Assembly: GCA_964408735.1 (NCBI GenBank)
Contig: CAYPAX010000002.1
Location: forward strand, 10,921-74,920
Length of the DNA stretch: 64,000 nucleotides
From: an uncultured Rhodospirillaceae bacterium
GTDB taxonomy: Bacteria > Pseudomonadota > Alphaproteobacteria > UBA7887
Direction of reading: 5' to 3'
Positions 1 to 64,000 of this stretch are shown one piece after another. Numbering within the stretch: position 1 is the first letter of the stretch; the number at the start of each line of letters is the position of its first letter. The notes beneath the pieces were generated by a model. The model worked only from the letters and a program-made list of their open reading frames with translations, searched no databases and was not told the DNA's origin. The translations under genes and the position numbers were made by a program.

Positions 1-1291
1 GTCGGCCTACGCCGCTTTCGACAACGACGACGCCGTCGATTCGAGCGCCGTGGGTGGCCTCCTGAAGTCGCTCGAGAAGGACATCGTGCGTGGCGCCGTG
101 CTCAAGACCGGCAACCGTATCGATGGCCGCGACACCAAGACGGTGCGCCCCATCACTGCCGAGGTCGGCGTGCTGCCGCTGGCCCATGGCTCGGCCCTGT
201 TCACCCGTGGCGAGACCCAGGCGCTGGTGGTGACCACGCTTGGCACCGGCCAGGACGAGCAGATCATCGATGCGCTCGACGGCGAATATCGCGAGCATTT
301 CATGCTGCACTACAATTTCCCGCCCTATTCGGTGGGCGAGGCAAGCTTCCTGCGCTCGCCGGGGCGGCGTGAAATCGGCCACGGCAAGCTGGCCTGGCGT
401 GCCATTCATCCGGTCATGCCGGCCAAGGACGACTTCCCCTATACGGTGCGTGTGGTCTCCGAGATCACCGAATCCAATGGCTCGTCGTCGATGGCCAGCG
501 TCTGCGGCACCTCGTTGTCGCTGATGGATGCGGGCGTGCCGCTGGGCCGCCCGACCGCCGGCATTGCCATGGGTCTGATCAAGGAAGGCGACGACTACGT
601 CGTGCTGTCGGACATCCTTGGCGACGAGGATCACCTTGGCGACATGGACTTCAAGGTCGCCGGCACCGACCAGGGCATCACCTCCCTGCAGATGGACATC
701 AAGATCACCGGCATCACGGCCGAGATCATGGAGGTCGCACTCGGTCAGGCCCGCGATGGCCGCCTGCACATCCTTGGCGAGATGTCCCGCGCGCTGGAGG
801 CTTCGCGTGAGGAGGTCAGTGGCAATGCCCCCCGCATCACCACCATCAACATCCCCAAGGACAAGATCCGCGAAGTCATCGGCACCGGCGGCAAGGTGAT
901 CCGCGAAATCACCGAGACCACCGGCACCAAGATCGACATCGAGGACGACGGCACCATCAAGGTGGCAGCGGTATCCTCCGAGGCCAGCGAGGAGGCCTTG
1001 AAATGGATCCGCGACATCGTCGCCGAGCCCGAGATCGGCGAGATCTACGACGGCAAGGTGGTCAAGGTCGTTGATTTCGGCGCCTTCGTGAACTTCATCG
1101 GTACCCGCGACGGCCTGGTGCATATCAGCGAGCTGGCACCGCATCGGGTCAAGTCGGTGACCGACGTAGTCAACGAGGGCGATACGGTGAAGGTCAAGGT
1201 GCTGGCGGTCGACGATCGCGGCAAGGTGCGGCTCAGCATCAAGGCCGTGAGCGAGGAAGCCGAGGGCGAAAGCGAAGAAGCGGCGAACTGA
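1..1291 (+). CDS. pnp: Polyribonucleotide nucleotidyltransferase (PNPase), C-terminal part with KH and S1 domains; 5' end lies outside the window
   Basis: The frame is open from nt 2 and the ORF track starts at 50. The translation shows RNase PH-like core motifs, then a KH region ([20 protein letters not shown]), then S1 ([15 protein letters not shown]...GLVHISE). Stop codon at 1289-1291. Confidence 0.9.
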
Positions 1292-1294
1292 GGC

Positions 1295-1996
1295 TCAGCT
1301 CGCCACGGCTGTCGTGCGGGGTAGGTCGAGGGCATCGAGGATGCCGTCGACCACCACGCCGACCACCATGGCGATACGTTCCGGGGTGTACTCGTCCCAG
1401 CCGAGATTGCGCAGGATCACCGGCCGGTTGCGGTGAAAGATCAGGCACTCGCCGATCAGCGCATTGGTCAGGATGATGGTTTCGGCATCACCGGGGCTGC
1501 GCCGGCTGGTGGCGGCTACCAGGCTGCCGAAGCTTTGATTGAGCGGCTTGAAGATGCCTTCGTAGAGGGTGTCGAAGGCGGCGGTCGGGTGGTCGATTTC
1601 GCGCATGATCAGATGCCGGGTCCAATTCTGCGGACCCATGCCGAGCAGGCCGCCGAGGACGGCGCGCACGAAGGCGGCGGCGGCATGGGCAAGCGCTTCC
1701 CTGTCGTCGCCGGCGCCCGCAAGGCTGTCGCGTAGGCTTTCCTCGGCGCCGCCGACCAAGGTCTGGACGCTGGTTACAGTGTGTTCGATGGTGGCCCGGT
1801 AGAGCCCTTCCTTGCCGCCGAAGTAGTAGCCGATGGCGGAAAGATTGACGCCGGCAGCCTTGCTCAGTTCGCGCGTCGAAACGGCGTCGAGCCCGGAATC
1901 GGAGAACAGAATGCCACCGACGTGCAACAGGCGCTCGCGCGAGCTCGAGGGATCCTCGCAGAGGCTCTCGATCAGCTCCTGTGTCAGCTCGCCCAT
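1295..1996 (-). CDS. TetR/AcrR family transcriptional regulator
   Basis: 233 aa. N-terminal HTH reads LLHVGGILFSDSGLDAVSTRELSKAAGVNLSAIGYYFGGKEGLY, which is typical of TetR. It is divergent from the NMO-family gene. Confidence 0.8.
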   Translation of the reverse strand: MGELTQELIESLCEDPSSSRERLLHVGGILFSDSGLDAVSTRELSKAAGVNLSAIGYYFGGKEGLYRATIEHTVTSVQTLVGGAEESLRDSLAGAGDDREALAHAAAAFVRAVLGGLLGMGPQNWTRHLIMREIDHPTAAFDTLYEGIFKPLNQSFGSLVAATSRRSPGDAETIILTNALIGECLIFHRNRPVILRNLGWDEYTPERIAMVVGVVVDGILDALDLPRTTAVAS

Positions 1997-2036
1997 GGCT
2001 TTGCCGGTCCCGTCCGTGGCAGCGCATCATTCTAAC

Positions 2037-2050
2037 GGGGAATTTCCCGC
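2037..2050. promoter_or_regulatory. Short palindrome (cGGGGAAtTTCCCg) in the TetR/NMO divergent intergenic region; candidate TetR operator
   Basis: Seen directly in the sequence: GGGAA-T-TTCCC inverted repeat 41 bp upstream of the TetR start. No functional evidence. Confidence 0.2.
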
Positions 2051-2152
2051 GGGTCAGGGGCTGGTTTTTTCAAACCGATGCGCCATATACCCGCCTGACA
2101 GGATGGCGCCGCGCGGGCGCCTTCTCCACATTCGGCCGCGGTAAGGAATCCA

Positions 2153-3550
2153 TTGAAAGCGCTCAATCCCATTCTGCTCTCGGGCAAGGAAGTTCTGCCG
2201 CTTGTCGAGGGCGGAAAAGGTGTGGCCATCAGCAATGGCGCAAGCTCGGGTGCCTGGGCGGCCGCCGGCGGCGTCGGCACCTTTTCCGGCGTCAATGCGG
2301 ACAGCACCGACGAGGACGGCAATCTCATCCCGGTGGTATTTCATGGCCGTACCCGCAAGGCCCGCCACGAGGAACTGGTGGCCAACGGCATTCGCGGCGG
2401 CATCGAACAGGCCCACACAGCACACGAGATCTCCAACGGCCATGGCCGCCTGCATGTCAACGTCTTGTGGGAGATGGGTGGCTCGGAGCGGGTGCTGGAA
2501 GGTATCCTCGAGGGCACCAAGGGCTTAGTCCACGGCGTTACCTGTGGCGCCGGCATGCCCTACCGCATTGCCGAGATCGCCGCGCGGCACGGCATCTACT
2601 ACTATCCCATCATCTCCTCCGCGCGTGCCTTCCGGGCCTTGTGGAAGCGTGCCTATCACAAATACGGCGAAGGCCTCGGCGGCGTGGTCTACGAGGACCC
2701 CTGGCTGGCTGGCGGCCATAACGGGCTGTCGAACAGCGAAGATCCGCTCGCGCCCCAGGACCCCTATCCGCGGGTCCGCGCCTTGCGCGAGATCATGCGC
2801 GATTTCGGTCTCGACAGCACGCCCATCTTCATGGCCGGCGGGGTCTGGTATCTGCGTGATTGGGAAGACTGGATCGACAATCCGGAGCTCGGTCCGATCG
2901 CCTTCCAGTTCGGCTCCAGGCCGCTGCTGACCGTCGAGAGCCCCATCTCGCTGCAGTGGAAGGAGCACCTGCGCAGCCTCGAGCCGGGCTCCGTGACCCT
3001 CAATCACTTCAGTCCGACGGGCTTTTGGTCGTCAGCCGTCAGCAATGACTTCCTGCACGAATTGGCGAAGCGCTCCGAGCGCCAGGTCGCCTACACCACC
3101 GAGCCCCTCGGCGAGCACAATACCGAATTCGCCATCGGGCCGCGCAAGCGGGCGCTCTATCTGACCGAGCCCGATAGCCTCAATGCCAAGGCCTGGGTGG
3201 CCGAGGGCTTCAGCGAAGCCTTGCGCACCCCAGACAGCACCTTGATTTTCACCACGCCCGAGAAGGCTGCCGAGATTCGCACCGATCAGGTGGATTGCAT
3301 GGGTTGTCTCAGCGCCTGCAATTTCAGCAACTGGTCGCAGAACGGCCGCAACTCGACCGGCCGCAAAGCCGATCCCCGCAGCTTTTGCATCCAGAAGTCG
3401 CTGCAGTCGATCGCTCATGGCGGCGATGTCGAGAACGAACTGATGTTCGCCGGCCATGGCGCCTATCGTTTCGCGGTCGATCCCTTCTATTCCAACGGTT
3501 TCACGCCGACGGTCGGGGAACTGGTCGAGCGCATTGTCACGGGCGATTGA
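2153..3550 (+). CDS. Nitronate monooxygenase (NMO, 2-nitropropane dioxygenase-like) family flavin oxidoreductase
   Basis: 465 aa. Contains GGKGVAISNG near the N-terminus and TIM-barrel NMO-like motifs (GVTCGAGMPYRIAEIA, IFMAGGV). The start is probably TTG at 2153, preceded by AAGGAA. Confidence 0.65.
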   Translation: MKALNPILLSGKEVLPLVEGGKGVAISNGASSGAWAAAGGVGTFSGVNADSTDEDGNLIPVVFHGRTRKARHEELVANGIRGGIEQAHTAHEISNGHGRLHVNVLWEMGGSERVLEGILEGTKGLVHGVTCGAGMPYRIAEIAARHGIYYYPIISSARAFRALWKRAYHKYGEGLGGVVYEDPWLAGGHNGLSNSEDPLAPQDPYPRVRALREIMRDFGLDSTPIFMAGGVWYLRDWEDWIDNPELGPIAFQFGSRPLLTVESPISLQWKEHLRSLEPGSVTLNHFSPTGFWSSAVSNDFLHELAKRSERQVAYTTEPLGEHNTEFAIGPRKRALYLTEPDSLNAKAWVAEGFSEALRTPDSTLIFTTPEKAAEIRTDQVDCMGCLSACNFSNWSQNGRNSTGRKADPRSFCIQKSLQSIAHGGDVENELMFAGHGAYRFAVDPFYSNGFTPTVGELVERIVTGD

Positions 3551-3628
3551 CGGCGACGATTGAAGTTTTCCCCCTGGCGGCCTACTTTGAAAGAAAGCGG
3601 CCCCAAGCAACGAGCGCGGAAGGCACCG

Positions 3629-4069
3629 ATGATGGATATGGCTCACGCAGCGACCCTTTTGCGGTCGGTAGGATTGCGCCCGACGCGGCAGCGCCAGGCC
3701 TTGACGCAGCTGATGCTTGCCAGTGGGCACCGGCATTTCAATGCCGAGCAGCTGCATGACGATGCGCGCCGAGCTGGCGTCGGTGTGTCCCTTGCCACCA
3801 TCTACAACACGCTGCATCAGTTCACGGATGCCGGCCTGCTGCGCGAGTTGGTCGTCGACTCGGGGCGCTCCTACTTCGATACCAATACCAGCGAACATCA
3901 CCATTTCTATGACGAGGATGACGGCTCGCTGAGCGACATTCCGGCCGAAGCGGTGGTCGTCAATGCCATTCCCGCCGCCGGTCAAGGCCGGGAAATCAGT
4001 CGCGTCGATGTAGTGGTGCGGGTGCGCTCGTGCGGGCCTGCGGCAGCTGCCGATACCAGCAAAGATTAG
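3629..4069 (+). CDS. Fur family transcriptional regulator, PerR/Irr-like
   Basis: The Fur-family helix reads RPTRQRQALTQLMLASGHRHFNAEQLHDDARRAGVGVSLATIYNTLHQFTDAGLL, followed by an HHHFY metal-site region. The start was moved to the ATG at 3629 (GGAAGG RBS); the track ORF begins at 3560. The gene sits directly upstream of rubrerythrin. Confidence 0.75.
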   Translation: MMDMAHAATLLRSVGLRPTRQRQALTQLMLASGHRHFNAEQLHDDARRAGVGVSLATIYNTLHQFTDAGLLRELVVDSGRSYFDTNTSEHHHFYDEDDGSLSDIPAEAVVVNAIPAAGQGREISRVDVVVRVRSCGPAAAADTSKD

Positions 4070-4080
4070 AATAGTTCTAA
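4066..4080. promoter_or_regulatory. Per/Fur-box-like 7-1-7 inverted repeat TTAGAAT-A-GTTCTAA
   Basis: Seen in the sequence. The arms TTAGAA/TTCTAA are perfect and resemble the PerR box TTATAAT-N-ATTATAA. It overlaps the Fur-family stop codon and lies immediately 5' of a TTGACA -35 for rubrerythrin. Confidence 0.35.
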
Positions 4081-4084
4081 TTGG

Positions 4085-4113
4085 TTGACACGATAGGCGG
4101 TGCGGCGCATAAC
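4085..4113 (+). promoter_or_regulatory. Candidate sigma70-type promoter for rubrerythrin (TTGACA - 17 nt - CATAAC)
   Basis: Seen in the sequence: -35 TTGACA at 4085-4090 and a -10-like CATAAC at 4108-4113, 62 nt upstream of the rubrerythrin ATG. Confidence 0.3.
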
Positions 4114-4174
4114 CCTGCCGCCGGTGTGGCAAGGTTTTGCACCGGTGCATCATCCATCTGCCGAGGAGGACACA

Positions 4175-4591
4175 ATGTCGCTTGCCGGGACCAAGACCGA
4201 AGACAATCTGAAAGCCGCGTTTGCCGGCGAATCCCAGGCCAATCGCCGCTATCTCTATTTCGCCCAGAAGGCCGACGTCGAAGGCTATAACGATGTCGCC
4301 ACCGTGTTCCGTTCGACCGCCGAGGGTGAGACGGGCCACGCGCTTGGCCATCTCGAATTCCTTGCCGAGACCGGCGATCCGGCCACCGGCAAGCCGATCG
4401 GCAGCACCGCCAACAACCTCGAGGCGGCAGTGGCCGGCGAGACCCACGAATACACGGATATGTATCCGGGCATGTCCAGCACCGCGCGTGAGGAAGGCTT
4501 CGACGAGATCGCCGACTGGTTCGATACCCTGGCCAAGGCCGAGAAGTCCCACGCCGGGCGTTTCCAGCGCGCGCTCGACACCCTCGACTGA
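4175..4591 (+). CDS. Rubrerythrin family protein (ferritin-like diiron domain; no C-terminal rubredoxin domain)
   Basis: Shows [37 protein letters not shown] and ExxH repeats (AVAGETHEY). The start was moved to the ATG at 4175 with a GAGGAGGA RBS; the track ORF starts at 4100. Confidence 0.85.
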
Positions 4592-4614
4592 GCCTAGGAG
4601 CAGACCCGGCAATC

Positions 4615-5952
4615 ATGGAAGGCGGCCTGAAGGCGCCCGTGCGCCATCCGATCGACTACGCTGATCCCGCCTTCCACGATCCGCAAGCGATCGACGCGGA
4701 GCTGCGTCGCGTCTTCGACATCTGCCATGGCTGCCGGCGCTGCTTCAACCTCTGCGACAGCTTCCCCAGGCTGTTCGACCTCGTTGACAAGTCGGACACG
4801 GGCGAGCTCGACAGCGTGGACTCGGCGGACTTCAAGCCGGTCATCGATGCCTGCACGCTCTGCGACATGTGCTTCATGGTGACCTGCCCCTACGTGCCGC
4901 CGCACGAGTTCAACCTGGACTTTCCCCATCTCGTCCTGCGAGCCCGCTCGGCCGATCTCGCGGCGGGCAAGCTCGGCTGGGCGGACAAGGCGCTTGCCAA
5001 GACCGACCGCAACGGCAAGCTCGCCCGCCCCGTGGCACCCGTCGCCAACTGGGCCAGCGATCGCCGCAACCGCCTGACCCGACCCGTCATGCAGGCCGTC
5101 GCCGGTATCCATCAGGATGCCTCCTTGCCGCGCTATCAAAGCAAGACCTTCACCATGCGTGCCAAGCAGGCGCCGACCGTTAATACGGATGCGCCGGCCG
5201 CGGGCCGCAGGGTGGCGATCTTCGCGACCTGCTTCGTAAACTACAACAGCCCCGAGATCGGCGAGGCCGCGCGCGCCGTCCTCGCCCATAACGGCGTCGA
5301 GACCGAGGTCGCCTATCCCGGCTGCTGCGGCATGCCGCAGCTCGAGCAGGGCGATTTCGCCGCCGTCGCGGAGAAGGCCAGGAAGACCGCAGCCGTGCTC
5401 TGCGACTGGATCGATAAGGGCCACGACATCGTTGCCCCGGTGCCGAGCTGCGCGCTGATGCTCAAGTTCGAGTGGCCCCTGATTTTGCCTGACGACCCGG
5501 CAATAAAGCGCGTCGCCGCGCACACCGCCGATATCACCGAATATGTCGCCGATATTGCCGAGAAAGAGGGCCTGGCCGATGGCCTCAAGCCTCTCGACGG
5601 CGGCATCGCGGTGCATCTCGCCTGCCACGCCCGGGCGCAGAACATGGGGCCCAAGGCGGTGGAGATGCTCAAGCTCATCCCCGAGGCCGACCTCGAGGTC
5701 ATCGAGCGCTGCTCGGGCCATGGCGGCGCCTGGGGCGTGAAGAAGGACTTCTTCGAGGTGGCGCTCAAGGTGGGCAAGCCGGCGGCGCGCAAGGCGGCCA
5801 AGTCGGCCAAGGCCCATCTGGTGTCCGAATGTCCTTTGGCCGGTGAGCATCTGCGCCAGGGCATCGAGGCGATGGGTGACGGGGCCCTGGCCGAAAACCC
5901 GGCCCGCCACCCCATAGAGCTGTTCGCCCGCGCCTACGGTCTGGTGTCATGA
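4615..5952 (+). CDS. CCG-domain (Fe-S)-binding oxidoreductase, GlpC/HdrD/LutA-like
   Basis: 445 aa. Ferredoxin-type CxxCxxCxxxCP motifs (CHGCRRCFNLCDSFP; CTLCDMCFMVTCP) and two cysteine-rich CCG-like regions (CCGMP..., PSCALM, CSGHGGAWG). Confidence 0.75.
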   Translation: MEGGLKAPVRHPIDYADPAFHDPQAIDAELRRVFDICHGCRRCFNLCDSFPRLFDLVDKSDTGELDSVDSADFKPVIDACTLCDMCFMVTCPYVPPHEFNLDFPHLVLRARSADLAAGKLGWADKALAKTDRNGKLARPVAPVANWASDRRNRLTRPVMQAVAGIHQDASLPRYQSKTFTMRAKQAPTVNTDAPAAGRRVAIFATCFVNYNSPEIGEAARAVLAHNGVETEVAYPGCCGMPQLEQGDFAAVAEKARKTAAVLCDWIDKGHDIVAPVPSCALMLKFEWPLILPDDPAIKRVAAHTADITEYVADIAEKEGLADGLKPLDGGIAVHLACHARAQNMGPKAVEMLKLIPEADLEVIERCSGHGGAWGVKKDFFEVALKVGKPAARKAAKSAKAHLVSECPLAGEHLRQGIEAMGDGALAENPARHPIELFARAYGLVS

Positions 5953-6536
5953 GCAAGCGCACGATCACCCGCGCCGACATTTTGGCAATGGACGTCTATG
6001 CCGCCGAGCGCAAAGAGCGCCGCGCGAAGACCTCGATCCTCAAGGAGCAGCGCCGCCTCGCCGTCGGACCCTTCGCCACCTTTCATTTCGAATGCTATGA
6101 GACCATGTGGATGCAGATCCACGAGATGCTCTATATCGAGAAGGGCGGCGAGGCGCAGATCGCCGACGAGCTGGCGGCCTACAACCCGCTGATCCCCGAC
6201 GGCCGCGAGCTGGTGGCGACCCTGATGTTCGGCATCCCCGAGGCAGAGCGCCGCGCCCGTATTCTGGCTACCCTCGGCGGCGTCGAAGACCGCATCGCCA
6301 TCGAGATAGACGGCGATCCGGTCGCGGCGTTGCCCGAAGGCGATGTCGAGCGCTCGCGAGAGGACGGCAAGACCTCCGCCGTGCACTTCCTGCATTTCCC
6401 CTTCACGGAAGCCCAGATCGCCGCCTTTCGCGATCCGGAGAGCCGCATCACGCTGTCGGTATCCCACCCCAATTACGGCCACATCGCCGTCTTCCCCCCT
6501 GCCTTGCACGAGGCGCTCGCCGCCGACTTCGATTGA
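5949..6536 (+). CDS. DUF3501 family protein
   Basis: 195 aa with a 4-bp overlap onto the upstream Fe-S gene. The DUF3501 call is from memory of the family's length and genomic context (commonly next to rubrerythrin plus a CCG Fe-S protein), not from an alignment. Confidence 0.55.
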   Translation: MSKRTITRADILAMDVYAAERKERRAKTSILKEQRRLAVGPFATFHFECYETMWMQIHEMLYIEKGGEAQIADELAAYNPLIPDGRELVATLMFGIPEAERRARILATLGGVEDRIAIEIDGDPVAALPEGDVERSREDGKTSAVHFLHFPFTEAQIAAFRDPESRITLSVSHPNYGHIAVFPPALHEALAADFD

Positions 6537-6575
6537 ACAGCTTCCTGAGCACGGCTAGCATGCATCCCCTAGGGG

Positions 6576-9500
6576 GTGCGCGCGGTGGCTGAGGACCAGA
6601 GCACGAGACGCTTGGCGGCGATACTGGCGGCGGATGTCGTCGGCTATACCCGCCTCATGCGCGATGACGAGCAGGCCACCATCGCCGCGCTCGAAGCCTG
6701 CCGCGCCATCTTCGCCGACGCCATCGCCACCCATGGCGGGCGTGTGGTGGACATGGCGGGCGATTCCGTGCTCGCTGTCTTCGAGACCGCCGGCGGCGCC
6801 GTCGAGGGCGCCCTTGCCATCCAGCAGCGGCTGGCGGCCCGCGAGGAGCCCGAAGGGCGCCGCATGCGCTACCGCATCGGCGTCAACTCCGGCGATATCG
6901 TCGAGAAGGCCGACGGCACCGTCTATGGCGACGGCGTCAACGTTGCCGCCCGCCTCGAAGGCCTGGCCGAGCCGGGCGCGGTCTGCGTCTCCGGCTCGGT
7001 CTACGATTCGGTCGAAGCCCATTTGGACGCCAGATTCGCCTATCTCGGCAAGCAGACGGTCAAGAACGTCGACAAGCCCGTGCGCGCCTACCGGGTCTTG
7101 GAGCCTGGTGCCGAAGCGCCCAAGGCGCCGCGCAGGCGCTATGCGATTATCGCCGCCGCGGCGGTGGTCCTCATCGCCGCCGGCCTCGGCGTGCGCTGGC
7201 TGACCTACGTGCCGCCATACTCGGACATGGTCACTGTCACCGGCGAATTTACCAACGACCCGGTGCTGGCAGCACCCACGGGCCCGGCCATCGCCGTGCT
7301 GCCGTTCGACGATCTCTCCGAGGACACCGGCCAGGGCTTCTTCGCCGACGGCCTCACCGAGGACATCATCACCGGGCTGTCGCGCTTCAGCAATCTGCGC
7401 GTCATCGCCCGCCACTCGACCTTCCAATACAAGGGCCAGGCAGTCGATGTGCGTGAGGTCGGCGAGGCGCTCGGCGTGCGCTACGTGCTCGAAGGCAGCG
7501 TGCGGCGGGCGGGCGAGTCCCTGCGCGTGACCGCCCAGCTTCTCGATGCCCGCGACGGCACGCACCTGTGGGCGGAGAACTACGCCCGCGATCTGAGCAC
7601 CGCCGACATCTTCGCCATCCAGGACAGCATCATGGAGCGCATCGTCGGCACGCTCGGCAGCAGCGTCGGCGTCATCAGCCGTGCCCTACTGGAGGAGAGC
7701 GCGGCCCGCTACACCGACAATCTTGCCGCCTATGACTGCGTGCTGCGCGCCTATGCCTATTACGACCTGGCGACCGCGGACGAGCACCTGGCGGTGCGCA
7801 CCTGCCTGGAAGAGGCGGTGGCGCAGGACCCCTCCTATGCCGAGGCTTGGGGCTGGCTCGCCGGCATGTATCAGGACGAATACAAGTTCGCCTTCAACCC
7901 ACGCGCGGAAGCGGACGATCCGCTGGCGAGAGCCATCGCGGCGTCGCGGAACGCCATCAACGCCGATGCGACCAGCCAGGTCGGTTACGAGACCCTGGCC
8001 GGCGGGCATTATTTTTCGGGCGATATCGAACAATTCCGCGCCGCCGCCGAGCGCGCTCTGTCGCTCAACCCCAACAACTCCAATACCCTCGCCTGGATGG
8101 GCTTTCTCACGGCCTATTCCGGCGCCTGGAACAGAGGCATCGCCCTGCTCGACAAGGCGGTCAACCTCAATCCCAATCATCCCAGCTGGTATCACGTTGC
8201 CTACGCCCTGCATCACTATCACAAGGGCAATTACGAGGCGGCGCTGTTGGCGGCCAAGCGCTACAACCTGCCGGGTTTCTACTGGCACCACCTGAATCTG
8301 TCGATGATCTACGCGCAGCTCGGCCGGCTCGACGAGGCACGGGCTGCGGTTGCCGAGCTTACCAAGCTCTATCCCGGTTACGCCGACGTCGCCCGTGCCG
8401 ACCTGGAGAAATGGTTCAAGGACGAAGCGCTGGTCACGGCCATGCTGGAGGGCCTGGAGAAGGCCGGGCTGTTCGACGAGCCCGAAGTCACGCGTCCGGC
8501 CATTGCCGTGCTGCCCTTTGCGAACCTTGGCGGCGACCCGGCCCAGGCCTATTTCGCCGACGGCATCACGGAAGAGCTGACCGAGGCGCTGGCGCGCTTC
8601 CAGGGGCTGTCTGTCACGGCGCGCACCCCGACGCTGCAATACAAGGAGACGACAGCGGACGTGCGCGAGATCGGCCAGGCGCTGGGCGTCGGTTATGTGT
8701 TGGAGGGCAGCGTGCGCCGCGACGCCGACACGGTCGGCATAACGGCGCAGCTCATCGACACAGCCGACGGCGCACATCTGTGGAGCGAGACCTACGAGCG
8801 CGACCTCATTGTCGGCGGCATTTTCGCGGTGCAGGAGGATATTGCGGATCGGGTGACGGTGGCGCTTACCGGTCGCCACGGGGTCCTTGTGGAACGAGAC
8901 TTGGCAGAAGCCCGTCAGTTGGCCCCGGAGAGCCTCGAGCACTATGACTGTGTTCTGTTGGCATCGGTCTATTGGGAGCACGCGGAACAGAAAACCTATC
9001 CGGCATTGCTGGATTGTCTCGAGCACGCGGTGGAATCGAATCCAGACTACGTAGACGCATGGATAGCCTTATCGGAGTTCTATGCCAACGACTACGAGCT
9101 TTCGATTGGCGCAAGGCCGGATCCTGCCTCACTAGCACTCGCCGCAGCGGAAAGGGCGGTCGAACTCGCGCCGAGACGTCACGACGCCCATGGGGTGAAA
9201 TCGAACGCGCTTTTCTTTTTGCACCAGCTCGATGCCTTTGAGAAGGCAGGCGATGTCGCGGTTGAGCTTAATCCGAGTGATCCCGAAATCCTGGTCCTGA
9301 CCGGGCTCCATTTGGTCCTGGTGGGCAAATGGGAGAAGGGTATCACCTTGGTGCATCGGGCGATGGAGCTTCAGCCCGATCATCCGACTTGGTGGTATTT
9401 CCCGACGATTTGGGAGCATTACCACAATGGTCGTTACGAGGCCGCGCTTGCTGACGCCCTCAAGATCGATCTCGAGGATTACCTGTGGACCCACACCGCG

Positions 9501-10922
9501 CGCGCGATCGCCTATGCGCGTCTCGGCCGCATGGCCGAAGCGCGGGCGGCGGCGGCGCGCGCAGCCGAGGTCTATCCCGGCTTCTCGATCGAGGCCCAGC
9601 GTGCCGAGCTGCAAAAATATAATTTCGAAGAGTCACTCATCGCCGACACTCTCGGCGCCCTCCGTCTCGCCGGGGTGCCGGAGACGCCGCCGGCGCCGGC
9701 GCGGCCGGTGATTGTCGTGCTGCCGTTCGACAATATGGGCGGCGATGGGAGCCAGGACTTTTTCGCCGACGGCATTACCGAGGATATCACCACGCGGCTG
9801 TCGCGCTTTGCTGACCTTGCCGTGATCGCGCGCAACTCGGCCTTCCAGTACAAGGGCCAGGCCGTGGATGTGGAGGCCGTGGCGGCCGAGCTTGGCGCCG
9901 ACTATGTGGTGGAGGGAAGCGTGCGGCGCTCGCAGGACCGCGTGCGCGTCACCGCCCAGCTCCTCGAAGCCGGCGCCGCCACCCACCTCTGGGCCGAGAC
10001 CTACGACCGCGACCTGACGGCCGGCGACGTCTTCGACATCCAGGACGAGATCACCGACTCCATCGTCGGCGTCATAGCCGGTGTCCACGGTGTGATTTCC
10101 CGCTCCGGTGCAGCCGATGCCCGTCGGCGCCCCGAAAGCCTCGACACCTATGACTGTTTGTTGCTCGCCTATGCTTATGACCGTCAAGTGACCGCCGAGG
10201 CGTTCCACGCCGGAAAACAGTGCCTCGACGCAGTGCTGGCGCGCGAGCCGGATTATGTCGATGCTCTGTCCGCATTTACCTATCTCGCGGCCGACGGCTC
10301 CACCATGGGCTGGGGTGGACTGACGGACGACGAGCGTGAGGCCCTATTGGCCGAGGCCCTTGCGACGGGCCACCGTGCCATCACCTTGGCACCGGATGAC
10401 GCCAAGAGCCAGTGGACTCTCGCTTATGCCAAATTCGTCGCCGGCGACGTGCCCGGCTTCCGGGCTCACGCCGAGCAGGCCATGACGCTCAACCGGAACG
10501 ATGCGGACGTTAAGGGCTATGCCGGATTGTTGCTGGCTTTCGCTGGCGACTACGATCGGGGCCTTGAGCTGCTCGAAGAAGCTTTCGCCCTCAACCCGCA
10601 TCATCCCCAATGGTGGCAATTTGGTGTGGCGACCGCGCATTGGGCCGATGGCCGCTACGAGGAAGCCCTGGCCGCCGTCCGCAAAGTGGATCAACCGGAC
10701 AGTTATTGGACGCACATATGGCGTGTCTTGGCTTTCACCGGCGTCGGCGACATGGACTCTGCTCGTGCGGCGGCCGCCGATCTGGAGCGCGTCTATCCCG
10801 GCTTTACCATCGCTGCCTATCGCGATGAGGTCGCCTATTGGCAGCTGAAGCCGGATCTTGTTGATAAGGCCATCGCCGCCCTACGCAAGGCCGGCCTGCC
10901 AGAGGGCGGCGACAGCGACTAG
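6576..10922 (+). CDS. Class III adenylate/guanylate cyclase with one TM segment and three tandem TolB-N-like plus TPR-like sensor modules (1448 aa)
   Basis: GTG start. The N-terminal CHD cyclase domain reads LAAILAADVVGYTRLM...GDSVLAVF...YGDGVNVAARLE. A hydrophobic segment follows (YAIIAAAAVVLIAAGLGV). Three ~404-aa modules then each begin P[AV]I[AV]VLPF.[DN]...FADG[IL]TE[DE][IL]T..L[SA]RF and end in TPR-like helices. Confidence 0.85.
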   Translation: MRAVAEDQSTRRLAAILAADVVGYTRLMRDDEQATIAALEACRAIFADAIATHGGRVVDMAGDSVLAVFETAGGAVEGALAIQQRLAAREEPEGRRMRYRIGVNSGDIVEKADGTVYGDGVNVAARLEGLAEPGAVCVSGSVYDSVEAHLDARFAYLGKQTVKNVDKPVRAYRVLEPGAEAPKAPRRRYAIIAAAAVVLIAAGLGVRWLTYVPPYSDMVTVTGEFTNDPVLAAPTGPAIAVLPFDDLSEDTGQGFFADGLTEDIITGLSRFSNLRVIARHSTFQYKGQAVDVREVGEALGVRYVLEGSVRRAGESLRVTAQLLDARDGTHLWAENYARDLSTADIFAIQDSIMERIVGTLGSSVGVISRALLEESAARYTDNLAAYDCVLRAYAYYDLATADEHLAVRTCLEEAVAQDPSYAEAWGWLAGMYQDEYKFAFNPRAEADDPLARAIAASRNAINADATSQVGYETLAGGHYFSGDIEQFRAAAERALSLNPNNSNTLAWMGFLTAYSGAWNRGIALLDKAVNLNPNHPSWYHVAYALHHYHKGNYEAALLAAKRYNLPGFYWHHLNLSMIYAQLGRLDEARAAVAELTKLYPGYADVARADLEKWFKDEALVTAMLEGLEKAGLFDEPEVTRPAIAVLPFANLGGDPAQAYFADGITEELTEALARFQGLSVTARTPTLQYKETTADVREIGQALGVGYVLEGSVRRDADTVGITAQLIDTADGAHLWSETYERDLIVGGIFAVQEDIADRVTVALTGRHGVLVERDLAEARQLAPESLEHYDCVLLASVYWEHAEQKTYPALLDCLEHAVESNPDYVDAWIALSEFYANDYELSIGARPDPASLALAAAERAVELAPRRHDAHGVKSNALFFLHQLDAFEKAGDVAVELNPSDPEILVLTGLHLVLVGKWEKGITLVHRAMELQPDHPTWWYFPTIWEHYHNGRYEAALADALKIDLEDYLWTHTARAIAYARLGRMAEARAAAARAAEVYPGFSIEAQRAELQKYNFEESLIADTLGALRLAGVPETPPAPARPVIVVLPFDNMGGDGSQDFFADGITEDITTRLSRFADLAVIARNSAFQYKGQAVDVEAVAAELGADYVVEGSVRRSQDRVRVTAQLLEAGAATHLWAETYDRDLTAGDVFDIQDEITDSIVGVIAGVHGVISRSGAADARRRPESLDTYDCLLLAYAYDRQVTAEAFHAGKQCLDAVLAREPDYVDALSAFTYLAADGSTMGWGGLTDDEREALLAEALATGHRAITLAPDDAKSQWTLAYAKFVAGDVPGFRAHAEQAMTLNRNDADVKGYAGLLLAFAGDYDRGLELLEEAFALNPHHPQWWQFGVATAHWADGRYEEALAAVRKVDQPDSYWTHIWRVLAFTGVGDMDSARAAAADLERVYPGFTIAAYRDEVAYWQLKPDLVDKAIAALRKAGLPEGGDSD
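7284..10919 (+). repeat. Intragenic tandem triplication: three ~1.21-kb modules (7284-8495, 8496-9704, 9705-10919) encoding residues 237-640, 641-1043 and 1044-1448
   Basis: Module boundaries were placed by hand at the recurring PAIAVLPF/PVIVVLPF motif. The modules are of equal length. Similarity is recognisable at DNA level and strong at protein level. Confidence 0.7.
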
Positions 10923-10930
10923 AGCGCCGC

Positions 10931-11398
10931 TCACTCCTCCGGATAGACCCCCCACAGAAACGCCCGCCGCATCCAGCCGCGATAGCTGTGCAGGGTGACC
11001 TCGCACCAGGCGCCGCGGCAGTCGTGCAGCCTGCCCTGGACGCGGGCCTCGGCGTGGGCCAGGGCCCGCGATGAGGGGTCGGGCCTGGCGTGCAGGGCGC
11101 GGCCGTCGCCTAGCACCAGCACCGTGCGCTTGCCGGACAGCATGGCCTTGTGCACCCAGCCCTCGGCGCCTTCGAAGTCGCGCACGCGGCGCCATTGCTC
11201 GAACTCGGCGACGATCTCCACCGGCATGGCCTCGCGCACGAACACCCAGGCCACGGGATAGCGCAGGCCGGGGCCGGTGCGCAGATTCACCTCGTCCGCA
11301 CCGAGGCTGACGAAACGCGGCAGCGGCAGGTCGCCATCGGCCCCTTGCAGGGGAGGCGATACAAAGAGGAGGGCGAATATTAGGGGCAAGAGGCGCAT
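10931..11398 (-). CDS. Secreted SH3b-like domain protein (hypothetical)
   Basis: 155 aa with a signal peptide (MRLLPLIFALLFVSPPLQG). It is convergent with the cyclase gene across a 9-bp gap. The domain assignment is weak. Confidence 0.45.
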   Translation of the reverse strand: MRLLPLIFALLFVSPPLQGADGDLPLPRFVSLGADEVNLRTGPGLRYPVAWVFVREAMPVEIVAEFEQWRRVRDFEGAEGWVHKAMLSGKRTVLVLGDGRALHARPDPSSRALAHAEARVQGRLHDCRGAWCEVTLHSYRGWMRRAFLWGVYPEE

Positions 11399-11472
11399 GA
11401 TACGTCGCCACTATAGCGCAAGCCCGCCCCCTGGTATAAACAAGCCCGGTCCCGAACGCCGGAGTTTCTTCG

Positions 11473-12462
11473 ATGCCCCGTAACAAGCCGCTCGTCGTGG
11501 TCACGCGCAAGCTCCCCGAGGTCATCGAGACGCGGATGATGGAGCTGTTCGACACCAAGCTCAATCACGACGACACGCCGATGGACCGCGACGCCCTGCA
11601 GGCCGCGATGGCCGAGGCCGACGTGCTGGTGCCTACCGTAACAGATCGTATCGATGCCGGAATGATCGCCCAGGCGGGCGAGCGCCTCAAGCTGATCGCC
11701 AGTTTCGGCGCCGGTGTCGACCACATCGATGTCGCCAGCGCCCACGCCCGCGGCATCACCGTTACCAACACCCCCGGCGTGCTTACCGAGGATACCGCCG
11801 ACATGACCATGGCGCTGATCCTCTCGGTGCCGCGGCGCCTGGCCGAAGGCGAGCGCCTGATGCGATCGGGGAACTGGGAGGGCTGGGGGCCGACCTCCAT
11901 GCTCGGGCGGCGCATCTGGGGCAAGCGCTTGGGCATCATCGGCATGGGCCGCATCGGCACGGCCGTGGCCCGGCGTGCCCGCGGCTTCGGCGTATCGATC
12001 CATTATCACAACCGCCGCCGGGTGCCGGACTCCCTCGAAGCCGAGCTCGAGGCGACCTATTGGGAGAGCCTCGATCAGATGCTGGCGCGCATGGACATCA
12101 TCTCGGTCAATTGCCCGCATACTCCGGCCACCTACCATCTGCTCTCGGCGCGCCGCCTCGGGCAGTTGCAGCCGCACGCCTATATCGTCAACACCTCGCG
12201 CGGCGAGGTCATCGACGAGGCGGCACTAACGCGCATGCTGCGCGAGGGCAAGCTGGCAGGCGCCGGGCTCGATGTCTTCGAGCACGAGCCGGCCGTCAAT
12301 CCCAAGCTCTTGGAACTCGAAAGCGTCGTGCTGCTGCCCCACATGGGCTCGGCGACCCTCGAAGGGCGCACCGATTCGGGCGAAAAGGTGATCGTCAACA
12401 TCAAGACCTTCGTCGATGGTCACGCGCCGCCCGACCGCGTGCTGGCGACGGCCACGGTTTAG
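11473..12462 (+). CDS. D-isomer-specific 2-hydroxyacid dehydrogenase (glyoxylate/hydroxypyruvate reductase-like)
   Basis: 329 aa. NAD-binding GxGxxG (GIIGMGRIGTAVARRA) and the catalytic-region family motifs. Confidence 0.85.
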   Translation: MPRNKPLVVVTRKLPEVIETRMMELFDTKLNHDDTPMDRDALQAAMAEADVLVPTVTDRIDAGMIAQAGERLKLIASFGAGVDHIDVASAHARGITVTNTPGVLTEDTADMTMALILSVPRRLAEGERLMRSGNWEGWGPTSMLGRRIWGKRLGIIGMGRIGTAVARRARGFGVSIHYHNRRRVPDSLEAELEATYWESLDQMLARMDIISVNCPHTPATYHLLSARRLGQLQPHAYIVNTSRGEVIDEAALTRMLREGKLAGAGLDVFEHEPAVNPKLLELESVVLLPHMGSATLEGRTDSGEKVIVNIKTFVDGHAPPDRVLATATV

Positions 12463-12724
12463 AGCCTTATGTGGTTAGGTGGAATCGGTTTGATGGCCCA
12501 AGGTGGCCTTTCGGGCAGGAGCGGCGCGCTGGGCGATGCGGGGCATCGTTCAAGCGTAGCGACGCATCCGAAAAGCCTCATTGGGCCACCGCAGGCCGGC
12601 CTCAGCGACGCCCTGGCGGCGTTGCGCGTCTTGCCCGATGTCCCCGCATCGCGCGGCGACGCGCGCCTAGCCAGGACGGCGCTGAGACCGGTCAAACCGG
12701 TTCTACCTAATCACATAAGGCTCT
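12461..12724. mobile_element. MITE-like ~264-bp element bounded by 33-bp imperfect terminal inverted repeats
   Basis: Left repeat AGAGCCTTATGTGGTTAGGTGGAATCGGTTTGA (12461-12493). The reverse complement of the right repeat (12692-12724) is AGAGCCTTATGTGATTAGGTAGAACCGGTTTGA, a 30/33 match. The element exactly fills the gap between the dehydrogenase stop and the next gene's start. Confidence 0.5.
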
Positions 12725-12729
12725 AGCTC

Positions 12730-13626
12730 ATGAAAATCCTGAGACTTGCCGCCGGCCTCGCCTTGCTGGCAACGTCGGCCCTTGCCGACGGCCCGACGTC
12801 CGCCTGGCAGGCCAAGACCGCGACCTTGGAAGCTGTTCCCGATGCCATGAACCCGGCCTGTCGGCCCGAGGCCGAAGCCTGGCGGGCCCTGGTGGCGGAG
12901 ATCCTGGCCGCAGCCGATATGGCGCTGGTCGAGGATGCGGGCCTGCGTATCGACCTCGACGGGCTCGCCATGCCCGGGCCCCAGGAAGGGCTCTGCCATG
13001 TCGATATGAACTTCGCCATCGCATTGTCGCCCAATGCGGCGCCGGCGCCCGACACCCTGCCCGACCACGCCGGTCGCGTGCATGCCTGCCCGCGCGCCAT
13101 CACCCAGATCAGCCAAGAGCAGGCCACCGAGTTCTGGCGCGAGATGACGCGCCGCTGCCTCGCCGACTACCTGCAGGCGCGCCAGCTCAACGCCGGCGCG
13201 GCGAGTGCCGCCGAGCTCGGCAAGGACGGCAAGATCGCCTATCTGATGACGCTCAGCGGCATCGCCGTCGAGCTGCGCAACGGCCGCAACAAGATGCTGC
13301 TGGCGCTTCAGGACCGCCTGCGCCAGTTGGCGCCCAGTGTCGGCTCCGACGATGCCTCCGAGATCGAGGCGGCACTGGCGGCGCAGATCGATGACGCCTT
13401 GCCGAGTTTCTTCGAGACCTTGCGCCCTATCTATGACGCCCGCTTCACGGAGCCCGAGCTTGACGCCCTGATCGCCTTCTTCTCCAGCCCCGTCGGGCGC
13501 ACCATGATCCGCAGCGAGGCCGAGATCCGCAGCGAGATCATGTCCGCCTCGGCCGGCTGGTCGATGCAGACCATGCAGGCCGCCGTCGACACCCTGGAGC
13601 GCCTGGTCGCAGAGAAGGGGCTCTAA
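12730..13626 (+). CDS. Hypothetical periplasmic protein (signal peptide; possibly DUF2059-like)
   Basis: 298 aa. N-terminal reads MKILRLAAGLALLATSALA. It is Ala-rich and no catalytic motif was recognised. Confidence 0.5.
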   Translation: MKILRLAAGLALLATSALADGPTSAWQAKTATLEAVPDAMNPACRPEAEAWRALVAEILAAADMALVEDAGLRIDLDGLAMPGPQEGLCHVDMNFAIALSPNAAPAPDTLPDHAGRVHACPRAITQISQEQATEFWREMTRRCLADYLQARQLNAGAASAAELGKDGKIAYLMTLSGIAVELRNGRNKMLLALQDRLRQLAPSVGSDDASEIEAALAAQIDDALPSFFETLRPIYDARFTEPELDALIAFFSSPVGRTMIRSEAEIRSEIMSASAGWSMQTMQAAVDTLERLVAEKGL

Positions 13627-14045
13627 ACGAACACCACGCTGCCTTCGGCGCGGGCGTCGTTGAGGAAGGTAACGAGGCCGCCGAACTCGATGCCGAGGTC
13701 GTCGCGCAGGGCATCCTGCGCCATGTCGATGGCGGTCAGCCCCATGGTGCAGACCAGGAAGCGCACCCCCAGCGCGTGACAGGACTCGAGCAGCTCCGCG
13801 AAGCCGACGACATTGCGCGCTTGCAGGGTGGCGTCGCTTGCTGCGGCATCGCCGGCCAGGCCGTGCCAGCCGTCGTCCTTGGCGAGCGCACGGCTCGCCT
13901 CCATGGTGAAGAAGAGCGTCGCGGGGATGTCGATCGCGGCCGCGGCCGCGGCCATCGCCAGGGCGTAATGTACCTTGGCGAACTCACCCGAGAAGACGAC
14001 CAGCGACAGCTTCGCCGGGCGCGCGCCTTGGTCAGCCGGCGGCAT
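13623..14045 (-). CDS. DsrE/DsrF-like (TusD-like sulfur relay) family protein
   Basis: Conserved Cys context FLVCTMGL, about 140 aa from the ATG at 14045. The track ORF extends to 14090 and would overlap the upstream ThiF gene by 58 bp. Confidence 0.5.
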   Translation of the reverse strand: MPPADQGARPAKLSLVVFSGEFAKVHYALAMAAAAAAIDIPATLFFTMEASRALAKDDGWHGLAGDAAASDATLQARNVVGFAELLESCHALGVRFLVCTMGLTAIDMAQDALRDDLGIEFGGLVTFLNDARAEGSVVFV

Positions 14046-14838
14046 GGGCCGAGAGGTCGTGGATGGTCGCCTGGGCGCCGCATAAGTCACAAGCCGGGTC
14101 GGTGCGCACCTTGACCTTGCGGAAGGTGGTATTCAACGCGTCGAAGATCAGCAGGCTGCCCGACATGCTGTCGCCGATGCCCAGCAACTCCTTGATCACC
14201 TCGACCGCTTGTAGGGAACCCAGCGTGCCGGCCAGCGCGCCGAGCACGCCGCCCTCGGCGCAGCTCGGCACCAGCCCCGGCGGCGGCGGTGCCGGGAAGA
14301 TGCAGCGATAGCAGGGATTGTCGCCGCCGAGATGGGACTTGAACGTGCTGAGCTGGCCTTCGAAACGCAGGATCGCGGCGGAGACCAGGGTCTTGCCGGC
14401 GAGCCTGGCGGCGTCGTTGACGAGAAAGCGCGTCGGGAAATTGTCGCTGCCGTCGACCACCACATCATAGCCGGCGAACAGATCGAGGGCGTTGTCCGCC
14501 ACCAACCGCGTCTGGTGCGGCACCAGCCGCACCTCGGGATTGATGCGCTCGACGCTGGCTGCCGCACTCTCCACCTTGGCCACGCCCACACGGTCGCTGT
14601 CGTGCAGCACCTGGCGTTGCAGGTTCGACAGCGCCACCACGTCGTCGTCGACCACGCCGATGGTGCCGACGCCGGCCGCCGCGAGATAGAGGATCAGCGG
14701 CGAGCCGAGGCCGCCGGCGCCGATCACCAGCACGCGCGATTCCATCAGGCGTGCCTGACCGGTACCGCCGACCTCCGGCAGAATGATGTGTCGGGCGTAG
14801 CGCTCGACCTGCTCGTCGCTGAATTCCATACCGTCCAT
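14032..14838 (-). CDS. ThiF/MoeB/HesA family E1-like adenylyltransferase
   Basis: Nucleotide-binding motif VLVIGAGGLGSPLILYLAAAGVGTIGVVDDD and C-terminal CxxC pairs (CYRC...CDLC). At 268 aa it has no rhodanese domain. Confidence 0.8.
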   Translation of the reverse strand: MDGMEFSDEQVERYARHIILPEVGGTGQARLMESRVLVIGAGGLGSPLILYLAAAGVGTIGVVDDDVVALSNLQRQVLHDSDRVGVAKVESAAASVERINPEVRLVPHQTRLVADNALDLFAGYDVVVDGSDNFPTRFLVNDAARLAGKTLVSAAILRFEGQLSTFKSHLGGDNPCYRCIFPAPPPPGLVPSCAEGGVLGALAGTLGSLQAVEVIKELLGIGDSMSGSLLIFDALNTTFRKVKVRTDPACDLCGAQATIHDLSAHAAG

Positions 14839-14840
14839 TC

Positions 14841-15789
14841 TCAGTCGTCCAGGCCCTCGAACAATACCGTAGACAGATAGCGCTCGGCGAAGGAGGGAAT
14901 GATCACCACCATCAGCTTGCCCGCCATGTCGTCGCGGCTGCCGACGCGGACGGCGGCTTCCAAAGCGGCACCCGAGGAGATGCCGACGGGAAGGCCTTCG
15001 AGCGGCGCCAGCTTGCGTGCCATGGCGAAGGCCTCGTCGTTGCTCACCTGGACGATCTCGTCGATGACGTCGGTGTCGAGAATGTCGGGCACGAAGCCGG
15101 CGCCGATGCCCTGAATCTTGTGCGGCCCGGGCGAGCCGCCGGACAGCACCGGGCTGTCGACAGGCTCGACGGCGATCATCTGCACGGACGGCTTGCGCTC
15201 CTTGAGCACCTGGCCGCAGCCCGTGATGGTGCCACCGGTGCCGATGCCGCTGACCACCGCATCGACCGCGCCGCCGGTGTCGCGCCAGATCTCCTCTGCC
15301 GTTGTCTTGCGGTGGATCTCCGGATTGGCCGGGTTCTGGAACTGTTGCGGCATCACCGAGCCGGGGATTTCTTCCAGCAACTCGGTGGCGCGGGCGATGG
15401 CGCCGTTCATGCCTTTCGGACCCTCGGTCAGCACGATCTCGGCGCCGAGGAAACGCAGCATGCGGCGGCGCTCGATCGACATGGTCTCAGGCATGGTGAG
15501 GATCAGTCGGTAGCCCTTGGCGGCGGCGACGAAGGCGAGCGCGATGCCGGTATTGCCCGAGGTCGGCTCGACCAGGGTATGGCCCGGCTTGATTTGTCCC
15601 GACGCTTCCATGGCCTCGATCATCGAGACGCCGATGCGGTCCTTGACGCTGGCCAGCGGGTTGAAGAATTCGAGCTTGCCGACAAGGTCGGCCTTGCAGC
15701 CGGTCGCCTCGCGCAGCCGGGAAAGGCGCACCAGCGGGGTGTTGCCGATGGTCCCGGTAATGTCGTCGTGAATTCTCGCATCCGTCATC
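14841..15789 (-). CDS. cysK: Cysteine synthase (PLP-dependent, CysK/CysM family)
   Basis: Shows [16 protein letters not shown] (PLP lysine) and GTGGT motifs. The start was moved to ATG 15787-15789, preceded by GGAG. Confidence 0.85.
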
Positions 15790-15805
15790 GTGTTGTGACT
15801 CCTTG

Positions 15806-16264
15806 TTATGTCGATTTGCCTTGGCCCGTCGACCCGAAACCGCCTTCTCCCCGTGCGGTCTCGGGCAGGGCTTCGACCTCCTGCCATTCCAGTCGCGACA
15901 CCGGCGCCACCACCAATTGGGCGATACGCATGCCGCGGCTGATCGTTACCGGCTCGCTGCCGAGGTTGATCAGGATGACGCCGACCTCGCCGCGATAGTC
16001 CGCGTCGATGGTGCCCGGCGTATTGACCACGCTCAGTCCGTGGCGCAAGGCCAGACCCGAGCGCGGGCGGACCTGCGCCTCGTAACCGTCTTCGAGCGCG
16101 ATGGCGAGGCCCGTCGGTACCAGCGCGCGCTGCCCCTGTTTCAGCACCAGGTCGGCGTCTATCGCGGCGGGCAGGTCGACACCGGCGCTTTGTGCGCTTT
16201 CATAGGCTGGCAGGGCACCATCCAAGGCATGGGGCAGGCGGCGTACCGCCACGGCCACGCTCAT
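15806..16264 (-). CDS. dut: dUTP diphosphatase
   Basis: 152 aa with the dUTPase motifs ([31 protein letters not shown]; GFGSTG). Confidence 0.9.
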
Positions 16265-17475
16265 ACGGCGATGCCCTTCTCGGCGATGGTCGCGGCGATG
16301 CGCTCGGCGAGCTTCGCCGCCACCGCCGCCTTGCTGGCCTTGGGCCAGGTCTCGACGCCGTCGCCGTCGATCACGTGCACCGTGTTCTCGCCGCCGCCGA
16401 AGACGCCATTTTCCGCTGAGACATCGTTGGCGACGATCCAGTCGCAGCCCTTGGCGAGGCGCTTGGCGGTGGCGTTTTCGACGACCTTCTCGGTCTCGGC
16501 GGCGAAGCCCACGACTAGCGTCGGGCGGCCCTTGGCGAGCCCGGCGAGGGTGGCGAGGATGTCGGGATTGGCCACCATGTCGAGGCTGCGCTCGGCCGTC
16601 TTGCCGCGCTTAACTTTCTGATTGGCCTGGCTGGCGGCGCGCCAGTCGGCGACCGCTGCGGCACAGACAGCGACATCCGCCGGCAAGGCGGCGCGGCAGG
16701 CGGCCAGCATCTGCTCCGCCGTCTCCACCCGCACCACCGTGGCGCCGGCGGGGTCGGGCAGCGCGGTCGGACCGCTGACTAAGGTCACGTCTGCGCCGAG
16801 CGCACCGAGCGCGCCGGCGATGGCATAGCCTTGCTTGCCCGACGAGCGATTGGCGATATAGCGCACCGGGTCGATGGGCTCGTGGGTCGGCCCGCCGGTG
16901 ACCAGCGCCCGCACCGCGCGCAAGGGCCCGGCAGCGCCAAACCGGCTCTCGATCGCGGCGACGATGGCAGCGGGCTCGGCCATGCGGCCCTCGCCAACCT
17001 CACCACAGGCGAGATCGCCGGGCTCCGGGCCGATATAGGCAATGCCGTCGGCCGCCAAGGTTGCCGCATTGCGCTGTGTCGCCGCGTGCTGCCACATCAT
17101 GGTGTTCATGGCCGGCGCGATCAGCACCGGCTTGTCGGTCGCCAGCAGCACCGTGCTGGCGAGATCGTCCGCCAGGCCTGCCGCCATCTTGGCCATCAGG
17201 TCGGCGCTGGCCGGCGCCACCACCACCAGGTCCGCTTCCCGCGACAGGCGGATGTGGCCCATCTCGGCTTCGTCGTTAAGCGAGAACAGATCCTCATACA
17301 CGGGCTCGCCGCTGAGCGCCGACATCGACAGCGGTGTGACGAACTGGCTTCCGCCGCGCGTCAGCACGCAGCGCACTGCCGCGCCGCGGTCTCGCAGGCG
17401 ACGGATCAGCTCGAGGCTCTTATAGGCCGCGATACCGCCCGAGACGATGAGAAGAATGCGTTTTCCGTCAAGCAT
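16261..17475 (-). CDS. coaBC: Bifunctional phosphopantothenoylcysteine decarboxylase / phosphopantothenate-cysteine ligase
   Basis: 404 aa. The N-terminal flavoprotein domain begins [13 protein letters not shown]; the CoaB domain follows. There is a 4-bp overlap with dut. Confidence 0.9.
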
Positions 17476-17541
17476 TTGCCATGTTCCTGCCGGAGGCGAA
17501 TACGCTAGTGCATTCCGGCAATCAAGGAAACCTTCACGCGC

Positions 17542-19050
17542 TCACGACAGCGTTAACACCACGGCCATGAGAACAGCGCCGGTGCCGAACGCCAACAATA
17601 GTGGCCAGGTCGAGGTGCGTCGCCGGGCCGCCCGCTCGTCCCAGGCCGCCAGCCTGTCGAGCGCTTCCTCCGCCCGCTGGGCCAGGCCCGGCAGGCGCTG
17701 GACGAAGCCGACGGCGCTCTCGGCACCTGCCTTGGCCCGCGCACCGGGGCCGAGATGGCTCGCCATCCAGGCCTCCGTCAGGGGGCGTGCCAGCTCCCAC
17801 ATATTGGCTTGCGGGTAAAGTTCTCTGCCCACGCCTTCGGCCACCACCATCACCTTCTGCAGAAGCAGCAGATGCGGTTGGGTGCGCATGCCGAAAGTCT
17901 CGGTGACCTGGAAAAGCTGGCCGAGCAGGCGGCCCAGCGAAATCTCCGCCGTCGGCAGACCCAGGATAGGCTCGCCGATAGAGCGGATGGCCTGGGTGAA
18001 AGCGCCGCGATCCTTGTCCGCCGGCACATAGCCGGCGCGGAAATGGACCTCCGCGACGGCCGCGTAATCGCCATTCAGGAAGCCCATCAGCATTTCCGCC
18101 AGATAACGCCGGGTGGCATCGTCCAGCCGCCCCATGATGCCGAAATCCACGGCCCATATATTGCCGTCCCCGGCGACGAACAGATTGCCCTGGTGGGGAT
18201 CGCCGTGGAAGAAGCCGTCGCGGAAGACCTGATTGAAGGTGGCGCGGGCGGCTTTCTCCAGCACGGCAAGCGGATCGTGCCCGGCCTCGATCAGGGCCTC
18301 GCGGCGATCGACCGGGGTGCCGTGCACGCGGGCGCTGGTCAGCACGCGGCGCGCCGTGCGCGGCCAATCGATGGCGGGAATGTTGAAGCTGTCGTCCTCG
18401 TTAAAGCTCGCCGCCATTTCCGAGGCGGCGGCGCCTTCGAGGCGCAGATCCATCTCGATCGCCACCATGTCGGCGACCGTGCGCACCGATTCGACCGGGC
18501 GCAATCGCCGCAGGCGCGGCTGCGTGCGCTCGATCAGCTCCGCCAGCCAGAACAGCAGGTCGAGGTCGCGCTGGAAGGCTCTTTCGATGCCGGGGCGCAG
18601 GATCTTCACCGCCACCTCGCGGCTGTCGCTGGTGGTGGCGAAATGCACCTGGGCGATGGATGCCGCCGCCACCGCCCTATCGTCGAACTCGGCAAACAGC
18701 TCTTCGACCGGCTGGCCAAGCTCATCGATGAGCACCTGGCGTGCCTCAGCCGCCGGGAAGGGCGGCAACCTGTCGCGCAGCATGGCGAGATCCTCGGCCA
18801 CCTCGGCGCCGATCAGATCGGCGCGGGTCGACATGGCCTGGCCGAGCTTGATGAAGCCCGGACCCAGCGCCACCGCCGCATCGGCGAGCCTTTGCCCGAG
18901 CCGTCTGCCATCCGCCTTGGGCCGGACCAACCAGCGCAAGGGTCGCACCAGCCACGGCGCGGTATCAGCCAGCGGCTCCAGCGCATCGTGGCGCGCCAGC
19001 ACCCGTGCGATGACAACAAGCCGCCAAAGATTTCGTGGGGTCCGAAACAT
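17542..19050 (-). CDS. ubiB: Ubiquinone biosynthesis protein kinase-like UbiB
   Basis: 502 aa ABC1/UbiB family protein ([10 protein letters not shown]...; [11 protein letters not shown]) with a C-terminal TM segment. Confidence 0.9.
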
Positions 19051-19056
19051 CTTTGC

Positions 19057-19821
19057 TTAGACGCGCCAGGCGCTGTGCAGGGCGACAATGCCGCCGCTCA
19101 GCTTGCGGGCGCGGATGCCGGCAAAGCCCGCTTCCGCCATCATTGCCGACAGCGCGTCCGGGGCAGGGAAGCGGCGAATACTCTCGACGAGGTAGGTGTA
19201 GGAGCCCTGGTCGGCGGCTACGATCTTGCCCAGCGCCGGGATGACACGGTCCGAGAAGGCGTCGTAGAGCGGTGCCAGCGGTGCCGCCACCTCAGGCGAG
19301 AATTCGAGGCAGAGGAAGCGCCCGCCCGGGCGCAGCACGCGGGCGATCTCCGCCAGGCCCGGCTCGATCTTGGCGAAGTTGCGCAGGCCGAAGGCGATGG
19401 TGCAGGCGTCGAAACGGCGATCTGGAAACGGCAAGGCGTCGCCGCTGCCGCAGACCCAGCGCGGGGCATCGATGCGGCCCTGGTCCCAGGCGCGCCGCCG
19501 GCCCTCGACGAGCATGGCCGGAGTCAGGTCGCATACTGTGACGTCAACGGCGTGGCGGTCGAGGATGCGCGCCGCGATGTCGCCGGTGCCGCCCGCCAGG
19601 TCGAGGATTCGCGCCCCCGCCTTGGGCTCGAGCGCCGCCACCATGGCGCGCTTCCACAAGCGCTGCACGCCGCCGCTCATGAGGTCGTTCATGAGGTCGT
19701 AACGGGACGCCACGCTGTCGAAAACACCCGCCACGAGCGTCGCCTTCTCGGCCGGATCGACGTCGCGAAGCCCGAACGGAACGGTCTTTGTCGTGTGGTC
19801 TGTCGCCATGCGCCGAACCAT
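19057..19821 (-). CDS. ubiE: Ubiquinone/menaquinone biosynthesis C-methyltransferase UbiE
   Basis: SAM-binding motif [12 protein letters not shown]. An alternative ATG exists at 19809. Confidence 0.9.
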
Positions 19822-19854
19822 AGCCTAGCGCCATGGGCCGCGCTACAGTCGCCC

Positions 19855-20685
19855 ATGCCCGAGCTTCCCGAAGTCGAGACCGTCCGCCGTGGCCTGGCAC
19901 CCAAGCTCGAAGGCCATCGCATAGCGCGCATCACGGTGCGGCGCGGCGATTTGCGCTTTCCCTTGCCGGCGGATTTCGCAACCCGCCTCGAAGGGCGCTG
20001 TGTCGAGACCATCGGCAGGCGCGGCAAATATCTGCTTTTCGCGCTCGACGACGGCCAGGTCGTGATCGGCCATCTCGGCATGTCCGGGCGCCTCTTCGCT
20101 CGGCCCGAGGCCGGCGCCGCACCCGAGAAGCACGACCACATTCTCTTCGTCACCGACGACGGCGTTGAGATCGTCTTCAACGATGTGCGCCGATTCGGCC
20201 TCTTCGATCTCACGCAGGCCGCGGCGCTAGACGATCACCCCCTGTTGCGCGATATGGGCCCCGACCCCCTTGGCAACGACTTCTCCGGCCCTGTGCTTTC
20301 CGCGGCCCTCGCGGGCCGGCGTTCGCCCATCAAGGCCTTGCTGCTCGATCAGCACCTGGTCGCCGGCATCGGCAACATCTATGCCTGCGAGAGCCTGTAC
20401 CGCGCCGGCATTTCGCCGAAACGCCTCGGCGCCAGCGTTGCCGGGGCCAGGGCCGAGCGTCTGGTGCCCGCCATCAAGGCCGTATTGGGCGATGCCATCG
20501 CGGCCGGCGGCTCGTCTCTGCGCGACTATGTCCAGGCCTCGGGCGAACTCGGCTACTTTCAGCATGCCTTTTCCGTCTATGGCCGCGAGGGCGAGCCTTG
20601 CGCCAGCGGCGCGCCCGGCCATTGTGTCAAGCGCATCGTGCAGGCGGGGCGCTCCACTTTCCTTTGTCCCAAATGCCAGCGCTGA
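19855..20685 (+). CDS. mutM: Formamidopyrimidine-DNA glycosylase
   Basis: N-terminus MPELPEVET and a C-terminal zinc finger (CxxC...CPKCQ). This is the real start inside a spurious 976-aa track ORF. Confidence 0.9.
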
Positions 20686-20698
20686 GGTAGGTTGGGGC

Positions 20699-21061
20699 AT
20701 GGCACGCCTGCGCGAAATTCTGGCCGCCCTTTCGTTGCTGTTGGCCTTGCCGGCAGCGGCAGACGAGGCGGTGTTCGTCGCCGGCTTCGATGACCTGCCG
20801 CTGATGGCGGTGCTGAGCGAGCTCGGCGATGCGGGGGTGATCTTCGATACGCCGCAGGGGCGAATCGTCGAGCGCTATGCCAGCGGCGCCACCGATGCGG
20901 CGGCGGTGTCCCGCTTCTACGGCGACACCCTGCCGGCGCTCGGCTGGCAGGCTTCCGGGCCGCTGCAATACGAGCGCGAGGGCGAACGCCTGACCATCAC
21001 CATCTATCCCGCCGATTCGGCGCAACGCCTGACGGTGCGATTTTCCCTCGCGCCAAGCTGA
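20699..21061 (+). CDS. Hypothetical secreted protein (121 aa)
   Basis: Signal peptide MARLREILAALSLLLALPAAA. The ATG is at 20699 within a longer track ORF. No recognised domain. Confidence 0.4.
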   Translation: MARLREILAALSLLLALPAAADEAVFVAGFDDLPLMAVLSELGDAGVIFDTPQGRIVERYASGATDAAAVSRFYGDTLPALGWQASGPLQYEREGERLTITIYPADSAQRLTVRFSLAPS

Positions 21062-21076
21062 GAACAAGGACCTAGC

Positions 21077-21850
21077 ATGGCTTATGAGAACATCGCCGTA
21101 GAGAGGCGCGGCAAGGTCGGCGTCGTCACGCTCGACCGCCCGAATGCGCTCAACGCGCTGAACAGCGCCCTGGTAGCCGAGCTGGGCCAGGCACTGGCCG
21201 AGTTCGATGCGGACGACGGCATCGGCGCCATCGTGCTGACCGGCTCGGAGAAGGCTTTCGCCGCCGGTGCCGACATCAAGGAGATGCAGTCGAAATCCTA
21301 TATGGATGCCTATTTCGGCGATTTCATCGGATCCTGGGAGTGCCTGGCCGCGTGCCGCAAGCCGATCGTTGCGGCGGTAGCCGGCTTCGCGCTTGGCGGC
21401 GGCTGCGAGTTCGCCATGATGTGCGACATCGTCATCGCCGCCGACAATGCCCGCTTCGGTCAGCCCGAGATCAAGCTCGGCACCTTTCCCGGTGCCAGCG
21501 GCACCCAGCGCCTGCCGCGCGCTGTCGGCAAGGCCAAGGCCATGGACCTGATTCTGACAGGCCGCATGATGGATGTGGAGGAGGCCGAGCGCGCCGGGCT
21601 GGTCAGCCGCATCGTGCCCCTTGGCGAGCTTATGAATACGGCCATGGACGTGGCCGAGACCATCGCCGCGATGTCGCTGCCCGTGGCGATGATGGCCAAG
21701 GAGGCGGTCAACCGGGCCTATGAGACGCCACTCAGCGAAGGTGTCATGTTCGAGCGCCGGCTGTTCTATTCCACCTTCGCGCTCGAGGATCAGAGCGAGG
21801 GCATGGCCGCCTTCGCCGAGAAGCGCAAGCCCGATTTCAAGAACCGCTGA
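21077..21850 (+). CDS. Enoyl-CoA hydratase (crotonase family)
   Basis: 257 aa. Crotonase motifs ([17 protein letters not shown]; [20 protein letters not shown]). Confidence 0.85.
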
Positions 21851-21882
21851 TTCGGGCGCAGGCGATTCGCTCGGGGTGGCTG

Positions 21883-21911
21883 TTGACGCTCCCGATTCGC
21901 CCGGTTATAAC
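21883..21911 (+). promoter_or_regulatory. Candidate sigma70 promoter for rpsT (TTGACG - 17 nt - TATAAC)
   Basis: Seen in the sequence. It is followed by a perfect 7-bp stem hairpin, GCGGACG-gag-CGTCCGC (21925-21941), in the 5' leader. Confidence 0.3.
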
Positions 21912-21967
21912 CGCGCCCTTTCCTGCTGCGGACGGAGCGTCCGCGGGCAATTCCAGTCGGGTTGAGC

Positions 21968-22231
21968 ATGGCGCATCACAAATCGGCCAAGAAACGCATT
22001 CGCCGCAACGAGCGGCAGCGGCTCGTCAATCGAGCCCGCATCGGCAGCATCCGCACGTCCGTCAGGACCGTCGAGGTGGCGATAGCCGGTGGCGACAAGG
22101 CGGCGGCGCAGGCTGCCTTCGTCCAGGCGCAGCCGCAATTGATGCGTGGCGTCGTCAAGGGCGTGGTGCCGCGCAACGCCATGCGGCGCAAGCTGTCGCG
22201 CCTCAGCCGCCGCATCAAGGCGATGGCGTAG
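21968..22231 (+). CDS. rpsT: 30S ribosomal protein S20
   Basis: Translation reads [22 protein letters not shown]... across 87 aa. The track ORF starts two codons earlier, at 21962. Confidence 0.85.
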
Positions 22232-22261
22232 GTCCTTCGAAGCACAGGTTATGTCGGCCAC

Positions 22262-22288
22262 GGCCGCGCTCGGGCGCGGCCGTTCTTG
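22262..22288 (+). terminator. Candidate rho-independent terminator after rpsT
   Basis: GGCCGCGC-tcgg-GCGCGGCC hairpin followed by GTTCTTG. Confidence 0.35.
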
Positions 22289-22687
22289 CATCCGCAGCCC
22301 GAGGCGATTCGCGTTGCCGATGCGCACTCGTCCAAGAAAAAATGCATGTCAAGGTTCCGATTCTGTTGCAGTCGGCGGCCTGCATCGGTAGTCTTTGATG
22401 GTGGTGCTGAGGTGGCTGCGGCCAAGTTGGGCAATAAGTATTCGCATTTGGTAACCTAGAATAACGTTACAAAATAGGCGGATACGGTAAGTCTTGCCGA
22501 AATCTAGCTGGAATGATTGTGCGACGTTACTGTACGTCGTTGGGTGTGGTTGTTGTCGATAACGGCAGAATTGGCGGCTCAGGGGGGTCATGACCATTTC
22601 ACCAGCAAGATTTGACTGCGGGTTCTCCACGATGTCCCAGTGTCGGCCCTCGCCGATGCTTGATTCGATACAGCGCTAGCGGGCGTC
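22289..22687. promoter_or_regulatory. dnaA upstream control region: local AT-rich stretch (~22430-22520) and a DnaA-box-like TTATCGACA (22554-22562, reverse strand)
   Basis: Seen in the sequence: one mismatch to TTATCCACA. The rpsT-dnaA arrangement is typical of Alphaproteobacteria. Whether this is oriC is unknown. Confidence 0.3.
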
Positions 22688-24079
22688 TTGGCGGTCGTGG
22701 CAGAGACACAAAACAGGCTGGAAGCCGACGAGAGCTGGCGGCGCGTGCGCGACCGTTTGCGCGGCGAGCTGGGCAGCACCACCTTCGAGCGTTGGATGGA
22801 ATCGGTCGAGCTGGGAAGCGTCACGGGCGGGCGGGTTCAGCTTTGCGTGCCGACGCGTTTTCTGCGTGATTGGGTGGCGCCGCGCTATGGCGACCGGCTG
22901 CGCGCCTTGTGGCAGGACGAGAGCAAGAACGTGGCGGCCGTCGATATCGTGGTGCGCCCGGGCCTGCCGACTCCGGTCGACCCACCGCGCCCGAGCGGGC
23001 TTGCGACCGAGGCCGAGACGGCCGGCGAAGATCCCTTCGGCGATATCGATTCGATCGGGGCGGCGCTCGATTCGCGCTACTGCTTCGACAATTTCGTGGT
23101 CGGCAAGCCCAACGAGTTCGCCCACGCCGCGGCAAAGCGGGTCGGCGAATCGGACGACGTGCCTTTCAATCCGTTGTTCATCTATGGCGGCGTCGGCCTC
23201 GGCAAGACCCATCTGATGCACGCCATCGGCCTGCAGGTGCGAGAGCGCCGCCCCGACAAGCGAGTGATCTACCTCTCGGCCGAGAAGTTCATGTACCAGT
23301 TCATCCGCGCCCTGCGGTTCAAGAACATCATGGGCTTCAAGGAGCTGTTCCGCTCGGTCGACGTGCTGCTGATCGACGACGTGCAGTTCATCGGCGGCAA
23401 GGAATCGACCCAGGAAGAGTTCTTCCACACCTTCAATGCGCTGGTCGACCAGAACAAGCAGGTGATCGTGTCCGGCGACCGCTCGCCGGCGGATCTCGAA
23501 TATATGGACGAGCGCATGCGCTCGCGCCTCAGCTGGGGCCTGGTGGCGGAGGTGCATCAAACGTCCTACGAGTTGCGCCTCGGCATCCTGCAGGGCAAGG
23601 CCGACCAGCTCGGCGCCGGCCAGGTGCCGCCCAAGGTGCTGGAGTTCCTCGCCCACAAGATCAGCTCGAATGTGCGCGAGCTGGAGGGCGCGCTGATTCG
23701 CGTCGTCGCCCATTCCACCCTGGTGGGGCGCCCCATCACCCTGGAGAGCACCCAGGAGGTCCTGCACGACCTGCTGCGTGCCAACGACCGCAGGGTGACC
23801 ATCGAGGACATCCAGAAGCGGGTCGCCGAGTACTACAACATCAAGGTCTCGGAGATGAGCTCGGCGCGGCGGGCGCAGATGGTGGCCCGGCCGCGCCAGG
23901 TCGCGATGTATCTGGCCAAGCAGCTGACCCAGCGCTCGCTGCCGGAGATCGGCCGCAAGTTCGGCAATCGCGACCACACAACGGTGATGCACGCGGTGCG
24001 CAAGGTCGATCAGCTGCGCCAAAGCGATGCCGGCTTCGCCGAAGACGTGGAGCTGCTCAGGCGCATGCTCGAGGCCTGA
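22688..24079 (+). CDS. dnaA: Chromosomal replication initiator protein DnaA
   Basis: AAA+ Walker A (GGVGLGKTHL), Walker B (LLIDDVQF), sensor motifs and the C-terminal DNA-binding domain. The start is TTG at 22688 or GTG at 22697 and is uncertain. Confidence 0.95.
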   Translation: MAVVAETQNRLEADESWRRVRDRLRGELGSTTFERWMESVELGSVTGGRVQLCVPTRFLRDWVAPRYGDRLRALWQDESKNVAAVDIVVRPGLPTPVDPPRPSGLATEAETAGEDPFGDIDSIGAALDSRYCFDNFVVGKPNEFAHAAAKRVGESDDVPFNPLFIYGGVGLGKTHLMHAIGLQVRERRPDKRVIYLSAEKFMYQFIRALRFKNIMGFKELFRSVDVLLIDDVQFIGGKESTQEEFFHTFNALVDQNKQVIVSGDRSPADLEYMDERMRSRLSWGLVAEVHQTSYELRLGILQGKADQLGAGQVPPKVLEFLAHKISSNVRELEGALIRVVAHSTLVGRPITLESTQEVLHDLLRANDRRVTIEDIQKRVAEYYNIKVSEMSSARRAQMVARPRQVAMYLAKQLTQRSLPEIGRKFGNRDHTTVMHAVRKVDQLRQSDAGFAEDVELLRRMLEA

Positions 24080-24225
24080 GCGGCCGCTGCCCGAAAGGGC
24101 GAAAAAACTATAGAAAACACACGAGTCTGGTATAGTTCCGGACCCGGGGGCGACGGCGCCGCCGGCGGCTCGACGGGCGGCTGGCGCCTGTCGGCTGGCA
24201 GCTTTCAACGAGGGTTTCCGGCGAC

Positions 24226-25337
24226 ATGAAACTGACCATCGAGCGCTCGCATCTGCTCAAGTCGCTGCAGCACGTGCAAAGCGTGGTCGAGCGCCGCAAT
24301 ACCATTCCGATTTTGTCCAATCTGCTGATTTCGTCAAACGGCGGCAAGCTCAGCCTGACGGCCACCGACATGGATATCGAGGTGATCGACGCGACACCGT
24401 CGGAGGTCGGCCAGGAGGGCACGGCGACGGCGCCGGCGCATATGCTCTACGACATCGTGCGCAAGCTGCCCGAGGGCGCCCAGGTGGAGCTGGCCAGCGA
24501 AGAAGGCAGCGAGCGCCTGGCGCTCCGCAGCGGCGGCTCGGCGTTCTCTCTGCATTGCCTGCCGCCGGTGGACTTTCCCGCCTTCTCGGCCGGCGATCTC
24601 GATCACAGCTTCGCCATTCCGGCAGCCGATCTCAGACGGCTGATCGACAAGACCCGATTCGCGATCTCGACCGAGGAGACGCGCTACTACCTCAACGGCA
24701 TTCACCTGCACGCGGTCGAAGAGGGCGAGCGGGCCCTGCGTGCGGTGGCCACCGACGGCCATCGTTTGGCGCGGGTCGAGGTGGACCTGCCGGCCGGCGC
24801 CGAGGGCATGCCGGGCATCATCGTGCCGCGCAAGGCGGTCACCGAGCTGCGCAAGCTGCTCGACGATGCCGAGGACGAGGTCGCGGTGGCGCTGTCGGAC
24901 GTCAAGGTTCGCTTCACCATCGACGGTGCGGTGCTGTCGTCCAAGCTGATCGACGGCACCTTCCCCGACTATCAGCGCGTGATCCCGGAAGGCAACGACA
25001 AGGTGATGAGCGTGCACGGCCCGAGCTTTGCCGAAGCCGTGGACCGGGTCTCGACCATCGCCAGCGACAAGTCGCGGGCCATCAAGCTGGCGATCGAGAC
25101 GGGTAAGCTGGTGCTTTCCGCCAACAGTCCCGACCAGGCCAGCGCCACTGAGGAGCTGGTGGTGGACTATGATGGCGAATCGCTGTCGATCGGCTTCAAC
25201 TCCCGTTACGTGCTTGAAATGACGCAACAGGTCGAGGGCGACACCTTGCGCTTTTCCATGGCCGATTCCGCCTCGCCGACGGTGGTTGGCGACAGCGAGG
25301 ATGCGCGCGCGCTCTATGTGTTGATGCCGATGCGCGT

Positions 25338-25341
<4 letters not shown>
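24226..25341 (+). CDS. dnaN: DNA polymerase III beta sliding clamp
   Basis: 371 aa with the typical N-terminus MKLTIERSHLLKSLQHVQSVVERRNTIPILSNLL. Confidence 0.95.
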
Positions 25342-28969
<3,628 letters not shown>

Positions 28970-28972
28970 GCC

Positions 28973-30847
28973 GTGGCGGCGAAGGCAAGCAAGAAAAAGA
29001 AGCCCGCAAAGCCCAAACCGGCCAAGCGGCGCAAGCCCGCGCGGCGTGCCAAGACGGCCACGGCGGCGAAGAAGACGAAGCGGCCACCGCGGCTTTGGCT
29101 GCGCCTGCTCAAGCGCGGGCTCTACTGGGCGGCCGTTGCCGGCATCTGGCTGTTCATTGCGGTCTCCGGCCTGGTTGCCTGGTATGCCACCGACCTTCCC
29201 GACATCTCAGACCTGGACTCTCGGGCGCGCTCGGCCGGCATCACGATCACCGCGGCGGACGGCACCGTGCTCGCCAGCCGCGGCGATGTCTATGGCCGCC
29301 ACGTGCCGCGCAGCGAGCTGCCCCAATCCCTCGTCGATGCCGTCGTGGCGGTCGAAGACAGGCGCTTCTACGATCATTTCGGCCTCGATCCGGTCGGCTT
29401 GGCGCGTGCGGTATACGTCAATTTGCGCGCCGGCAGGCTGGTCCAGGGCGGTAGCACGCTGACCCAGCAGATCGCCAAGAACGTCTTTCTCACCTCCGAG
29501 CGCAGCCTCAAGCGCAAGGTCCAGGAGTTGCTGCTGGCCTTCTGGCTGGAGCGCAATTTCAGCAAGGACGAATTGCTGACCATCTACCTCAACCGCGTCT
29601 ATCTCGGTGCCGGCGCCTATGGCGTGGATGCGGCGGCGCGGCGCTATTTCGCCAAGCCCGCGAGCGATCTCGGCCTTGCCGAGGCGGCCATGATCGCCGG
29701 CCTGCCCAAGGCGCCGAGCCGCTATGCGCCGACCCGCGATCTGGCGGCGGCGCGGGCCCGCGCCGCGGTGGTGCTCGATGCCATGGTCGCCAGCGGCAGG
29801 CTCGACGCCGCCACGGCCGAGGCAGCCAAGGCGCTGCCGGCCAATGTGACGGGCTCGCTCGGCGGCTCAGGCGCGGCGCGCTACTTCGCCGACTGGGTGA
29901 TCGACCGCGTTCCTGCCTATGTCGGACCGATCACGGGCGATCTGGAAGTGCGCACCACCCTCGATGCCACGGTCCAGCGCGCCGCCGAGGCCGCGGTGGC
30001 AGCGAGCCGTGACGCCAGCGCGGCAGCAAGCGCGGGCGAGGTGGCCTTGGTCGCCATGGCGCCCGATGGTGCGGTGCGCGCCATGGTCGGCGGGCGCAAT
30101 TACGGCGCCAGCCAGTACAATCGCGCCACCCAGGCGCAGCGCCAGCCGGGCTCCGCCTTCAAGATCGCCGTCTACGCCGCTGCGCTGGAGGCGGGCATCG
30201 GCCGTGGCGCGCATTTCGACGATGCGCCGATCCAGGTCGAGGGCTGGCAGCCTAAGAATTATGGCGACAGCTATCGCGGCAGCCTCACGGTGACGGAAGC
30301 CTTTGCCCGCTCCAGCAATGTCATCGCGGTGCAACTGTCGGAGCGCGCCGGGCGCGGCCGGGTCATCGCCGCGGCACGCAGGCTCGGCATCACCGCGCCG
30401 CTATCGCCCCACCCCAGCCTGGCTCTGGGCGTGGGCGAGGTCAGCCTGTTGGAATTGACCGGCGCCTATGCCGTGGTGGCAAGCGGCGGCCTCGGCGTCG
30501 TGCCCCACGCCATTGCCGAGATCCGCGGCCGCGACGGCCGGGTGCTCTATCGCCGCGCCGGCTCCGGCCTCGGCCGGGTGCTGGCGCCTGGCATCGCCGC
30601 CGACCTCGATGCCCTGTTGCAGGCGGTGGTGCGAGAGGGCACGGGCAGGCGGGCGGCGCTCGACGTGCCCGCTGCCGGCAAGACCGGCACCAGCCAGGAC
30701 TCGCGCGACGCCTGGTTCCTCGGCTACCGCGAAGGCCTCGTCGCCGGCGTCTGGCTCGGCAACGATGACGGGAGCCCGATGAAAGGCGTCACCGGCGGCA
30801 CCCTGCCCGCATCCCTTTGGCAGGATTTCATGCGACGCCTGAACTAA
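28973..30847 (+). CDS. Class A penicillin-binding protein-like: GT51 transglycosylase plus transpeptidase domain
   Basis: GTG start. Lys-rich cytoplasmic tail, a TM segment, GT51 motifs (EDRRFYDHFGLD; GGSTLTQQ) and the transpeptidase motifs SxxK (SAFK) and KTGT. Confidence 0.8.
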   Translation: MAAKASKKKKPAKPKPAKRRKPARRAKTATAAKKTKRPPRLWLRLLKRGLYWAAVAGIWLFIAVSGLVAWYATDLPDISDLDSRARSAGITITAADGTVLASRGDVYGRHVPRSELPQSLVDAVVAVEDRRFYDHFGLDPVGLARAVYVNLRAGRLVQGGSTLTQQIAKNVFLTSERSLKRKVQELLLAFWLERNFSKDELLTIYLNRVYLGAGAYGVDAAARRYFAKPASDLGLAEAAMIAGLPKAPSRYAPTRDLAAARARAAVVLDAMVASGRLDAATAEAAKALPANVTGSLGGSGAARYFADWVIDRVPAYVGPITGDLEVRTTLDATVQRAAEAAVAASRDASAAASAGEVALVAMAPDGAVRAMVGGRNYGASQYNRATQAQRQPGSAFKIAVYAAALEAGIGRGAHFDDAPIQVEGWQPKNYGDSYRGSLTVTEAFARSSNVIAVQLSERAGRGRVIAAARRLGITAPLSPHPSLALGVGEVSLLELTGAYAVVASGGLGVVPHAIAEIRGRDGRVLYRRAGSGLGRVLAPGIAADLDALLQAVVREGTGRRAALDVPAAGKTGTSQDSRDAWFLGYREGLVAGVWLGNDDGSPMKGVTGGTLPASLWQDFMRRLN

Positions 30848-30864
30848 CTGTCCTCCATTACGGT

Positions 30865-32439
30865 TCATGGGCGCATGGCGAAGCTGGCACGCCCCGGTTC
30901 GCGCAGCGGTGCCACCAGGTTGGCGAACTCGCAGAGCAGCGGGCGGGTGTCGCGGGGGTCGATGATCTCCTCTACGCCGTAGCGCTCGGCGGTGCGGAAA
31001 GGCGAGCGCACGGCTTCGAGCCGCTCGAGGATTTCCGCCTCCATCTTCGCCGGATCCTCGGCCTTTGCCAGGTCCGCCTTCCAGGCCGCCTCGATGCCGC
31101 CTTCGACGGGCAGCGAGCCCCAGTCCCCCGATGGCCAGGCATAGCGGTAATGGAAGCGGCTCTGATTGGCATGGCCCGCACCTGCGACGCCGAAGGCCTT
31201 GCGCATGACCACCGAGCACCAGGGCACGCGCGCCTGGTAGATAGCGGCCAACGCGCGGGTGCCGTGGCGGATGGTCGCCGCTTTTTCGTGCGCCACGCCG
31301 ATGGCGAAGCCGGGGCAGTCGACCAGATGCACCACGGGCAGGTGAAAAGTCTCGGCAAGATCGACGAAGCGGGTCACCTTGAGCGCCGCATCCGCAGTCC
31401 AGCCGCCGGCGAAGACGTAAGGGTCGCCCGCCAACAGCGCCACCGGCCAGCCGTCGAGGCGCGCCAGGCCGGTAATCGCCGAGCGGCCGAAGCGGGCGCC
31501 GATCTCGAGGAAGCTGCCTTCGTCGACCACGGCCTCGATGACCGGGCGCATCTTGTAGATCTTGCGGCGGTTGCGCGGCACCACGTCGATGAGGAAATCC
31601 TCGCAGCGATCGACCGGGTCGTGGCACTCACCGCGTGGCGGCACGTCGTAGACCGAGGACGGCAGGTAGGAGAGGAAGCGGCGCGTACGCGCGAAGGCCT
31701 CATCCTCGCTGTCCACCGCGTCATCGATCGCGCCGTTGGTGGCATGGATGTCCGAGCCGCCCAACCCTTCCTTGTCGACCTGTGCGCCGAGCCGGTTGAC
31801 CACCGGCGGGCCGGCCACGAACATCTGCGATTGGCCCTTGACCATGAGCGAATAGTGGCTGGCCGCGACCCGCGCCGCGCCGAGCCCGGCCACCGGGCCG
31901 AGCGCCAGCGCCACCACCGGCACCGTCGCCATGTTCTCCACCACCCATTCCCAGGCGGGATTGGCGGGCAGATAGGTGTAGCCCTCGGTCTCGACCGTGC
32001 GCACGGAGCCGCCGCCACCGGTGCCCTCGACCAGGCGCACGATGGGCATGCGCAGCTCGTTCGCCATTTGCTCGGCGCCAATCTGCTTGGCACGAATGCC
32101 CGCGTCCGCGGCACCACCGCGAATCGTGAAGTCATCCGCCGCCACGGCGACAGTGCGACCATCGATGCGACCGCGCCCCATCACCACGTTGGAAGCCCGC
32201 AGGTTGGCCAGGCTGCCGTCGTCGTTATAGTCGGCAACGCCGGCAATGGCGCCGATCTCGTGAAAGCTGTCGGGATCGAGCAGGTGCTCGATGCGCTCGC
32301 GCACCGTCAGGCGGCCATTGTCGTGCTGACGCTTGATCTTCTCGGGCCCGCCCATCTCGCGGGCCATGGCCTCGCGACGTTTGAGCTCCTCGATCTCGGG
32401 CCGCCAGCCCTCGCCGCTTCGGTCTGCCTGATCGTCCAT
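30865..32439 (-). CDS. Acyl-CoA carboxylase carboxyltransferase (beta) subunit, propionyl-CoA carboxylase beta-like
   Basis: 524 aa carboxyl-transferase family protein (GRLTVRERIEHLLDPDSFHE...). Both the N and C CoA-carboxyltransferase halves are present. Confidence 0.85.
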   Translation of the reverse strand: MDDQADRSGEGWRPEIEELKRREAMAREMGGPEKIKRQHDNGRLTVRERIEHLLDPDSFHEIGAIAGVADYNDDGSLANLRASNVVMGRGRIDGRTVAVAADDFTIRGGAADAGIRAKQIGAEQMANELRMPIVRLVEGTGGGGSVRTVETEGYTYLPANPAWEWVVENMATVPVVALALGPVAGLGAARVAASHYSLMVKGQSQMFVAGPPVVNRLGAQVDKEGLGGSDIHATNGAIDDAVDSEDEAFARTRRFLSYLPSSVYDVPPRGECHDPVDRCEDFLIDVVPRNRRKIYKMRPVIEAVVDEGSFLEIGARFGRSAITGLARLDGWPVALLAGDPYVFAGGWTADAALKVTRFVDLAETFHLPVVHLVDCPGFAIGVAHEKAATIRHGTRALAAIYQARVPWCSVVMRKAFGVAGAGHANQSRFHYRYAWPSGDWGSLPVEGGIEAAWKADLAKAEDPAKMEAEILERLEAVRSPFRTAERYGVEEIIDPRDTRPLLCEFANLVAPLREPGRASFAMRP

Positions 32440-32613
32440 TCTTCGTCCCCAACGCTGTCAGATGACCCCGATCCAAGCGCAATCGGCGCGCCACCGCAAG
32501 GTGCGAGCGCGCATGGCCATTGACCACACCGCGCAGAGCGTGAAAAACTGTGGAATCCGGCGGGTAGCAAAGGTGCGCCTGCCGTTCGTATAGGGTGAAG
32601 GGGGGATACGCTC

Positions 32614-34569
32614 ATGGAAGCCAAGGTAATCTGGCTTTTCGTCTTCGTGCTGCTGTACTGGTCGTACTGCATCTTCTGGGGCGTCAAGGGCGCGCTCACG
32701 GCCCGCACCGCCAGCGATTACTTCATCGCCGGACGCGGCATCTCGATCTGGGTGTTCGTGCTGGCAGCCACCGCGACATCGTTCTCGGGCTGGACCTTCA
32801 TGGGCCATCCGGGCCTGATCTATCGCGACGGTCTGCCATACGCCTACGCCTCGTTCTACGCCATCACCATCCCCTTCACCGGCGTCATGTTCCTCAAGCG
32901 GCAATGGATGATCGGCAAGCGCTTCGGCTTCGTCACGCCGGGCGAGATGCTGTCGGACTATTTCCGCTCCGACGCCATCCGCATCCTGGTGGTGATCGTG
33001 GCCCTGGTCTTCTCGGTGCCCTATCTCGGCATCCAGCTGCGCGCTTCCGGTTTCCTCTTCAACGTGCTGACCGACGGCATGCTCAACGTCAATGTGGGCA
33101 TGTGGCTCTTGTCGGCGGTGGTGATCATCTACGTCGCCTCGGGCGGTTTGCGCGCGGTGGCCTATGTGGACACCATGCAGTGCGTCCTGCTGGCTGGCGG
33201 CATCATCGCCATCGGCATCATCACGCTGAGCAATGTCGGCGGCATGGGCAACCTCATTCAAGGCATCGCCGCGCTGACGACGATCGACGAAAATCTGACA
33301 CCGGCAGGCTATAGTCACTACATCGCCATTCCGGGCGTCATCCAGTTTGTCGATGCCGGCGCCAAGGCGCAGGGCGGCGCCTGGACCGGCATCATGGTGC
33401 TGACTTACATGTTCGCGCTGATGGGGATCCAGTCGGCGCCGGCCTTCACCATGTGGGCGTTCTCGAACAAGAGTCCGCGGCCGTTCGCGCCGCAGCAGGT
33501 CTGGGCCTCCTCCTTCGCCATCGGCCTGATCCTCTTCTTCTTTACCGCCATTCAGGGCATGGGCTCGCATCTGCTTGGTGCCGACACCGCACTGCTCGCG
33601 GCCCATCCCGAGGTGGTGAACAACGTCATGGGCGCCGGCCTCGAGGGCAAGGACCTCATGGAGTCGACGGGCAAGCAGGGCATGCTGGTGCCCCAGCTCA
33701 TCAACCTGATGGCCGATACGGCACCCTGGCTGGTCGGCCTGCTCTCGGTTTGCGCGCTGGCCGCCATGCAGTCCACGGGCGCTGCCTATATGTCGACGGC
33801 GGGCGGCATGCTGACCCGCGACCTGCTCAAGCACTACCTGATGCCCGGCGCCACCCACGCCCAGCAGAAGCTGGCCGGGCGCCTCGGCGTCGTCGTCATC
33901 GTGCTGGCGGCGCTGTTCGTGGCAACGGTATCGTCGGACGCGCTGGTGCTGCTGGGTGGCCTCGCGGTGGCCTATGGCTTCCAGATGTGGCCGTCGCTGA
34001 TCGCCATCTGCTGGTGGCCCTTTCTTACCCGTGCCGGCGTCACCCTCGGCCTCGTCGCCGGTCTCATTGCCGTCACCCTGACCGAATCGATCGGCCAGAA
34101 GCTCGGCATCACCGGCTGGGGCCGCTGGCCGCTGACCATCCATTCGGCGGGCTGGGGCATATTGTTCAACTTGGGCACCGCGATCATCGTCTCGCGCTTC
34201 ACCCAGAACACAGGTGACATGGAACACAAGATGGTCTTCCACACCTTCCTGCGCGAGCATGCCGGCCTGCCCGAAAGCAAGCGGTATCTGATCCCGCGGG
34301 CCTGGGCCCTGACCCTGGTCTGGTTCCTTTTCGGCATCGGCCCGGGGGCGGTGATCGGCAACTCGATCTTCGGCTCGCCAACGGATGCAACGACATGGAT
34401 GTTCGGTATCCCGTCGATCTGGGCCTGGCAGGTGCTGTGGTGGGTGATCGGCGTGTTCATGATGTGGTTCCTGGCCTACAAGATGGAGCTGTCGACGGTG
34501 CCCCTGCGCGAGGTCGAGGCCTTGCACGAGGATATCGGCGACATCCAGCTGGCGGTCGACAAGCCCTGA
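32614..34569 (+). CDS. Sodium:solute symporter family transporter (651 aa)
   Basis: About 13-14 predicted TM helices; SSF-type glycine-rich helices. Confidence 0.8.
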   Translation: MEAKVIWLFVFVLLYWSYCIFWGVKGALTARTASDYFIAGRGISIWVFVLAATATSFSGWTFMGHPGLIYRDGLPYAYASFYAITIPFTGVMFLKRQWMIGKRFGFVTPGEMLSDYFRSDAIRILVVIVALVFSVPYLGIQLRASGFLFNVLTDGMLNVNVGMWLLSAVVIIYVASGGLRAVAYVDTMQCVLLAGGIIAIGIITLSNVGGMGNLIQGIAALTTIDENLTPAGYSHYIAIPGVIQFVDAGAKAQGGAWTGIMVLTYMFALMGIQSAPAFTMWAFSNKSPRPFAPQQVWASSFAIGLILFFFTAIQGMGSHLLGADTALLAAHPEVVNNVMGAGLEGKDLMESTGKQGMLVPQLINLMADTAPWLVGLLSVCALAAMQSTGAAYMSTAGGMLTRDLLKHYLMPGATHAQQKLAGRLGVVVIVLAALFVATVSSDALVLLGGLAVAYGFQMWPSLIAICWWPFLTRAGVTLGLVAGLIAVTLTESIGQKLGITGWGRWPLTIHSAGWGILFNLGTAIIVSRFTQNTGDMEHKMVFHTFLREHAGLPESKRYLIPRAWALTLVWFLFGIGPGAVIGNSIFGSPTDATTWMFGIPSIWAWQVLWWVIGVFMMWFLAYKMELSTVPLREVEALHEDIGDIQLAVDKP

Positions 34570-34594
34570 CGCCGGCCAAGCCGGGGGCCGCGCG

Positions 34595-34822
34595 GTGAAC
34601 CAGAGCGGCTATGTCGCCTGGAGCATGGCGCTGGCGGCGGCGCTGTGGTGGCCGGTCGGTCGCATCGTCTGGGTGATGGCGGTGCGCCGGCTCGAACGGC
34701 GCCTCGGGCGCAGCCTTGACCCAACCGAGGTCGCCGCCCAGCGCCGCCGCGCCTGGCTGCTGGCCTTGCCCCTCTGCCTGGTCTTCTCGGGCCTGTTCAA
34801 TCTGCGCCTGCTGCAAGGATGA
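34595..34822 (+). CDS. Small membrane protein (75 aa)
   Basis: Two hydrophobic segments. Its stop overlaps the downstream TPR gene start, so it is probably co-transcribed with the symporter. Confidence 0.4.
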   Translation: MNQSGYVAWSMALAAALWWPVGRIVWVMAVRRLERRLGRSLDPTEVAAQRRRAWLLALPLCLVFSGLFNLRLLQG

Positions 34823-35388
34823 CCAACCAAGCCTGGAAGCGCCTGGCGGTCGCCCTCGGCCTGGCCACCGCCGCCTGGTTCCTCTACGACATGCTGATTG
34901 CCGGGCGTGACCCGGGCCTCGATGCCCAATCGGCGGCCGACAGATTGTTCGAGGACGGCGCCTATGAACGCGCCCTGGCGCTCTATCGCGAGCGCGATGC
35001 GATCGAGCCTGGCAACGCCTTTGCGCTACGTGGCATCGCGCTGAGCCTGATGCAGCTCGGCCGCACTGACGAGGCGCTCGGCGCCTTCGCAGCCGCCATT
35101 GACGCCGACCCGCAAGATGCCAGCGCCTTCGCCAATCGCGGCATTCTGCATGATCGCTTAGGCGACTACGAACGCGCCATGGCCGACTACCGCCAGGCGC
35201 TGACCCTTGACGCCGAGATCGCCGACGGCCCCGGCTTCCTCACCCGCTTCCTGCGCAACCAACCCGACCGCCCGCCGTCCGTCGCCGACCGCCTCGGCTA
35301 CCTCGAAGCCGAGTTCGCCAAGCCGGAGGAAGAGCGCGTGCTGATGATGCCGGACGCTGACGCGGAGCAGCGGCCGTATCAGCAGTAA
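34819..35388 (+). CDS. Tetratricopeptide repeat protein with N-terminal TM anchor
   Basis: 189 aa carrying TPR motifs (AFALRGIALSLMQLGRTDEALGAFAAAIDADPQDASAFANRGILHDRLGDYERAMADYRQAL). Confidence 0.6.
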   Translation: MTNQAWKRLAVALGLATAAWFLYDMLIAGRDPGLDAQSAADRLFEDGAYERALALYRERDAIEPGNAFALRGIALSLMQLGRTDEALGAFAAAIDADPQDASAFANRGILHDRLGDYERAMADYRQALTLDAEIADGPGFLTRFLRNQPDRPPSVADRLGYLEAEFAKPEEERVLMMPDADAEQRPYQQ

Positions 35389-35632
35389 GGATAGGGCCTC
35401 ACGCGGAGGCGCTGGCTCGCGGCGCACAACAGTCGCGAAGATTGCAGATCAACATTCGAGCTCTAACGCCTTGATTTGCAAATTAAACAGCACGCAAGGA
35501 ACGATCACCGACGCCCGGAGAATGGCAACACAGCAAGCCTATCCTGTCCGTTGCAAATGAAAGGGGCGCTAGATACCCTCACCTAACGCGTATCGATGCG
35601 ATGGAATCAGATCAAAATTGGAGGGAGATAAA

Positions 35633-36928
35633 ATGTCAGTAGCAAGACTCACTTGTACGCTTTTCGTCGCCCTGGGCCTGTCGGTCGCTTCGGCAATTGC
35701 AGGGGAAATGCCGACAACCACACCGGAGGAAGTCGGATTGTCCGAAGATCGGCTAACCCGAATTGGTGATACCATCAACAGCGAGATTGCCGCTGGAAAC
35801 ATCGCAGGCGGTGTCCTGCTCGTGGCACGGCATGGAAAGGTCGCCTTTCTGGAGGCTTATGGCGAGCAGGATGCCGTTGCGGGAACCCCGATGGCACCCG
35901 ATTCCCTGTTCCGCCTGTGGTCGATGACCAAACCAATCGTTAGTGTTGCTGTCCTGATGCTGAACGAGCAGGGGAAGCTGCTTCTCAACGACCCTGTCGC
36001 CAAGTATATTCCGGCATTTGGTGAGACGCGGGTGTGGGTCGAGGGTACAGGCGGCGATAACGGCCCGATGGAGTTCGAGGCGGCTGTGCGTCCGATTACC
36101 ATCCAAGACCTGCTTCGGCACACCTCCGGCATCGTCTATGGCCTGTTCGGGAACACGCCTGTCCATGCCATGTACAACGAAGCCGGCGTCATGAGCTGGG
36201 ACAATACGACCGCCGAGTTCGCCGACAAGATGGCGGGCCTTCCTGTCGCGCATCAGCCGGGAACGGTTTGGGATTACGGTCAATCGACGGACGTGCTGGC
36301 GCGGGTCATCGAGGTTGTCTCCGGGCAGCCGATGGATGTCTTCCTGCAGGAGAATATATTCGGACCCCTCGGCATGAGCGAGACCGGCTATTGGTTCGGC
36401 GCGGAAGATGGCGATCGCGTCGCCGAGCAATTGCCGAATCCGGAGACCGGCGAGCCGAGTCCGGGTCGCGACGTTACGGTCGAGCCGACATGGCGGCCGG
36501 GCGGCCACGGCCTCGTATCGACGGCGTCGGACTATTGGCGTTTCGCGCAGATGCTGTTGAACGGCGGTGAGCTCGACGGGGTGCGGATACTGAGCCCGAC
36601 CACTGTCGCCTATATGGCCAGCGACCATCTCGGCAATGGGATCGAGAAGCGGCCGGGGCTGATGTGGTGGGTCGGCGAGGGCCAAGGGTTCGGCCTCGGT
36701 GTCGCCGTGCGCCTGCAGGACGGCGTCACCCATTGGAATGGCTCGGCCGGGGATTTCTATTGGCTCGGCTATGCGAGCACGAACTTCCTGGTCAGTCCCG
36801 CGAACGATATGGTTGGAGTCTTCTTGGCACAGCAGATCCCGCTGGCGCTGAAATACCGCGACATCGTGTTCAGCTTGCTGCCGCAGACAATCGTCGACGG
36901 CGCATCGATGGAAGTCGCGGCGGAATAA
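35633..36928 (+). CDS. Serine hydrolase, beta-lactamase/esterase (class C-like) family, secreted
   Basis: Signal peptide, an SxxK motif (LWSMTKP) and YxN-like and HxG-like downstream motifs. The ATG at 35633 is preceded by GGAGGGAG; the track starts at the TTG at 35618. The gene and its upstream region have visibly lower GC than their neighbours. Confidence 0.8.
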   Translation: MSVARLTCTLFVALGLSVASAIAGEMPTTTPEEVGLSEDRLTRIGDTINSEIAAGNIAGGVLLVARHGKVAFLEAYGEQDAVAGTPMAPDSLFRLWSMTKPIVSVAVLMLNEQGKLLLNDPVAKYIPAFGETRVWVEGTGGDNGPMEFEAAVRPITIQDLLRHTSGIVYGLFGNTPVHAMYNEAGVMSWDNTTAEFADKMAGLPVAHQPGTVWDYGQSTDVLARVIEVVSGQPMDVFLQENIFGPLGMSETGYWFGAEDGDRVAEQLPNPETGEPSPGRDVTVEPTWRPGGHGLVSTASDYWRFAQMLLNGGELDGVRILSPTTVAYMASDHLGNGIEKRPGLMWWVGEGQGFGLGVAVRLQDGVTHWNGSAGDFYWLGYASTNFLVSPANDMVGVFLAQQIPLALKYRDIVFSLLPQTIVDGASMEVAAE

Positions 36929-37001
36929 TCATAGCCGTCCAGGGCTCCGGTCTTCGCCATGTGGCGCGAAGACTGGGGCCCGATCCCTTTTCTATGCCGC
37001 C

Positions 37002-38294
37002 TCAATCCGCGAAGGGGTCGCTCATGAGGATGGTGTCGTCGCGCTCGGGGCTGGTCGACAGCAGCGTGACCGGGGCGCCGATGAGCTCTTCGATGCGGCG
37101 GACATATTTGACCGCGGTGGCCGGCAGTGCCGCCCAGCTGCGGGCGCCGCGGGTGCTTTCGTGCCAGCCTTCGAGGGTCTCGTAAACCGGCTCCACGGCG
37201 GCTTGGGCGCGGGGGCTCGCAGGCAGGTGGTCGACCATCTCGCCGCCGAGGCGGTAGCCGGTACATACCTTCAGCTCGTCGAAGCCGTCGAGCACGTCGA
37301 GCTTGGTCAGCGCGATGCCGCCGATGCCGCCCAGGCGGATGGCCTGGCGCACCAGCACCGCGTCGAACCAGCCGCAACGCCTGGCGCGGCCCGTGACCGT
37401 GCCGAACTCATGACCGCGCTCGCCGAGCGAGCGGCCGATCTCGTCTTCGAGCTCGGTCGGGAACGGCCCCTCACCGACCCGCGTGGTATAGGCCTTGGTG
37501 ATGCCGAGCACGGTGTCGATGCTGCCGGGCCCGATGCCCGAGCCAACCGCCGCCGCACCCGCCAGGGTGTTCGACGAAGTGACGAAGGGATAGGTGCCGT
37601 GATCGATATCGAGCATGGCGCCTTGCGCGCCTTCGAAAAGGATGCGCTTGCCCTCGCGCCGCGCCTGATCCAGCTCGATGCCGACCGTTGCCGCGAAAGG
37701 CAGGATGCGCTCGGCGACTTCGAGCAGGTCGGCGCGCAGCTTGTCCTTGTCGACGGGCGCGAGATCCATGCCCTGGCGCAGCACGTCGTGGTGCAGTAGT
37801 GCGGCATCGATTCGTGCGGCAAGCAGGCCCTCGTCCGCCAGATCACAGAGGCGGATTGCGCGGCGCGCGATCTTGTCCTCGTAGGCCGGGCCGATGCCGC
37901 GCCCGGTGGTGCCGATCTTGGCCGAGCCCCGCAGCACCTCGCGCTGACGGTCGAGCTCGCCGTGCAGGGGCAGGATGAGGCAGGCGTTTTCGGCGATGCG
38001 CAGGCTTTCGGGCGTCGCCGTCACGCCCTGGCCGGCGAGGCGGTCGATCTCCTCGAGCAGGGCCCAGGGATCGATGACCACGCCATTGCCGATCAGAGAG
38101 GTCTTGCCGGGCCGCACGATGCCCGACGGCAGCAGGCTCAGCTTGTAGGTGACGCCGTCGATGACAAGGGTATGGCCGGCATTGTGCCCGCCCTGGAAGC
38201 GCACCACGATATCGGCGCGCTCCGACAGCCAGTCGACGATCTTGCCCTTGCCCTCGTCGCCCCATTGCGAGCCGACCACGACCACATTGGCCAT
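37002..38294 (-). CDS. purA: Adenylosuccinate synthetase
   Basis: N-terminus [21 protein letters not shown] and GHNAGHT. Confidence 0.95.
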
Positions 38295-38304
38295 TCCCTA
38301 CTCC

Positions 38305-39447
38305 TCAGTCGTCCTCGGCAAGCGGCCTGACGGCGCCATCCTGCCAGATATGCGTACAGGCCAGGCGTCGGGCCTCGGCGATATCGCCATTGCCGGCGGT
38401 GACCAGTCCCTTGACGGTCTGCCAACCCTCCGCCCGCGCCTCTGCCGCGGCTTCCGCCGGCGCCTCGTAAGGCACGAAAAGGCGGTCGGGCGCGGCGGGC
38501 TGGGGTGCCGAGTTCAGCAAAGCATCGCCGAGCAGGGTGAAACCCGTGGCGGGCTCGCCGGCGGCGGTGATATAGCGCCCGCCGAAACCGAGCTCGGTGC
38601 GCGCGCCGAGCGCATAGAGCGTGAACGATATGCCGCTGTGATACTCGAAGCCACGACGCTCCAGGGGATCGACGGTGAGGGTCAGATCGGGCGCGGCGCT
38701 GCGCACCAGCTCGACCACTTCGGTCAGGCGCGCGACCAGGCGCGCCGGTGCCTCGGGTAGGCCGTCGATGGCGCAATCAACCGAGAGCAAGCGCCCAAAC
38801 AGCCGCGCCACGTCGCCATTGGCACCACTGGTGGCGGCTTCGGTCAAGGCCGCGGCATCCTTGCGGTCGATGGCCGCTAGCACGCCCGCGCGCGCGTCGC
38901 CGTCGAGAGCGAAGGCATCGCAGATCGCGCCTGCCAGATCGGGCACGTTGATGTCGACGCTGAGGCCTTCGATGCCGAGCCCGGCCAGCGCCTCGGCGGC
39001 AAGCAGGATGACCTCGGCATCGGCGGTGCCGGCATGGGCGGGGCCGATCAGCTCGACGCCGATCTGGCGGAACTGGCGATCCTCGCGCAACTGGCCGCCG
39101 CGCACGCGCAAGACCTCGCCGGCATAGCAGAGCCGTAGGGGCCGCGCCTCGGCCGCCAGCCGGGTGGCGGCGATGCGTGCGATCTGCGGCGTAATGTCGG
39201 CGCGCAAGCCCATCATGCGCTGGGACACCGGATCCATGATGCGGAACGTCTGTCCGGCCATGGCAGCGCCGACACCGTCGAGCAGGCCTTCCTCGAACTC
39301 GACCAGCGGCGGCTTGACGCGCTGATAGCCGAAGCGCGCGAAACGGTCGAGAAGCGCCCGGCTCAGGCCGTCCTCATGGTCGGCGAGCGGCGGCAGCAGA
39401 TCCTGCAGGCCCGCCGGCAACAGGGTTTTCTGGCGTGGATCGTTCAT
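38305..39447 (-). CDS. hisZ: ATP phosphoribosyltransferase regulatory subunit HisZ (HisRS-like)
   Basis: 380 aa class II aaRS-like protein lacking an anticodon-binding domain. The position next to purA is typical. Confidence 0.75.
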   Translation of the reverse strand: MNDPRQKTLLPAGLQDLLPPLADHEDGLSRALLDRFARFGYQRVKPPLVEFEEGLLDGVGAAMAGQTFRIMDPVSQRMMGLRADITPQIARIAATRLAAEARPLRLCYAGEVLRVRGGQLREDRQFRQIGVELIGPAHAGTADAEVILLAAEALAGLGIEGLSVDINVPDLAGAICDAFALDGDARAGVLAAIDRKDAAALTEAATSGANGDVARLFGRLLSVDCAIDGLPEAPARLVARLTEVVELVRSAAPDLTLTVDPLERRGFEYHSGISFTLYALGARTELGFGGRYITAAGEPATGFTLLGDALLNSAPQPAAPDRLFVPYEAPAEAAAEARAEGWQTVKGLVTAGNGDIAEARRLACTHIWQDGAVRPLAEDD

Positions 39448-39481
39448 AGCGCGGAGAAACTACCTTACTCACGCCACAATG

Positions 39482-41056
39482 TCAGAATTTCAACGACTTG
39501 GCTTGGACCACACCGTCGAGCACCCGCAGCTCTTCAAGCAGGGCCGCCGGTACTTCCTGGTCGACCTCGACCAGGGCCATGGCCTCGCCACCCGCTTGTG
39601 AGCGCCCGAGGTGGAACGTCGCGATGTTGATGCCGGCGTCGCCCAGGGTCTTGGCGAAGGAACCGACCATGCCCGGCAGGTCGCGGTTCTTGATGTAGAG
39701 CATGTCCGTGCCGATGCCAGCATCCATGGCGATGCCTTCGATCTCGGTGATGCGCGGGCGCTCGCCGAGCAGGGTGCCCGAGATGCTGCGCGTGCGACGC
39801 TCGGTGGTCACGGTCAGGCGAACCAGGGTGTGATAGTCGCAACGGCCGTCGAAGAGAGTCTCGCGTACCTCGATCTCTCTCTCCTTGGCGATGACCGGCG
39901 CGTTGACCATGTTGACGCCTTCCAGCTGCGGCGCCAGCAGGCCTTGGAGGACCACCGCCGTGACGGGCCGACAATTGAGGGTCGCCGCGTGCCCTTCGAA
40001 CTGCAGCGAGACGGAGGTGATGCCGCTTTCGGTGATCTGCCCGGCAAAGCTGCCGAGCTGGCGGGCCAGCGCCAGATAGGGATCGAGCCTGGGCGCTTCT
40101 TCGGCGGTCACGGACGGCATGTTCAGCGCGTTGGTCACGGCACCGTCGAGCAGGTAATCGGCAATCTGCTCGGCGACCTGCAACGCCACCTTTTCCTGCG
40201 CCTCGCTGGTCGAGGCACCGAGATGAGGCGTGGCGATGACCTGCTCGAAGGCGAATAGCGGGCTCTCGCCAACCGGCTCTGTCTCGAAGACGTCGAGCGC
40301 CGCGCCTGCCACGTGGCCGGACTCGATGGCCCCCGCCAGATCGGCCTCGTTGACCAGACCGCCGCGGGCGCAATTGACGATGCGCACGCCCTTGCGGGTC
40401 TTGGCCAGGGCTTCGGCATCGAGAATATTGCGTGTGCTATCGGTCAGCGGCGTATGCAGGCTGATGAAGTCGGCCCGCGACAGCAGCGCGTCGAGCTCGA
40501 CCTTCTCCAGCGCCAGCTCTGTGGCGCGCTCGCTCGACATGTAGGGGTCGAAGGCGATGACGCGCATCTTCAGGCCTTGCGCGCGGTCGGCGACGATCGA
40601 GCCGATGTTGCCGCAACCGATCAGGCCCAAGGTCTTGCCCGCAAGCTCCACCCCCATGAAGCGCGATTTCTCCCACTTGCCGGCCCGCGTCGAGGCGTCG
40701 GCCTGGGAGATGCGCCGGGCTAGCGCCATCATCATGGCAAGGGCGTGCTCGGCAGTGGTTACCGAATTGCCGAAGGGCGTATTCATCACCACCACGCCAT
40801 CGGCGGTGGCCGCCGGCACGTCGACATTGTCGACGCCGATGCCGGCGCGCCCGACCACGCGTAGCTGTTTCGCCGCCGCCAGCACCTCGGCCGTGACCTT
40901 GGTCGCGGAGCGGATGGCCAGGCCGTCGCAATCGGCAATGCGATCCAGCAATGCGTCCGGGTCGAGCCCCGGTGCCTCGTCGACCTCGATGCCGCGGTTG
41001 CGGAATATCTCCGCCGCCAGCGGACTGAGCTTGTCGGATATCAGAACTTTTGGCAT
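39482..41056 (-). CDS. serA: D-3-phosphoglycerate dehydrogenase
   Basis: NAD-binding GxGxIG (GLIGCGNIGS) and a C-terminal ACT domain. The start was moved to the ATG at 41056 (MPKVLISDKL); the track ORF extends to 41230. Confidence 0.9.
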   Translation of the reverse strand: MPKVLISDKLSPLAAEIFRNRGIEVDEAPGLDPDALLDRIADCDGLAIRSATKVTAEVLAAAKQLRVVGRAGIGVDNVDVPAATADGVVVMNTPFGNSVTTAEHALAMMMALARRISQADASTRAGKWEKSRFMGVELAGKTLGLIGCGNIGSIVADRAQGLKMRVIAFDPYMSSERATELALEKVELDALLSRADFISLHTPLTDSTRNILDAEALAKTRKGVRIVNCARGGLVNEADLAGAIESGHVAGAALDVFETEPVGESPLFAFEQVIATPHLGASTSEAQEKVALQVAEQIADYLLDGAVTNALNMPSVTAEEAPRLDPYLALARQLGSFAGQITESGITSVSLQFEGHAATLNCRPVTAVVLQGLLAPQLEGVNMVNAPVIAKEREIEVRETLFDGRCDYHTLVRLTVTTERRTRSISGTLLGERPRITEIEGIAMDAGIGTDMLYIKNRDLPGMVGSFAKTLGDAGINIATFHLGRSQAGGEAMALVEVDQEVPAALLEELRVLDGVVQAKSLKF

Positions 41057-41081
41057 GGCAGGTGTTCTTGCTCCAGGATGG

Positions 41082-42239
41082 TCAAGCGGCCGCGCGGGCC
41101 TCGGCGAAGGCCCAGTCGAGCCATGGCAGCAGGGCGTCCAGATCGTCACCTTCGATGGTGGCGCCGGCCCAGATGCGCAGGCCCGGCGGGGCATCGCGGT
41201 AGGCGCCGATATCGTAGGCCACGTCCTCATTTGCGAGCGCGTTGGCGATGCTCTTGGCGACGGCGCGCTGATCGGCCTCGTCGAGCCCCGCGAACCAGGG
41301 ATCGACGATCTTCAGACACACCGATGTGGACGAGCGCTCGGCTGTCTCGGCGGCGAGAAAGTCGACCCAGTCGGTCTCCGCCACCCAGGCCGCGATACGC
41401 GCGAGATTGCCTTCGCTGCGCGCCACCAGCGCCGCGCCGCCGCCGAGAGATTTGGCCCAGCGCAAGGCGTCAAGCGCATCCTCGACGCATATCATCGACG
41501 GCGTATTGATGGTCTCGCCCTTGAAGATGCCTTCGATAAGCTTGCCGCCCTTGGTCAGCCGGAAGATCTTCGGCATCGGCCAGGGCGGCGTATAGCTCTG
41601 CAGGCGTTCCACGGCCCGAGGACCGAGCGCCAGCATGCCATGCTGCCCCTCGCCGCCGAGCACTTTCTGCCACGACCAGGTCACCGCATCGAGCTTGTCC
41701 CAGGGCATATCCATGGCGAAGACGGCGGATGTCGCGTCGCACAGCACCAGACCGTCGCGATCGCCCGAGATCCAGTCGCCGTTGGGTACGCGCACGCCCG
41801 AGGTGGTGCCGTTCCAGGCGAAAACCACGTCGCGATCGGGCGAGACCTCCGAGAGATTGGGTAGCGCGCCATAATCGGCTTCGTGCTTTCGCAAATCGTC
41901 CAGCTTGAGCTGGGAGACGATGTCGCCTAACCAGCCCTTGCCAAAGCTTTCCCAGGCCAGCACATCGACCCCGCGCACGCCGAGCAGCGACCACATGGCC
42001 ATCTCGAAAGCGCCGGTGTCGGATGCGGGCACGATGCCGAGGCGCCAATCGGCCGGCAGGCCGAGAATGTCCCGGCTCAGGTCGATGACCTCTGCGAGCC
42101 GCGCCTTGGCGTCGCCGGCGCGGTGGGAGCGGCCGACCAAAGCGCCTTCGAGCGCGTCAAGCGACCATCCCGGGCGCTTGGCGCAGGGCCCCGACGAGAA
42201 GCGGGGCATGGCCGGCTTGCGGCCAGGCTTGTCTGTCAT
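41082..42239 (-). CDS. serC: Phosphoserine aminotransferase
   Basis: 385 aa. N-terminus reads ...[14 protein letters not shown], characteristic of the alphaproteobacterial SerC type. Confidence 0.85.
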
Positions 42240-42425
42240 GGAATGCGATCTTGTGTGCGGTGCAACAAAGGGCGCGGAGCATAGGCGCGCAAAGGCTTTG
42301 CGTCAATAACACACAGATGATGACGGAGACCTCACGAGCGTTCACGACAAGTTGCCCAGGGTGATGCGCTCCTGCGTGGTAGCTTTTTGGCTCGGCTTTA
42401 CAACGAGAGCAATCGGGAGGGAGCA

Positions 42426-43004
42426 ATGACCGCAAACATCGTTAGCGGAATGGACCTCGACAAGCTCGAGGCGTTCCGGTCGGCACTTGACGACAATCCG
42501 GTGATTTTGGGGCTTGAGGCGCGTGGCGTCTGGGAGGGCCATTCCGGGCGCAGCACCATCCACATCGGACCCTTTGAGCTGGCCGGCGAGAAGATCGACC
42601 GCGAGACCCGGCACTACACGATTCCCTACGGCGCCTGGCGTGAGGTCGAAGAGGCGATCGGTTTTGTCGGCCCGACCGACCGCGTCGAGCCCATCGAGAT
42701 GGCATTGGGTGCTGTGGCCGCCTGCCTGTGCAACAGCATCGCACTCAATGCGCCGCGCAACGGCATCGATCTCGAAGGCCTCGAGATCAACGTTCACACC
42801 GATGTCGATCCGAGCGTGCTTTTCGAGGTCAAGGATCCGGAGTCCCATACCTCGTGCATGCCCAAGATCACCACCGAGGTGACGGTCAAGGGCGACATCT
42901 CGGACGAGCAGCTCGCCACCATCCAGCGGCTGGTCCATTACTCGCCCGTGCACGGCCTGGTCGAATACGCCAACACTGTCGAAAGCCGCGTTTCGCGGGC
43001 CTGA
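42426..43004 (+). CDS. OsmC/Ohr family protein
   Basis: Conserved Cys pairs in the OsmC fold (ALGAVAACLCNS). The ATG at 42426 is preceded by GGGAGGGAG. Confidence 0.75.
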   Translation: MTANIVSGMDLDKLEAFRSALDDNPVILGLEARGVWEGHSGRSTIHIGPFELAGEKIDRETRHYTIPYGAWREVEEAIGFVGPTDRVEPIEMALGAVAACLCNSIALNAPRNGIDLEGLEINVHTDVDPSVLFEVKDPESHTSCMPKITTEVTVKGDISDEQLATIQRLVHYSPVHGLVEYANTVESRVSRA

Positions 43005-43054
43005 GAAAAGGCTGACGGTCCGGCGCTTGGCGCCGGACCGTCGTCTCTCCAGCG

Positions 43055-43351
43055 ATGTATGCCGTCTTGATCCTGTTCGGCGAGCCGGTGGACCCCGCCG
43101 CCTTCGCGCGTCATGTCGAGGAAACCCATCGGCCCTTGCTCGACGGGCTCCCCGGTGCCGAGGCCGTCGGGCTGAAATGGGTCGCCGGGAGGCTTGCCGG
43201 CGAGCTGGCCCTCCACCTCGTGATCGAAATCGGCTTTGCCACCGAAGCGGCGTTGCAGGATAGCCTGAACTCGCCGGCCGGACAGGCCATGGCGCGGGAC
43301 TACCCCAATTTCGCTTCCGGCGGCGTGACCATACTGGCCTCAGTCGGGTAG
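43055..43351 (+). CDS. EthD-like small protein (98 aa)
   Basis: EthD/Dabb-like size and hydrophobic pattern. This is a weak call. Confidence 0.4.
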   Translation: MYAVLILFGEPVDPAAFARHVEETHRPLLDGLPGAEAVGLKWVAGRLAGELALHLVIEIGFATEAALQDSLNSPAGQAMARDYPNFASGGVTILASVG

Positions 43352-45067
43352 GCCGGCGGCGCTGAACCCTTCGTCAAACCGTGCCGCCATGGCAGTATCG
43401 TGGATATGCATCGGCCGCATGGTGCTGCGGCTCAGCGCCGGCTCGCCGGCCAGCAGCTCCTGCACGCATTTCTGCGCTACCTCCTGCTGCCCGGCATGCC
43501 AAAGGATCGGCACAGAGATGAGGTGGTTTCGCAACAGATCCGGGGCCTGGCGCACCAGCTTGCTGACCACCTGGGCAGCCCGCTCCGGCTCACCGACGAT
43601 GAAATGGGCCAGCGCCAGCTCGCGCTGATGGCGGAAGCGGTGGGGGTCCTCCGGCGCCGCCTGGATGCCGTTTTGCAGCAGCTGCAAGCCCTCGTCCTGC
43701 TCACCCAGATGGAACTTGGCGATGCCTGTCATGGCCGTCGCCTGGGAGAAGCTCGAATTAAGCTCGAGCGAGGTTTCCGCATGCACCAGGGCGGCATCGA
43801 AATCGCCGCGCAAATCCTGATGGATCATGGCCGCGATGAGATGGGCGAAGAAGCTCGACGGATCGACGGACAATGCCGCCTTGATGCCGGAAGACAGCTC
43901 CTCCCTCACATCCGCCGGCATGTCGAGCACGGAGAACTCGAACATGCGATAGCGGCAAAAGATCATCATCGCCATGGCCATGGCATTATCGGGCTTGCGC
44001 GTCAGCGCCGCCTTGAGGGTTTCCGCCGCCTCGTCGTTATGGCTGTACGAACTGACGAAATAGCCAGCCGCCTTCGACAGCAATTGCGGCACCGAGAGCG
44101 CATCGTTGACCGTGTTGCGAAGCTTCTCGAAGGCCTTGGCCTTGATGCGGATGCGCACGGCCGCTGCGACGCTCATGGAGATCTCGTCCTCGAGATCGAA
44201 GACATCGTCGAGGTTGCGGTCGTAGCGGTCGGACCAGACCTGACTGCCGCCCACCCCCTCGGCAAGCGTGAACGACAGCCTGAGCCTGTCGCCGGCCGCG
44301 CGAACGCTGCCTTCGAGGCGGAAATCCGCGCCCTCGGCCACCTCGCCAGCATGCTCGCCAATTACTGCAATCGCCGTCTGCTTGGTCAGGCCGCCGACGA
44401 TGTCCTGTTGCAGGCCCTCGGCCAGGGAGGCGATCTCGTCGCCGCCGCTGATGACCTTGACGGGCGCCACGGCGACGGTGGGCAGCTCCTCGCCATCCTT
44501 CCTGGTCGGCTCACGATTGGTCCGCTTGCCCTCCCCCTCGACACCGAACTGATAGACCGCCACGGGATCTGCGATATTCTTCAGCTCCTGCTCGCCCATG
44601 AAGGCGAACGGTCCGCCGACCTTGGCGCGCACACTGTCGAATACCGTGCCAGAGACGTTGATGCCGCCGGGGCTTGCCATGGCTTGCAGGCGCGCCGCCA
44701 CATTGACCCCGTCGCCGTAGATCGAGCCGTCTTCCTTCTCCAGGATATCGCCGAGATTGAGGCCGACCCGGAACAGCATCTTGCGGTCGTCGGGCAAGGG
44801 CTCGTTGCGCTTGGCAAGCTCCCCTTGCGCCTCGGTGGCCGACGTCACGGCGCTGATGGCGCTTTCGAAAATCGCCAGCACCGAATCGCCCGCCATATCG
44901 ACGATGCGCCCGTTATGGGCCTCGATACACTTGCGGAAGATGCCGCGAAACTCGTCGAGGGTGGCGACCGTGGCGCGGTCGTCCTCGCGCATCAGGCGCG
45001 AATAGCCGACAGCGTCGGCCGCCAATATGGCAGCCAGACGTTCCTTCGGCTCCTTGGTCTCGGTCAT
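43340..45067 (-). CDS. Class III adenylate/guanylate cyclase, soluble, with a degenerate TolB-N-like module and TPR-like C-terminus (575 aa)
   Basis: The CHD cyclase domain reads LAAILAADAVGYSRLM...GDSVLAIF...YGDGVNVAARLQ. No TM segment is present. The internal stretch VAVAPVKVISGGDEI...LEGSVRAAGDRLRLSFTL is a degenerate copy of the module seen in the other two cyclases. Confidence 0.8.
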   Translation of the reverse strand: MTETKEPKERLAAILAADAVGYSRLMREDDRATVATLDEFRGIFRKCIEAHNGRIVDMAGDSVLAIFESAISAVTSATEAQGELAKRNEPLPDDRKMLFRVGLNLGDILEKEDGSIYGDGVNVAARLQAMASPGGINVSGTVFDSVRAKVGGPFAFMGEQELKNIADPVAVYQFGVEGEGKRTNREPTRKDGEELPTVAVAPVKVISGGDEIASLAEGLQQDIVGGLTKQTAIAVIGEHAGEVAEGADFRLEGSVRAAGDRLRLSFTLAEGVGGSQVWSDRYDRNLDDVFDLEDEISMSVAAAVRIRIKAKAFEKLRNTVNDALSVPQLLSKAAGYFVSSYSHNDEAAETLKAALTRKPDNAMAMAMMIFCRYRMFEFSVLDMPADVREELSSGIKAALSVDPSSFFAHLIAAMIHQDLRGDFDAALVHAETSLELNSSFSQATAMTGIAKFHLGEQDEGLQLLQNGIQAAPEDPHRFRHQRELALAHFIVGEPERAAQVVSKLVRQAPDLLRNHLISVPILWHAGQQEVAQKCVQELLAGEPALSRSTMRPMHIHDTAMAARFDEGFSAAGLPD

Positions 45068-45141
45068 GCGCCCCCCACGTCCCGCTTTGCGCGATTATGG
45101 CACAGCCTCAGCCATAGGCGATACGCTTCGCCAAATCGTGA

Positions 45142-45786
45142 TCAGGCGCGCTTCCGCAACCCGCTCTGTTGCAAGCGCCAGAGCATCAGATCCAGCCGGT
45201 CTTGGCCGAAGAAAGGCTCGCTGTCGAAGACCAGGGTCGGCACGCCCCAATGGCCGGCAGCGGTGAGCGCATTCTCGTTGGCGACGAGGGCGTCGTCGCA
45301 GGCTTCGGTGGCTGCGGCCTCAAGCGCGTCCGCATCGAGGCCGGCGCGGCGCGCGGCCTCGGCCAGGTGGTCGCCTTCGTGCCAATTGTCCACATCGCCG
45401 CTCCAGATCAGGCGCGAGACCTCGTCGAGATACGGCAGGCCGCGGCCCATCTCCGTCGCCGCCACGCCGAGGCGATTGAGACGGTGGATGTAGGGCTGCT
45501 CGGCCGCGATGGCACGGGTCTGCAGGTCCATCACGACGGGATCGGGCTTGGGCCAGCGGAAGGGAATACCAGCCTGCTCGGCGACGCGGTGCGAATCGCG
45601 CACCACGTAGGACGGCATCAGGGGATCGACGCGCTTGAAGAAGTTCGGATCGCGGATGGCGATGGGGCGCACCACGCGCACGGCCACATCGAGATCCCAG
45701 GTCTTGGTGAGCGCAACGATGCGCCCCGTCGCAAGATAGGAATACGGGCTGCGGAAGGACCAGTAGAGCTCGACGGTCAAGGTCAT
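45142..45786 (-). CDS. 2-hydroxychromene-2-carboxylate isomerase / DsbA-like thioredoxin-fold protein
   Basis: N-terminus reads LYWSFRSPYSYL, typical of the HCCA isomerase family. Confidence 0.7.
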   Translation of the reverse strand: MTLTVELYWSFRSPYSYLATGRIVALTKTWDLDVAVRVVRPIAIRDPNFFKRVDPLMPSYVVRDSHRVAEQAGIPFRWPKPDPVVMDLQTRAIAAEQPYIHRLNRLGVAATEMGRGLPYLDEVSRLIWSGDVDNWHEGDHLAEAARRAGLDADALEAAATEACDDALVANENALTAAGHWGVPTLVFDSEPFFGQDRLDLMLWRLQQSGLRKRA

Positions 45787-46583
45787 GAGGCGGCCTCCAG
45801 GGGGTGGGCGTGGTTGAGCGGCCCGTGGCCGTGGCCGAAACCGGGCGCGCCGATGATGGCGGCACGCACATAGGCATCGGCGCGCGCCACGGCGGCGGGA
45901 AGGGGTAGCCCTTGGGCGATGCCGGCAGCGATGGCGGAGGCCAGCGTGCAGCCGGTGCCGTGGGTATGGGGCGTATCCAGGCGCGGCGCCGTGAAGCGGT
46001 GCGCGCCTGCGTCATCTACGAGCAGGTCTATGACTGTCTCGCCCGCCATGTGGCCGCCTTTCATGAGCACCGCCTTGGCCCCCATCTCGCGCAGACGCGC
46101 CGCCGCAGCGGCCATGCCGGCTTCGTCGGCGATGGTCATGCCGGTCAGCGCTTCGGCCTCCGTCACATTGGGGGTGAGCACGGTCGCCAGCGGCAACAAC
46201 TCGTCGACCAGCGCCTGGTGGGCATCGTCGTCGAGCAGCTTGGCGCCACCCTTGGCGACCATCACCGGATCGACGATGACCGGCACGTCCGCGGCCAGCT
46301 CCCTGAGGCAGCGCGCCACGGTGGCGATGATGTCCGGATGATGCAGCATGCCGGTCTTGATGGCATCGGCGCCGATATCCTCCAGCACGACGCGGATCTG
46401 CTCGGCGATGAAGCTTTCCGGCACGTCATGGATGGCGTGCACGCCCTGGGTGTTCTGTGCGGTCAGCGCCGTCACTGCCGTGGCGGCATAGGCATCGAGC
46501 GCGGTGATGGTCTTGATGTCTGCCTGAATGCCCGCGCCACCGCCTGAATCCGACCCGGCAATGACCAGTACGCGTCCCTTCAT
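45783..46583 (-). CDS. thiD: Hydroxymethylpyrimidine/phosphomethylpyrimidine kinase
   Basis: N-terminus [25 protein letters not shown]. The ATG at 46583 overlaps the glmM stop in an ATGA. Confidence 0.85.
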
Positions 46584-47926
46584 CGATTCGCCTCCGTAAT
46601 CGCTGCTGCAACCTGGGCCACGGCCGCCGCGACCTTGGCCTCGTCCTCGCCTTCCGCCATCACGCGCGCCTTGGGCTCGGTGCCGGACAGGCGCACCACC
46701 AGCCGGCCATTGCCGGCGAGAGAAGATTCCGCTGCCTGCACGGCGTCGGCAACGGTGCTGCTTTCGAGCACCGGCGCGCCGGCGCAAGCCAGACTTTGCG
46801 TGATTTGCGGCAGCGGCTCGAAACGGTGCGCCGCCGCGCTCGCTGGAGCATCGGCATCCTTGAGCACCGCCAGTGCCTGCAGCGCCGCGACCAGGCCGTC
46901 GCCGGTGGTCGCGTGATCGGTCAGGATCAGATGCCCAGACTGCTCGCCGCCGAAATTGTAGCCATTGGCGCGCATATGCTCGACGACATAGCGATCGCCG
47001 ACCTGGGTGCGCGCCAAGTGCAGGCCCTCTGCCTCCAGGTGCCGTTCGAGGCCGAGATTGGACATCAAGGTCGCCACCACGCCGCCGCCTTGCAGGGCAC
47101 CGCGGCCATGCAGATGACCCGCGATGAGGGCCAAAAGCTGATCGCCGTCAATGGTCCTGCCGGCCTCGTCGCACATGGCCAAACGGTCGGCGTCGCCATC
47201 GAGGGCGATGCCGAGATCGGCGCCGCATTCGACCACGCGGGCGCACATCGCTTGCGGCGATGTCGAGCCGCAGTCGCGGTTGATATTGAAGCCGTCCGGC
47301 TCGGCGCCGAGCGTCTCCACCTCGGCACCCAGTTCCCACAAGACCGTGGGCGCGACCCGATAGGCGGCGCCATTGGCGCAGTCGAGCACGACCTTGAGGC
47401 CGTCCAGCGTCATGCCCTTGGGGAAGCTCTGCTTGGCGAATTCAATATAGCGGCCCGGCGCATCGTCCAGGCGGCGCGCACGGCCGAGATCGGCGGGTGC
47501 CGCCAGCGCCTCGGCCGAGCCGTTCTCCATGCGCGCCTCGATCTCAGCCTCCGTGGCATCGGAGAGCTTGTAGCCGTCGGGCCCGAAGAGCTTGATGCCG
47601 TTGTCGTGGAAAGGATTGTGCGAGGCCGAGATCATGACACCGAGATCGGCGCGCAAAGAGCGCGTAAGCATGCCGATGGCGGGCGTCGGCAGGGGCCCGA
47701 CCAGGATCACGTTCATGCCCATGGAGACGAAGCCCGAGGTCAGGGCCGGCTCGATCATATAGCCCGAAAGCCGCGTGTCCTTGCCGATCACCACGCTGTG
47801 GCGGTGCTCGCCGCGGGTGAAGACCTGGCCTGCCGCCATGCCGAGCCTGAGCGCGGTGGCCGCGGTCATGGGCTCGGTATTGGCGCGGCCGCGGACGCCG
47901 TCAGTGCCGAAAAGCTTGCGTGTCAT
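46580..47926 (-). CDS. glmM: Phosphoglucosamine mutase
   Basis: N-terminus [10 protein letters not shown] and the active-site serine region. The ATG at 47926 is preceded by GGGAG. Confidence 0.9.
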
Positions 47927-48032
47927 GGACCCGACATACTCCCTAGTCCTCGCCCCGCGCAAGGCCCCTTTCCCTATGCCCGAGTCTGACGCACACTGCG
48001 CCCGATGAAGAGAGCATCTGTGGGAGGAGAAT

Positions 48033-48770
48033 ATGGCGATTGCGGACTACAAGACGGCGCTGGTGACGGGCGCCTCGGCGGGTATCGGCGAGGCCACCGT
48101 GCGTGCGCTCGTGGCCAAGGGGCTCGCAGTGACGGCCGTGGCGCGGCGGGCGGAGCGCCTGGAAGCCCTGGCTGCGGAAACAGGCTGCACACCGCTCGCC
48201 CTCGACCTGACCGACACCAGGGCCCTCAACGCCGCATTGCGCGGGCTGGAGGTCGACGTGCTGGTCAACAATGCCGGCCTGGGCCGCGGCATGGCGAGCT
48301 TTCTCGAGGCCAGTGCCGAGGATATCGACCTTACCATCGAGACCAACGTCACCGCCTTCCTGCACGTCATTCATGCCGTGGCACCCAACATGGTGGCGCG
48401 CAAGACCGGCCATATCGTCAATATCGGCTCGATCGCCGGGCTCTACCCGTTGCAATCGCCGATCTACGGCGCCTCGAAGGGCGCGGTGCGGCTGGCCTCG
48501 CAGAATTTGCGCATCGACCTTGAAGGCACCGGCGTGCGCATGACCGAGATCTGCCCGGGCCGCGTCGTTACCGAGTTCCTGGTCCAGGCCTCGGGCGAGG
48601 AAGCGGCGCGCCAAACCTATGGCCAGTTCAACGAGCTGCAGCCGGTGGATATTGCCGACGCCATCGTCTATGCCGTGGATGCGCCGTGGCGGGTCAACGT
48701 CTCGACCATCGAGATCGTGCCCACCGAGCAGATCATTGGCGGTATCCACACCACGCGCGTCGAACGCTGA
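48033..48770 (+). CDS. SDR family oxidoreductase
   Basis: [10 protein letters not shown] Rossmann motif, NNAG, and YxxxK (YGASK). Confidence 0.85.
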
Positions 48771-48791
48771 CAACAAAAGAGGGAGAGAGAC

Positions 48792-49097
48792 ATGTCCGTA
48801 TACATGATTGCCCATGCCACCGTGAACGATCCGGAAGCCTACAAGCCCTATCTCGAGGCAGCGCCCGCCTTCGTGAAGAAGTATGGCGGCGAGTACCTGG
48901 TGCGTGGCGGCAAGGTCTTGGCGCAGCGCGGCGAGTGGGATCCGAAGCGCCTGCTGATTTTCCGCTTTCCCAGCCACCAGGCGATCGAGGATTTCATGGC
49001 CGATCCCGACTACCAGCCCTGGAAGGCGCTGCGCGAGCGCGTGACCACGCCGCACAGCATGCTGATCATCGAAGGCGTCAAGGACGGCGAGGTATAG
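48792..49097 (+). CDS. DUF1330 family protein
   Basis: 101 aa. The size and the MIAHATVNDPEAYKPY start fit DUF1330. Confidence 0.55.
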   Translation: MSVYMIAHATVNDPEAYKPYLEAAPAFVKKYGGEYLVRGGKVLAQRGEWDPKRLLIFRFPSHQAIEDFMADPDYQPWKALRERVTTPHSMLIIEGVKDGEV

Positions 49098-49102
49098 GCG
49101 CC

Positions 49103-49825
49103 ATGATAGATCTGCATTACTGGCCGACGCCGAACGGCAAGAAGGTCACCATCCTGCTCGAGGAATGCGGCATGCCGTACAACATCGTGCCCTGCCATAT
49201 CGGCCGCGGCGACCAGTTTGAGGACGCGTTCCTGGCGATCTCGCCGAACAACCGCATGCCGGCCATGGTCGACCACGAGCCGGCGGACGGCGGCGAGCCG
49301 ATCGCCCTGTTCGAGTCCGCCGCCATCATGATGTACATCGCCGAGAAGGCGGGGAAGTTCTATCCGCAAGGCTTGCGCGCACGCTACGAGGTCGATCAGT
49401 GGCTGATGTGGCAGATGGCGAACCAGGGCCCGAAGACCGGCGAGCGCGGCCACTTCAATCGCCTCGGCGAGGACTATGGCGACCAGACCTACGCCCTGAC
49501 CCGCTTCACCAACGAGGTCAACCGGCTTTATGGCGTGCTAAACATTCGCCTCTACGACCGGCCCTACATCGCCGGTGACGAATACACCATCGCCGACATG
49601 ATCTGCTACCCCTGGACCGTGGCCTGGAAGATGCAGGACCAGGACCTCGACGAGTTCAAATATTTCAAACGCTGGTGGGAGGAGATGTCGGCACGGCCCG
49701 CCGTGCAGCGCGGCCTCGCCGTGGGCAAGGACATGGGCGAAGACCCGGCAACCCTGTCCGACGAGGAGAAAGCCCGCCGCCGCGCCCTGATGTACAACCA
49801 GCGCGCTCGCCCGGCGCCTGTGTAG
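49103..49825 (+). CDS. Glutathione S-transferase (Nu/YghU-like)
   Basis: N-terminus IDLHYWPTPNGKKVTILLEECG and a GST C-terminal domain. The ATG at 49103 lies within a longer track ORF. Confidence 0.8.
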   Translation: MIDLHYWPTPNGKKVTILLEECGMPYNIVPCHIGRGDQFEDAFLAISPNNRMPAMVDHEPADGGEPIALFESAAIMMYIAEKAGKFYPQGLRARYEVDQWLMWQMANQGPKTGERGHFNRLGEDYGDQTYALTRFTNEVNRLYGVLNIRLYDRPYIAGDEYTIADMICYPWTVAWKMQDQDLDEFKYFKRWWEEMSARPAVQRGLAVGKDMGEDPATLSDEEKARRRALMYNQRARPAPV

Positions 49826-49828
49826 GCC

Positions 49829-51283
49829 CTACTCGGCGGCCGTCGACAGGCCGGCGTTGGCTTCCACGCTGGGCGAAAGGTAGGCGCCCTGGCGCAGCAG
49901 CTCGCGCTGTACCAGACGCGCATCCAGAGCCCGCGGCGCAATGCCCGCGTTCGCCGCCAAAGCCGCCGCGGTGCCTGCCGCCTGGCCCGTGAGCCAGCAT
50001 TGCGGCACCTCGCGCAGGAAGGAGTGCGAGCTGGCATCGCAGGCGATATGGCGGCCGGCGCCGAGCACCCCTTCCAGCCCTTGCGGCAGCAGCGAGCCGT
50101 AGGGCACCGAGATATTGGGGAACTTCGGCGACAGCGAGGTCGAGACGCCGATCTCGTCGTCCCACACCTTGCCTTCGTCCCATTGCGCGCGGGTGACCTT
50201 GGCATCGCTCGCCAGGCGCCGGCTGTGGCGCACGCCGACCTGCGGTGCGCCGAGCATGAGGAAGGCGCCTTCGAAGCCCGGCGCGTGGCTCCGGTAGAAA
50301 TCGACATGGGCGACCGTGAGGGCGCGCGAGCGCAGCTCCACTTCCGTCAGGTCGTCCACGTCCACCGCCGAATAGCCCGTCAGCCGCGGCCCCATGAACA
50401 GGGCGACATCGTTGCGCCAGCCCGGGAAAGGCTTCTCGAACGAGCCCACGCTGTCGCGCCCGCGCGCCATCATGTCCTTGAAGCCCTGGGGGTCGTCGGC
50501 ACGGAAGGCGAGCCAGCGCTCGATATCGACGCCGCCGACCAGGAAGGCGGTGTTGACGCAATGGTGGATGTCGCCCTCGTCGATATCGGATTCGAGCGGC
50601 GCGCCGGCGCGCGCCAGCAGATCCGCATCGCCCGTGGTATCGACAACCACCTTGGCCAGGACCGCCTGGCGGCCGGCCTTGCTCTCGAAGATGGCGCCGC
50701 GCATGACGCCGTCCTCGACAATCGGTTCTGTGGCCCAGGCGTGCAGCACGAGATCGACCTTCTGCTCCTGCACCATGGTCATCGAGAGGGTCTTGAGCGC
50801 TTCCGGATCGACGGTCGGCGACCAGGTGACGATGCCGTGATAGGCGGCGGTGCGCTGCGTCCAATAGGCCGCCGTGGCGGCATCGCGCGAGCCCCAATCG
50901 GCGCGCGGCGGGCCTTGCAGGGCGTCTGCCGGCAGCCGGTCCATGAGGTCGTGCGCGAGGCCGCGGATGACCTGCTGGCCGTTCCAGTCGGTCATGCGGT
51001 CGATCCAGATCACCAGGCCGCCCGTGGACAGCCCGCCCAGGTGGTTGTAGCGCTCGACCAGCATGACATCGGCGCCGCTGCGCCCGGCCGCGATGGCCGC
51101 CGCGGTGCCGGCTGGCCCGCCGCCGACCACCAGCACGTCGGTCTCGGCGAATACAGGGGTTTCGCGAGCGGCTTCGGCGATCGTGCGCCCCGTCGCCGGG
51201 CGCCTGGCCCGCTTCTCGCCGCCGTCGAAAAGCTCGATGCCTTGCTGGCCGCCGATGCTGTTGGTCAGGTTTTCGCCGGACAT
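49829..51283 (-). CDS. FAD-dependent oxidoreductase
   Basis: Dinucleotide-binding motif VLVVGGGPAGTAAAIAA near the N-terminus; 484 aa. Confidence 0.7.
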   Translation of the reverse strand: MSGENLTNSIGGQQGIELFDGGEKRARRPATGRTIAEAARETPVFAETDVLVVGGGPAGTAAAIAAGRSGADVMLVERYNHLGGLSTGGLVIWIDRMTDWNGQQVIRGLAHDLMDRLPADALQGPPRADWGSRDAATAAYWTQRTAAYHGIVTWSPTVDPEALKTLSMTMVQEQKVDLVLHAWATEPIVEDGVMRGAIFESKAGRQAVLAKVVVDTTGDADLLARAGAPLESDIDEGDIHHCVNTAFLVGGVDIERWLAFRADDPQGFKDMMARGRDSVGSFEKPFPGWRNDVALFMGPRLTGYSAVDVDDLTEVELRSRALTVAHVDFYRSHAPGFEGAFLMLGAPQVGVRHSRRLASDAKVTRAQWDEGKVWDDEIGVSTSLSPKFPNISVPYGSLLPQGLEGVLGAGRHIACDASSHSFLREVPQCWLTGQAAGTAAALAANAGIAPRALDARLVQRELLRQGAYLSPSVEANAGLSTAAE

Positions 51284-51332
51284 ATCACCCTCCTGTCATG
51301 TCAGCTTTATATACGCCGAAGGCGTCGCCGCG

Positions 51333-52442
51333 TCACCTTTGCAGGAAATCGAGCAGCAGTGCCGTGACAGCCTGCGGCTGCTCCTGCTGCACCCAATGGC
51401 CGGCGCCATCGACCAGATGGCAGCCGCGCATGTCCGTACAGACGCTCTGCGGCATGCGCTCGAAATCGCCCGGTTTCTGGTACGTGCCCCAGTCGCTCTT
51501 GCCGGCGATGAACAGGCTGGGTACGTCGATGCTGCGCCCGGCAAAGAGCCGCAGCTCGGCCGAGTGCTCGGGCGAGGTGGCGCAGCGGTAGAACTGCAGT
51601 CCGCCCTGGAAGCCGTTGCGGGCGTATTCTCCGGCATAGACCGCGAGCTCGTCGTCGGGCAGCCAGGCGCAGGCGGTGCTTGGCATGTGCGGCGCCACGG
51701 TTTCGGCCATGTTCCGGTCGAGATCCATGATGTAGTAGGTCGGCATCTTGGCCAGCTCCGTGGCCGTCCAGCCGCTCAGGGGATAAGGCGTGTTCTCCGC
51801 CCAGTCGGCGCTCTTGTGGTGGTAGTAGGCGCGCAGGAAGTCGTGGATTCCTTGCGGGCAGGCGCACATGTCGTCATTGGCCGGGCGCGTCGAATAGTAC
51901 CACTGGTAATGTTTGCGCGGGCGTTCCAGCGCCGCCATGTCGGCGTGCACGTCGGGCCCCGTGCGTGGCGCCCAGGAGGGCGGTCCGCCAAACGGCGCGC
52001 TCATCAGGGCGACCTTGGCGAACACGTCGGGCCGTGCCACCGCGCACCAGGCCGAGACCGGCGAGCCGAAGTCGTGGCCGATAAGCCCGTCCACATGATC
52101 GCGACCCAACGCCGTGACCAGCGCCAAGGCATCGCGCACCACGTTGAGCATGCGGAACGGCACGAGATCGGTGTCGTAGTCCGCGCTCCAGCCCGTGGTG
52201 CGGCCATAGCCGCGTTGGTCGGGTGCGACTACGTAGTATCCGGCGTCCGCCAGCGCCGGCATCACCTTGCGCCAGCTATAGGCGATCTCCGGGAAGCCGT
52301 GCAGCAGCAGCAGGCACGGCCGGCCGGGCGCGTCGTCGCCGGCCTCCAGGATATGCATGTCGAGGCCGTTGACGCCGCGCACCATGCGCGAGCGGATGCC
52401 GGCGGGCAGGGGTAGCGGGGCGAGGTCGGCTGTGTCGCTCAT
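51333..52442 (-). CDS. Alpha/beta hydrolase (epoxide hydrolase-like)
   Basis: LLLHGFPE and the nucleophile elbow GHDFGS; 369 aa. Confidence 0.8.
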   Translation of the reverse strand: MSDTADLAPLPLPAGIRSRMVRGVNGLDMHILEAGDDAPGRPCLLLLHGFPEIAYSWRKVMPALADAGYYVVAPDQRGYGRTTGWSADYDTDLVPFRMLNVVRDALALVTALGRDHVDGLIGHDFGSPVSAWCAVARPDVFAKVALMSAPFGGPPSWAPRTGPDVHADMAALERPRKHYQWYYSTRPANDDMCACPQGIHDFLRAYYHHKSADWAENTPYPLSGWTATELAKMPTYYIMDLDRNMAETVAPHMPSTACAWLPDDELAVYAGEYARNGFQGGLQFYRCATSPEHSAELRLFAGRSIDVPSLFIAGKSDWGTYQKPGDFERMPQSVCTDMRGCHLVDGAGHWVQQEQPQAVTALLLDFLQR

Positions 52443-52535
52443 GAAACTCTCCTTATCTCATCACCTTAGAGCGCGCCGCCCCGCATTGCGCAAGCCCCTG
52501 GCAAGCCGTACCATTCCACCAGGGAGGGGTGCGGC

Positions 52536-55500
52536 GTGAGCGAGGACGGCGGACAAGAAGGCACCACCGAGCGCGTCGCGGCGATCCTGGCGGCGGATGC
52601 CGTGGGCTATTCGCGCCTCATGGCCGACGACGAGAAGGCGACGATCGCGGCGCTGGATCGCGCGCGGGCGGTGTTCACAGAACACATAGAGGCCAACCGT
52701 GGCCGGGTGGTGGACACGGCGGGCGACAGTGTGCTGGCGGTGTTCCAGACCACAGGCGGCGCTGTGCGGGCTTCGGTGGCAATCCAGGAAGGCCTGGCGG
52801 CGCTGGGCGAGGGTGTGCCCGAGCCGCGGCAAATGCTGTTCCGCATCGGCATCCACCTCGGCGATATTCATGAGAAGGCGGATGGCACCATCTACGGCGA
52901 TGGCGTCAATGTGGCGGCGCGGCTGGAGGCGCTGAGCCAGCCAGGGGGGATAACGGTTTCCGACTCAGTGCATGGCAGCATCCGCGACCGGCTTGACGTA
53001 AGCTTCGAGTTCCTGGGCGAGCACGAAGGCAAGAACCTCCGAGCGCCTGTGAAGGCGTATCGTGTGTTGCCAGAGGGCGTGGCTCTTGACACGTCAAAGA
53101 GTAAGCTAGGAATTCCGCGTAGTGGTGTCATCGCCGCGGCAGTGGCAGCCATCCTTATCGTGGTGGGAGCGGTTTGGTGGCAGACGCGGGCGCCCGAACT
53201 GCCGCCGATGGTGAGTGCCGCCGGCACGCCCACCGACGACCCCATTCTGGCCGCGCCCTCGGGTCCGGCGATTGCAGTGCTACCTTTTACTGATTTGTCC
53301 GAGGCAGCTGGACAAGCGTTCTTTGCCGACGGCTTGGCCGAGGACATCATTACCGGGCTGTCGCGTTTCAATCATTTGCGTGTCATCGCCCGCAACTCGA
53401 CCTTCCAGTACAAAGGCCAGGCGGTCGATGTGCGTGAGGTCGGCGAGGCGCTGGGTGTGCGCTACGTGCTCGAAGGCAGCGTCCGGCGAGCGGGTGACTC
53501 GTTACGTGTCTCGGCCCAGCTTCTCGATGCCCGCGACGGCACCCACCTGTGGGCGGAAACTTATGCCCGCGATCTCACTACCGCCGACATCTTCGGTGTC
53601 CAGGACAGCATCATGGAGCGTATCGTCGGGACCCTTGGTGATGAGCATGGTGTCATCAGTCGTGCCGGATTGGCAGAGACCGCAGCTCGCCACACCGACA
53701 ATCTCAGCGCCTACGAATGCGTGCTGCGCGCCTACGGCTATTACGACGTGATCACCCCGGCTGAGCATCTTGCGGTGCGCGCCTGCCTGGAGGAAGCGGT
53801 GGCTCTTGACCTGACCTACGCCGAGGCCTGGGGTTGGCTATCCCACATGTATCAGGACGAATACAAGTTCGGTTTCAATCCACGCCCCGACGTGGGCGAT
53901 CCGCTGGCGTCGGCCATCGCGGCTTCGCAGAATGCGATCAAGGCCGATCCGACCAGCCAGATTGGCTACGAATCCCTGGCCACGGGGCACTATTTCGCCG
54001 GCGACCTGGAGCAATTTCGTATCGCTGCCGAACGGGCGCTGTCGCTCAATCCGAACAACTCGCAAACGCTGGCCTATCTCGGCCAAATGATCGCATTTGC
54101 CGGTGATTGGGACAGAGGGATTGCCTTGATGGACAAGGCGGTGAGCCTCAATCCCAATCACCCCACCTGGTATCACGCCGCATACCTCATGCGACACTAT
54201 CGCGACGCCGACTACGCGGCGGCCTTGCTTTCGGCCAAGCGCTACAACTTGCCCATATTCTTCGCGCACCATTTGTTTCATGCGATCATCTACGCACAGC
54301 TGGGCCGGACCGAAGAGGCGCGGGCATCTATCGTCGCGCTTGAAGCGCTGTACCCGGGATATGCCGACGTAGCGCGCAGCAATCTGGAAAAATGGTGGAA
54401 AGACGAGGCGGTGGTCACTGCCATGCTCGACGGCCTGGAAAAAGCCGGCCTCTTCGATGAGCCCGAACCGCCATCCCGGCCCGTCATTGCCGTGCTGCCC
54501 TTCGACAATCTCTCTGGCGATCCCGAGCAGGACTATTTCGCCGACGGCATCACCGAGGACATCATCACGCGGCTGGCGCAGTTTCCGGACATTCTCGTGC
54601 TCGGGCGCAACACGACCTTCCAGTTCAAGGGCGAGGCGGTGGACGTGAAGGAGATCGGCGCCAGGTTGGAAGCCGACTACATCGTCGAAGGCAGCATCCG
54701 CCGCGCCGGCGAGACCGTGCGGGTCAACGCCCAGCTGCTCGATACCGAGAGCGGTGGCCATATCTGGGCCGAGACCTACGACCGCGCCCTTGACCCAGCC
54801 AACCTCTTCGCCATGCAGGACGAGATCACGGAAGCCGTCGCCAGCCGTATCGGCGACCGACATGGGGCGATTGGCCGTGCCGAGTTTCAGCGCTCCTCCC
54901 GACAAGCGCCAAAGAGTCTTTCGTCATACGAGTGCATTCTGAGATTTGTCGAGTTTCAACGGCACTTCAACGAGGAGACCCATGGTGTGGCGCGTGCCTG
55001 CCTGGAGGAAGTCGTCGAGGCAGAGCCCGATTACGGCGAGGCCTGGGCGCTGCTTGGTAATGCGTACCTCAATGAGATCAATTTTGGATTCAATGCCTCG
55101 GCGGAGTCTTCTTTGGCGCGGGCGATAGAGTTTATGGAGCGGGGTATTGCTATCGACCCGGGAAGCGGTCTGGCCCACGTTCACTTGGCCTGGGCGCTTC
55201 TCACCAACGACAACCCGGAGCGTGCCCTGCGCGAAGCCGAGGAAGCCCTGCGGCTCGATCCCAACAACGTCGAAGTCATCGCGACGGCTGGCATAGTTTT
55301 CGTGAACACGGGGGAGTATCAACGCACCGAGGAGATCATGGCCAAGGTCACGCTGCTGAACCCGAACTATCCCGCCTGGATGAACTGGAACATGGCAAAA
55401 GTTCACCTCGCGCGCGGCGACTATGCGGACGTCGTGGCGCGCCTTGAGATGACACAGATGGCGTGGTGGTATTGGACCAAAGCCTTCCTCGCCGCCGCCC

Positions 55501-55718
55501 ATTGCGCCAACGGCGATATCGAGCGTGGGCAGGAGGAGCTCGATGCCGCCCTCCAAGCTAACCCCGACCTCGCCGAGGCGTATTGGCCGGAGGTCTATTA
55601 CTTCAACAAGAGACCCGAGGTGCAGCCAATGATCGATGCCCTCTCCGCTGGCCTTGAGGTCTGTGGCTGGGACGTGCCGCCTGACCCGGGGCGACAGGCC
55701 GCGGCTGCGCCTAAATAA
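52536..55718 (+). CDS. Class III adenylate/guanylate cyclase with one TM segment and two tandem TolB-N-like plus TPR-like modules (1060 aa)
   Basis: GTG start and a CHD domain. A TM segment follows (VIAAAVAAILIVVGAVWW). The modules start at residue 244 (PAIAVLPFTDLSE...) and residue 649 (PVIAVLPFDNLSG...). Confidence 0.85.
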   Translation: MSEDGGQEGTTERVAAILAADAVGYSRLMADDEKATIAALDRARAVFTEHIEANRGRVVDTAGDSVLAVFQTTGGAVRASVAIQEGLAALGEGVPEPRQMLFRIGIHLGDIHEKADGTIYGDGVNVAARLEALSQPGGITVSDSVHGSIRDRLDVSFEFLGEHEGKNLRAPVKAYRVLPEGVALDTSKSKLGIPRSGVIAAAVAAILIVVGAVWWQTRAPELPPMVSAAGTPTDDPILAAPSGPAIAVLPFTDLSEAAGQAFFADGLAEDIITGLSRFNHLRVIARNSTFQYKGQAVDVREVGEALGVRYVLEGSVRRAGDSLRVSAQLLDARDGTHLWAETYARDLTTADIFGVQDSIMERIVGTLGDEHGVISRAGLAETAARHTDNLSAYECVLRAYGYYDVITPAEHLAVRACLEEAVALDLTYAEAWGWLSHMYQDEYKFGFNPRPDVGDPLASAIAASQNAIKADPTSQIGYESLATGHYFAGDLEQFRIAAERALSLNPNNSQTLAYLGQMIAFAGDWDRGIALMDKAVSLNPNHPTWYHAAYLMRHYRDADYAAALLSAKRYNLPIFFAHHLFHAIIYAQLGRTEEARASIVALEALYPGYADVARSNLEKWWKDEAVVTAMLDGLEKAGLFDEPEPPSRPVIAVLPFDNLSGDPEQDYFADGITEDIITRLAQFPDILVLGRNTTFQFKGEAVDVKEIGARLEADYIVEGSIRRAGETVRVNAQLLDTESGGHIWAETYDRALDPANLFAMQDEITEAVASRIGDRHGAIGRAEFQRSSRQAPKSLSSYECILRFVEFQRHFNEETHGVARACLEEVVEAEPDYGEAWALLGNAYLNEINFGFNASAESSLARAIEFMERGIAIDPGSGLAHVHLAWALLTNDNPERALREAEEALRLDPNNVEVIATAGIVFVNTGEYQRTEEIMAKVTLLNPNYPAWMNWNMAKVHLARGDYADVVARLEMTQMAWWYWTKAFLAAAHCANGDIERGQEELDAALQANPDLAEAYWPEVYYFNKRPEVQPMIDALSAGLEVCGWDVPPDPGRQAAAAPK
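53265..54479 (+). repeat. Dispersed direct repeat: module 1 of the 52536 cyclase is ~85-90% identical at nucleotide level to 7284-8495 (module 1 of the 6576 cyclase)
   Basis: Direct comparison by eye of 7381-7680 with 53381-53680. Protein identity is ~80% across roughly 400 aa, whereas the catalytic domains are only ~55-60% identical. Confidence 0.6.
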
Positions 55719-56850
55719 TCCGCTCGCCGAACTTCTCTATCGCATCCTCCGACAGCGTCAGCCCGAGCCCCGGCGCGTCGTTCAGGGTCAGCCAGCCGTC
55801 GGCGATTTGCGGCGGGTTCTCGAACAGCTCGGCCTGGAGCGGGTCGCGCTGGGGGTCGGTGAAGCTTTCGACGATGTAGCCGGCGGGCGTGGCGGCGACG
55901 AGCTGGGCGTGGATGAAGCAGTCGTGGTGCGGGGCCACGTGGACGTGGTTGAGCTCGCAAAGGGCAGCCAGCTTGCGCCCGCCGGTGAAACCGCCGAACA
56001 TGGTGCAGTCGAACTGCAATATGCGGATCGCCTGCTCCTCCAGCAGCGCGCGGCAGCCGTAACCGGTCAACTCGCTCTCGCCGGCCGAGAGGGGGATATG
56101 GGTTCGCTGGCTCAGCATCTTCAGCTCGCGGCGGTCGTCGGCCCAGCGTACGGGCTCTTCCAGCCACAGCGGGTTCAAGTCCTCGAGCGGGGCAATGGCC
56201 TCAAACGCCGTTTCCAGATCCCAGCCGCGGTTGACGTCGATCATCAGGTCGCGCTCGTCGCCGATGACCTCGCGCACCAGCTCCAGCCGCGGCATGTCCT
56301 CTGCCAGCGGCAGGCCGCCGGCCTTGGCCTTGAAGCCGCGATGGCCCTGGGCCACCAGTGCTTCGATCTCGTCGCGCAGCTCGGCCTCGTCCTTGCCGTC
56401 GCGGTAGTAGGCGCAGGTGACGTAAGCGGGCACCTTGTCGCGATAACCGCCGAAGAGCTGGTAGAGCGGCAGTCCGGCCATCTTGCCGACGATATCCCAG
56501 CAGGCGAGGTCGACCGCCGCGGCGACGCGCACCAGGGCCTCGCGGCCCCAGCCCTTTTCGAAGGCGAGGCGTTGCGAGGTCAACCCGAACAGCGTGTCGT
56601 GCAGGCGCTCGGGCGCCAGGGCGCTCATCCCCAGCACTTGCTCGCCGACGCCGCTCCGGAAGGCCTCGACCACGGCAGCCGGCCCGCCATAGCTGGTGGC
56701 CTGGCCGAAGCCCTCGACGCCGTCGTCGGTGCGCAGGCGCACCAGCACCTCGGCCGCCCGCGGCACCACGAAATGGCTCACCCAGTGGGGTCGGCCTGCT
56801 TCCGGCGCGGTCAGCAGATGTACGTCGATGTCGGTGATGGTCGCGGCCAT
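55711..56850 (-). CDS. Mandelate racemase/muconate lactonizing enzyme (enolase superfamily) protein
   Basis: N-terminal capping domain followed by a barrel with metal-ligand Asp/Glu spacing. The ATG at 56850 is preceded by GGGAG. Confidence 0.8.
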   Translation of the reverse strand: MAATITDIDVHLLTAPEAGRPHWVSHFVVPRAAEVLVRLRTDDGVEGFGQATSYGGPAAVVEAFRSGVGEQVLGMSALAPERLHDTLFGLTSQRLAFEKGWGREALVRVAAAVDLACWDIVGKMAGLPLYQLFGGYRDKVPAYVTCAYYRDGKDEAELRDEIEALVAQGHRGFKAKAGGLPLAEDMPRLELVREVIGDERDLMIDVNRGWDLETAFEAIAPLEDLNPLWLEEPVRWADDRRELKMLSQRTHIPLSAGESELTGYGCRALLEEQAIRILQFDCTMFGGFTGGRKLAALCELNHVHVAPHHDCFIHAQLVAATPAGYIVESFTDPQRDPLQAELFENPPQIADGWLTLNDAPGLGLTLSEDAIEKFGERII

Positions 56851-56907
56851 GGCAGGCTCCCGTCGGTGGTGGCTGGACATTGCGAAAAGGTTGCCCGGGT
56901 CATTCTG

Positions 56908-57528
56908 TCAGCGATCGTTAAGCGCCGGAAAGTCCCGGTAGTGCTCGCGGTGGCTGCCGGCGTGGTTGGCCATGCCGGGCTTGGTCAGCAGGCCGCGCGG
57001 CGCGATGTAGCTGTGGATGCTGCGCTTCGGCGCCTCGTGCCAGGCGATGTTGAAGGCGGCGAGCTTGGGGAAGAACTGCAGCCGGCTGTAGGGCAGGTGG
57101 TCGTGTATCCACCAGGCCAGGGCGCGCCAGTCGGCGCCTTCCGCATACAGGTCGGCGAACCAGGGCACGATGATGCAGGCGACCGCCCCCATGCAACCGT
57201 CGCCATCGCGGCGGTCCCAGATATGGCCGGCATGGTTGGCTGCGTTCGATGCACAGTTCAGACGCAATCGGTTGCCCAGCGCATTGACGTCCGCGGAGCG
57301 GTAGGCCGAGCGAATGGCGAGGCGGCCGAAGGTGGCGTTGAGCGGCTCCAATAGCTCGCCGCAGAGCTTGCGCCCGGCGGCGATGGCAAGGTCCGGATCG
57401 TCGGGAACATTGGCCAACCCATGCAACTCGGCGATCTCGCTATGCAGAAAATCGCGCAGATAGAACGACGGCGACAAACGCACCCGCCCCAGATCTTCCA
57501 GCGCCCTCACCGAGCCCGGCTTGCGCAT
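56908..57528 (-). CDS. Hypothetical protein (~207 aa), possibly zinc D,D-peptidase (M15)-like
   Basis: The segment IRSAYRSADVNALGN...NHAGHIWD...HDH loosely resembles M15 SxYRS...H..G...D...H motifs. It lies only 5 bp after the SDR gene stop. The assignment is weak. Confidence 0.3.
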   Translation of the reverse strand: MRKPGSVRALEDLGRVRLSPSFYLRDFLHSEIAELHGLANVPDDPDLAIAAGRKLCGELLEPLNATFGRLAIRSAYRSADVNALGNRLRLNCASNAANHAGHIWDRRDGDGCMGAVACIIVPWFADLYAEGADWRALAWWIHDHLPYSRLQFFPKLAAFNIAWHEAPKRSIHSYIAPRGLLTKPGMANHAGSHREHYRDFPALNDR

Positions 57529-57533
57529 TCCCC

Positions 57534-58229
57534 TCACCAGGTCTCGCCGAAAGGCCGCAGCTCGACCAGGAAGGAGCGTGCCGAGCGCGGCTGGTGGGCG
57601 GTATGGAAAATCTCGTCCGCCAGCTCCTCGGGCTTGGCGAAGGCCTCGTCGGGCTTGTCGCCGAAGCGGCGTCGCGCAAACGGCATGTCGATCAGCGCAT
57701 CGATCACCACATAGGCCACGTGCACCCCTTGCGGGCCGAGCTCGCGGGCCAGGCATTCGGCCAGGATGCGCTGGGAGGCCTTGGTCGGCGAGAAGCCGAC
57801 GAAGCTCGGAATGCCTCGCGTCGCTCCCGTGTTGCCGGTAACCACCAGCGCGCCGCTGCCGCGGGCGGCCATGGCCGGCGCCAGCTCCTGGGCGGTGACC
57901 AGGAGCCCTGTGGTGTTGACGCGGAAATTGCGCTCGAAGTCGTCCGTATCGAGGCTGGTGTAGTCGGCGAAGGTGGCCAGCGCCGCATTGTAGACCACCA
58001 CGTCGGGCTCGCCCGCCTCGTCGACAATGTGCCGCAACGTCTCGCGATAGCCATCGAGGTTGGTGATATCCGTGGGATAGGCGGTGCTGCCCTCGACCGC
58101 GCCCGCCAGCTCGCGCAGGCGCTCGGCATTGCGCGCGATCATGGACACGCGATAGCCGCCGGCGGCGAAGCGCCTGGCGCAGGCCAGCCCCGTGCCGACA
58201 CCGACGCCGACAACGAGACAATGGGGCAT
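57534..58229 (-). CDS. SDR family oxidoreductase
   Basis: 231 aa with a GVGxGxG N-terminus, NAA and YxxxK-like motifs. Confidence 0.8.
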   Translation of the reverse strand: MPHCLVVGVGVGTGLACARRFAAGGYRVSMIARNAERLRELAGAVEGSTAYPTDITNLDGYRETLRHIVDEAGEPDVVVYNAALATFADYTSLDTDDFERNFRVNTTGLLVTAQELAPAMAARGSGALVVTGNTGATRGIPSFVGFSPTKASQRILAECLARELGPQGVHVAYVVIDALIDMPFARRRFGDKPDEAFAKPEELADEIFHTAHQPRSARSFLVELRPFGETW

Positions 58230-58276
58230 GGCTACGTCCCTGCGCTCAGGTGGGTCCTTGTCACTCAGCCCCGCTA

Positions 58277-58504
58277 TTATGTGTCATCGATCTCCCAGTC
58301 GTCCATGATCACGCTCTGGGATGTGCGCCGGCCGCGACAGCGGATGGTCTTGCCGACCAGCGCCTCAAGGGCCTCGTCGCGGAACGGGTTGCCGCCCTCG
58401 CGTCGGAGCAGAAACTCACCCTCGGGCGTGGCCAGCATGACCGCGTCGCGCTCGCTCTTGGAGCCCGGCGCATAGAGTCGCTTGATGACTTTTCCCGTGA
58501 TCAC
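58277..58504 (-). CDS. Small hypothetical protein (75 aa, GTG start), third gene of the lectin operon
   Basis: High-GC codon usage consistent with coding. It starts 7 nt after the 505-aa gene's stop. No recognised domain. Confidence 0.35.
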   Translation of the reverse strand: MITGKVIKRLYAPGSKSERDAVMLATPEGEFLLRREGGNPFRDEALEALVGKTIRCRGRRTSQSVIMDDWEIDDT

Positions 58505-58511
58505 CGCATGA

Positions 58512-60029
58512 TCATTTCCGATAGAGAGTCCTCACGGAAACGATAACCCCATCGCGCTCCTCGACCAAGAGCACAGCCGCATCCTGGAAAAGATCGCCGG
58601 GCGAGCCGATGGTGCCATAGGTGCTGTGGAAGCGATGCTGTTCGGCAATCATGCTGTGGGCCAGCGCGAAACTCGGACCGCCTTCGACAATGGCGGTGTC
58701 GCGCGCCGTCACCTCCAGGCCGAGGGACGCGACCAGGCGCTCGATGCCTTCGGCGACCGCGCCCTCAGGGGCCGCATCTGCCTGGGCTATGGCAAAACCG
58801 GCCTCGCTCGCCAGCGCCTCGCCGCGCGCGGTCATGCGGATGCGGTCAGCACTCCGCCTGGCCGCCTCGAGCGCCTCCTCGTCCACCACATCGAGCGCGT
58901 GCGCCTCGACAGCTTTCGCCGCCTGGACCGGGTGGGCCGCCGGATCCGAGAGCAGAATGAACTGCGCGATGGTCTTCTGATCGACCGAGCCCAAAGGATT
59001 GTTCTGGCTGATGAAGTCCTGACGCGCGAGCAGCATGGCACTGCCCGCCGAGCGACCGCCGAGAAGCTGTTTGAGGAAATCCTGGGTGATCAGGTCAGCG
59101 GCGCCCTGCCCGCTTGCGGGCCCATAGGCGATGTTGGTGCTGCCGCAAAACGCCGCGACGCCGCCCGACGTCATGGCATTGCAGATCGGCATCGTGCCTG
59201 ATCCGGAGGCGTAGAGTTCGGCGCCATAGCAGCACTCCGCGGTGGCGATCGTGCCGGCAGAGAGGTTGCCCTGGATTTGCGCGGACTCGACAGCCTTCGG
59301 ATAGCTGCTGCCCTTCTGGCCATACCAATTCGGATCCGCGTCGCTGCCGTGGCAGTTGACGAACCAGGACCGTGCGGCGAGTTGCTGGCTGGTCCAATTG
59401 GGGCCGTCGGGCGGTGACAGCTGTAGCGTGGTCGCACTGCCGAAGATTTTGCTGACGCTGGTCGTGGTCGAGCCCTGCCAGACCTCGGCGCTGACCGCGA
59501 GATAGGTCGTGTACTCGTTCTGGGGCAGGGCGGTCAGCGACGCGGAGGTGTTGATCGCGGCAACGAGCTGGGCGGTGTCGTTGCTGCCGGTTATGCCCGC
59601 AAGACGCCCGACAACCCGCGTGGGCGCCAGAAAGTCCGTAATCGTCGTGCTGTAAGCGGCGGCACAGGCATAGGGCAGGTCGGAGGGAACGTTGGCGTCC
59701 GGATCGCCCGATACCGGGTTGGTGAGGGTCTGGTGCGGCACCACGTCCGGCCCGCCGAGGATCATCAGATAGTCCGGTGTCAGTGCGGTGTAGACGCCGT
59801 CCACCGCGTCCTTGTTCTGCTGGTCGTCGGCAATGTTGGTGACCACGGGGGCGCCGAGCTTGCCCATTTGCTTGGCGTTGTCCATGAACACGATCTGGGT
59901 CGTGATGCCGCGCCTTTGGTCGGCCCCGATCAGGGTATTGAGCGCCGCCGAGATCTTCGAGACGTTGGTCCCGTACAGCTTCGTGAGCCCTTTTTGGTTG
60001 GTGACGATAACCTTGCTTGTCGTAGCCAT
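58512..60029 (-). CDS. 505-aa protein with a caspase/gingipain-like (clan CD) His-Gly...Cys signature; function unknown
   Basis: SWFVNCHGSD and GTIATAECCYGA each follow a hydrophobic strand, with 39 residues between the His and the Cys. No signal peptide. It starts 9 nt after the lectin stop. Confidence 0.55.
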   Translation of the reverse strand: MATTSKVIVTNQKGLTKLYGTNVSKISAALNTLIGADQRRGITTQIVFMDNAKQMGKLGAPVVTNIADDQQNKDAVDGVYTALTPDYLMILGGPDVVPHQTLTNPVSGDPDANVPSDLPYACAAAYSTTITDFLAPTRVVGRLAGITGSNDTAQLVAAINTSASLTALPQNEYTTYLAVSAEVWQGSTTTSVSKIFGSATTLQLSPPDGPNWTSQQLAARSWFVNCHGSDADPNWYGQKGSSYPKAVESAQIQGNLSAGTIATAECCYGAELYASGSGTMPICNAMTSGGVAAFCGSTNIAYGPASGQGAADLITQDFLKQLLGGRSAGSAMLLARQDFISQNNPLGSVDQKTIAQFILLSDPAAHPVQAAKAVEAHALDVVDEEALEAARRSADRIRMTARGEALASEAGFAIAQADAAPEGAVAEGIERLVASLGLEVTARDTAIVEGGPSFALAHSMIAEQHRFHSTYGTIGSPGDLFQDAAVLLVEERDGVIVSVRTLYRK

Positions 60030-60038
60030 GTCACGCCC

Positions 60039-60416
60039 TCACCCCTTGTGTTTCCAACAGACCAGCGAGACATAGAGATCGTTGTAGTCGTTATCGTCGC
60101 TGTCCTCGACGCTCAGATTGAAGCCGTGGCCGATGACCACGCCGTCCTCACGCGTGATGTTGTAGGAATCGATCGAGGATTTGATGCTCGTCGATTCCGG
60201 GATGTTGACCGTGATCGCCAGCCCGGTCCCCGCGATGTAGTCGCTGCCGACCGACAGCGGCGGCTCGATGTTGGTCGACTTCCGGCTGGTACTGACATAG
60301 GTCTTGCTCGAATCCTTGAGCGTGACGCCGATGGTGTAGCCAGCTTGTGTGAACATGGTCCAGGCCATGAACAGGCCCTGGTCGAAATTCGGCACACTGT
60401 AAGTTTTGGTGGCCAT
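60039..60416 (-). CDS. PA-IIL/LecB-family calcium-dependent fucose/mannose-binding lectin (125 aa)
   Basis: The C-terminal end reads VEDSDDNDYNDLYVSLVCWKHKG-COOH. It matches the LecB calcium/sugar-binding motif (LecB C-terminus: VGSEDGTDNDYNDAVVVINWPLG), including the C-terminal Gly. Strong GGGAGGGAG RBS. Confidence 0.65.
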   Translation of the reverse strand: MATKTYSVPNFDQGLFMAWTMFTQAGYTIGVTLKDSSKTYVSTSRKSTNIEPPLSVGSDYIAGTGLAITVNIPESTSIKSSIDSYNITREDGVVIGHGFNLSVEDSDDNDYNDLYVSLVCWKHKG

Positions 60417-60593
60417 TGTCTCCCTCCCTCAAATTGCATTTCTTTAAACATTACCATTAAAAATAGATAAAATAAATACACTGCCGCTATTCCGAGTAAA
60501 CAGATCCTGCTTGCGACATCAGGCGTGCCGATAATTGCCGGATCTTTCGGGCGCCGCGGGCTGTCAAAACGAGCCCGCCTTATCGCGCAAGGC
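60417..60593 (-). promoter_or_regulatory. AT-rich promoter region upstream of the lectin operon
   Basis: The stretch reads aaattgcatttctttaaacattaccattaaaaatagataaaataaatacactg. This is the most AT-rich intergenic segment in the window. Confidence 0.3.
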
Positions 60594-61208
60594 TTAGGCG
60601 CGGGCGGTCGGACGTGCGGCGACTCGCTGCCACCAGGCGGCGAGGTTGGCCTGGTCGTCGGCAATGCGCACCTCGCACACTCCCTTGGCGATGAGCACGG
60701 CGCATTGGGCGGTGATATCCGCTACCGTGTAGTCACCCGTGGCGATGAAGTCCCTGCCCGCCAGCTCTTTGTCGAGCCAGTCGTAGCGCGCCTTGATCTT
60801 GTCGCGGCAGGCATCGGCCCAGGCGGGGATCTGCGCCATGCGGCCGGCCCACATCTTGTGGCTGTGGACGAAGGTCTGCATCGCCGGATAGAGAATTTCC
60901 AGCTCCATGCGCCGGTTCCACATCTCCACGTCGGCCTGCTCGCGCGCGTCGCGGCCGAACATGGACGGCTCGGGATGCTCGGATTCGAGATAGCGGCAGA
61001 TGGCCACCGACTCGGCGATGCAACTGCCGTCGTCGAGCTCCAGCACGGGCAGCAGGCCGAGCGAGTTCTTGGTTTCGAGAAATTCCGGCGTGCGGTTCTC
61101 GCCCTTCATCATGTCGACCATGACGGTGGGAATATCGAGGCCCTTTTCGGCCAGGAAGATGCGCACGCGCCGCGTATTGGGCGAGCCGGCGAGATCGTAG
61201 AATTTCAT
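60594..61208 (-). CDS. Glutathione S-transferase
   Basis: 204 aa; N-terminus MKFYDLAGSPNTRRVRIFLAEKGLD. Confidence 0.85.
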   Translation of the reverse strand: MKFYDLAGSPNTRRVRIFLAEKGLDIPTVMVDMMKGENRTPEFLETKNSLGLLPVLELDDGSCIAESVAICRYLESEHPEPSMFGRDAREQADVEMWNRRMELEILYPAMQTFVHSHKMWAGRMAQIPAWADACRDKIKARYDWLDKELAGRDFIATGDYTVADITAQCAVLIAKGVCEVRIADDQANLAAWWQRVAARPTARA

Positions 61209-61220
61209 GGCAAAGCCTCT

Positions 61221-62015
61221 CTATTCGCCCTTGAAAACCGGCGCGCGCTTCTCGAGGAAGGCCTTGACGCCCTCGCGCCCGTCCGCGGTGGTGGTGGAAA
61301 CCCTCACCAGGGCGCGGGTCTCGCGCTCCATCTGGGATTCGAGCGTGTCGTTGGGCGCCGTCTGCAAGAGCGCCTTGACGCCGCCCATGGCCTCGGTCGG
61401 CCCCGCCGCAAGCTGCTCGGCGAGCGCCGTCACCTCCGCCGTGAGATCCGCCGCCGGCACGACCTTGTTGACCAGGCCCCAATCGAGCGCCTCGGCAGCA
61501 TCGAGGGTGCGGTTGGTCATGTAGAGCTCGGCGGCGCGCCGGGTGCCGATCAGGCGCGTGAGGAAATAGGTCGAGCTGCCGTCGGGCGTGAAGCCGAGCT
61601 TGGTATAGGCGCTGGTGAACTTGGCGTGGTCGGCGGCGATGGCGAGGTCGCAGAAGGCGACGACGCTCAAGCCCGCGCCTGCGGCGACGCCGTTGATGGC
61701 GGCGACCAGTGGCGCCCGCATCCAGGCGAAGCGGGAGACCGCGCCGTGCAGGTCGGTGGTCATCTCCTTGATGCGCATCTCGAGCTGCTCTGGCTCGACC
61801 GCGAAGCCGCCGACATCGCCGCCGGCGCAAAAGGCCTTGTCGCCCGTGCCCGTGAGCACTGCGGCGCGCACCCGCTTGTCGCTGCCGCAATGGTTGGCGA
61901 CATCGAGCAGTTCCTTGGCCATGGCCGTATTAAGCGCGTTGTACTGCTCGGGCCGAGTGAGGGTGATCCAGGCGATGTTGTCGCGGATATCCAGGTCGAG
62001 GGCGGTATAGGTCAT
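61221..62015 (-). CDS. Enoyl-CoA hydratase/isomerase family protein
   Basis: Crotonase motifs (AAVLTGTGDKAFCAGGDV). The start was moved to the ATG at 62015. Confidence 0.85.
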   Translation of the reverse strand: MTYTALDLDIRDNIAWITLTRPEQYNALNTAMAKELLDVANHCGSDKRVRAAVLTGTGDKAFCAGGDVGGFAVEPEQLEMRIKEMTTDLHGAVSRFAWMRAPLVAAINGVAAGAGLSVVAFCDLAIAADHAKFTSAYTKLGFTPDGSSTYFLTRLIGTRRAAELYMTNRTLDAAEALDWGLVNKVVPAADLTAEVTALAEQLAAGPTEAMGGVKALLQTAPNDTLESQMERETRALVRVSTTTADGREGVKAFLEKRAPVFKGE

Positions 62016-62857
62016 GAGGGCTCCGTTTCCTTGTTCGCGGCGCCGAAGAGGGGCTCGCGCTTTTCGACGAAGGCGCGCACCGCCTCCTTGTGGTCGTCGC
62101 TGGCCGCGGCTCGCAGCAGCCGTTCGGCCTCGCCGTCGAGCGCGGCGAGAAAGTCCTGTTCGGAGACAGCGTCGAGATTGTCCTTGATCAGCCCCAGCGC
62201 CTGACGCGGGCCGGCCCCGAGCCGCCTGGCGAAAGCGAAGGCCTCTTCGGCAAGCGATTCGCCGGGCACCACCCGGTTGACCAGGCCGATGCGCTCGCAA
62301 GTGGCGGCGTCGATGCGCTCGGCCGTGAACATCAGCTCGCGGGCGCGGGCGTTGCCGACGGCGCGGCTCAGGAGCCAGGCAATGCCGTAGTCGCCGCTGA
62401 GGCCGATACGGGCATAGCCGGTCGAGACGAAGGCGCTGTCGGCGGCAAGGCGGATGTCACAGGCGAGCGCGATGGCAAGTCCGGCCCCGGCGGCCGGGCC
62501 CGGCAGCGCCGCGATGGTGGGCTTGCGCAAAGCCACGAGCGCGCCGGTCAAGGTGCGCTGGCGCTGTCGCAGGTCGGCGACCTTGGCATCGAACGACAAC
62601 CCGCTGCCGATGCCGCTCTTGCTCATGCCCTTGACGTCGCCGCCCGCACAGAAGGCCGTGCCGGCGCCCGTCAGCAACACCGCGCCGACGGCATCATCCT
62701 CGGCGCAGTGGCGGATCATGCGGCGCAGCGCCGGCGTCAGCTCGTTGGACAGCGCATTGCGCGCTTGCGGCCGGTTCAGCGTGATGGTGGCAACGCCGTC
62801 CTGCAGCGCGCATAGCAGCTGATCGGTCCCTGTCTCGATGGCAATCGGCTCGGCCAA
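62012..62857 (-). CDS. Enoyl-CoA hydratase/isomerase family protein (second, in tandem)
   Basis: Crotonase motifs (AVLLTGAGTAFCAGGDV). The proposed start is TTG at 62855-62857, preceded by GGAGG. The long track ORF upstream would collide with the HxlR gene. Confidence 0.65.
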   Translation of the reverse strand: MAEPIAIETGTDQLLCALQDGVATITLNRPQARNALSNELTPALRRMIRHCAEDDAVGAVLLTGAGTAFCAGGDVKGMSKSGIGSGLSFDAKVADLRQRQRTLTGALVALRKPTIAALPGPAAGAGLAIALACDIRLAADSAFVSTGYARIGLSGDYGIAWLLSRAVGNARARELMFTAERIDAATCERIGLVNRVVPGESLAEEAFAFARRLGAGPRQALGLIKDNLDAVSEQDFLAALDGEAERLLRAAASDDHKEAVRAFVEKREPLFGAANKETEPS

Positions 62858-62992
62858 AGCACCCTCCCGTCCTCGGCGGCGACTATGCGCAAGCCCCGGC
62901 ACCGCCGCAAGTTCGAAATTTGAACTTTTGTTCCCGGCAATGATGCCGTAATGGTCTTTCCCGACCGCAACGCCACGGGAGGGAGCGCGGCA

Positions 62993-63460
62993 ATGGATGA
63001 GCAGGGCCGCCCTTACACCAGACTGAATTGCCCAATTGCCGATGCGCTTGGCATCATCGGCGACCGCTGGACATTGCTGATTCTGCGCGACGCCTTGGTC
63101 GGGGTGACCCGTTTCGAGACGTTCCAGCAACGCCTCGGGGTCTCGCGCAGCGTGCTGACGACGCGGCTCAAGCATCTGACCGACGCCGGTCTGCTCGACC
63201 GCAAGCCCCTGCGCCATGACGGTCGCCGACAGGAATATCTGCTCAGTGACAAAGGCTGGGCCATGCTGCCCGTCCTCGCCGCCTTGGCCGAATGGGGCGA
63301 GGCCTGGATGCCGCATGCCGACGGCCCGCGCGCCGAGCTTGTCGACCAACAGAGCGGCGATGCGGTATCGCTTCGTTTTTGCCGGGAAAGTGACGGCACC
63401 AAGGTGCCGGCGACATCCGTGCGCCTTGGCGCAGTCCAATCAGGAGAATACCTTCGATGA
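62993..63460 (+). CDS. HxlR-type (MarR-like) winged-helix transcriptional regulator
   Basis: Typical HxlR core reads CPIADALGIIGDRWTLLILRDALVGVTRFETFQQRLGVSRSVLTTRLKHL. Confidence 0.8.
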   Translation: MDEQGRPYTRLNCPIADALGIIGDRWTLLILRDALVGVTRFETFQQRLGVSRSVLTTRLKHLTDAGLLDRKPLRHDGRRQEYLLSDKGWAMLPVLAALAEWGEAWMPHADGPRAELVDQQSGDAVSLRFCRESDGTKVPATSVRLGAVQSGEYLR

Positions 63461-64000
63461 CACTGCCGCCCGTGCTTGATGGAACCCTGCGCATACCGGT
63501 GATCGGCGCGCCGCTGTTCATGATTTCCAACCCAAAACTGGTCATTGCCCAGTGCACCGCCGGCATCGTCGGCTCGTTCCCCGGCCTCAATGCGCGCCCG
63601 GCCGAGGCGCTCGACGACTGGCTGGCGGAGATCAAGGAGACCCTGGCGGCGCATGATGCGGCACACCCGCAGCGGCCCGCAGCGCCGTTCGCGCTGAACC
63701 AGATCGTGCACAAGTCGAACACCCGCCTCGACCACGACATGGAGATGTGCGTCAAGCACAAGGTACCCATCGTCATCACCTCGCTCGGCGCCCGCCCTGA
63801 AGTGTGCGACGCGGTGCATTCCTATGGCGGCATCGTGCTGCACGACATCATCAACATCCACTTCGCCCGCAAGGCGATCGAGAAAGGCGCCGACGGCCTG
63901 ATCGCGGTCTGCGCCGGGGCCGGGGGACACGCGGGCAGGCTGTCGCCATTCGCGCTGATCCAGGAGCTGCGCGAATGGTTCGACGGCCCGCTCGCCTTGT
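63457..64000 (+). CDS. Nitronate monooxygenase (NMO) family protein, 3'-truncated by the window end
   Basis: Reads IPVIGAPLFMISNPKLVIAQCTAGIVGSFP. Its ATGA start overlaps the HxlR stop. Confidence 0.75.
   Translation, partial: MTLPPVLDGTLRIPVIGAPLFMISNPKLVIAQCTAGIVGSFPGLNARPAEALDDWLAEIKETLAAHDAAHPQRPAAPFALNQIVHKSNTRLDHDMEMCVKHKVPIVITSLGARPEVCDAVHSYGGIVLHDIINIHFARKAIEKGADGLIAVCAGAGGHAGRLSPFALIQELREWFDGPLAL

Follow-up and report, generated by a model that had tools for sequence, protein, structure and literature searches.

Four co-directional open reading frames lie on the + strand of the window, the whole 64 kb stretch of DNA that was analysed, and encode a Fur-family regulator, a rubrerythrin, an Fe-S protein with CCG domains and a DUF3501 protein. 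They follow one another in the order irr, rbr, rfo and DUF3501 gene with gene-to-gene spacings of 105, 23 and -4 bp. An earlier note on this DNA had described the same layout and the same four gene identities; ORF calling returned the genes and spacings at identical positions, and Pfam agrees on what they encode. We take the + strand as the real reading because the third-position GC of the four genes (0.72, 0.80, 0.87 and 0.85, respectively) is above that of the long antisense ORFs (0.63 and 0.68). No RNA family was found in an Rfam scan of positions 1900-7000.

The rbr gene (4175..4591, +) starts at ATG 4175, preceded by a GAGGAGG ribosome-binding site within an ORF that is open from 4100, and encodes a protein of 138 aa. 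Its only Pfam domain is Rubrerythrin (1.8e-29), it contains zero cysteines and, as had been read from the sequence before, it has no rubredoxin domain. The E/ExxH motifs of the di-iron four-helix bundle (GES, EGETGH, GETHE and AEKSH) are invariant in 65 orthologues, and together with the co-localised genes for RFO and DUF3501 they place the protein among the aerobic-type rubrerythrins. Matches to known structures include the Burkholderia pseudomallei rubrerythrins 9onm/4di0 (E 4e-66) and sulerythrin 1j30 (E 9e-53). Sulerythrin (Sulfolobus tokodaii) and ferriperoxin (Hydrogenobacter thermophilus) are rubredoxin-less di-iron four-helix bundles of the same lineage, and peroxidase activity has been shown for both homologues; ferriperoxin acts as a peroxidase in an NADPH/FNR-dependent manner, and aerobic growth requires it (PMC3317640). 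In vitro it is driven by NADPH plus ferredoxin:NADP reductase, whereas no gene for such a reductase adjoins the operon described here.

The product of rfo (4615..5952, +; Pfam CCG 9e-13 plus Fer4_17) contains two cubane-type [4Fe-4S] motifs, C37xxC40xxC43xxxC47 and C80xxC83xxC86xxxxC91P, followed by a complete CCG domain (C206...C237C238G...C279) and a second, degenerate one (C337...C366-S-G-H...C406), in which a CSG sequence, three cysteines and four invariant histidines are found. All 15 cysteines of the protein are invariant in 68 orthologues. This composition, with the gene beside an aerobic-type rbr, is that of an RFO whose second CCG domain is degenerate. A sequence search against PDB chains gave nothing at E <= 0.01, and relatives were found by fold search only: the AlphaFold model (pLDDT 88), submitted to Foldseek, retrieved LutA, the soluble part of mycobacterial EtfD and HdrB as fold neighbours with E values of 1e-9 to 1e-5. 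RFO shares with HdrD/HdrB, GlpC, LutA and EtfD a ferredoxin-like domain with two [4Fe-4S] motifs and then two CCG domains, but differs from all of them in the CSG and invariant histidines of the second one. Neither a membrane nor a haem-b domain, as seen in EtfD and HdrE, is part of RFO, and in contrast to GlpC and LutA the protein is not accompanied by GlpAB or LutBC partners.

[quoted passage not shown] Two GlpC models are indeed its best NCBIfam matches (E 2e-60 and 8e-37), but the scores of 204.8 and 127 bits fall below the curated cut-offs of 278 and 279.9, respectively. GlpA/GlpB-like proteins are absent among the 22 window proteins scanned with Pfam (mostly >=330 aa, out of ~47 ORFs), and rbr and the DUF3501 gene flank rfo in every related locus with room for them. 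Context and score together refute the GlpC assignment, which we regard as extremely implausible; the earlier description of an HdrD/GlpC-like protein that is not a canonical GlpC, with no GlpA/GlpB encoded nearby, is borne out within the set of proteins scanned.

The start of the DUF3501 gene (5949..6536, +; 195 aa) overlaps the end of rfo through an ATGA sequence, an arrangement that points to translational coupling. The protein matches the Pfam model (PF12007, 6e-56) and its one solved structure over the full length, and contains neither a conserved cysteine nor a recognisable cofactor site. Residues that are conserved in it include E48, E59, E64, E74, E95, E113, H173 and Y176. The family is large, with about 970 clusters at 50% identity (E <= 1e-10). 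Rubrerythrin-DUF3501 fusions were sought among the long DUF3501 representatives (260-320 aa), whose N-terminal extensions proved to be without any domain. One long representative resembles a chimera with alcohol dehydrogenase.

The trio as such is already known, and the locus is an ordinary copy of what Cardenas, Quatrini and Holmes named in 2016 the "aerobic-type rubrerythrin system", consisting of RBR, the Fe-S oxidoreductase RFO and DUF3501 (PMC5114695), from which we see no essential difference. Their co-occurrence analysis identified the triad in 185 of 4461 genomes, and they proposed that RFO stands in for the missing rubredoxin domain (PMC5114695). In the related loci examined here the gene order is conserved far beyond chance, with rbr directly upstream of rfo in 66/66 and rfo directly upstream of the DUF3501 gene in 67/67 loci with room; the co-conservation on which the earlier note had made its case depend is thus seen both here and in the published 185 genomes. 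The trio was also reported from protist mitochondria, including those of Andalucia godoyi, by Gray et al. 2020 (PMC7050145). The triad and its electron-donor hypothesis were restated in that year (PMC7050145) and in 2025 (PMC12154734), where a structural study links RFO and DUF3501 to rubrerythrin turnover only as a hypothesis (PMC12154734), and the literature we searched contained no experimental test of the biochemical role of either protein. In B. pseudomallei, the genes of the trio, bpss1837-1839 (hypothetical protein, ferredoxin and rubrerythrin), rise jointly under oxidative stress in a sigma-E dependent manner (PMC4175613).

The regulator gene lies in an ORF spanning 3560-4069 that is open from TTG 3560 (Pfam FUR 2e-20). 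Two observations make ATG 3629 the likely true start of irr: the alignment with the NCBIfam Irr model begins at ORF residue 27, and GGAAGG is found upstream. This start gives a gene at 3629..4069 (+) encoding 146 aa. The product scores 196.4 bits against a cut-off of 150 with the NCBIfam equivalog model NF045678 (IrrA) and 185 bits against 170 with NF045677 (Irr), and thus belongs to the Irr family. Its haem motif HHH (H90-H91-H92, in SEHHHFY) is kept at 100, 95 and 100%, respectively, in 44 Irr orthologues whose genes adjoin rbr. The HXH motif is the site of haem binding by Irr, which represses its targets under iron depletion and whose haem-dependent degradation is favoured by reactive oxygen species (PMC3413700).

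This assignment replaces the PerR-like, peroxide-type regulator of the earlier note; with a sensor of that kind, H2O2 would derepress the cassette through metal-catalysed oxidation. In its favour, the protein is of the Fur family, the targets are peroxide-related, and partial, weak matches to PerR models do occur (E 1e-18 to 1e-13). The bit scores with four PerR models, however, are 67, 65.3, 48.6 and 34.1 against cut-offs of 250, 200, 180 and 200, respectively, while both Irr models are passed. PerR of B. subtilis has a structural Zn(Cys)4 site built from two CxxC pairs; no such site is present in the irr product, whose sole cysteine, C135, is kept in only 5% of orthologues. With an operator that is moreover a textbook Irr box, a PerR sensor is refuted as far as family membership goes and is, as an account of the locus, highly implausible. 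Its sequence makes the regulator Irr, a Fur paralogue that responds to iron/haem, rather than a PerR-type peroxide sensor. Unlike B. japonicum Irr, it lacks an N-terminal Cys-Pro haem regulatory motif. The same motif is missing from the Irr proteins of R. leguminosarum, Brucella and R. sphaeroides, and therefore marks a subtype rather than the family. Because of this lack, the Irr of this locus is more likely to be controlled through haem binding than through degradation.

The Irr box (iron control element, ICE), TTAGAAtagTTCTAA, is a perfect palindrome at 4066..4080 that overlaps the irr stop codon and ends 4 nt before a TTGACA -35 element. With up to two mismatches allowed, the motif TTAGAA-N3-TTCTAA has this one match in the 64 kb window, compared with 0.1 expected. 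The candidate sigma-70 promoter of the rbr operon (4085..4113, +) consists of TTGACA at 4085-4090, a 17 nt spacer and CATAAC at 4108-4113. It was predicted by direct reading of the sequence and cross-locus conservation; a simple promoter scanner missed it, as its -10 element has no T at position 6.

The arrangement is a conserved one. Of 66 related loci from alphaproteobacteria, 51 have irr immediately before the rbr operon and 54 have an Irr box no more than 320 bp ahead of rbr; conversely, 55 of the 61 Irr-box matches across the 829 kb that these loci comprise sit within the 320 bp stretches. TTGAC begins 2-7 nt past the box in 43/54 loci (background 0.6%), and a CATA-like -10 then follows in 30 of the 43. 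Oceanibacterium hippocampi, Ferrovibrio and Azospirillum canadense are among the bacteria with this arrangement. The HHH-containing Irr orthologue and the TTAGAA-N3-TTCTAA operator are common features of the alphaproteobacterial Irr/ICE regulon (Bradyrhizobium, Rhizobium and Rhodobacter). For Rhodospirillum, Magnetospirillum and Pelagibacter, the Irr regulon predicted by Rodionov et al. 2006 is minimal and holds a rubrerythrin-like gene or ccpA (PMC1698941), and the rubrerythrin gene predicted as the target in Rhodospirillales is the target here as well. While irr and the Irr box precede the operon here and in related alphaproteobacteria, the Burkholderia locus that we examined is without irr: among ORFs called by us on four Burkholderia replicons from plasmid records, the trio was found with neither irr nor any informative neighbour nearby.

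We consider it probable, although well short of certain, that the locus encodes an Irr-controlled aerobic-type rubrerythrin system in which Irr represses, RFO passes electrons to rubrerythrin and DUF3501 acts as an adaptor. Irr, sensing iron via haem, would bind the box next to the predicted rbr -35 and, when iron or haem is scarce, block RNA polymerase at the promoter, since the footprint of a Fur-type dimer would reach into the -35 element. Available haem would inactivate Irr, the more so in the presence of reactive oxygen species, and rbr, rfo and the DUF3501 gene would then be transcribed as one unit. Such logic would be iron-sparing, given that a di-iron site and several Fe-S clusters have to be built into the three products, and it would also raise peroxide defence at times when Fenton chemistry driven by iron poses the greatest danger.

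The sign of this regulation may be the opposite, with Irr activating the rbr promoter and the operon switched on under iron or haem limitation. The box lies upstream of the -35 and not over the -10 or the start, a position that is used by activators too, and its centre, ~47 nt upstream of the predicted transcription start, is compatible with activation. In Pelagibacter, rbr mRNA is 1.57-fold higher under iron limitation, which is opposite to simple Irr repression, although the effect is small. Set against this are the cost of the trio in iron and the 2-7 nt gap to the -35, which would leave little room for RNA polymerase beside a Fur-type dimer, and we therefore think activation unlikely. The box abutting the -35 also differs from the location that the R. 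sphaeroides paper regards as fitting a repressor, namely at the transcription start, for which it cites B. japonicum bll6680 and blr7895. The latter is a classic Irr target, and we asked separately whether rbr is its homologue; this was rejected, as blr7895, which has good homology with the membrane-bound ferritin MbfA, is an MbfA-type gene outside the triad.

Under the repression reading that we prefer, the rubrerythrin di-iron site would reduce H2O2 or organic hydroperoxides, with electrons supplied by RFO from its HdrB/LutA-like CCG site via the two [4Fe-4S] clusters. The electron-delivery idea for RFO and DUF3501, already put forward in the earlier note, appears reasonable, and the predicted fold of RFO, like that of the electron-transfer modules LutA, EtfD and HdrB, is consistent with it. 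A counterpoint is that FNR by itself sufficed for ferriperoxin to work in vitro, with neither RFO nor DUF3501 present (PMC3317640). Because DUF3501 shows neither conserved cysteines nor a recognisable site for a cofactor, it is taken as an adaptor that would dock the rubrerythrin dimer to RFO. The DUF3501-RFO gene fusions in Nitrosomonas and the RBR-DUF3501 pairs without RFO in 25 genomes (PMC5114695) fit a DUF3501 protein that touches both partners. Alternatively, RFO and DUF3501 could mature or repair rubrerythrin, for example through metal loading or reduction of the di-iron site, or the trio could be a ferroxidase/iron-release system rather than a peroxidase; we judge these options quite unlikely.

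For the electron-delivery reading, the ultimate donor is most likely a quinol or a thiol, because the trio is without a flavin or NAD(P)H domain. Just upstream of irr lies a conserved gene (2153-3550) whose product, an FMN-barrel protein of 465 aa, contains an invariant CxxCxxxC...C motif and matched no model in Pfam and NCBIfam searches. That this flavoprotein feeds electrons from NAD(P)H into the rubrerythrin system, as the input that is otherwise missing, is a speculative proposal and a very doubtful one. If it were true, the alphaproteobacterial unit would comprise five genes, for the flavoprotein, Irr, Rbr, RFO and DUF3501. In a neighbour-joining tree of RFO, which is star-like, loci with the upstream flavoprotein gene are scattered across the tree.

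The trio is widespread in many aerobic bacteria, archaea and protist mitochondria, and no physiological reductase is known for its rubrerythrin. Working out what RFO and DUF3501 do would therefore fill a genuine gap in the understanding of aerobic peroxide defence. That question has been in print since 2016 and was not first raised by this window. The additions made here are modest: the regulator is corrected from PerR-like to Irr, and 66 loci confirm the tie of irr and of an Irr box abutting the -35 to the operon in Rhodospirillales-like alphaproteobacteria. This linkage fits the view that Irr started out locally, as the regulator of a very small set of genes.

The rubrerythrin locus comprises four co-directional genes on the forward strand, with intergenic distances of 105, 23, and -4 bp, as the earlier note had placed them. 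The first is a Fur-family ORF (irr, 3560-4069), for which ATG 3629 is the likely start, since alignment to the NCBIfam Irr model begins at ORF residue 27 and there is a GGAAGG upstream. It is followed by rbr (rubrerythrin, 4175-4591), with GAGGAGG preceding its ATG, rfo (the Fe-S/CCG protein RFO, 4615-5952), and the DUF3501 gene (5949-6536), which overlaps rfo in an ATGA. Pfam search assigned FUR, Rubrerythrin, CCG plus Fer4_17, and DUF3501 (6e-56), in agreement with the original calls of a rubrerythrin without a rubredoxin domain, a CCG protein, and a DUF3501 protein. Third-position GC is 0.72 to 0.87 in these genes vs 0.63 and 0.68 in the long antisense ORFs, marking the latter as artefacts of the kind common in high-GC DNA. 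The value for irr (0.72) lies below those of its neighbors (0.80-0.87), and the stretch around it (3-4.5 kb) has the lowest GC (0.61-0.62) within the first 9 kb of the window. An Rfam scan of the region matched no RNA family.

The regulator had been read as PerR-like, which turned out to be wrong. The protein passes the NCBIfam Irr equivalog models (IrrA, 196.4 vs a cut-off of 150; Irr, 185 vs 170), whereas all PerR models are far under cut-off (67 vs 250, 65 vs 200, and 49 vs 180), so that membership tests refute the PerR reading. An HHH motif at residues 90 to 92, kept across 44 orthologues, corresponds to the HXH haem-binding motif of Irr proteins (PMC3413700). The only cysteine is non-conserved, so the Cys4 zinc site of PerR is missing, as is the Cys-Pro haem regulatory motif that marks the B. 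japonicum Irr subtype. We are nearly certain that the regulator is Irr and that the three genes behind it are the aerobic-type rubrerythrin trio.

A perfect palindrome, TTAGAAtagTTCTAA, at 4066-4080 encloses the irr stop codon and is an Irr box (iron control element), the single match at up to 2 mismatches in the 64 kb window (expected 0.1). Four bases 3′ of it is TTGACA, then a 17-nt spacer and CATAAC, which lies 61 nt ahead of the rbr start codon. Scanning one genome per species gave 297 loci with a DUF3501 relative, of which the best 80 were kept; nearly all are from Rhodospirillales-like alphaproteobacteria, the closest being uncultured Rhodospirillaceae (91-95% identity). RFO is encoded immediately 5′ of DUF3501 in all 67 loci with room and Rbr immediately 5′ of RFO in 66 of 66, while irr is immediately 5′ of rbr on the same strand in 51/66. 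An Irr box (up to 2 mismatches) occurs within 320 bp 5′ of rbr in 54 of the 66 loci, 34 of them with at most one mismatch; these upstream stretches, only 2.6% of the 829 kb of DNA, hold 55 of its 61 Irr-box matches. TTGAC begins 2 to 7 nt past the box in 43 of the 54 (background 0.6%), and 30 of those 43 have a CATA-like -10 at the correct distance. The box is absent mostly where irr is non-adjacent (Phenylobacterium L039 and L043, Acetobacteraceae L025, Kordiimonas L080). These counts therefore define a conserved regulatory and structural module of irr, Irr box, -35/-10 elements, and rbr-rfo-DUF3501. In the Burkholderia loci examined the trio has no irr; in B. cenocepacia an ORF of 570 aa that matches nothing in Pfam (L081, 2205-3917, reverse strand) is divergent from rbr.

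Under low iron or haem, Irr would occupy its box, and because the footprint of a Fur-type dimer (about 21 bp or more) would overlap the -35 element, the promoter would be blocked. With haem available, especially under oxidative stress, Irr would be inactivated and the operon expressed. Alternatively, Irr might be an activator at this promoter, as suggested by the box lying upstream of the -35 element and by the 1.57-fold increase of Pelagibacter rbr in iron limitation. We consider repression of the rbr operon by Irr fairly probable.

Rbr has 138 aa, invariant E/ExxH motifs, and zero cysteines, and matches the B. pseudomallei Rbr structures (E 4e-66) and sulerythrin (E 9e-53). RFO contains 15 cysteines, invariant across 68 orthologues, arranged in two cubane motifs (CxxCxxCxxxC and CxxCxxCxxxxCP), one complete four-cysteine CCG domain, and a degenerate second one (C...CSGH...C) with three cysteines and four invariant histidines. 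Its AlphaFold model (pLDDT 88) is closest to LutA, the soluble part of mycobacterial EtfD, and HdrB, and RFO resembles an HdrD-type electron-transfer module that lacks a membrane partner. Many of its homologues carry the name "glycerol-3-phosphate dehydrogenase subunit C" in JGI and some NCBI records, a systematic misannotation given the rubrerythrin-operon setting and scores under both GlpC cut-offs; these membership tests refute a canonical GlpC identity. No GlpA/GlpB-like protein was found among the 22 window proteins scanned against Pfam (mostly those of at least 330 aa).

In the proposed scheme, Rbr would reduce peroxides with electrons supplied by RFO, passing from the CCG site through the two [4Fe-4S] clusters to Rbr, and DUF3501 would be an adaptor bridging RFO and Rbr. 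Its fusion to RFO in certain genomes and its pairing with Rbr alone in others fit a protein touching both partners. Thiol:fumarate reductase and similar CCG enzymes oxidise thiols. Since none of the three proteins contains an NAD(P)H or flavin domain, yet they work as a self-contained set in mitochondria, our best guess for the donor is a ubiquitous one such as quinol or thiol. RFO and DUF3501 might instead be maturation or iron-handling factors, and we give their role as the reductase module about an even chance.

Directly 5′ of irr, a forward-strand gene (2153-3550) encodes a 465-aa protein that matched no Pfam or NCBIfam model at E ≤0.01; its residues 5 to 312 resemble PDB chains 7e1q and 9lt5 (deposited as "2-nitropropane dioxygenase", E 4e-12), an FMN TIM barrel. 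A C-terminal motif (C382xxC385xxxC389...C412), kept in 19/20 orthologues, suggests an Fe-S cluster. Of 45 related loci, 16 carry this flavoprotein gene immediately 5′ of irr and another 2 have it there with a gene inserted; these loci are dispersed across the RFO tree. The flavoprotein gene has no Irr box ahead of it and is probably controlled by the divergent CecR-type TetR-family regulator (TetR_N plus CecR_C; 1295-1996, reverse strand), a pairing also seen in L001 and L014. On the 3′ side, a 1448-aa protein (6576-10922, forward) combines an N-terminal adenylate/guanylate cyclase domain with three TolB_N/FlgO-like repeats and TPR blocks; only L001 and L002, the two closest relatives, have its gene behind DUF3501, and a shorter cyclase-TPR paralogue (575 aa; 43340-45067, reverse) lies 37 kb away. 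The presence of dnaA and dnaN at 22688-25341 (forward) makes it probable that the region of the chromosomal replication origin falls in the window.

The definition of the aerobic-type rubrerythrin lineage and the name RFO come from Cardenas, Quatrini and Holmes (2016), who proposed that RFO makes up for the lost rubredoxin domain and reported all three genes together in 185 of 4461 finished genomes, RBR-DUF3501 pairs without RFO in 25, and DUF3501-RFO fusions in Nitrosomonas (PMC5114695). Andalucia and other protists also have the trio, there targeted to mitochondria (Gray et al. 2020, PMC7050145). In B. pseudomallei, bpss1837 (hypothetical), bpss1838 (ferredoxin), and bpss1839 (rubrerythrin), which by gene order and annotation we infer to be the trio, are co-induced by oxidative stress in a sigma-E-dependent manner (listed values 3.31-3.37; PMC4175613). 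A 2025 structural study of its Rbr restated the operon partners as electron donors, as a hypothesis only (PMC12154734). The rubredoxin-less homologue ferriperoxin acts as a peroxidase dependent on NADPH/FNR and is needed for aerobic growth (PMC3317640). Rodionov et al. (2006) predicted a minimal Irr regulon of only ccpA or a rubrerythrin-like gene in Rhodospirillum, Magnetospirillum, and Pelagibacter (PMC1698941). The co-occurrence analysis and H2O2 transcription test suggested by the earlier note have therefore already been done elsewhere, and its central idea of electron delivery to rubrerythrin from the CCG and DUF3501 proteins duplicates the literature. The locus is an already described system, real and well conserved, and its interest is confined to the biochemistry of the trio and its tight linkage to irr.

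Follow-up and report, generated by a model that had tools for sequence, protein, structure and literature searches.

How a single bacterial protein comes to carry three large, similar modules behind a nucleotide cyclase, and what such an array is for, is the question raised by a 1448-aa open reading frame in the 64,000-nt stretch of DNA that we analysed (the window). A preliminary description had read this locus as an adenylate cyclase followed by an exact tandem triplication of a TolB-N-like plus TPR-like module. The features of the gene and of its two paralogues in the window are as follows.

6576..10922, plus strand: whole gene, encoding a 1448-aa receptor-type class III nucleotide cyclase (open reading frame list)
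6618..7067, plus strand: class III cyclase catalytic domain, aa 15-164, predicted cytoplasmic (Pfam PF00211)
7134..7211, plus strand: sole transmembrane (TM) helix, aa 187-212 (Kyte-Doolittle 19-residue maximum 2.22)
7284..8495, plus strand: module M1, type A, membrane-proximal, aa 237-640, 404 aa
7737..7805, plus strand: M1 cysteine pair Cys388...Cys410, on helices 1 and 2 of the helical half (Cys inventory, codons)
8496..9704, plus strand: module M2, type B, aa 641-1043, 403 aa
8949-9017, plus strand: M2 cysteine pair Cys792/Cys814 (Cys inventory, codons)
9705..10919, plus strand: module M3, type C, aa 1044-1448, 405 aa
10155-10223, plus strand: M3 cysteine pair Cys1194/Cys1216 (Cys inventory, codons)
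52536..55718, plus strand: 1060-aa paralogue with cyclase, TM helix and two modules (types A and E)
43340..45067, minus strand: 575-aa paralogue with cyclase and one divergent module, 25% identical

The open reading frame list, the Pfam match and the hydrophobic segment bore out the order first described: an N-terminal class III cyclase domain, a single TM helix and then M1-M2-M3. The true start of the gene may lie at 6585 or 6612 as alternatives to 6576; P0001, which is 100% identical to the 1448-aa protein, carries a JGI start call at aa 13, and the L001 orthologue starts at the position matching aa 4. A scan for promoters and terminators upstream of the cyclase gene found none, and the genes around each of the three paralogues, which have metabolic or housekeeping roles, gave no functional lead. 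Both paralogues had been correctly recognized in the preliminary description, the one at 52536 with two modules and the one at 43340 with one degenerate module. The latter is predicted to be cytoplasmic because it has neither a TM helix nor a Cys pair.

The PxIxVLPF motif begins at aa 237, 641 and 1044, reproducing the module lengths given earlier, and the junctions between modules have essentially no linker. The longer motif proposed at the outset contains only elements that are present, but taken literally it has no match, its spacing being off by one residue. Each module is made of a TolB-N-like alpha/beta domain followed by 12 TPR-like helices (in M1, aa 237-361, a linker and aa 383-629). 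In agreement with the first reading of these two parts, Pfam returned TolB_N, FlgO and many TPR matches downstream of the cyclase domain, the modules show the tandem helix-turn-helix repeats of the TPR profiles, and the AF2 module model is all-helical past residue 125. Self-BLASTN yielded in-register matches at offsets of 1212, 1209 and 2421 nt, and the three modules aligned pairwise from end to end with 40%, 44% and 40% identity (BLASTP E 3.5e-99 to 6.7e-106). The periodicity anticipated for a self-comparison is thus real. That the motif recurs by coincidence, or as a low-complexity artefact of GC-rich DNA, has nothing in its favour except the high GC content (63-68%) and is refuted by full-length alignments at E 1e-99 to 1e-106 and by a module HMM that matches, over its full length, hundreds of modules in other proteins. 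A di-module model (pLDDT 84, pTM 0.46, junction pLDDT <50) suggests that the modules would behave as separate beads, because of its low pTM and junction confidence.

The repeats had been called exact, which holds for their length and register but not for their sequence: protein identity is 40-44%, DNA similarity between modules (68-74%) does not extend past the first ~350 nt of each, and the longest exact DNA words common to M1-M3 are 12-16 nt. These values bear on the proposal that one module was recently triplicated in situ by unequal crossing-over in the cyclase gene. The exact register, the near-equal module lengths and the near absence of linkers speak for it, as does the occurrence of whole-module duplication in the lineage: L001, a syntenic orthologue, has four modules, its middle B module being duplicated into Q2 and Q3, which have a 30-nt exact DNA word in common. 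However, the DNA homology between M1-M3 is too short for present-day unequal crossing-over, and M1 is closer to module 1 of the 1060-aa paralogue (77% identical) and to Q1 of L001 (92%) than to M2 and M3. M1, M2 and M3 belong to separate old clades of modules, named A, B and C, which all have neighbour-joining bootstraps of 99-100%, against 0% for monophyly of M1+M2+M3; the clades cut across proteins, so that the nearest relatives of each module sit in other proteins. The A-B-C order is also kept in the three modules of P0002, another syntenic orthologue. On all these counts the recent triplication is already contradicted, and we hold it to be highly improbable.

As judged from these sequence comparisons, M1-M3 are old, distinct module types rather than copies that arose in this gene. 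Across proteins we found the type patterns A-B-C, A-C, A-D, A-E, B-C-D and A-B-B-C, a picture that looks as if paralogous genes had gained, lost and swapped cassettes; close relatives differ in having two, three or four modules because whole modules have been gained, lost, duplicated and exchanged. Change of module number in whole units, in line with the expansion first suggested, is seen in the four modules of L001 and the two and one of the paralogues, but unequal crossing-over is plausible only for the B-to-BB step in L001. Within the orthologue trio, identity was 91% for the cyclase, 86-92% for A, 68-78% for C and 64-71% for B, making M2 (type B) the fastest-evolving module and the one that is doubled in the four-module orthologue. 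In a chimera test, M2 was nearest L001-Q2 in its N-terminal third and nearest L001-Q3 in its C-terminal third. This pattern would arise if a deletion by unequal crossover had joined two B modules into one, and the distances fit equally well a history in which the module was duplicated in the L001 lineage and the copies then diverged in complementary ways. Parsimony favours the duplication in L001, because P0002_2 and P0003_1 share the M2 pattern.

On which side of the membrane does the array lie? No second segment of the 1448-aa protein exceeds 1.6 in the 19-residue Kyte-Doolittle profile, and the KAPRRR sequence preceding the TM helix places the N-terminus inside the cell. With the single TM helix, this positive-inside flank and a Cys pair in each module, the three-module array is predicted to be periplasmic, as the preliminary description had assumed. 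The pair probably forms a disulfide. Close TM-linked relatives have it in 80/80 modules, and TM-less arrays lack it at the same positions; in a broader set, it occurs in 29/72 TM-linked and 1/85 TM-less modules. The pair is therefore clade-specific and almost never found in TM-less arrays; the 29/72 of the broader sample ruled it out as a hallmark of every TM-linked array, and because many distant TM-linked modules have no pair, it could in part be a clade marker. The assumption of a periplasmic sensor does not extend to the module as such. Most multi-module relatives have no TM helix and are hence cytoplasmic, so that the module they carry is not confined to sensing at the envelope.

The N-terminal domain matches Guanylate_cyc PF00211 with 44.8 bits against a cutoff of 21.9, and its nearest solved structure, with an alignment, is 3mr7 (E 1e-39). 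It shares the catalytic fold and the metal-binding and transition-state residues with receptor-type class III cyclases (3mr7; Rv1900c 1ybt): Asp20 and Asp63 for metal, Asn122 and Arg126 for the transition state, all invariant in 37 relatives. Unlike in those cyclases, the catalytic domain here is N-terminal to the TM helix, the stretch that separates the membrane from the cyclase contains neither a HAMP nor another signalling helix, and the extracytoplasmic part is a three-module array. The purine-specifying pair also differs: it is Asp59/Thr115 (codons checked) and not the Lys/Asp or Lys/Thr of adenylate cyclases, so that the earlier name stands as class III cyclase but may not stand as adenylate cyclase. 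Asp occupies the Lys position in 36/37 TM-linked relatives, and the Asp/Thr replacement overall is kept in 33-36/37. The product may therefore be other than cAMP.

That the domain makes another cyclic nucleotide, or has only a dimerisation or regulatory role, is a possibility that we regard as doubtful. It draws on the conserved loss of the adenine-specifying Lys/Asp in TM-linked relatives, set against its retention in the TM-less five-module cyclase P0062 and in 3mr7. The invariance of both metal Asp residues and of the transition-state Asn and Arg argues, at the sequence level, for catalysis and against a pseudo-enzyme, and the mycobacterial enzymes Rv1900c and Rv0386 are active cyclases that have no canonical pair. 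Such a non-canonical enzyme would change the output only and would fit the same architecture. The Asp/Thr specificity pair raises the question of which nucleotide this cyclase clade makes.

Among solved structures, both halves of the module are matched in co-linear order only by the periplasmic sensor of E. coli CadC, a ToxR-like one-component receptor; Foldseek aligned 3ly7, 3ly8, 3ly9 and 3lya over 309-314 of their 318-323 residues (E 4e-6 to 1e-5). The two proteins share a cytoplasmic N-terminal effector, a flexible linker, one TM helix and a periplasmic sensor in which, as the AF2 model suggests for the module, an N-terminal alpha/beta subdomain is followed by a helical, TPR-like one. The sequence likeness is weak (hhalign probability 37.8%, E 3.4e-4, 164 columns), the NCBIfam CadC model, which has a cutoff of 400, gave a single module 19.7 bits and the entire protein 37 bits, and with an identity of only 14-20% homology is not proven. 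The effector of CadC is a winged-helix DNA-binding domain, whereas here it is a class III cyclase, and CadC has one sensor where this protein has three in tandem, each with a longer helical half of 12 helices. In CadC, regulation works through the periplasmic domain and a disulfide, the periplasmic Cys pair being functional (PMC3096576). That disulfide, C208-C272, lies in the N-terminal subdomain, whereas the module cysteines, at module positions 152 and 174, lie in the helical half and, in the hhalign alignment, face non-Cys residues of CadC.

The alpha/beta domain of the module has the features of the N-terminal domain of TolB (PF04052), and we compared it with that domain and its relatives LpoB, FlgO and GNA1162. 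The TolB beta-propeller was not found, the TolB equivalog model TIGR02800 reaching 60 bits, below its cutoff of 343, over profile positions 20-156 only. In contrast to these relatives, the domain here has no beta-propeller and no lipoprotein signal and is fused to TPR-like helices and repeated; a component of the Tol-Pal system was rejected on these grounds.

Taken together, the best explanation, to which we assign a probability of about 60%, is a single-pass receptor cyclase of ToxR/CadC-like topology in which an array of old module types would control dimerisation. The cytoplasmic N-terminal catalytic domain would be joined through a ~13-aa Pro-rich tether to the TM helix, and the ~1240-aa periplasmic region would comprise three independently folding sensor modules, each with the two-subdomain layout of the CadC sensor. 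Class III cyclases are obligate dimers, active only as such, and a dimeric active site is expected here. Most likely, the periplasmic arrays would associate in response to a ligand or partner and so set how close the two catalytic domains come, and hence cNMP output; association is the favoured means of control because conformations cannot be rigidly coupled through so short and flexible a tether. The A module, conserved and next to the membrane, may serve as a common transducer, and the faster-evolving, exchangeable distal modules may receive different inputs. Alternatively, the array could be no ligand sensor but a scaffold for protein-protein interactions that spans the periplasm and anchors the cyclase to envelope machinery, module number setting its reach. 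We consider this unlikely: up to ~6 full copies occur in TM-less, cytoplasmic kinases and cyclases, where a periplasmic ruler makes no sense, and the old, individually conserved module types suggest type-specific functions over spacer length.

How widely the module is used beyond this receptor cyclase is indicated by arrays in which 2 to ~6 full modules follow a cyclase, Ser/Thr kinase or SARP output domain. The family is very large: a profile search returned 68,647 representative clusters at E <= 1e-30, a number inflated by the TPR half. A search for homologues of the isolated cyclase domain, for the distribution of module counts, gave short fragments only. We found no experimental characterisation of the module family in the literature, and no paper on CadC-like cyclases, S. 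meliloti cyclases, TolB-like kinases or COG5616 that described the cyclase/TolB/TPR array architecture. Acidobacterial Ser/Thr kinases and SARP/BTAD regulators (such as P0004, P0024 and P0070) carry the same ~400-aa module, with full-length HMM matches, in 3 to 5 full copies and at times one partial extra. They differ from the 1448-aa cyclase in their output domains and in the ~25-aa linkers that join their modules, and most of the kinases have no TM helix, so that their arrays are cytoplasmic and have no Cys pair. Modules of one protein cluster together in these arrays, pointing to duplication or homogenisation within the protein. P0070, a SARP regulator with a TM helix, three modules and a SARP DNA-binding output, links the module family to CadC-type regulators.

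The data show a discrete evolutionary cassette, CadC-related in fold, that is stacked variably and exchanged between signalling proteins, a picture that offers a framework for how one-component receptors diversify their inputs. Only tentatively do we extend this to a self-contained, CadC-related TolB-N-plus-TPR sensor unit of ~400 aa that would recur in cyclases, Ser/Thr kinases and SARP regulators through combinatorial shuffling, would be stacked 1 to 6 or more times and would work on either side of the membrane, with a disulfide staple gained in an exported clade. If so, arrays of differing cassette types would let one one-component receptor integrate several inputs, and signalling would be rewired between close relatives by gain, loss and exchange of modules. 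The 1060-aa paralogue with two modules, the 1448-aa gene and P0002 with three, and L001 with four form a natural series.

The open reading frame at 6576–10922 (+) encodes a 1448-aa protein in which Pfam searches detected a class III cyclase domain (aa 15–164) and, C-terminal to it, matches to TolB_N and FlgO as well as numerous TPR matches. A Kyte–Doolittle scan revealed a sole hydrophobic segment at aa 187–212 (19-residue maximum 2.22), directly preceded by KAPRRR, in agreement with the single transmembrane (TM) helix described earlier between the cyclase and the sensor array. The PxIxVLPF motif starts at aa 237, 641 and 1044, which defines three modules:

7284–8495, + strand, module M1, 404 aa from aa 237
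8496–9704, + strand, module M2, 403 aa from aa 641
9705–10919, + strand, module M3, 405 aa from aa 1044

The preliminary description called these tandem modules exact, which holds for their length and register but not for their sequence: full-length protein alignments gave 40% identity for M1–M2 (E 3.5e-99), 44% for M1–M3 (E 6.7e-106) and 40% for M2–M3 (E 3.1e-101), with the N-terminal 130 columns 50–61% identical and the rest 34–36%. Comparison of the gene with itself at the DNA level yielded in-register matches at offsets of 1212, 1209 and 2421 nt, restricted to ~350 nt at the start of each module (68–74% identity), and the longest exact words that modules had in common with one another were 12–16 nt. 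The three-module periodicity is real and far above chance. Every element of the motif previously used to define the modules is present, but the pattern as spelt out is off by one residue in its spacing and has no match. The two paralogues have the architectures previously assigned to them:

52536–55718, + strand, 1060-aa paralogue, cyclase, TM helix and two modules
43340–45067, − strand, 575-aa paralogue, cyclase and one module, 25% identical

The 64-kb window holds three cyclases of one family, paralogues with three, one and two modules, their cyclase domains sharing 48–56% mutual identity.

It had been proposed that the array arose by triplication through unequal crossing-over. A neighbour-joining tree of 53 modules (200 bootstraps) placed M1, M2 and M3 in three separate clades, and their grouping together received 0% bootstrap support. 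Clade A (100%) grouped M1 with the opening modules of several cyclases, the 1060-aa paralogue among them; clade B (100%) contained M2, module 2 of P0002 (a syntenic three-module orthologue), Q2 and Q3 of the four-module orthologue at locus L001, and module 1 of the homologue P0003; and clade C (99–100%) contained M3, L001 Q4, P0002 module 3, P0003 module 2 and module 2 of the homologue P0005. Judged from the module sequences, the triplication reading is wrong for this gene. Because the clades cut across proteins, the proteins are module mosaics, as their module orders illustrate:

1448-aa protein and P0002, A-B-C
P0005, A-C
P0010, A-D
1060-aa paralogue, A-E
P0003, B-C-D
L001, A-B-B-C

Relatives were gathered by whole-protein search and then with a module HMM, which matched the ~400-aa unit at full length in tandem arrays:

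2 modules, many cyclases of ~1045 aa
3 modules, cyclases P0001, P0002, P0003 and P0006, SARP regulator P0070, kinases P0096 and P0105
4–5 modules, at times plus a partial one, Acidobacterial Ser/Thr kinases of 2000–2500 aa
5 modules, cyclases P0046 and P0062
6 modules, P0041

When 1.8 billion representatives were searched with a profile, single proteins showed up to 7–8 matched stretches. The more general proposal, that module number evolves through whole-module events, is well supported by these two- to six-module relatives and by the L001 orthologue with four.

P0002 is 77% identical to the 1448-aa protein and lies in the same gene order as in the window (Fur, rubrerythrin, CCG, DUF3501, cyclase, SH3, 2-hydroxyacid dehydrogenase). 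L001, from an uncultured Rhodospirillaceae MAG with flanks 91% and 85% DNA-identical to the window, encodes 1849 aa with four modules. Synteny supports the orthologue and module assignments for both. L001 Q1 is 92% identical to M1 and Q4 is 78% identical to M3, while M2 is matched by both Q2 (64%) and Q3 (67%), which retain a 30-nt exact word in common. The N-terminal third of M2 resembles Q2 and its C-terminal third resembles Q3, a split compatible both with fusion by unequal crossover in the three-module lineages and with duplication in L001 and complementary divergence of the two copies, the latter being favoured by parsimony. The three orthologues show a strong rate gradient along the protein, with identities of 91% for the cyclase plus TM, 86–92% for A, 68–78% for C and 64–71% for B: the distal and middle modules change far more quickly than do the catalytic domain and the module next to the membrane. 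In P0003, modules B and C are 67–75% identical to those of the trio, as near as the trio members are to each other, whereas its cyclase domain is only 55% identical, which points to cassette exchange and suggests that a B-C cassette, corresponding to 8496–10919 in the window, moved between paralogous cyclase genes.

Because a cyclase domain requires nucleotide triphosphates, it must be cytoplasmic, and the single TM helix with its positive N-side flank predicts that residues 213–1448 are periplasmic. The periplasmic placement proposed earlier therefore stands as a topology prediction for this protein, but it is not an intrinsic property of the module: most Acidobacterial kinases, the five-module cyclases P0046 and P0062 and the 575-aa paralogue lack a TM helix, so their arrays must be cytoplasmic. 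In the kinases P0007 (aa 2024–2050), P0053 (aa 1574–1600) and P0029 (aa 1999–2020), 3–4 TM-less (cytoplasmic) modules are followed by a strongly hydrophobic segment and a last partial module, a layout that may place modules on both membrane sides within one protein; most long Acidobacterial kinases have no such segment.

Each module of the 1448-aa protein has exactly two Cys, 22 residues apart (388/410, 792/814 and 1194/1216), located on the first two helices of its helical half. In a first survey of 123 proteins, both Cys were kept in 80/80 full-length modules of the 37 proteins with a TM before the array, and the 297 modules found in the 86 proteins without a TM had Ala, Gly, Ile or the like there. 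A broader, more divergent sample overturned the pair as a mark of all TM-linked arrays: it was found in 29/72 TM-linked versus 1/85 TM-less modules, and 24 of the 43 TM-linked modules without it contained no Cys whatever. Across these samples the pair is clade-specific, yet nearly confined to exported arrays, which fits a putative periplasmic disulfide.

An AlphaFold2 model of M1 built from a 30-sequence module alignment was confident (mean pLDDT 88.2), with an alpha/beta domain (residues 1–125) and 12 helices (residues 147–393) joined by a linker of lower confidence. In a Foldseek search with this model, the periplasmic domain of E. coli CadC (3ly9, 3ly8, 3ly7 and 3lya) occupied ranks 8–21 (E 4e-6 to 1e-5; 309–314 columns of a 318–323-residue target) and was the sole solved structure co-linear with both module halves; low TM-scores (0.34–0.45) indicate that the relative subdomain orientation differs. 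Support from sequence was consistent, though weak: the NCBIfam CadC model aligned module residues 14–261 with profile positions 219–452 (E 3e-4) and gave E 1.8e-9 on the whole protein, far under the family cutoff, and aligning the module profile with CadC residues 188–512 in hhalign gave E 3.4e-4 at 38% probability over 164 columns. The modules thus resemble the CadC sensor in fold and topology, but their Cys pair is placed elsewhere and the output domain is different, so that, with these weak sequence signals, CadC-family membership is unproven. An M1+M2 model retained both folds (pLDDT 84.2), and its pTM of 0.46 and junction pLDDT below 50 predict no fixed inter-module geometry. Relatives already carry the automatic annotation "TolB-like protein/class 3 adenylate cyclase/PilF", and the domain content is therefore no novelty; in our literature search, no paper described the ~400-aa unit as a CadC-related cassette that repeats, can be exchanged and serves on both membrane sides.

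By profile match and catalytic residues, the 1448-aa protein is a class III cyclase, with D20, D63, N122 and R126 invariant in 37 relatives. The purine-specifying pair departs from the canonical Lys/Asp:

6750–6752, + strand, Asp59, canonical Lys
6918–6920, + strand, Thr115, canonical Asp

The Lys position is Asp in 36/37 relatives and the Asp position is Thr in 33/37, counting the paralogues in the window, of which the 575-aa protein has Ser at the Thr position. Lys/Asp is retained in the TM-less P0062 and in 3mr7, the closest solved structure. The 1448-aa cyclase failed a residue test for adenine specificity, and this replacement makes the enzyme product uncertain.

Class III cyclases work as dimers, and here a Pro-rich tether of ~13 residues joins the catalytic domain to the TM helix. 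Since such a flexible tether could not pass on a rigid conformational change, control would most likely be exerted, as in CadC/ToxR-type receptors, by the periplasmic arrays associating with one another. The array comprises three separate sensor folds; the main rival explanation is that it serves as a scaffold. Under control by association, the proximal element in common would be the conserved A module, with distinct inputs coming from modules B and C, which evolve faster. Examination of the neighbouring genes gave no clue to these inputs.

Orthologues (locus L003 and the P0002 contig) keep the arrangement that leads up to the cyclase in the window (4615–6536, +): Fur, rubrerythrin, CCG-domain protein, DUF3501, then the cyclase. 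The CCG and DUF3501 genes overlap by 4 nt, and the gap from DUF3501 to the cyclase start is just 39–75 nt, in which a scan detected no terminator-like or promoter-like site; the cyclase may be co-transcribed with these redox- or iron-related genes. The 575-aa paralogue has neither a TM helix nor the Cys pair, and its single divergent module should therefore be cytoplasmic. Immediately upstream of it on the same strand lies a DSBA-like thioredoxin-fold gene (45142–45786, −), and at locus L006 a DSBA-like gene adjoins a cyclase pair that includes P0005. The end of the 1060-aa cyclase gene is overlapped by a 572-aa open reading frame (55636–57354, +) that lacks any Pfam match and is perhaps not a genuine gene. 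A 505-aa open reading frame (58512–60029, −) has a weak Peptidase_C25 (gingipain-like) match at aa 285–365 (E 3e-8).

Follow-up and report, generated by a model that had tools for sequence, protein, structure and literature searches.

Two genes in the 64,000-nt stretch of DNA analysed here (the window) encode membrane-anchored class III cyclases and share a first sensor module, termed M1, that is more alike between them than their cyclase heads are. This likeness of M1 in the two genes, g1 and g2, is probably the outcome of module exchange among the paralogs of a receptor-cyclase family; the M1 copies would be more alike than the heads because modules move between paralogs. We infer that this movement likely proceeds by non-reciprocal homologous recombination, as gene conversion or segment replacement. 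Comparison of the available sequences shows mosaicism across the whole family. Module exchange is a known evolutionary mode, and the repeat shared by g1 and g2 is best explained as a case of it in a hyper-mosaic group of receptors that has been little studied.

The list of open reading frames with their translations, together with Pfam matches, places three class III cyclase genes within the window (Table 1). All three products score above the cut-off of 21.9 bits for the class III cyclase family PF00211 (Guanylate_cyc), with 44.8 bits for g1, 39.6 for g2 and 35.3 for g3, and the g1 product additionally matches TPR families and TolB_N. A common layout is found in g1 and g2, with an N-terminal cyclase, one hydrophobic helix (residues ~188–212 in g1 and ~190–217 in g2) and tandem modules of ~404 aa, and the cyclase of g3 is 54–55% identical in amino acids to those of g1 and g2. 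The g1 reading frame opens at a GTG at 6576, and its likely start is the GTG at 6585: the product from 6576 gave no match on exact look-up, and the 1445-aa product from 6585 has exact matches on 12 contigs, which come from independent ENA metagenome assemblies. The exact product of g2 occurs on 10 contigs of such assemblies. Since the exact products recur on independent contigs, the structures of g1 and g2 are not accidents of assembly.

Table 1. Positions in the window of the cyclase genes, their domains and modules, the non-orthologous tract and the dnaA region.
Feature	Position	Strand	Description	Basis
g1	6585–10922	+	Membrane-anchored class III cyclase, three sensor modules	ORF list, Pfam, contig matches
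g1 cyclase catalytic domain	6603–7100	+		Pfam match aa 15–164; AlphaFold2; Foldseek
g1 transmembrane helix	7137–7211	+	Single; RRR on N-terminal side	Hydropathy; model helix
M1 copy A (g1 module 1)	7227–8492	+	Module proper 7281–8492	Likeness to copy B from 7227
g1 module 2	8493–9701	+	Different module type, 40% aa identity to M1	Module identity matrix
g1 module 3	9702–10919	+	Third module type; nearest are L006 module 4 (78%) and P0004 module 2 (60%)	
dnaA	22688–24079	+		Pfam
dnaN	24226–25341	+		Pfam
recF	25338–26522	+		Pfam
gyrB	26525–28969	+		Pfam
g3	43340–45067	-	Third cyclase paralog, without transmembrane helix, one degenerate module	
g2	52536–55718	+	Membrane-anchored class III cyclase, two sensor modules	ORF, Pfam
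g2 tract, non-orthologous to L085/P0075	53076–54430	+		Codon-wise identity profile, nearest-relative switch
g2 transmembrane helix	53103–53186	+	Single	Hydropathy scan
M1 copy B (g2 module 1)	53208–54476	+	Module proper 53262–54476; nearest is P0006 module 1 (87% aa)	
g2 module 2	54477–55715	+	92% aa identity to module 2 of positional ortholog P0075	

An AlphaFold2 model of residues 1–640 of g1 (pLDDT 90) comprises the cyclase domain (residues 10–175, pLDDT about 90–96), a transmembrane helix (190–208), an alpha/beta subdomain (238–360) and an all-helical subdomain (366–629). The best Foldseek match of the g1 cyclase is 3mr7 (TM 0.86, 46% identity), and many other CHDs match as well. D63, N122 and R126 are the same in all of 109 family members, and D20 in nearly all. 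We take these residues to be the catalytic positions, namely the metal-binding Asp pair and the transition-state Asn and Arg, and their conservation would fit an active enzyme. The M1 module, of ~404 aa (1.25 kb), has two parts, a TolB-N-like alpha/beta subdomain and, C-terminal to it, a TPR-like helical subdomain. A Foldseek search with the 640-aa model returned cyclase matches only, and a module-only model was used for the fold search; the best match of the predicted M1 fold, which contains both subdomains, was the periplasmic sensor domain of CadC. At the sequence level the CadC family gave no Pfam match at E ≤1e-3, with only TPR families, TolB_N and FlgO being reported; as identity to the CadC structure 3ly7 is also only 15%, the module is here called CadC-like as a working term and is not assigned to CadC. 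Hydropathy provides clues to topology: only one 19-aa window in the whole g1 protein exceeds a Kyte-Doolittle value of 1.6, basic residues lie N-terminal of this lone hydrophobic helix, and no later transmembrane segment occurs in g1. Because M1 directly follows the single transmembrane helix of both cyclases, it most likely serves as the membrane-proximal extracytoplasmic sensor of each receptor and would act from the periplasm to control the cytoplasmic cyclase.

The two M1 copies are homologous, lie in direct orientation in genes 46 kb apart and flank the dnaA, dnaN and gyrB genes, in agreement with the initial annotation of the window. That annotation had described them as near-identical, with 85–90% DNA identity, which is too high: over 1212 nt the copies are 77.3% identical in DNA and 77% in protein. 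A repeat search recovers 300-nt blocks at 79–80%, identity in 150-nt windows ranges from 69% to 89%, and values of 84–89% are confined to ~7338–7600, so that about 225–300 nt reach 85–89%; the longest exact runs are 29, 29, 26, 26 and 22 nt. The copies are nevertheless more alike than the catalytic domains of the same genes, as had been proposed, since the g1 and g2 cyclases are 61–62% identical in protein and 66% in DNA; the remaining pairs of modules in the window share 33–44% protein identity. The proposed mosaic signal is thus present. Third-position identity is 0.61 for the M1 pair, 0.47–0.49 for the cyclase pair and 0.35–0.48 for unrelated module pairs. By the NG86 method, dS between g1 and g2 is 0.81 in M1 and 1.09–1.15 in the cyclase, and dN is 0.156 and 0.307–0.318, respectively. 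The synonymous contrast is modest (pS 0.50±0.03 in M1 and 0.57–0.59±0.04 in the cyclase), and most of the difference between M1 and the cyclase is non-synonymous.

The g2 locus can be compared with a positional ortholog, L085 (protein P0075), which shares its neighbours with g2 and is 88.5% identical to the window in flanking DNA. The cyclases of the two proteins are 83–85% identical and the second modules 92% identical, whereas the first modules share only ~40%. The left edge of the non-orthologous tract (Table 1) falls at 53076–53196, in the transmembrane/linker region, and its right edge at ~54415–54440, being sharp to within ~25 nt. DNA identity between g2 and L085 is 80–95% outside the tract and 30–65% inside it, where third-position identity falls to 0.1–0.5 and synonymous sites are saturated. 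These profiles show a replacement of the first module between g2 and its positional ortholog. The region of the left edge is poorly conserved, and a homology-driven crossover at this place is not obvious. P0093 was considered as a third genome for this locus and rejected, as it sits at another locus. P0075 and P0093 share a cyclase and first module at 93% identity, at non-syntenic loci in different samples.

Changes of another kind are seen at the g1 locus, where the number of modules in positional orthologs is one in L002, three in the window and four in L006, the nearest GTDB representative, an uncultured Rhodospirillaceae MAG. Collinearity of L002 with the window, at 88%, reaches as far as window position 8476 and resumes at 10927. 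In its g1 ortholog homology runs through the GLFD that closes M1 and breaks off at the next codon, with TAA then ending the frame; in place of window modules 2 and 3 stand three genes without relation to them (a 261-aa ORF, dcd and purA), and no remnants of these modules were found in the replacing 3.2-kb segment. Module 2 of g1, absent from L002, is present twice in L006. Within M1 itself, L002 is 91–96% identical to its orthologs at both ends and 65–82% identical in the middle 700 nt, and this middle patch is nearest to a paralog from the same sample with the same coverage. Triplet Fisher tests of the patch gave p values from ~1e-10 to 5e-6 depending on the paralog. None of 1000 permutations gave a PHI statistic as low as that observed for seven M1 copies, and only 9 did so after the removal of L002. 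Modules have thus been gained and lost at the g1 locus, and one ortholog of g1 carries an internal conversion-like patch. A scan of GTDB genomes with M1 gave L006 as its single close relative; the 78 further loci, in Acidobacteriota and other groups, were left out as distant modules (28–46%).

The pattern extends well beyond the two loci. At least 7996 proteins in the database were recovered by a protein search at E ≤1e-30, and the usual architecture in the family is a cyclase with two modules, ~1045 aa in length. The comparison genomes are all metagenome assemblies in which contigs are assigned to genomes by sample and coverage only. Ten clusters beyond g1 and g2 carry the M1 type at 75–92% identity. 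M1 is joined to at least five cyclase types, and four of these types have close relatives with another first module, in which the cyclase is 83–94% and module 2 is 86–94% identical. The second module can also differ: at one locus in two genomes (L004 with P0006, L005 with P0004) the cyclases are 83% and the M1 copies 79% identical and the second modules 41%, that of P0004 being of the g1 module 3 type and that of P0006 distantly of the g2 module 2 type. Among 174 pairs of proteins with cyclases at least 80% identical, both modules reach at least 75% in 3 and both fall below 60% in 97. At locus L092, from a related genome, two paralogs located 6 kb apart on one contig share 512 identical nt, comprising 15 nt upstream and the first 497 nt of coding sequence, after which identity falls to saturation. 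Unless two highly similar sequences were collapsed during assembly, this tract shows that the cyclase head was converted very recently.

Recombination between module types may be seeded in their conserved parts, probably the first 360 nt of the module and the tail with its GLxKAGL motif. Across module types the first 360 nt are 60–73% identical and contain exact matches as long as 33 nt. Conservation is likewise seen in the module tail, where the tract in g2 has its right edge and where L002 is truncated. The left edge of the g2 tract is left unexplained by this model of head and tail anchors. The donors may instead have been other genomes, with lateral uptake of DNA followed by homologous replacement, an explanation that we regard as unlikely. 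In its favour, no donor was found in the same genome, the M1 copies form a star-like set at 75–87% spread over several metagenomic genomes, and the 93% likeness of P0075 and P0093 joins non-syntenic loci from different samples; the identical tract between neighbouring paralogs at L092 and the affinity of the L002 patch to a same-sample, same-coverage paralog speak against it. Import and intragenomic copying are not mutually exclusive, and the present data do not distinguish conversion within a genome from import out of related ones.

A further explanation is duplication of whole genes without exchange, with module 1 merely held under stronger purifying selection than the cyclase and module 2. 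Between g1 and g2, dN/dS is indeed 0.28 in the cyclase and only 0.19 in M1, falling to 0.09 in the N-terminal subdomain of M1, and the dS values of the two regions are not far apart. In positional orthologs, however, M1 is no slower to evolve than the cyclase head: in the two clean ortholog pairs on which the calibration is based, dN of cyclase and M1 is 0.044 vs 0.038 for the window g1 and L006, and 0.108 vs 0.140 for L004 and L005. Among M1-bearing paralogs the corresponding values are 0.25–0.38 and 0.075–0.17, the heads being 2–4 times more diverged. As dN of cyclase and M1 is similar in orthologs, stronger constraint on M1 does not account for the contrast. Selection without exchange would also have to accommodate the positional ortholog of g2, so close in its second module and so distant in its first, and the nearest relatives of the g2 cyclase (83–87%), which carry other first modules; we consider it very unlikely. 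Module exchange among paralogs is the reading that we retain, the genes displaying divergence that is discordant beyond constraint, defined breakpoints and a positive recombination test, as mosaic paralogs do. The comparison with orthologs thus bears out the initial proposal of a mosaic formed by module exchange rather than by duplication of whole genes, although the exchange had been called recent, and with dS at ~0.8 the event behind the M1 pair in the window appears to be old.

Direct gene conversion between g1 and g2, recent or still under way in this genome, had also been suggested, and it is highly improbable. The two copies do share one genome and a direct orientation, and their 5' 300 nt are 84–89% identical; yet this 5' region is equally conserved across all M1 copies and not in g1 and g2 alone, and a dS of 0.81 with exact runs of at most 29 nt is not what direct conversion would leave. 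The M1 of g1 is 92% identical to that of its L006 ortholog and 77% identical to that of g2, so neither concerted evolution of the pair nor ongoing homogenisation is seen in this comparison. The M1 of g2, in turn, is nearest to that of P0006 (87% aa, dN 0.075, dS 0.80; 77% and dN 0.156 to g1), and no g1-specific tract was detected in it (Fisher p = 0.29). By these affinities g1 was probably not the donor of the g2 module, and a paralog resembling P0006 is a more likely source. No donor nearer than 87% aa was found for this module, and we thus infer both the direction and the date of the transfer. That the mosaics are chimeric metagenome assemblies of similar paralogs is extremely unlikely: all the sequences do come from short-read metagenome assemblies, in which repeated modules are hard to assemble, but the exact products recur on contigs of separate assemblies (12 for g1, 10 for g2 and four for P0075), synteny extends on both sides of every swapped segment, and module types differing by 50–60% in DNA are too far apart for an assembler to confuse.

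The position of the two copies on either side of the dnaA–dnaN–recF–gyrB block (22688–28969, plus strand) had been considered a hazard, and the persistence of such long identity notable. The cumulative GC skew has a shallow minimum at ~20–22 kb, just upstream of dnaA; matches to the DnaA box in the window are not above chance, so only this weak skew places the origin. RecA-dependent recombination depends strongly on sequence identity. At their level of identity and with such short exact runs, the M1 copies are not recombinogenic long direct repeats of the rrn or IS kind; because they are 77% identical and no exact run exceeds 29 nt, they are poor substrates for homologous recombination and pose no special hazard to the dnaA region. 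A deletion of dnaA, dnaN and gyrB would be lethal and hence never observed. The persistence of the repeats around this region is therefore unremarkable, given that they are poor substrates and that a lethal deletion would go unseen.

Taken across the family, the input of a receptor cyclase is apparently rewired by swapping sensor modules of ~1.2 kb among paralogs, with the catalytic head being kept; the reverse swap, in which the head changes, also occurs, and the number of modules differs between orthologs. The family thereby offers natural chimeras with which to ask which module senses what, and it calls for caution, as the cyclase domain alone is an unsafe basis for transferring function between presumed orthologs. 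A broader and tentative idea, which we regard as possible rather than probable, is a combinatorial cassette system of uncultured Rhodospirillaceae-like Alphaproteobacteria: their receptor cyclases, numbering dozens, would continually re-pair a few heads with many CadC-like modules, one to four per gene, by recombination at module heads and tails. If true, it would represent a fast-evolving repertoire of receptors for environmental or host signals, with a logic akin to antigen or PKS module shuffling, in second-messenger signalling. In the literature searched, no paper specific to this cyclase architecture or to the shuffling of its modules was found, nor any functional study of the cyclase/TolB-N/TPR family, and Sinorhizobium papers give CyaF cyclases only as having function unknown.

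Several known systems share individual features of these receptors. The class III domains of 3mr7 (Silicibacter pomeroyi) and Rv1900c (1ybt/1ybu) are alike to the modelled g1 head, with TM scores of 0.82–0.89 normalised to the target; these solved structures are isolated catalytic domains, none of them with TolB-N/TPR modules. Escherichia coli CadC (PDB 3ly7), distant from M1 in sequence as noted above, carries a ToxR-like DNA-binding domain where the M1 genes carry a cyclase, and M1-like modules stand one to four in tandem, unlike in CadC. In their mode of evolution the receptors resemble the modules of assembly-line polyketide synthases (Nivina et al. 2021, PMC8256042): both are encoded by long genes of homologous modules of ~1 kb or more, in both paralogous modules group against the orthology of the remaining gene, and non-reciprocal transfer between stretches of homology, the likely route in the cyclase family, diversifies loci that are closely related. 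PKS modules are catalytic, whereas those of the cyclase family are predicted extracytoplasmic sensor domains, and, unlike in PKS, exchange in the cyclase family takes place not only inside a gene but also between unlinked genes separated by tens of kb. Histidine kinases (Alm et al. 2006, PMC1630713) likewise form a large paralogous family of sensors in which the output domain is kept and the sensory parts are recombined, and their lineage-specific expansion and domain shuffling have been read as a source of new input specificities (PMC1630713). The present family differs from them in having a class III cyclase as output, in that the shuffled units are homologous variants of one fold swapped in register, and in that positional orthologs directly display the replacements together with their breakpoints.

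The number of sensor modules at the locus of g1, the three-module class III cyclase gene of the window, varies among related genomes, with one, three or four modules found in the orthologs when the regions listed in the table below were compared. In the related locus L002, a 261-aa ORF, dcd and purA stand where the window has the second and third g1 modules, with the breakpoint exactly at the module boundary. The longest g1 ORF opens at GTG 6576 of the window; GTG 6585, three codons downstream, is the start in the orthologs and in the recorded gene call.

Positions of compared regions, paralogs and sites
Feature	Sequence	Position	Strand	Length
g1 module-count comparison	window	8477-10926		
g1 module-count comparison	L002	11893-15073		
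g1 module-count comparison	L006	2516-6150		
g3, third cyclase paralog	window	43340-45067	-	575 aa
DnaA-box-like site, one mismatch	window	22554-22562		
P0009/P0044 matching segments	L092	10001-10497 and 16138-16634		

The protein encoded by g3 is without a transmembrane helix and has one degenerate module, with 22-29% identity to other modules; a syntenic equivalent of 571 aa is carried by L085, the locus of P0075, which is the positional ortholog of the two-module gene g2. P0093, a relative on a contig in JGI 3300072015, is 93% identical to P0075 across the cyclase and module 1, and both its locus and its module 2 differ from those of P0075. P0093 has two more cyclase genes within 10 kb; such genes therefore cluster in the genome.

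A further pair of cyclase paralogs, P0009 and P0044, was observed 6 kb apart in L092 (ERZ24794644 NODE_1205), from a related genome. The two are perfectly identical over 512 nt, comprising 15 nt upstream and the first 497 nt of the coding sequence, and beyond this tract they diverge to saturation. The tract points either to the cyclase head having been converted very recently or to an assembler collapse.

Just upstream of dnaA, the cumulative GC skew reaches its minimum (window ~20000-22690), a position consistent with a nearby origin. The same region holds a single DnaA-box-like site, and DnaA-box counts are at chance level.

The module is also found outside this setting. P0113 carries the same TolB-N/TPR module in a fusion with a SARP-type transcription activator, and loci L007-L084 have modules at 28-46% identity, spread over Acidobacteriota, Gemmatimonadota, Verrucomicrobiota and further phyla. 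This suggests that the module works with several types of signalling output. Two cysteines ~24 residues apart are conserved in the family consensus of both module positions, as exemplified in the M1-type first module of g1 by g1 residues ~395 (YDC) and ~419 (RTC), and the pair is nearly invariant in module 2 across the family. Judged from sequence, this pair would fit a putative periplasmic disulfide, a likeness to CadC, for which a periplasmic disulfide is known.

Follow-up and report, generated by a model that had tools for sequence, protein, structure and literature searches.

The window analyzed here, the whole stretch of 64,000 nucleotides from an uncultured Rhodospirillaceae bacterium, carries on its + strand a gene for a D-isomer 2-hydroxyacid dehydrogenase of the glyoxylate reductase / D-glycerate dehydrogenase type (an ORF of 329 aa at 11473-12462, assigned from PF00389 and PF02826 on the identical product and from the source names), followed by a gene for a DUF2059 protein with a signal-peptide-like N-terminus (ORF 12730-13626, + strand). 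Between the two lies a non-coding element of 262 bp (12462-12723, + strand) with termini GAGC...GCTC, whose limits we take from the comparison of copies. On each side there is a TA (12460-12461 and 12724-12725), and the same comparison identifies these as a target-site duplication, outside the element proper. Counting the TAs, two inverted arms of 34 nt (12460-12493 and 12692-12725) are complementary at 31 of 34 positions (91%), with 198 nt between them. A pattern search of the window finds these two arms only, with 0 expected by chance (100 shuffles).

The left arm starts at the TAG stop of the dehydrogenase (12460-12462) and the right arm has its last base at 12725, 4 nt 5′ of the DUF2059 start ATG (12730), so that the element takes up the intergenic space. 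The stop codon is composite. Its TA is the target TA and its G is the first base of the element, and because that base is a G, the stop is rebuilt as TAG. A preliminary description of this DNA had proposed a 264-bp MITE-like element with 33-bp terminal inverted repeats that begin at the dehydrogenase stop and fill the whole gap to 5 bp before the next ATG. The inverted repeat is confirmed at that place and now measures 34 nt, and both its beginning at the stop and its filling of the gap stand; the distance to the ATG becomes 4 nt, and the extent becomes a 262-bp core, with the outer TAs reassigned to the target. That description also suggested counting copies, looking for target-site duplications, predicting the RNA fold, and comparing the orthologous site in relatives, and named as its refutation an element that is single-copy and conserved at this site in all relatives.

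The terminal inverted repeats proper are at 12462-12493 and 12692-12723 (both annotated on the + strand). The left one keeps the terminus GAGC(C/G) and an inner block, GGAAYCGGTTTGA, on either side of a hypervariable middle of ~14 nt, and has a GAATC (a GANTC site) at 12482-12486; the right one holds a TAAGG, 9 nt 5′ of the downstream ATG. Inside the arms there are two hairpins, both described on the + strand. The left one (12494-12588; inverted repeat I4, helices 2-5) has the invariant tip CGATGC (12534-12539) / GCATCG (12543-12548), and the right one (12596-12691; inverted repeat I3, helices 7-8) has the tip CGATG (12636-12640) / GCATCG (12646-12651) and an invariant CTAGCC motif. The G+C-rich interior with nested palindromes that had been described earlier is there: the inverted repeats I2-I5 are nested within it, and the element is 65% G+C, in a window of 66%. 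The copies range from 61 to 67% G+C, and thus the A+T-richness that is typical of MITEs, although not one of their defining traits, is absent. Over their whole length, the element and its reverse complement are 69% identical, and a family profile scores the element at 261 bits on the + strand and 104 bits on the − strand.

The predicted fold of the element has a free energy of −178 kcal/mol, and z is −11.3 on either strand. The consensus fold for the family is a Y, in which the two arms form a closing stem of ~34 bp that carries two hairpins of ~95 nt each. In this fold, 93.1% of the cells are paired, and 61 of the 107 pairs have changes on both sides; none of 500 shuffles reaches as high, and slid controls give 33-38%. 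The left hairpin is 91.7-100% paired with compensatory changes at 17/35 pairs, and the right hairpin is 88-90% paired with compensatory changes at 19/36. We rejected a rod-shaped fold that pairs the left half with the right half, in which 75% (vs. 93% for the Y) is paired and the interior is mostly broken.

The three arm mismatches in the window are all G.U on the + strand, which could be taken for an RNA-strand signal, but this is not general among the copies and we do not retain it. No strand asymmetry in G.U usage is seen among the copies, and the + strand has a better ΔG than the − strand in only 4 of 10 copies. Since the transcribed strand has no consistent folding advantage, the structural conservation could be purely at the DNA level. 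An Rfam scan of the whole window gives no match at gathering thresholds, and at permissive settings it gives noise alone (8-9 bits, E about 7). There is no intrinsic terminator (a hairpin with a U-run) in 12300-12900, where GCTCATG follows the element, and the terminator role once proposed for it is not supported, there being no U-run or terminator motif. We found no promoter motif in the element either. GANTC is present in 4 of 9 copies, where it falls within the closing stem.

The element contains two mirror-image ORFs, one of 85 aa on the + strand (12469-12726, which gene callers predict in a 77-aa form from 12493) and one of 78 aa on the − strand (12459-12695), both ending in PNHIRL. Is the + strand ORF a genuine small protein gene? 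Gene callers predict it in many metagenomes, where it makes up 20 clusters on different contigs, and the frame is open in most close copies. But substitutions at codon positions 1:2:3 are 13:16:7, so that the third position is the one that varies least, and homologues are 72-86% identical as protein, below the 89-94% of the DNA. Moreover, the mirror ORF is open to the same degree on the opposite strand, the frame is interrupted in L012, a distant member, and a Pfam search finds no domain. We give practically no credence to a protein here. The codon-position ratio and the broken frame mark both ORFs as by-products of a G+C-rich palindromic sequence, much as the preliminary description had understood them, and as it also said, no transposase is encoded in the element, only these spurious ORFs.

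Scanning contigs with the exact outer-arm sequence of the window gave no match, as the arm proved to be variable, and the copies were retrieved by a second scan with a pattern taken from the interior. We find related copies, 89-94% identical in DNA, in at least 6 other gene contexts and at least 8 distinct insertion contexts in marine Rhodospirillaceae-like genomes. One copy is past the stop of a secA-like gene (L018), another between a prepilin peptidase and T2SS-E (L019), another between nirDL and nirJ (L021), and another between a response regulator and a histidine kinase in a contig from the same sample as the source contig of the window (L022). L020 carries two copies (L020a and L020b), and L012 and L016 have further ones. 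Every full-length copy has terminal inverted repeats. Five copies have a core of 262 bp, and L020b, whose arms are unrelated, has one of 263 bp. The family has distant relatives in aquatic Rhizobiaceae and on Agrobacterium and Rhizobium plasmids (PLSDB), and on these plasmids, too, the same interior is found with unrelated arms; reciprocally, arms of the same type enclose an unrelated interior of ~310 bp in L035, by which the arms behave as a transposon-end module. The interior pattern also matched L013, L014, L015, L017, and L036, by chance or in coding sequence, and these are not family members.

Outer arms are 58-68% identical between copies whose interiors are 93-96% identical, making the outer arms the least conserved part, the reverse of the usual MITE pattern. 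We tried the hypervariable arm segment as a possible guide to the target, and rejected it, because it matched its own flanks no better than those of other copies. Deletion derivatives without one hairpin occur in L022 and in Rhizobium, decayed copies in L022 (15841-16064) and in L030-L034, and in these last a single-hairpin relative stands alone.

The repeats also leave a mark on assemblies. Contigs L006-L009 terminate within the element, and L003 and L005 change to other flanks exactly past ...CTCTAG. Dehydrogenase "variants" of 408-440 aa, which would otherwise read as read-through fusions into the element, are chimeric assemblies instead.

There is a TA on both sides in 8 of the 9 complete copies, the exception being L021, which lacks one base of the left TA. 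Restricted to copies with GAGC ends, the right TA is present in 7/7 and the left TA in 6/7 (L021 again), and sites with neither TA damaged have the form Y-TA...TA-R, a target of the IS630 type. TA also flanks the copies whose termini are unrelated (GTGG..., CCAAG...). A longer duplication, of 4 bp, fails in 4 of 6 copies. The targets that we reconstruct are CTAG for L018, L020a, and L020b, TTAG for the window, L019, and L012, CTAA for L022, and ATAT for the Agrobacterium and Rhizobium copies.

The orthologous site in relatives gives an independent view. In L026-L029 the dehydrogenase is 97% identical and the order SH3 - dehydrogenase - DUF2059 - DsrE - ThiF is kept, and the site is empty, ACGGTA TAG ATC ATG, with a single TA within the TAG and the DUF2059 gene starting 3 nt past the dehydrogenase stop. 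From the window one would predict ACGGTT TAG CTC ATG before the insertion. The empty site is thus what an insertion into the stop codon that duplicates TA predicts, and the dispersed copies, the empty site, and the TA flanks together indicate that the element is mobile.

This bears directly on whether the locus could instead have a fixed, non-mobile cis-regulatory structure, or a small-RNA gene, of its own operon. The fold is extremely stable, the location is exactly between two co-directional genes, and the element is present in all 24 examined contigs with an identical dehydrogenase, all of which such a structure would explain. But the 97% lineage does without it, many unrelated loci carry it, and it has neither promoter or terminator motif nor an Rfam family. 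The empty site and the dispersed copies refute this alternative, and we regard it as extremely improbable. For the same reasons, copies being dispersed and the site being empty in relatives, the outcome that was to refute the preliminary description did not arise. Its suggested checks turned out in favor of a non-autonomous miniature mobile element: the copy count (with the pseudo-ORF clusters, and assemblies that break or switch inside the element), the TA duplication, the fold, and the empty site, all in a sequence without coding capacity. We hold it very likely that this is a non-coding 262-bp MITE inserted at the TA of the dehydrogenase stop codon. As such, it is nothing unusual among the selfish repeats of bacteria. 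Its core agrees with the size limit of <500 bp in a 2024 review, yet it is above the ~100-200 bp that a 2008 review gives for classical families (PMC10969869; PMC2229807).

What would have moved it? We looked for an autonomous IS, or a transposase whose ends match, in the window, in PLSDB, in IMG/VR, and in ~300 kb of related contigs, and found none. Both types of arm were compared by BLAST with the PLSDB plasmids, which returned nothing relevant, IMG/VR was scanned for bipartite arms, and a pattern search was run across loci. With no parent found, the TA duplication is our one ground for inferring that the element is mobilized in trans and by which family of transposase. The insertion itself went into the TA of the dehydrogenase stop codon, at a junction so tight that 3 nt separate stop and start, and the TA was duplicated. 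The enzyme would be a DDE transposase acting in trans and cutting at TA in Y-TA-R targets. Its recognition sequences are probably two conserved pieces of the arm, the GAGC at the terminus and the inner block GGAAYCGGTTTGA. An IS5/IS427-type enzyme is presumably an alternative. The best candidate, judging from the target sites, is a transposase of the IS630/Tc1-mariner type, for which a 2-bp TA duplication with a CTAG-like preference is expected, and the reconstructed targets have both. The duplication made by IS630 is of 2 bp, at CTAG (PMC2577343 Table 1), and IS630 prefers TA within that tetranucleotide (PMC2229807; PMC2577343 Table 1).

A different mode of transposition would follow if the element were of the REP/REPIN/BIME type, that is, inverted paired hairpins moved as single-stranded DNA by a RAYT (IS200/IS605-like HUH), with the TA flanks incidental. 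There are two inverted hairpin modules with conserved tips and a conserved CGTCG/CGACG adjoining them, and the relative in L030-L034 shows that one hairpin can stand alone. CGTC-tagged REPs predominate in Alphaproteobacteria, where they form head-to-head dimers and have no known transposase (PMC3733652). However, HUH transposition leaves no duplication, whereas here TA is duplicated relative to the empty site, and TA flanks 8/9 complete copies, even those with unrelated termini. Long terminal inverted repeats also do not fit, and no RAYT or Y1 transposase is present in the gene tables of the examined loci. REPs and REPINs in general have an unpaired GTAG or CGTC tag and a short palindrome with stems of 6-13 bp, and the CGTC REPs have a stem of 8-9 bp starting with A.T pairs, a 4-5 nt loop, and a CCA tail (PMC3733652). 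Here the stems are of 17-20 bp and start with G.C, and the conserved CGTCG is in an internal loop. Stem length, first pairs, and placement of CGTCG all set the element apart from the CGTC REPs, and with such stems, a TA duplication, and no RAYT in those tables, the REP-like nature offered as an option by the preliminary description is not confirmed. We find this origin very improbable.

A more subtle question is whether a MITE of this kind has in addition a function for the host. The Y interior could be a selected module, a structured RNA or a protein-binding DNA, which acts at operon junctions in processing, insulation, or coupling, and which hitch-hikes on interchangeable transposon ends. 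This would explain why the interior is better conserved than the outer arms, why it occurs with unrelated arms in L020b and on the Agrobacterium and Rhizobium plasmids, why members from Rhodospirillaceae and from Rhizobiaceae share the CGATGC/GCATCG tips and CTAGCC without variation, and why both hairpins have compensatory changes. It would also agree with 8 of the 9 copies found by DNA search being co-directional with the adjacent gene, and with 4-5 of 8-9 copies being at stop-codon or operon-junction sites (vs. ~18% expected), although these are small samples, partly ascertained through gene calls. Against it, folding energy and G.U usage have no strand asymmetry, Rfam has no match, one-hairpin derivatives and decayed copies persist, and close relatives have no element at the same site. 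On balance, we think such added function unlikely. The most specific form of it is that the Y-shaped interior of ~200 nt may be not filler but a conserved functional module, carried between Rhodospirillaceae and Rhizobiaceae on at least 3 unrelated pairs of TA-transposon ends, and kept in one orientation at operon stop-start junctions because of some action there, which may be as an mRNA processing site, as a contact between stop and start that preserves translational coupling, or by binding a host protein. That form we consider quite unlikely.

Whatever its function, the MITE is probably transcribed through within the operon, which we infer because neither a promoter motif nor a terminator motif is present in it. 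Once transcribed, its closing stem would keep the upstream stop beside the downstream start, and holding the two together would account for insertions being tolerated at operon junctions. By analogy with the Correia elements, the 34-bp duplex would also be a plausible substrate for RNase III.

Several known families are alike in part. RUP is a TA-targeting MITE that is attributed to IS630-Spn1 (PMC2229807). It shares with our element being non-coding, multi-copy, and intergenic, with terminal inverted repeats and insertion at TA with duplication, but RUP is 107 bp and A+T-rich, and for it a candidate parent whose ends match is known, while ours is 262 bp, 65% G+C, has arms of 32-34 nt, and no parent in the data searched. 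The Correia/NEMIS elements of Neisseria also duplicate TA and have long terminal inverted repeats (~24-26 bp for Correia). They often adjoin genes and are co-transcribed, their arms pair in transcripts where RNase III cleaves the arm duplex, and they have no known parent transposase (PMC2229807; PMC10969869). They differ in being 107-155 bp and A+T-rich, with IHF and promoter motifs; our element lacks a promoter motif and contains two long hairpins that are conserved, and processing by RNase III is for it an analogy only. ERIC/IRU in Enterobacteria and Yersinia have TA termini, are imperfect palindromes, and sit between genes of transcription units, where they form a long RNA hairpin, with effects on mRNA that depend on orientation (PMC2229807; PMC10969869). 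The bias in orientation that we observe is reminiscent of that dependence, but ERIC is 127 bp, has one stem-loop, and no sequence relation. Similar in size is a MITE that Geobacter uraniireducens carries, Chunjie, of 235 bp, with full-length copies and truncated derivatives as summarized in a review (PMC10969869, citing Chen et al. 2008); it belongs to a different phylum and has an unrelated sequence.

Among alphaproteobacterial repeats, RIME1 and RIME2 (the Rhizobium-specific intergenic mosaic elements) and other rhizobial repeats are also intergenic and palindromic, and for RIME the likeness is one of description. RIMEs are 108-185 bp long and are not known to duplicate TA. PLSDB searches with two family members gave no match to the Sinorhizobium meliloti megaplasmids. 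Going by the title of Osteras et al. 1995 (cited in PMC2573895), RIME was first found inside a two-component operon, and similarly the L022 copy has a response regulator on one side and a histidine kinase on the other. Finally, the CcrM-associated intergenic repeats (CIR) of Caulobacter and Brucella are alphaproteobacterial, with two long stem-loops and TA termini (PMC2229807). Unlike our element they are ~110 bp, lack terminal inverted repeats, and expose a conserved GANTC in a loop; with 262 bp, long arms, and GANTC in a minority of copies and inside a stem, ours is not a CIR. Multi-copy as it is, the family apparently has no name.

Annotations should mark the region as a repeat/MITE and discard the "hypothetical proteins" of 77-85 aa called inside it, of which public protein sets hold at least 20 clusters. 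For metagenome assembly, this is a family that breaks contigs and makes chimeric joins (L003, L005-L009) in an abundant marine alphaproteobacterial lineage. As an example of transposition, it is a clean case of stop codons being hit, and rebuilt, by a MITE that duplicates TA. Copies of the family sit in operons (secA, T2SS, nir, a two-component system) in which the downstream genes have not obviously been lost. If the biases in orientation and in junction sites hold in complete genomes, the family would be a good system in which to study how operons tolerate, or exploit, a hairpin of ~260 nt between their cistrons.

The 34-nt inverted repeat at the junction between the 2-hydroxyacid dehydrogenase gene (11473-12462, 329 aa) and the DUF2059 gene (12730-13626) has its arms at 12460-12493 and 12692-12725, with complementarity at 31/34 positions (91%). 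The TAG stop of the dehydrogenase opens the left arm, and the ATG of the DUF2059 gene comes 4 nt after the end of the right arm, which agrees with the terminal repeats around this junction in the preliminary description. A search of the 64-kb window for the arm pattern returns two matches, these arms only, with 0 expected by chance, and a family profile search finds no second family copy there. From arm to arm the stretch is 266 bp long (G+C 65%), contains nested palindromes, and is 69% identical to its own reverse complement. It is because of this near symmetry that the element carries two mirror-image ORFs ending in PNHIRL, correctly read earlier as a by-product of the inverted repeats. The folding predicted for the element is strong (z about -11 on either strand), and the earlier observation holds. 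The left arm also includes a GANTC (CcrM methylation) site, GAATC at 12482-12486, found at the same position in L018, L019, and L020, three loci carrying related copies. The site, created by a T/C difference between the arms, occurs in the left arm of 4/5 close copies; the right arm and the distant members lack it.

The pre-insertion site predicted from the window sequence is ACGGTT-TAG-CTC-ATG. In the sister lineage, whose dehydrogenase is 97% identical, contigs (one from GCA_030750165.1) with the same SH3 - dehydrogenase - DUF2059 - DsrE - ThiF order have no element, and the site reads ACGGTA-TAG-ATC-ATG, with a single TA and the genes 3 nt apart. This element-free site fits the prediction, and therefore the element is an insertion into the stop codon that duplicated its TA; the TAG is regenerated because the element begins with a G. 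In five full-length copies the core is exactly 262 bp, GAGC...GCTC. Among GAGC-ended copies, TA is present on the right in 7/7 and also on the left in 6, and with both TAs intact the insertion site is Y-TA[core]TA-R. The copy between nirDL and nirJ (L021:9993-9995) has lost one base of the left TA, and for that reason the upstream gene's stop reads TGA, the target T plus the element GA. In L022, another copy-bearing locus, the original stop reconstructs as TAA. A 4-bp target duplication is contradicted in 4/6 copies; a TA duplication fits the rest.

Some more diverged members have entirely different termini. L020b (GTGGTGCAAATC..., 263 bp) and a member on an Agrobacterium sp. MA01 plasmid (CCAAGTGTCGATG..., nearly the same length) are both TA-flanked, as is a shortened form on a Rhizobium sp. 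SSA_523 plasmid with arms as in the Agrobacterium member. In L012, a metagenome locus, a 22-nt solo left terminus (TAGAGCCCCATCGAATTTAACT, 1824-1845) directly upstream of the full element provides the TAG stop of the upstream 433-aa ORF, and may be what an earlier insertion or excision left behind. Further along the window (13623-14838, minus strand), the listed DsrE-like ORF overlaps the ThiF ORF by ~59 nt (14032-14090), only ~14 nt for the shorter DsrE ORF called in the gene table; the convergent DUF2059 and DsrE genes overlap at their stops, the two ends having 4 nt in common.

The element is multi-copy. Marine metagenome contigs were retrieved by exact look-up of the dehydrogenase protein and then aligned, and four of these dehydrogenase-bearing contigs end inside the element. 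In contig L005 (4254-4293) the right flank beyond the element differs from those of the window and of L003. Contig L003 (3988-4253; ENA ERZ23498947 scaffold_1854) keeps the window dehydrogenase together with the leftmost two-thirds of its element copy, followed by SNPs, the right arm of another copy, and then a DUF58/VWA/BatA operon. The L003 and L005 junctions reflect either genuine recombination between two copies or chimeric assembly at the repeat; such breaks and flank switches are the signature of a repeat. Motif scans found one complete and one partial copy in a Rhodospirillaceae MAG among species-representative genomes (L018, L016), and the more diverged copy L012 in metagenomes. Using as protein query the spurious ORF that gene callers place in the element, we obtained 20 clusters on different contigs, and fetching some of them gave further copies: L019 has one between a prepilin peptidase and T2SS-E, L020 downstream of an ABC-transporter operon, L021 between nirDL and nirJ, and L022, which shares its sample with the window's source contig, has one separating a response regulator from its histidine kinase. 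Paralogues of a window ORF (6576-10922, 1448 aa) with an adenylate/guanylate cyclase domain and three TolB_N/TPR module repeats lie near the copies in L019 and L021.

The element is not a gene, and is non-autonomous. Across five close copies, substitutions in the called ORF fall at codon positions 1:2:3 as 13:16:7, the third being the least variable; the mirror ORF on the opposite strand is equally open, the frame is broken in L012, and homologues have lower protein identity (72-86%) than DNA identity (89-94%). No transposase appears beside any copy of the element type in the gene tables of the related loci. With its dispersed copies, TA duplication, and empty site, the element is what had been suggested, a non-autonomous miniature mobile element encoding no transposase.

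Copies with interiors 93-96% identical have 58-68% identity over the outer 19 nt of their arms, whereas the window and L021 show the opposite (arms 95%, interior 86%). The interior is also found with unrelated arms, and the ~316-bp TA-flanked element at L035:2081-2396 (IMGVR_UViG_3300031840_000950; arm type GAGCGGGATTTGT...GGAAGCGGTTTGATGG) has GAGC-N15-GGAAGCGGTTTGATGG arms enclosing an unrelated, less G+C-rich interior. Arms and interior thus behave as separable modules. The L035 element represents a sister MITE family with ends in common, and the arm looks like a two-part structure in which a free spacer separates the conserved terminus from a conserved inner block. Shorter forms include a 171-bp derivative without the left hairpin (L022:9990-10164, between the response regulator and histidine kinase), a ~167-bp single-hairpin form starting right after a TAA stop on a Rhizobium plasmid (L011:1446-1612), and a decayed single-hairpin relative abutting the DsrE stop near the orthologous dehydrogenase of the 82%-identity relatives (L030-L034:5022-5161); a decayed copy lies in a divergent intergenic region (L022:15841-16064). 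The 82%-identity relatives have no DUF2059 gene, and their dehydrogenase is flanked by IS110-type and IS4/IS5-type transposase genes.

An alignment of eight family members with six arm types supports a predicted Y-shaped fold conserved across the family, a closing stem of ~34 bp plus two long hairpins. The Y fold has 93.1% of cells paired and both-side changes in 61/107 pairs, 36 of these inside the hairpins, a covariation reached by 0/500 shuffles; slid controls have 33-38% of cells paired. A rod fold, pairing the left half with the right half, reaches 75%, with the interior mostly broken. The hairpin tips CGATGC/GCATCG do not vary, nor does a CTAGCC in the right hairpin. The signal is alike on both strands, with the transcribed one folding better in only 4/10 copies, and therefore the three G.U pairs in the window stem are not a general RNA signature. 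No Rfam family matched the window element, and no promoter- or terminator-like motif was found at it, which disfavors the terminator once suggested.

YTAR is rare (64 sites in the 64 kb, 5 at gene stops and 23 intergenic). Of 8-9 characterised insertions, a small sample, 4-5 fall within a stop codon where neighbouring genes run in the same direction at close spacing, against an expected share of about 18% (P about 0.01-0.04), and 8/9 copies recovered by DNA search point the same way as the adjacent gene. A guide-like role for the variable arm segment was rejected: a copy's own flanks matched no better than those of other copies. A DDE transposase of the IS630/Tc1-mariner type would mobilise the element in trans, the alternative presumably being an IS5/IS427-type enzyme; no parent IS with matching ends was found in the window, related contigs, PLSDB plasmids, or IMG/VR. 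IS630 is tabulated as duplicating 2 bp at CTAG (PMC2577343, Table 1), and RUP is a TA-targeting MITE attributed to IS630-Spn1 (PMC2229807).

The element has the defining features of a MITE (small size, inverted repeats, target duplication, non-coding sequence, dispersed copies, a stable stem-loop), but at 65% G+C not the typical A+T richness. It lacks the defining features of REP/REPIN, CIR, and intrinsic terminators, and the REP part of the label "RIME/REP-like" is not supported; in functional terms it is similar to RUP, Correia, ERIC, and Chunjie. Apparently, this is a new, unnamed family of a well-known kind. Transcription would read through the element as part of the operon, and the closing stem would bring the stop of the upstream gene close to the start of the downstream one, which may be why insertions at junctions are tolerated. 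By analogy with Correia elements, RNase III may cleave the 34-bp duplex (PMC2229807, PMC10969869). A host-level role for the conserved interior has a modest probability.

Follow-up and report, generated by a model that had tools for sequence, protein, structure and literature searches.

An operon built around a predicted gingipain-fold peptidase gene and its small partner gene, with a LecB-like lectin as accessory, in an uncultured Rhodospirillaceae bacterium

Three minus-strand genes in the stretch of DNA analysed here (64,000 nucleotides from an uncultured Rhodospirillaceae bacterium, referred to as a whole as the window) form a genuine operon that is built around a conserved two-gene module. 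The module consists of gene B, which encodes a predicted cysteine peptidase of the gingipain fold, and gene C, a small gene that lies directly downstream of B and is translationally coupled to it. Gene A, which encodes a predicted Ca2+-dependent lectin, is a facultative accessory placed ahead of B and C in some lineages. Taken together, the identities of the products, the core position of the B-C pair and the accessory standing of the lectin are in our judgement highly probable. The operon as a whole is on balance best explained by a B-C core in which C gates B and to which the lectin has been added.

Results

Organization of the operon

The features of the locus, listed from the upstream to the downstream end of the operon, are:

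60594-61208: GST-like gene, upstream of the operon
60574..60591, minus strand: terminator-like hairpin and T-run at the 5' boundary of the operon, 3' of the GST-like gene
60417..60573, minus strand: putative promoter region and leader, rich in AT and lowest in GC within the 64-kb window
60419-60430, minus strand: ribosome-binding site GAGGGAGGGAGA, inside the AT-rich leader
60039..60416, minus strand: gene A (125 aa, ATG start), putative lectin of a distant subfamily of the PA-IIL/LecB superfamily
58512..60029, minus strand: gene B (505 aa, ATG start), predicted gingipain-fold cysteine peptidase (family C25, clan CD)
58277..58504, minus strand: gene C (75 aa, GTG start), partner of B, predicted OB-type beta-barrel
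57534-58229: SDR gene, the next gene downstream, 47 nt beyond gene C

The coordinates of the open reading frames confirmed the close packing given in the preliminary description of this DNA, as the spacers are exactly 9 nt between genes A and B (GGGCGTGAC) and exactly 7 nt between genes B and C (TCATGCG). The strong ribosome-binding site lies 5 nt ahead of the ATG of gene A, and AAGGGG precedes gene B, overlapping the stop codon of gene A. The hairpin behind the GST-like gene has a 5-pair stem, a loop of 8 and the tail CTCGTTTTGA; it would terminate transcription of the GST-like gene, which implies that the operon has its own start. No terminator-like site was found 3' of gene C.

The same description had placed an AT-rich promoter ahead of the operon, in what it took to be the intergenic region of the window richest in AT. 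The AT-richness was borne out: among all 150-nt windows of the 64 kb, GC is at its minimum (0.413) in those that start at 60331-60401, which span about 60331-60550, and the intergenic region 60417-60593 has 48% GC. The promoter upstream of A is still a deduction from position and composition, since a scan of this stretch with the sigma-70 consensus gave no convincing minus-strand promoter. The possibility that A is preceded by a riboswitch or a structured leader was rejected, as there was no Rfam family in the window and the folding was no better than that of shuffled sequences (z +1.26). There were no tRNAs in the window.

Gene B is predicted to encode a gingipain-fold peptidase

Judged from its modelled structure, B is an active-looking cysteine peptidase with the gingipain (C25) fold. 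The Pfam family Peptidase_C25 (PF01364) matched B with 33.6 bits against a cut-off of 23, a match that covers only profile positions 291-372 of 374 (residues 285-365), and PF01364 matches are precomputed for most B homologues. In the AF2 model (pLDDT 89, pTM 0.91) the predicted two-subdomain alpha/beta catalytic fold of the gingipain type begins at residue 4, the catalytic domain takes up approximately residues 1-370, and a long helix (384-409) leads into a variable alpha/beta C-terminal domain (411-505). The His-Gly and Cys motifs, i.e., FVNCHG (59346-59363, containing H227-G228) and ECCYG (59223-59237, containing C266 and C267), each follow a predicted strand (221-225 and 261-264, respectively). 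In 79 of 79 homologues H227, G228, E265, C266 and C267 do not vary, and D312 is invariant too, as are several further Asp residues. The Pfam match above the cut-off, the predicted fold and the invariant His and Cys residues all speak for the clan-CD-like assignment suggested earlier for this protein.

In Bacteroidota, C25 peptidases are known both as virulence factors that are secreted and as T9SS sortases. B resembles the gingipains RgpB and Kgp of Porphyromonas gingivalis (MEROPS C25, clan CD) in its match to Pfam C25 above the curated cut-off, and the B family shares with them, without variation, a His-Gly motif and a Cys, each situated behind a hydrophobic strand. However, the sequence identity between B and the gingipains is only 12-16%, and searches of PDB sequences with B alone and with the B-family profile returned nothing meaningful and no gingipain sequence. 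The signal peptide, the N-terminal prodomain, the IgSF and adhesin domains and the T9SS C-terminal domain of the gingipains are all missing from B, which carries an unrelated alpha/beta C-terminal domain instead; B is found in many phyla that lack T9SS, and it is accompanied by the 75-aa partner gene. A hydrophobic N-terminus was absent in all 20 B-family members inspected. The lack of a signal peptide, prodomain and secretion tail suggests that B is a soluble, presumably cytoplasmic enzyme. The structural relatives of B include PorU, legumain-type peptide ligases and GPI transamidase. The idea that the C-terminal domain of B (380-505) is a paralogue of C was rejected (hhalign probability 0.1%).

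Gene C is predicted to encode a small OB-type barrel

The structure of C, predicted from a 7-sequence alignment, is a five-stranded OB-type barrel (AF2, pLDDT 90.6) with the order b1-b2-b3-helix-b4-b5, in which loop 12-18 is modelled at lower confidence. This region contains the exposed loop GSKSE (residues 14-18, 58451-58465), in which K16 and S17 are the same in all 43 sequences compared; the second conserved stretch, LRR-x-GGNPF-x-D, comprises residues 33-43 (58376-58408). In the model, L12 and the loop that follows b3, both of them conserved, occupy what would be the canonical ligand face of an OB fold, an arrangement that a sensor would fit as well as an inhibitor. No family match to C was obtained in Pfam, NCBIfam, PADLOC or PHROG, a single-sequence search of C against the PDB gave nothing meaningful, and none of the 43 C-family members has an N-terminal hydrophobic segment. 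With a net charge close to neutral (median +1, range -5 to +6) and few conserved aromatic residues, C is less likely to be an ssDNA-binding protein.

Potempins are OB-fold inhibitors that are bicistronic with their peptidases and insert loops into the active-site cleft (PMC9890683). C shares with them a predicted five-stranded OB barrel and a gene adjoining a peptidase gene in one operon, and for potempins A, C and D of Tannerella forsythia, which are co-transcribed with the KLIKK peptidases, the codons overlap or nearly touch those of the peptidase gene, as in the case of C. However, the potempins are lipoproteins with signal peptides and are encoded upstream of the peptidase, whereas C has no signal peptide and is encoded downstream; moreover, potempins inhibit metallo- and serine peptidases and C partners a cysteine peptidase. 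The identity of C to potempin A is 8%, and Foldseek placed the potempins no higher than generic OB folds.

Gene A is predicted to encode a distant LecB-type lectin

By its sequence A is a member of the LecB/PA-IIL superfamily and would thus be a sugar-binding lectin dependent on Ca2+, albeit a distant one whose membership is visible at the profile level only. A profile built from 46 diverse sequences of the lectin family matched thrombocorticin (E 3.7e-5, positions 10-121) and LecB (E 3.3e-4, positions 12-119) in the PDB, and also BC2L-A, RS-IIL, RSC3288 and CV-IIL, so that 16 of the 17 matches were PA-IIL-superfamily lectins. A single-sequence search of A against the PDB found no LecB entry and nothing meaningful. 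A live hmmscan of A gave only DUF4114 (E 0.18) and did not reach PF07472, while the precomputed annotation lists PF07472 (E <=1e-5) for a protein identical to A; among the 46 family members, 7 reach PF07472 (best E 2.1e-4) and 27 reach DUF4114.

The putative Ca2+/sugar loop of A, EDSDDNDYND, comprises residues 104-113 (60078-60107), and the C-terminal WKHKG lies at 60042-60056. Q24, E104, D105, D108, D110, N112, D113, W121 and G125 are each at least 90% conserved among the 46 members. BLAST paired E104, D105, D108, D110, N112 and D113 of A with E95, D96, D99, D101, N103 and D104 of LecB, and the terminal G125 corresponds to the C-terminal G114. In LecB the ligand set consists of Glu95, Asp99, Asp101, Asn103 and Asp104, which form the two-calcium site, and the sugar-contacting Asp96 (PMC8752737). 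Thus, in the alignment to LecB, A has retained all side chains that serve as Ca2+/sugar ligands as well as the free Gly at the C-terminus, and the earlier call of a LecB-family lectin agrees with the profile matches and with this conservation. The lectins of this superfamily are also similar to A in size, align with the family profile over the full length, have the acidic loop E-D-x-x-D-x-D-x-N-D and end in a free Gly, and LecB, like A, has no signal peptide. The similarity of A to these lectins is, however, detectable by the family profile only, and its C-terminus (W-x-x-K-G) is one residue longer than W-P-L-G of LecB. According to our reading of the sequences, T23-Q24-A25 of A (60342-60350) stands at the position of A20-N21-S22 of LecB, with Gln24 replacing Asn21, and the sugar-specificity triad differs. 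A also differs from LecB-type lectins in sharing an operon with a protease. In all members, standalone and fused, the lectin domain is at the extreme C-terminus.

B and C are the conserved core

The B family is large and patchy, with more than 2,000 protein clusters, and 524 loci were found in 185,579 species genomes (about 186,000) of many phyla, including Actinomycetota, Planctomycetota and Nitrospirota. In 82 of 86 loci B is directly followed by a C homologue (80 of the loci in this count come from the species-genome scan), and the B stop and C start codons often overlap or are at most 10 nt apart. Three of the four loci without C are contigs that end just past B; in a Simkaniaceae genome (L067), C is absent and the dyad of B is intact. 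The pairwise identities of B and C are correlated (r = 0.71), a value reached by none of the 500 label permutations. The conserved core therefore consists of B and C, and the two genes co-diverge. The 75-aa frame, treated at first as an appendage, has turned out to be the key partner.

Among the other neighbours of the pair, the only recurrent families are a GDSL (SGNH) hydrolase, seen in 6-8 loci, and an S8 subtilase, seen in 4. No modification, export, secretion or acceptor genes recurred among 147 flanking genes. Membership in a known defence system was rejected, as PADLOC gave only a weak Csm6 match (E 0.0036, B residues 11-67) and PHROGs gave nothing; a defence-island context was likewise rejected, there being no enrichment among the 147 flanking genes. 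In the literature searched on cytoplasmic C25 peptidases with a small partner, on C25 or gingipain-like proteins in defence or conflict and on LecB-protease operons, the module is not described. The best match among reference species genomes is 52% identical.

Two side observations concern metagenomes. A locus identical to that of the window is present in JGI sample 3300008627 and in the ENA SCRA20 and SUTE22 metagenome assemblies. Toxin genes of TA systems were seen near the pair in all three metagenome loci inspected, which is anecdotal.

The lectin is a facultative accessory

The order A-B-C is found in the window, in L005, in L006 and in L109/L115, i.e., in four independent flanking contexts, across which the lectins are only 58-71% identical; retention of the order at such divergence suggests selection for linkage. 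The search for syntenic lectin and protease neighbours thus showed that the three-gene arrangement does recur. Nevertheless, the pairing of lectin and protease that had been regarded as the core of the operon is not its core, because the lectin is missing from most B loci and, in L111, a 67%-identical lectin is present in the absence of B. Two close B relatives, P0010 and P0008, have only B and C, and lectin homologues from gut metagenomes have neither B nor C nearby.

The operon is not a recent import

A lower GC content of the lectin gene (about 57%) and the 505-aa gene (about 62%) had been taken as a sign of horizontal acquisition. The value for the lectin gene was correct (56.9%), but that of the 505-aa gene is 64.8%; the 75-aa gene has 64.5% and the mean of the window's genes is 66.3%, genes B and C lying within 0.7 sd of the latter. 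The GC3 values are ordinary for all three genes (A 0.833, B 0.820, C 0.829, in comparison to the window mean of 0.826, sd 0.058). The first-position GC of the lectin gene is 0.444, and its low overall GC thus reflects amino-acid composition rather than foreign codon usage. No direct or inverted repeats flank the cassette beyond short chance matches inside genes, and around the B-C pair in other genomes there is no enrichment of mobile or defence genes, the 147 flanking genes belonging to housekeeping families. Since the GC3 is that of the host genes, foreign codon usage and recent transfer were rejected, the operon is not a recent import, and the cassette is old in this genome. Of the three outcomes that the preliminary description had named as speaking against it, namely ordinary composition, a housekeeping identity of the 505-aa protein without a peptidase fold and a neighbourhood conserved in no other lectin-containing genome, only the first was encountered, and its finding is thus corrected rather than refuted.

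Discussion

We propose that C would bind B in a ratio of about 1:1 and gate its activity. C would most likely serve as a latency inhibitor, with the Lys16-Ser17 loop occupying the active-site cleft as a substrate would, and its action might resemble that of the co-transcribed OB-fold potempins and of the staphostatins. In the staphopain-staphostatin operons of Staphylococcus (scpAB, sspBC), the protease gene is followed by the gene of a small cytoplasmic beta-barrel protein, and the staphostatins bind the protease cleft like a substrate and protect the producer. The gene order is that of the B-C pair, in which a cysteine protease gene is likewise immediately followed by a small beta-barrel gene. 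However, neither B nor C is related to these proteins in sequence or fold; the staphopains are secreted proenzymes of the papain fold (clan CA) and the staphostatins are eight-stranded barrels of about 105-110 aa. Inhibition of B by C through the Lys-Ser loop is possible, and we put it forward tentatively. If free B were toxic, an intact B without C, as in L067, would not be expected. Where the lectin is present, in a minority of lineages, it would add glycan recognition, so as either to target the complex or to respond to a sugar ligand. At the Ca2+ levels of the cytoplasm, binding by a Ca2+-dependent lectin would be poor, and this counts against the proposed model.

C could also be a ligand-sensing or adaptor subunit whose OB face binds an oligosaccharide, a nucleotide, a nucleic acid or a client protein and thereby switches B on or directs it, in which case the lectin and the GDSL hydrolase would be alternative modules for glycan-related input or output. 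In C, the conserved residues (GSKSE, LRR and GGNPF-x-D) are in loops of the usual OB ligand face, the recurrent accessories (the PA-IIL lectin and the GDSL/SGNH hydrolase of 6-8 loci) are carbohydrate-related, and the solitary B of L067 is easier to understand if B is inactive on its own than if it is toxic. At the same time, the near-neutral charge and the few conserved aromatic residues of C are atypical of OB folds that bind ssDNA or RNA, C matches none of the four family libraries searched, and the flanks show no defence-island enrichment, so we regard a sensor role as possible but rather doubtful.

The strict pairing and co-divergence would also suit an enzyme with a private substrate, which B might cleave after Lys16 or Arg34-Arg35 or transpeptidate, whole or as a fragment, to another molecule. 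The scissile bond could be that of the invariant K16-S17, which lies in a flexible loop. Attachment of this kind is carried out by PorU, a sortase related to C25, and by ligases and transamidases of clan CD, and PorU, legumain-type peptide ligases and GPI transamidase are among the structural relatives of B. Nevertheless, C is predicted to be a compact barrel throughout (pLDDT 90.6), with no leader-plus-core layout and no hypervariable region, the C-terminal tails of the C family differ in both length and sequence, and modification, export or acceptor genes do not recur nearby. We therefore consider it unlikely that C is a dedicated substrate.

LecB reaches the cell surface without a signal peptide, and the adhesin domains of gingipains differ in fold from PA-IIL. 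It is very improbable that, as initially suggested, lectin and protease form a recently transferred, secreted glycan-targeted effector comparable to a gingipain and hemagglutinin split across genes: the LecB-type lectin with its intact sugar site, the gingipain fold of B and the maintenance of A-B-C in four contexts at 58-71% lectin identity would agree with it, but the comparison is an analogy only, as none of the three families has a signal peptide or TM segment, in which they differ from the gingipains, B has no T9SS domain, no secretion genes recur nearby, most B-C loci lack the lectin and the 67%-identical lectin lacks B, the GC3 equals the host average without insertion scars, and the invariant 75-aa partner is left without a role.

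The C25 fold is seen here in a setting without an export signal, across many phyla, and coupled to a very small predicted OB-fold protein that matches no family library. Speculatively, the B-C pair may represent an unrecognised, phylum-spanning class of intracellular regulated proteolysis, in which a gingipain-fold protease is held or steered by an OB-fold subunit. With similar reserve, and by analogy with caspase-like CHAT and metacaspase systems, it might act as a self-contained stress, suicide or immunity switch with interchangeable glycan-related accessories. If this is true, the operon described here would be the first case in which a LecB-type lectin is linked to a protease switch in the cytoplasm. 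If C is an inhibitor or a switch, the pair would offer a compact system to study the control of a caspase-like protease inside bacteria and a possible source of new specific protease-inhibitor pairs. In addition, the variant with the lectin bears on the role of LecB-like lectins in environmental bacteria outside infection.

Gene arrangement and expression signals

The arrangement of three minus-strand open reading frames in the preliminary description, with spacers of 9 nt and 7 nt, was confirmed. The genes encode a lectin (A), a gingipain-fold (C25) protease (B) and a small barrel protein (C):

60039-60416, minus strand: A, 125 aa, ATG start
58512-60029, minus strand: B, 505 aa, ATG start
58277-58504, minus strand: C, 75 aa, GTG start
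60591-60574: hairpin and then a T-run, after the upstream GST-like gene

The A/B spacer reads GGGCGTGAC and the B/C spacer TCATGCG. A strong ribosome-binding site, GAGGGAGGGAGA, lies 5 nt ahead of the ATG of A, and AAGGGG precedes B, overlapping the stop codon of A. A consensus scan of the AT-rich stretch upstream of A revealed no minus-strand sigma-70 match, and the leader had neither an Rfam match nor an unusual structure. Downstream of C there is no terminator-like site; the next gene, an SDR (57534-58229), starts after 47 nt. A 206-aa ORF without a Pfam family (56908-57528, minus strand) lies between the SDR gene and an MR_MLE-type enolase-superfamily gene; metagenome records also call it as a gene without Pfam matches.

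B and C form the conserved core

We counted 86 loci, consisting of 80 kept from a scan (524 loci in 185,579 species genomes) and the window's own relatives. In 82 of them the gene directly after B encodes a homologue of C, the exceptions being three contigs that end just after B and one locus, L067, with B alone. Cultivable species with the B-C pair include Chitinophaga costaii, C. alhagiae and Taklimakanibacter lacteus. The B and C genes often overlap or are at most 10 nt apart, and the pairwise identities of the two proteins were correlated (r = 0.71, a value that none of 500 permutations attained). The conserved pattern of C is G-x-V...GSKSE-x-AV-x-L-x-T...LRR-x-GGNPF-x-D...L-x-x-LVGK, in which K16 and S17 were invariant in 43 sequences. 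We show that C is an obligate, co-diverging and translationally coupled partner of B with a predicted OB barrel. As regards the exceptional locus (L067:5992-7509, from a Simkaniaceae MAG), it was the sole full-length one with an intact His/Cys protease and no C-like gene in 13 kb; in place of C, the protease gene is followed by a 207-aa ORF.

Over 2,000 clusters make up the B family; their proteins are 490-550 aa long and almost all carry the label "hypothetical". The cysteine-peptidase-like nature first proposed for the 505-aa protein was borne out by a Pfam Peptidase_C25 match above the curated cut-off, which covers the last 80 profile positions only, and by the dyad signature: H227-G228 (FVNCHG) and E265-C266-C267 (ECCYG) are invariant in 79/79 homologues, like many other positions, among them D312. 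B shows the fold of gingipains, its dyad never varies, and the conservation marks it as an enzyme that purifying selection strongly maintains and whose catalytic domain is of gingipain type. An alpha/beta domain unrelated to C makes up the last 95 residues of B. In the window, residue 222, directly before FVNCHG, is Trp (59364-59366); in 78/79 homologues it is His.

Possible roles of C

Staphostatins are encoded downstream of staphopains, and this logic, together with that of the potempins, underlies the model that we tentatively favor, in which C would bind B in a complex and would most likely hold the intracellular protease latent by offering its Lys16-Ser17 loop to the cleft. Potempins A, C and D, each encoded bicistronically with its peptidase, have an OB fold and inhibit that peptidase via surface loops (PMC9890683). 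They are a documented parallel to the role proposed for C rather than proof of it: C has fold and gene linkage in common with them, whereas sequence, localisation signal and gene order differ.

The main alternative, which we consider rather unlikely, is that C is an OB subunit that senses a ligand or acts as an adaptor. The location of its conserved residues on the canonical OB ligand face, the glycan-related accessories of B-C and the tolerated absence of C in L067 are all consistent with such a role; however, nucleic-acid binding in particular is disfavored by the neutral charge of C and the scarcity of conserved aromatic residues. A role of C as a dedicated substrate, or in transpeptidation, appears improbable. 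None of the three proteins has an export signal, and a secreted form of the glycan-targeted effector envisaged in the preliminary description is improbable as well.

The lectin is an accessory to the B-C pair

The preliminary description proposed a search of other genomes for LecB homologues with clan-CD neighbors. The A-B-C arrangement occurs in the following loci, among which the lectin identities are 58-71%:

Window: identical in several metagenome assemblies
L005: beside a Por_Secre_tail gene
L006: Rhodospirillaceae MAG
L109/L110/L115/L116: beside a ribosome hibernation factor gene and a ParE toxin gene

No lectin was found upstream of B in any other genome locus, and the close B relatives P0010 and P0008 comprise B-C only. 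Thus, the emphasis initially placed on a lectin-protease pairing needs to be shifted to C, the regular neighbor of B, and the lectin is an accessory to the B-C pair. At L111:270-4039, a lectin 67% identical to that of the window is accompanied by another lectin paralogue but by no B. There the two paralogues flank a 245-aa protein without a known family, with a secreted repeat protein downstream, and the calcium loop of the 67%-identical paralogue is degenerate (EGQTDENYND). Lectin homologues from gut metagenomes (31% identity) had no B or C nearby. These lie on human-gut contigs (L088-L104, e.g., L098:2041-9039) amid Mfa-like fimbrillin, BspA-type LRR and DUF6765 genes, with a C11 clostripain-like peptidase, also of clan CD, about 2.5 kb away on the opposite strand.

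Besides the lectin, the only genes that recurred next to B-C encode a GDSL/SGNH hydrolase, in 6-8 loci, and an S8 subtilase, in 4; these may be alternative accessory genes. The GDSL/SGNH hydrolase (Lipase_GDSL_2) directly beside B-C has no signal peptide (L077:301-1233 and 5-7 other loci). Other flanks were ordinary metabolic or housekeeping genes, and defence or mobile elements were not enriched. Toxin-antitoxin genes (HigB toxin, ParE toxin, a DUF5615/DUF433 pair) lay within a few kb of B-C in 3/3 inspected metagenome loci (L107, L108 and L109/L110), an enrichment absent from the larger nearest-neighbor census.

Family and sugar site of the lectin

When the single A sequence was compared with the PDB, no LecB entry was found, and the sole match in a live Pfam scan was DUF4114 (E 0.18). 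Direct BLAST against LecB aligned only the C-terminal EDSDDNDYND...W segment. The LecB-family assignment made from the sequence alone was nevertheless substantiated by a 46-member profile, which matched thrombocorticin (3.7e-5), LecB (3.3e-4), BC2L-A, RS-IIL, RSC3288 and CV-IIL over the full length; with one exception, its full-length matches were PA-IIL-superfamily lectins. Positions kept in at least 90% of members were Q24, E104, D105, D108, D110, N112, D113, W121 and the terminal G125. LecB holds two Ca2+ via the Asn21 main chain, Glu95, Asp99, Asp101, Asn103 and Asp104 and the Gly114 C-terminal carboxylate of the neighboring monomer, while Asp96, Asp99 and Gly114 form hydrogen bonds with the sugar (PMC8752737). 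BLAST mapped E104, D105, D108, D110, N112 and D113 of A onto E95, D96, D99, D101, N103 and D104 of LecB. This correspondence shows a LecB-type Ca2+/sugar site and indicates that A probably represents a distant LecB-type subfamily with the two-calcium site intact. Homology, the Ca2+ loop and the C-terminal Gly place A in the PA-IIL superfamily, and its fit to the curated Pfam model is borderline. A precomputed annotation of a protein identical to A lists PF07472 (version.18) as an unmarked match, whereas live hmmscan with PF07472.16 gave no match even at E ≤ 10; the PF07472 assignment hence depends on the model version.

An exhaustive profile search placed 229 representative clusters in the A family, mostly standalone proteins of 125-133 aa, the lectin domain always being at the C-terminus. 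It is the C-terminal part of larger proteins in P0241, P0259, P0199, P0214, P0157, P0225 and P0235, and fusion partners include cytidine deaminase, adenosine deaminase, GLUG repeats, dockerin and a metallo-beta-lactamase fold.

Base composition and horizontal transfer

The stretch upstream of A was correctly described as the most AT-rich intergenic one, since the 150-nt windows starting at 60331-60401 have the lowest GC of the entire 64 kb (0.413). The second-lowest (0.447-0.453) lie at 22421-22580, in the gap that precedes a gene at 22688-24079. The lower GC content ascribed to the operon applies to the lectin gene (56.9%, z = -3.4 against 48 window genes), whereas B (64.8%) and C (64.5%) are within 0.7 sd of the window gene mean. 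The lectin deficit sits in the first codon position (GC 0.444) and thus mirrors amino-acid composition. The GC3 values of A, B and C (0.833, 0.820 and 0.829) equal the window mean (0.826, sd 0.058), and no repeats flank the cassette. The original argument for horizontal transfer therefore needs correcting, as nothing in the composition points to recent acquisition. Over long time scales the B-C module does travel horizontally, as its patchy occurrence among lineages shows. Elsewhere in the window, the gene for a 1060-aa protein with a guanylate/adenylate cyclase domain and TPR repeats (52536-55718, plus strand) has a GC of 62.6% and a GC3 of 0.749, both below those of neighboring genes.

An undescribed form of C25 peptidase

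The finding of the preliminary description is real; the mechanism is inferential. B has the sequence, fold and dyad of family C25 but lacks the secreted-proenzyme architecture of its known members, having neither a signal peptide nor a prodomain. The B-C pair is without a model in PADLOC, PHROGs and NCBIfam, and no description of it was found in the literature searched. We therefore regard B-C as an undescribed form of C25 peptidase, presumably cytoplasmic and pan-bacterial, that is encoded together with a small partner and occasionally joined by a LecB-type lectin. The operon is more than an isolated oddity, since its core pair is both widespread and unstudied.
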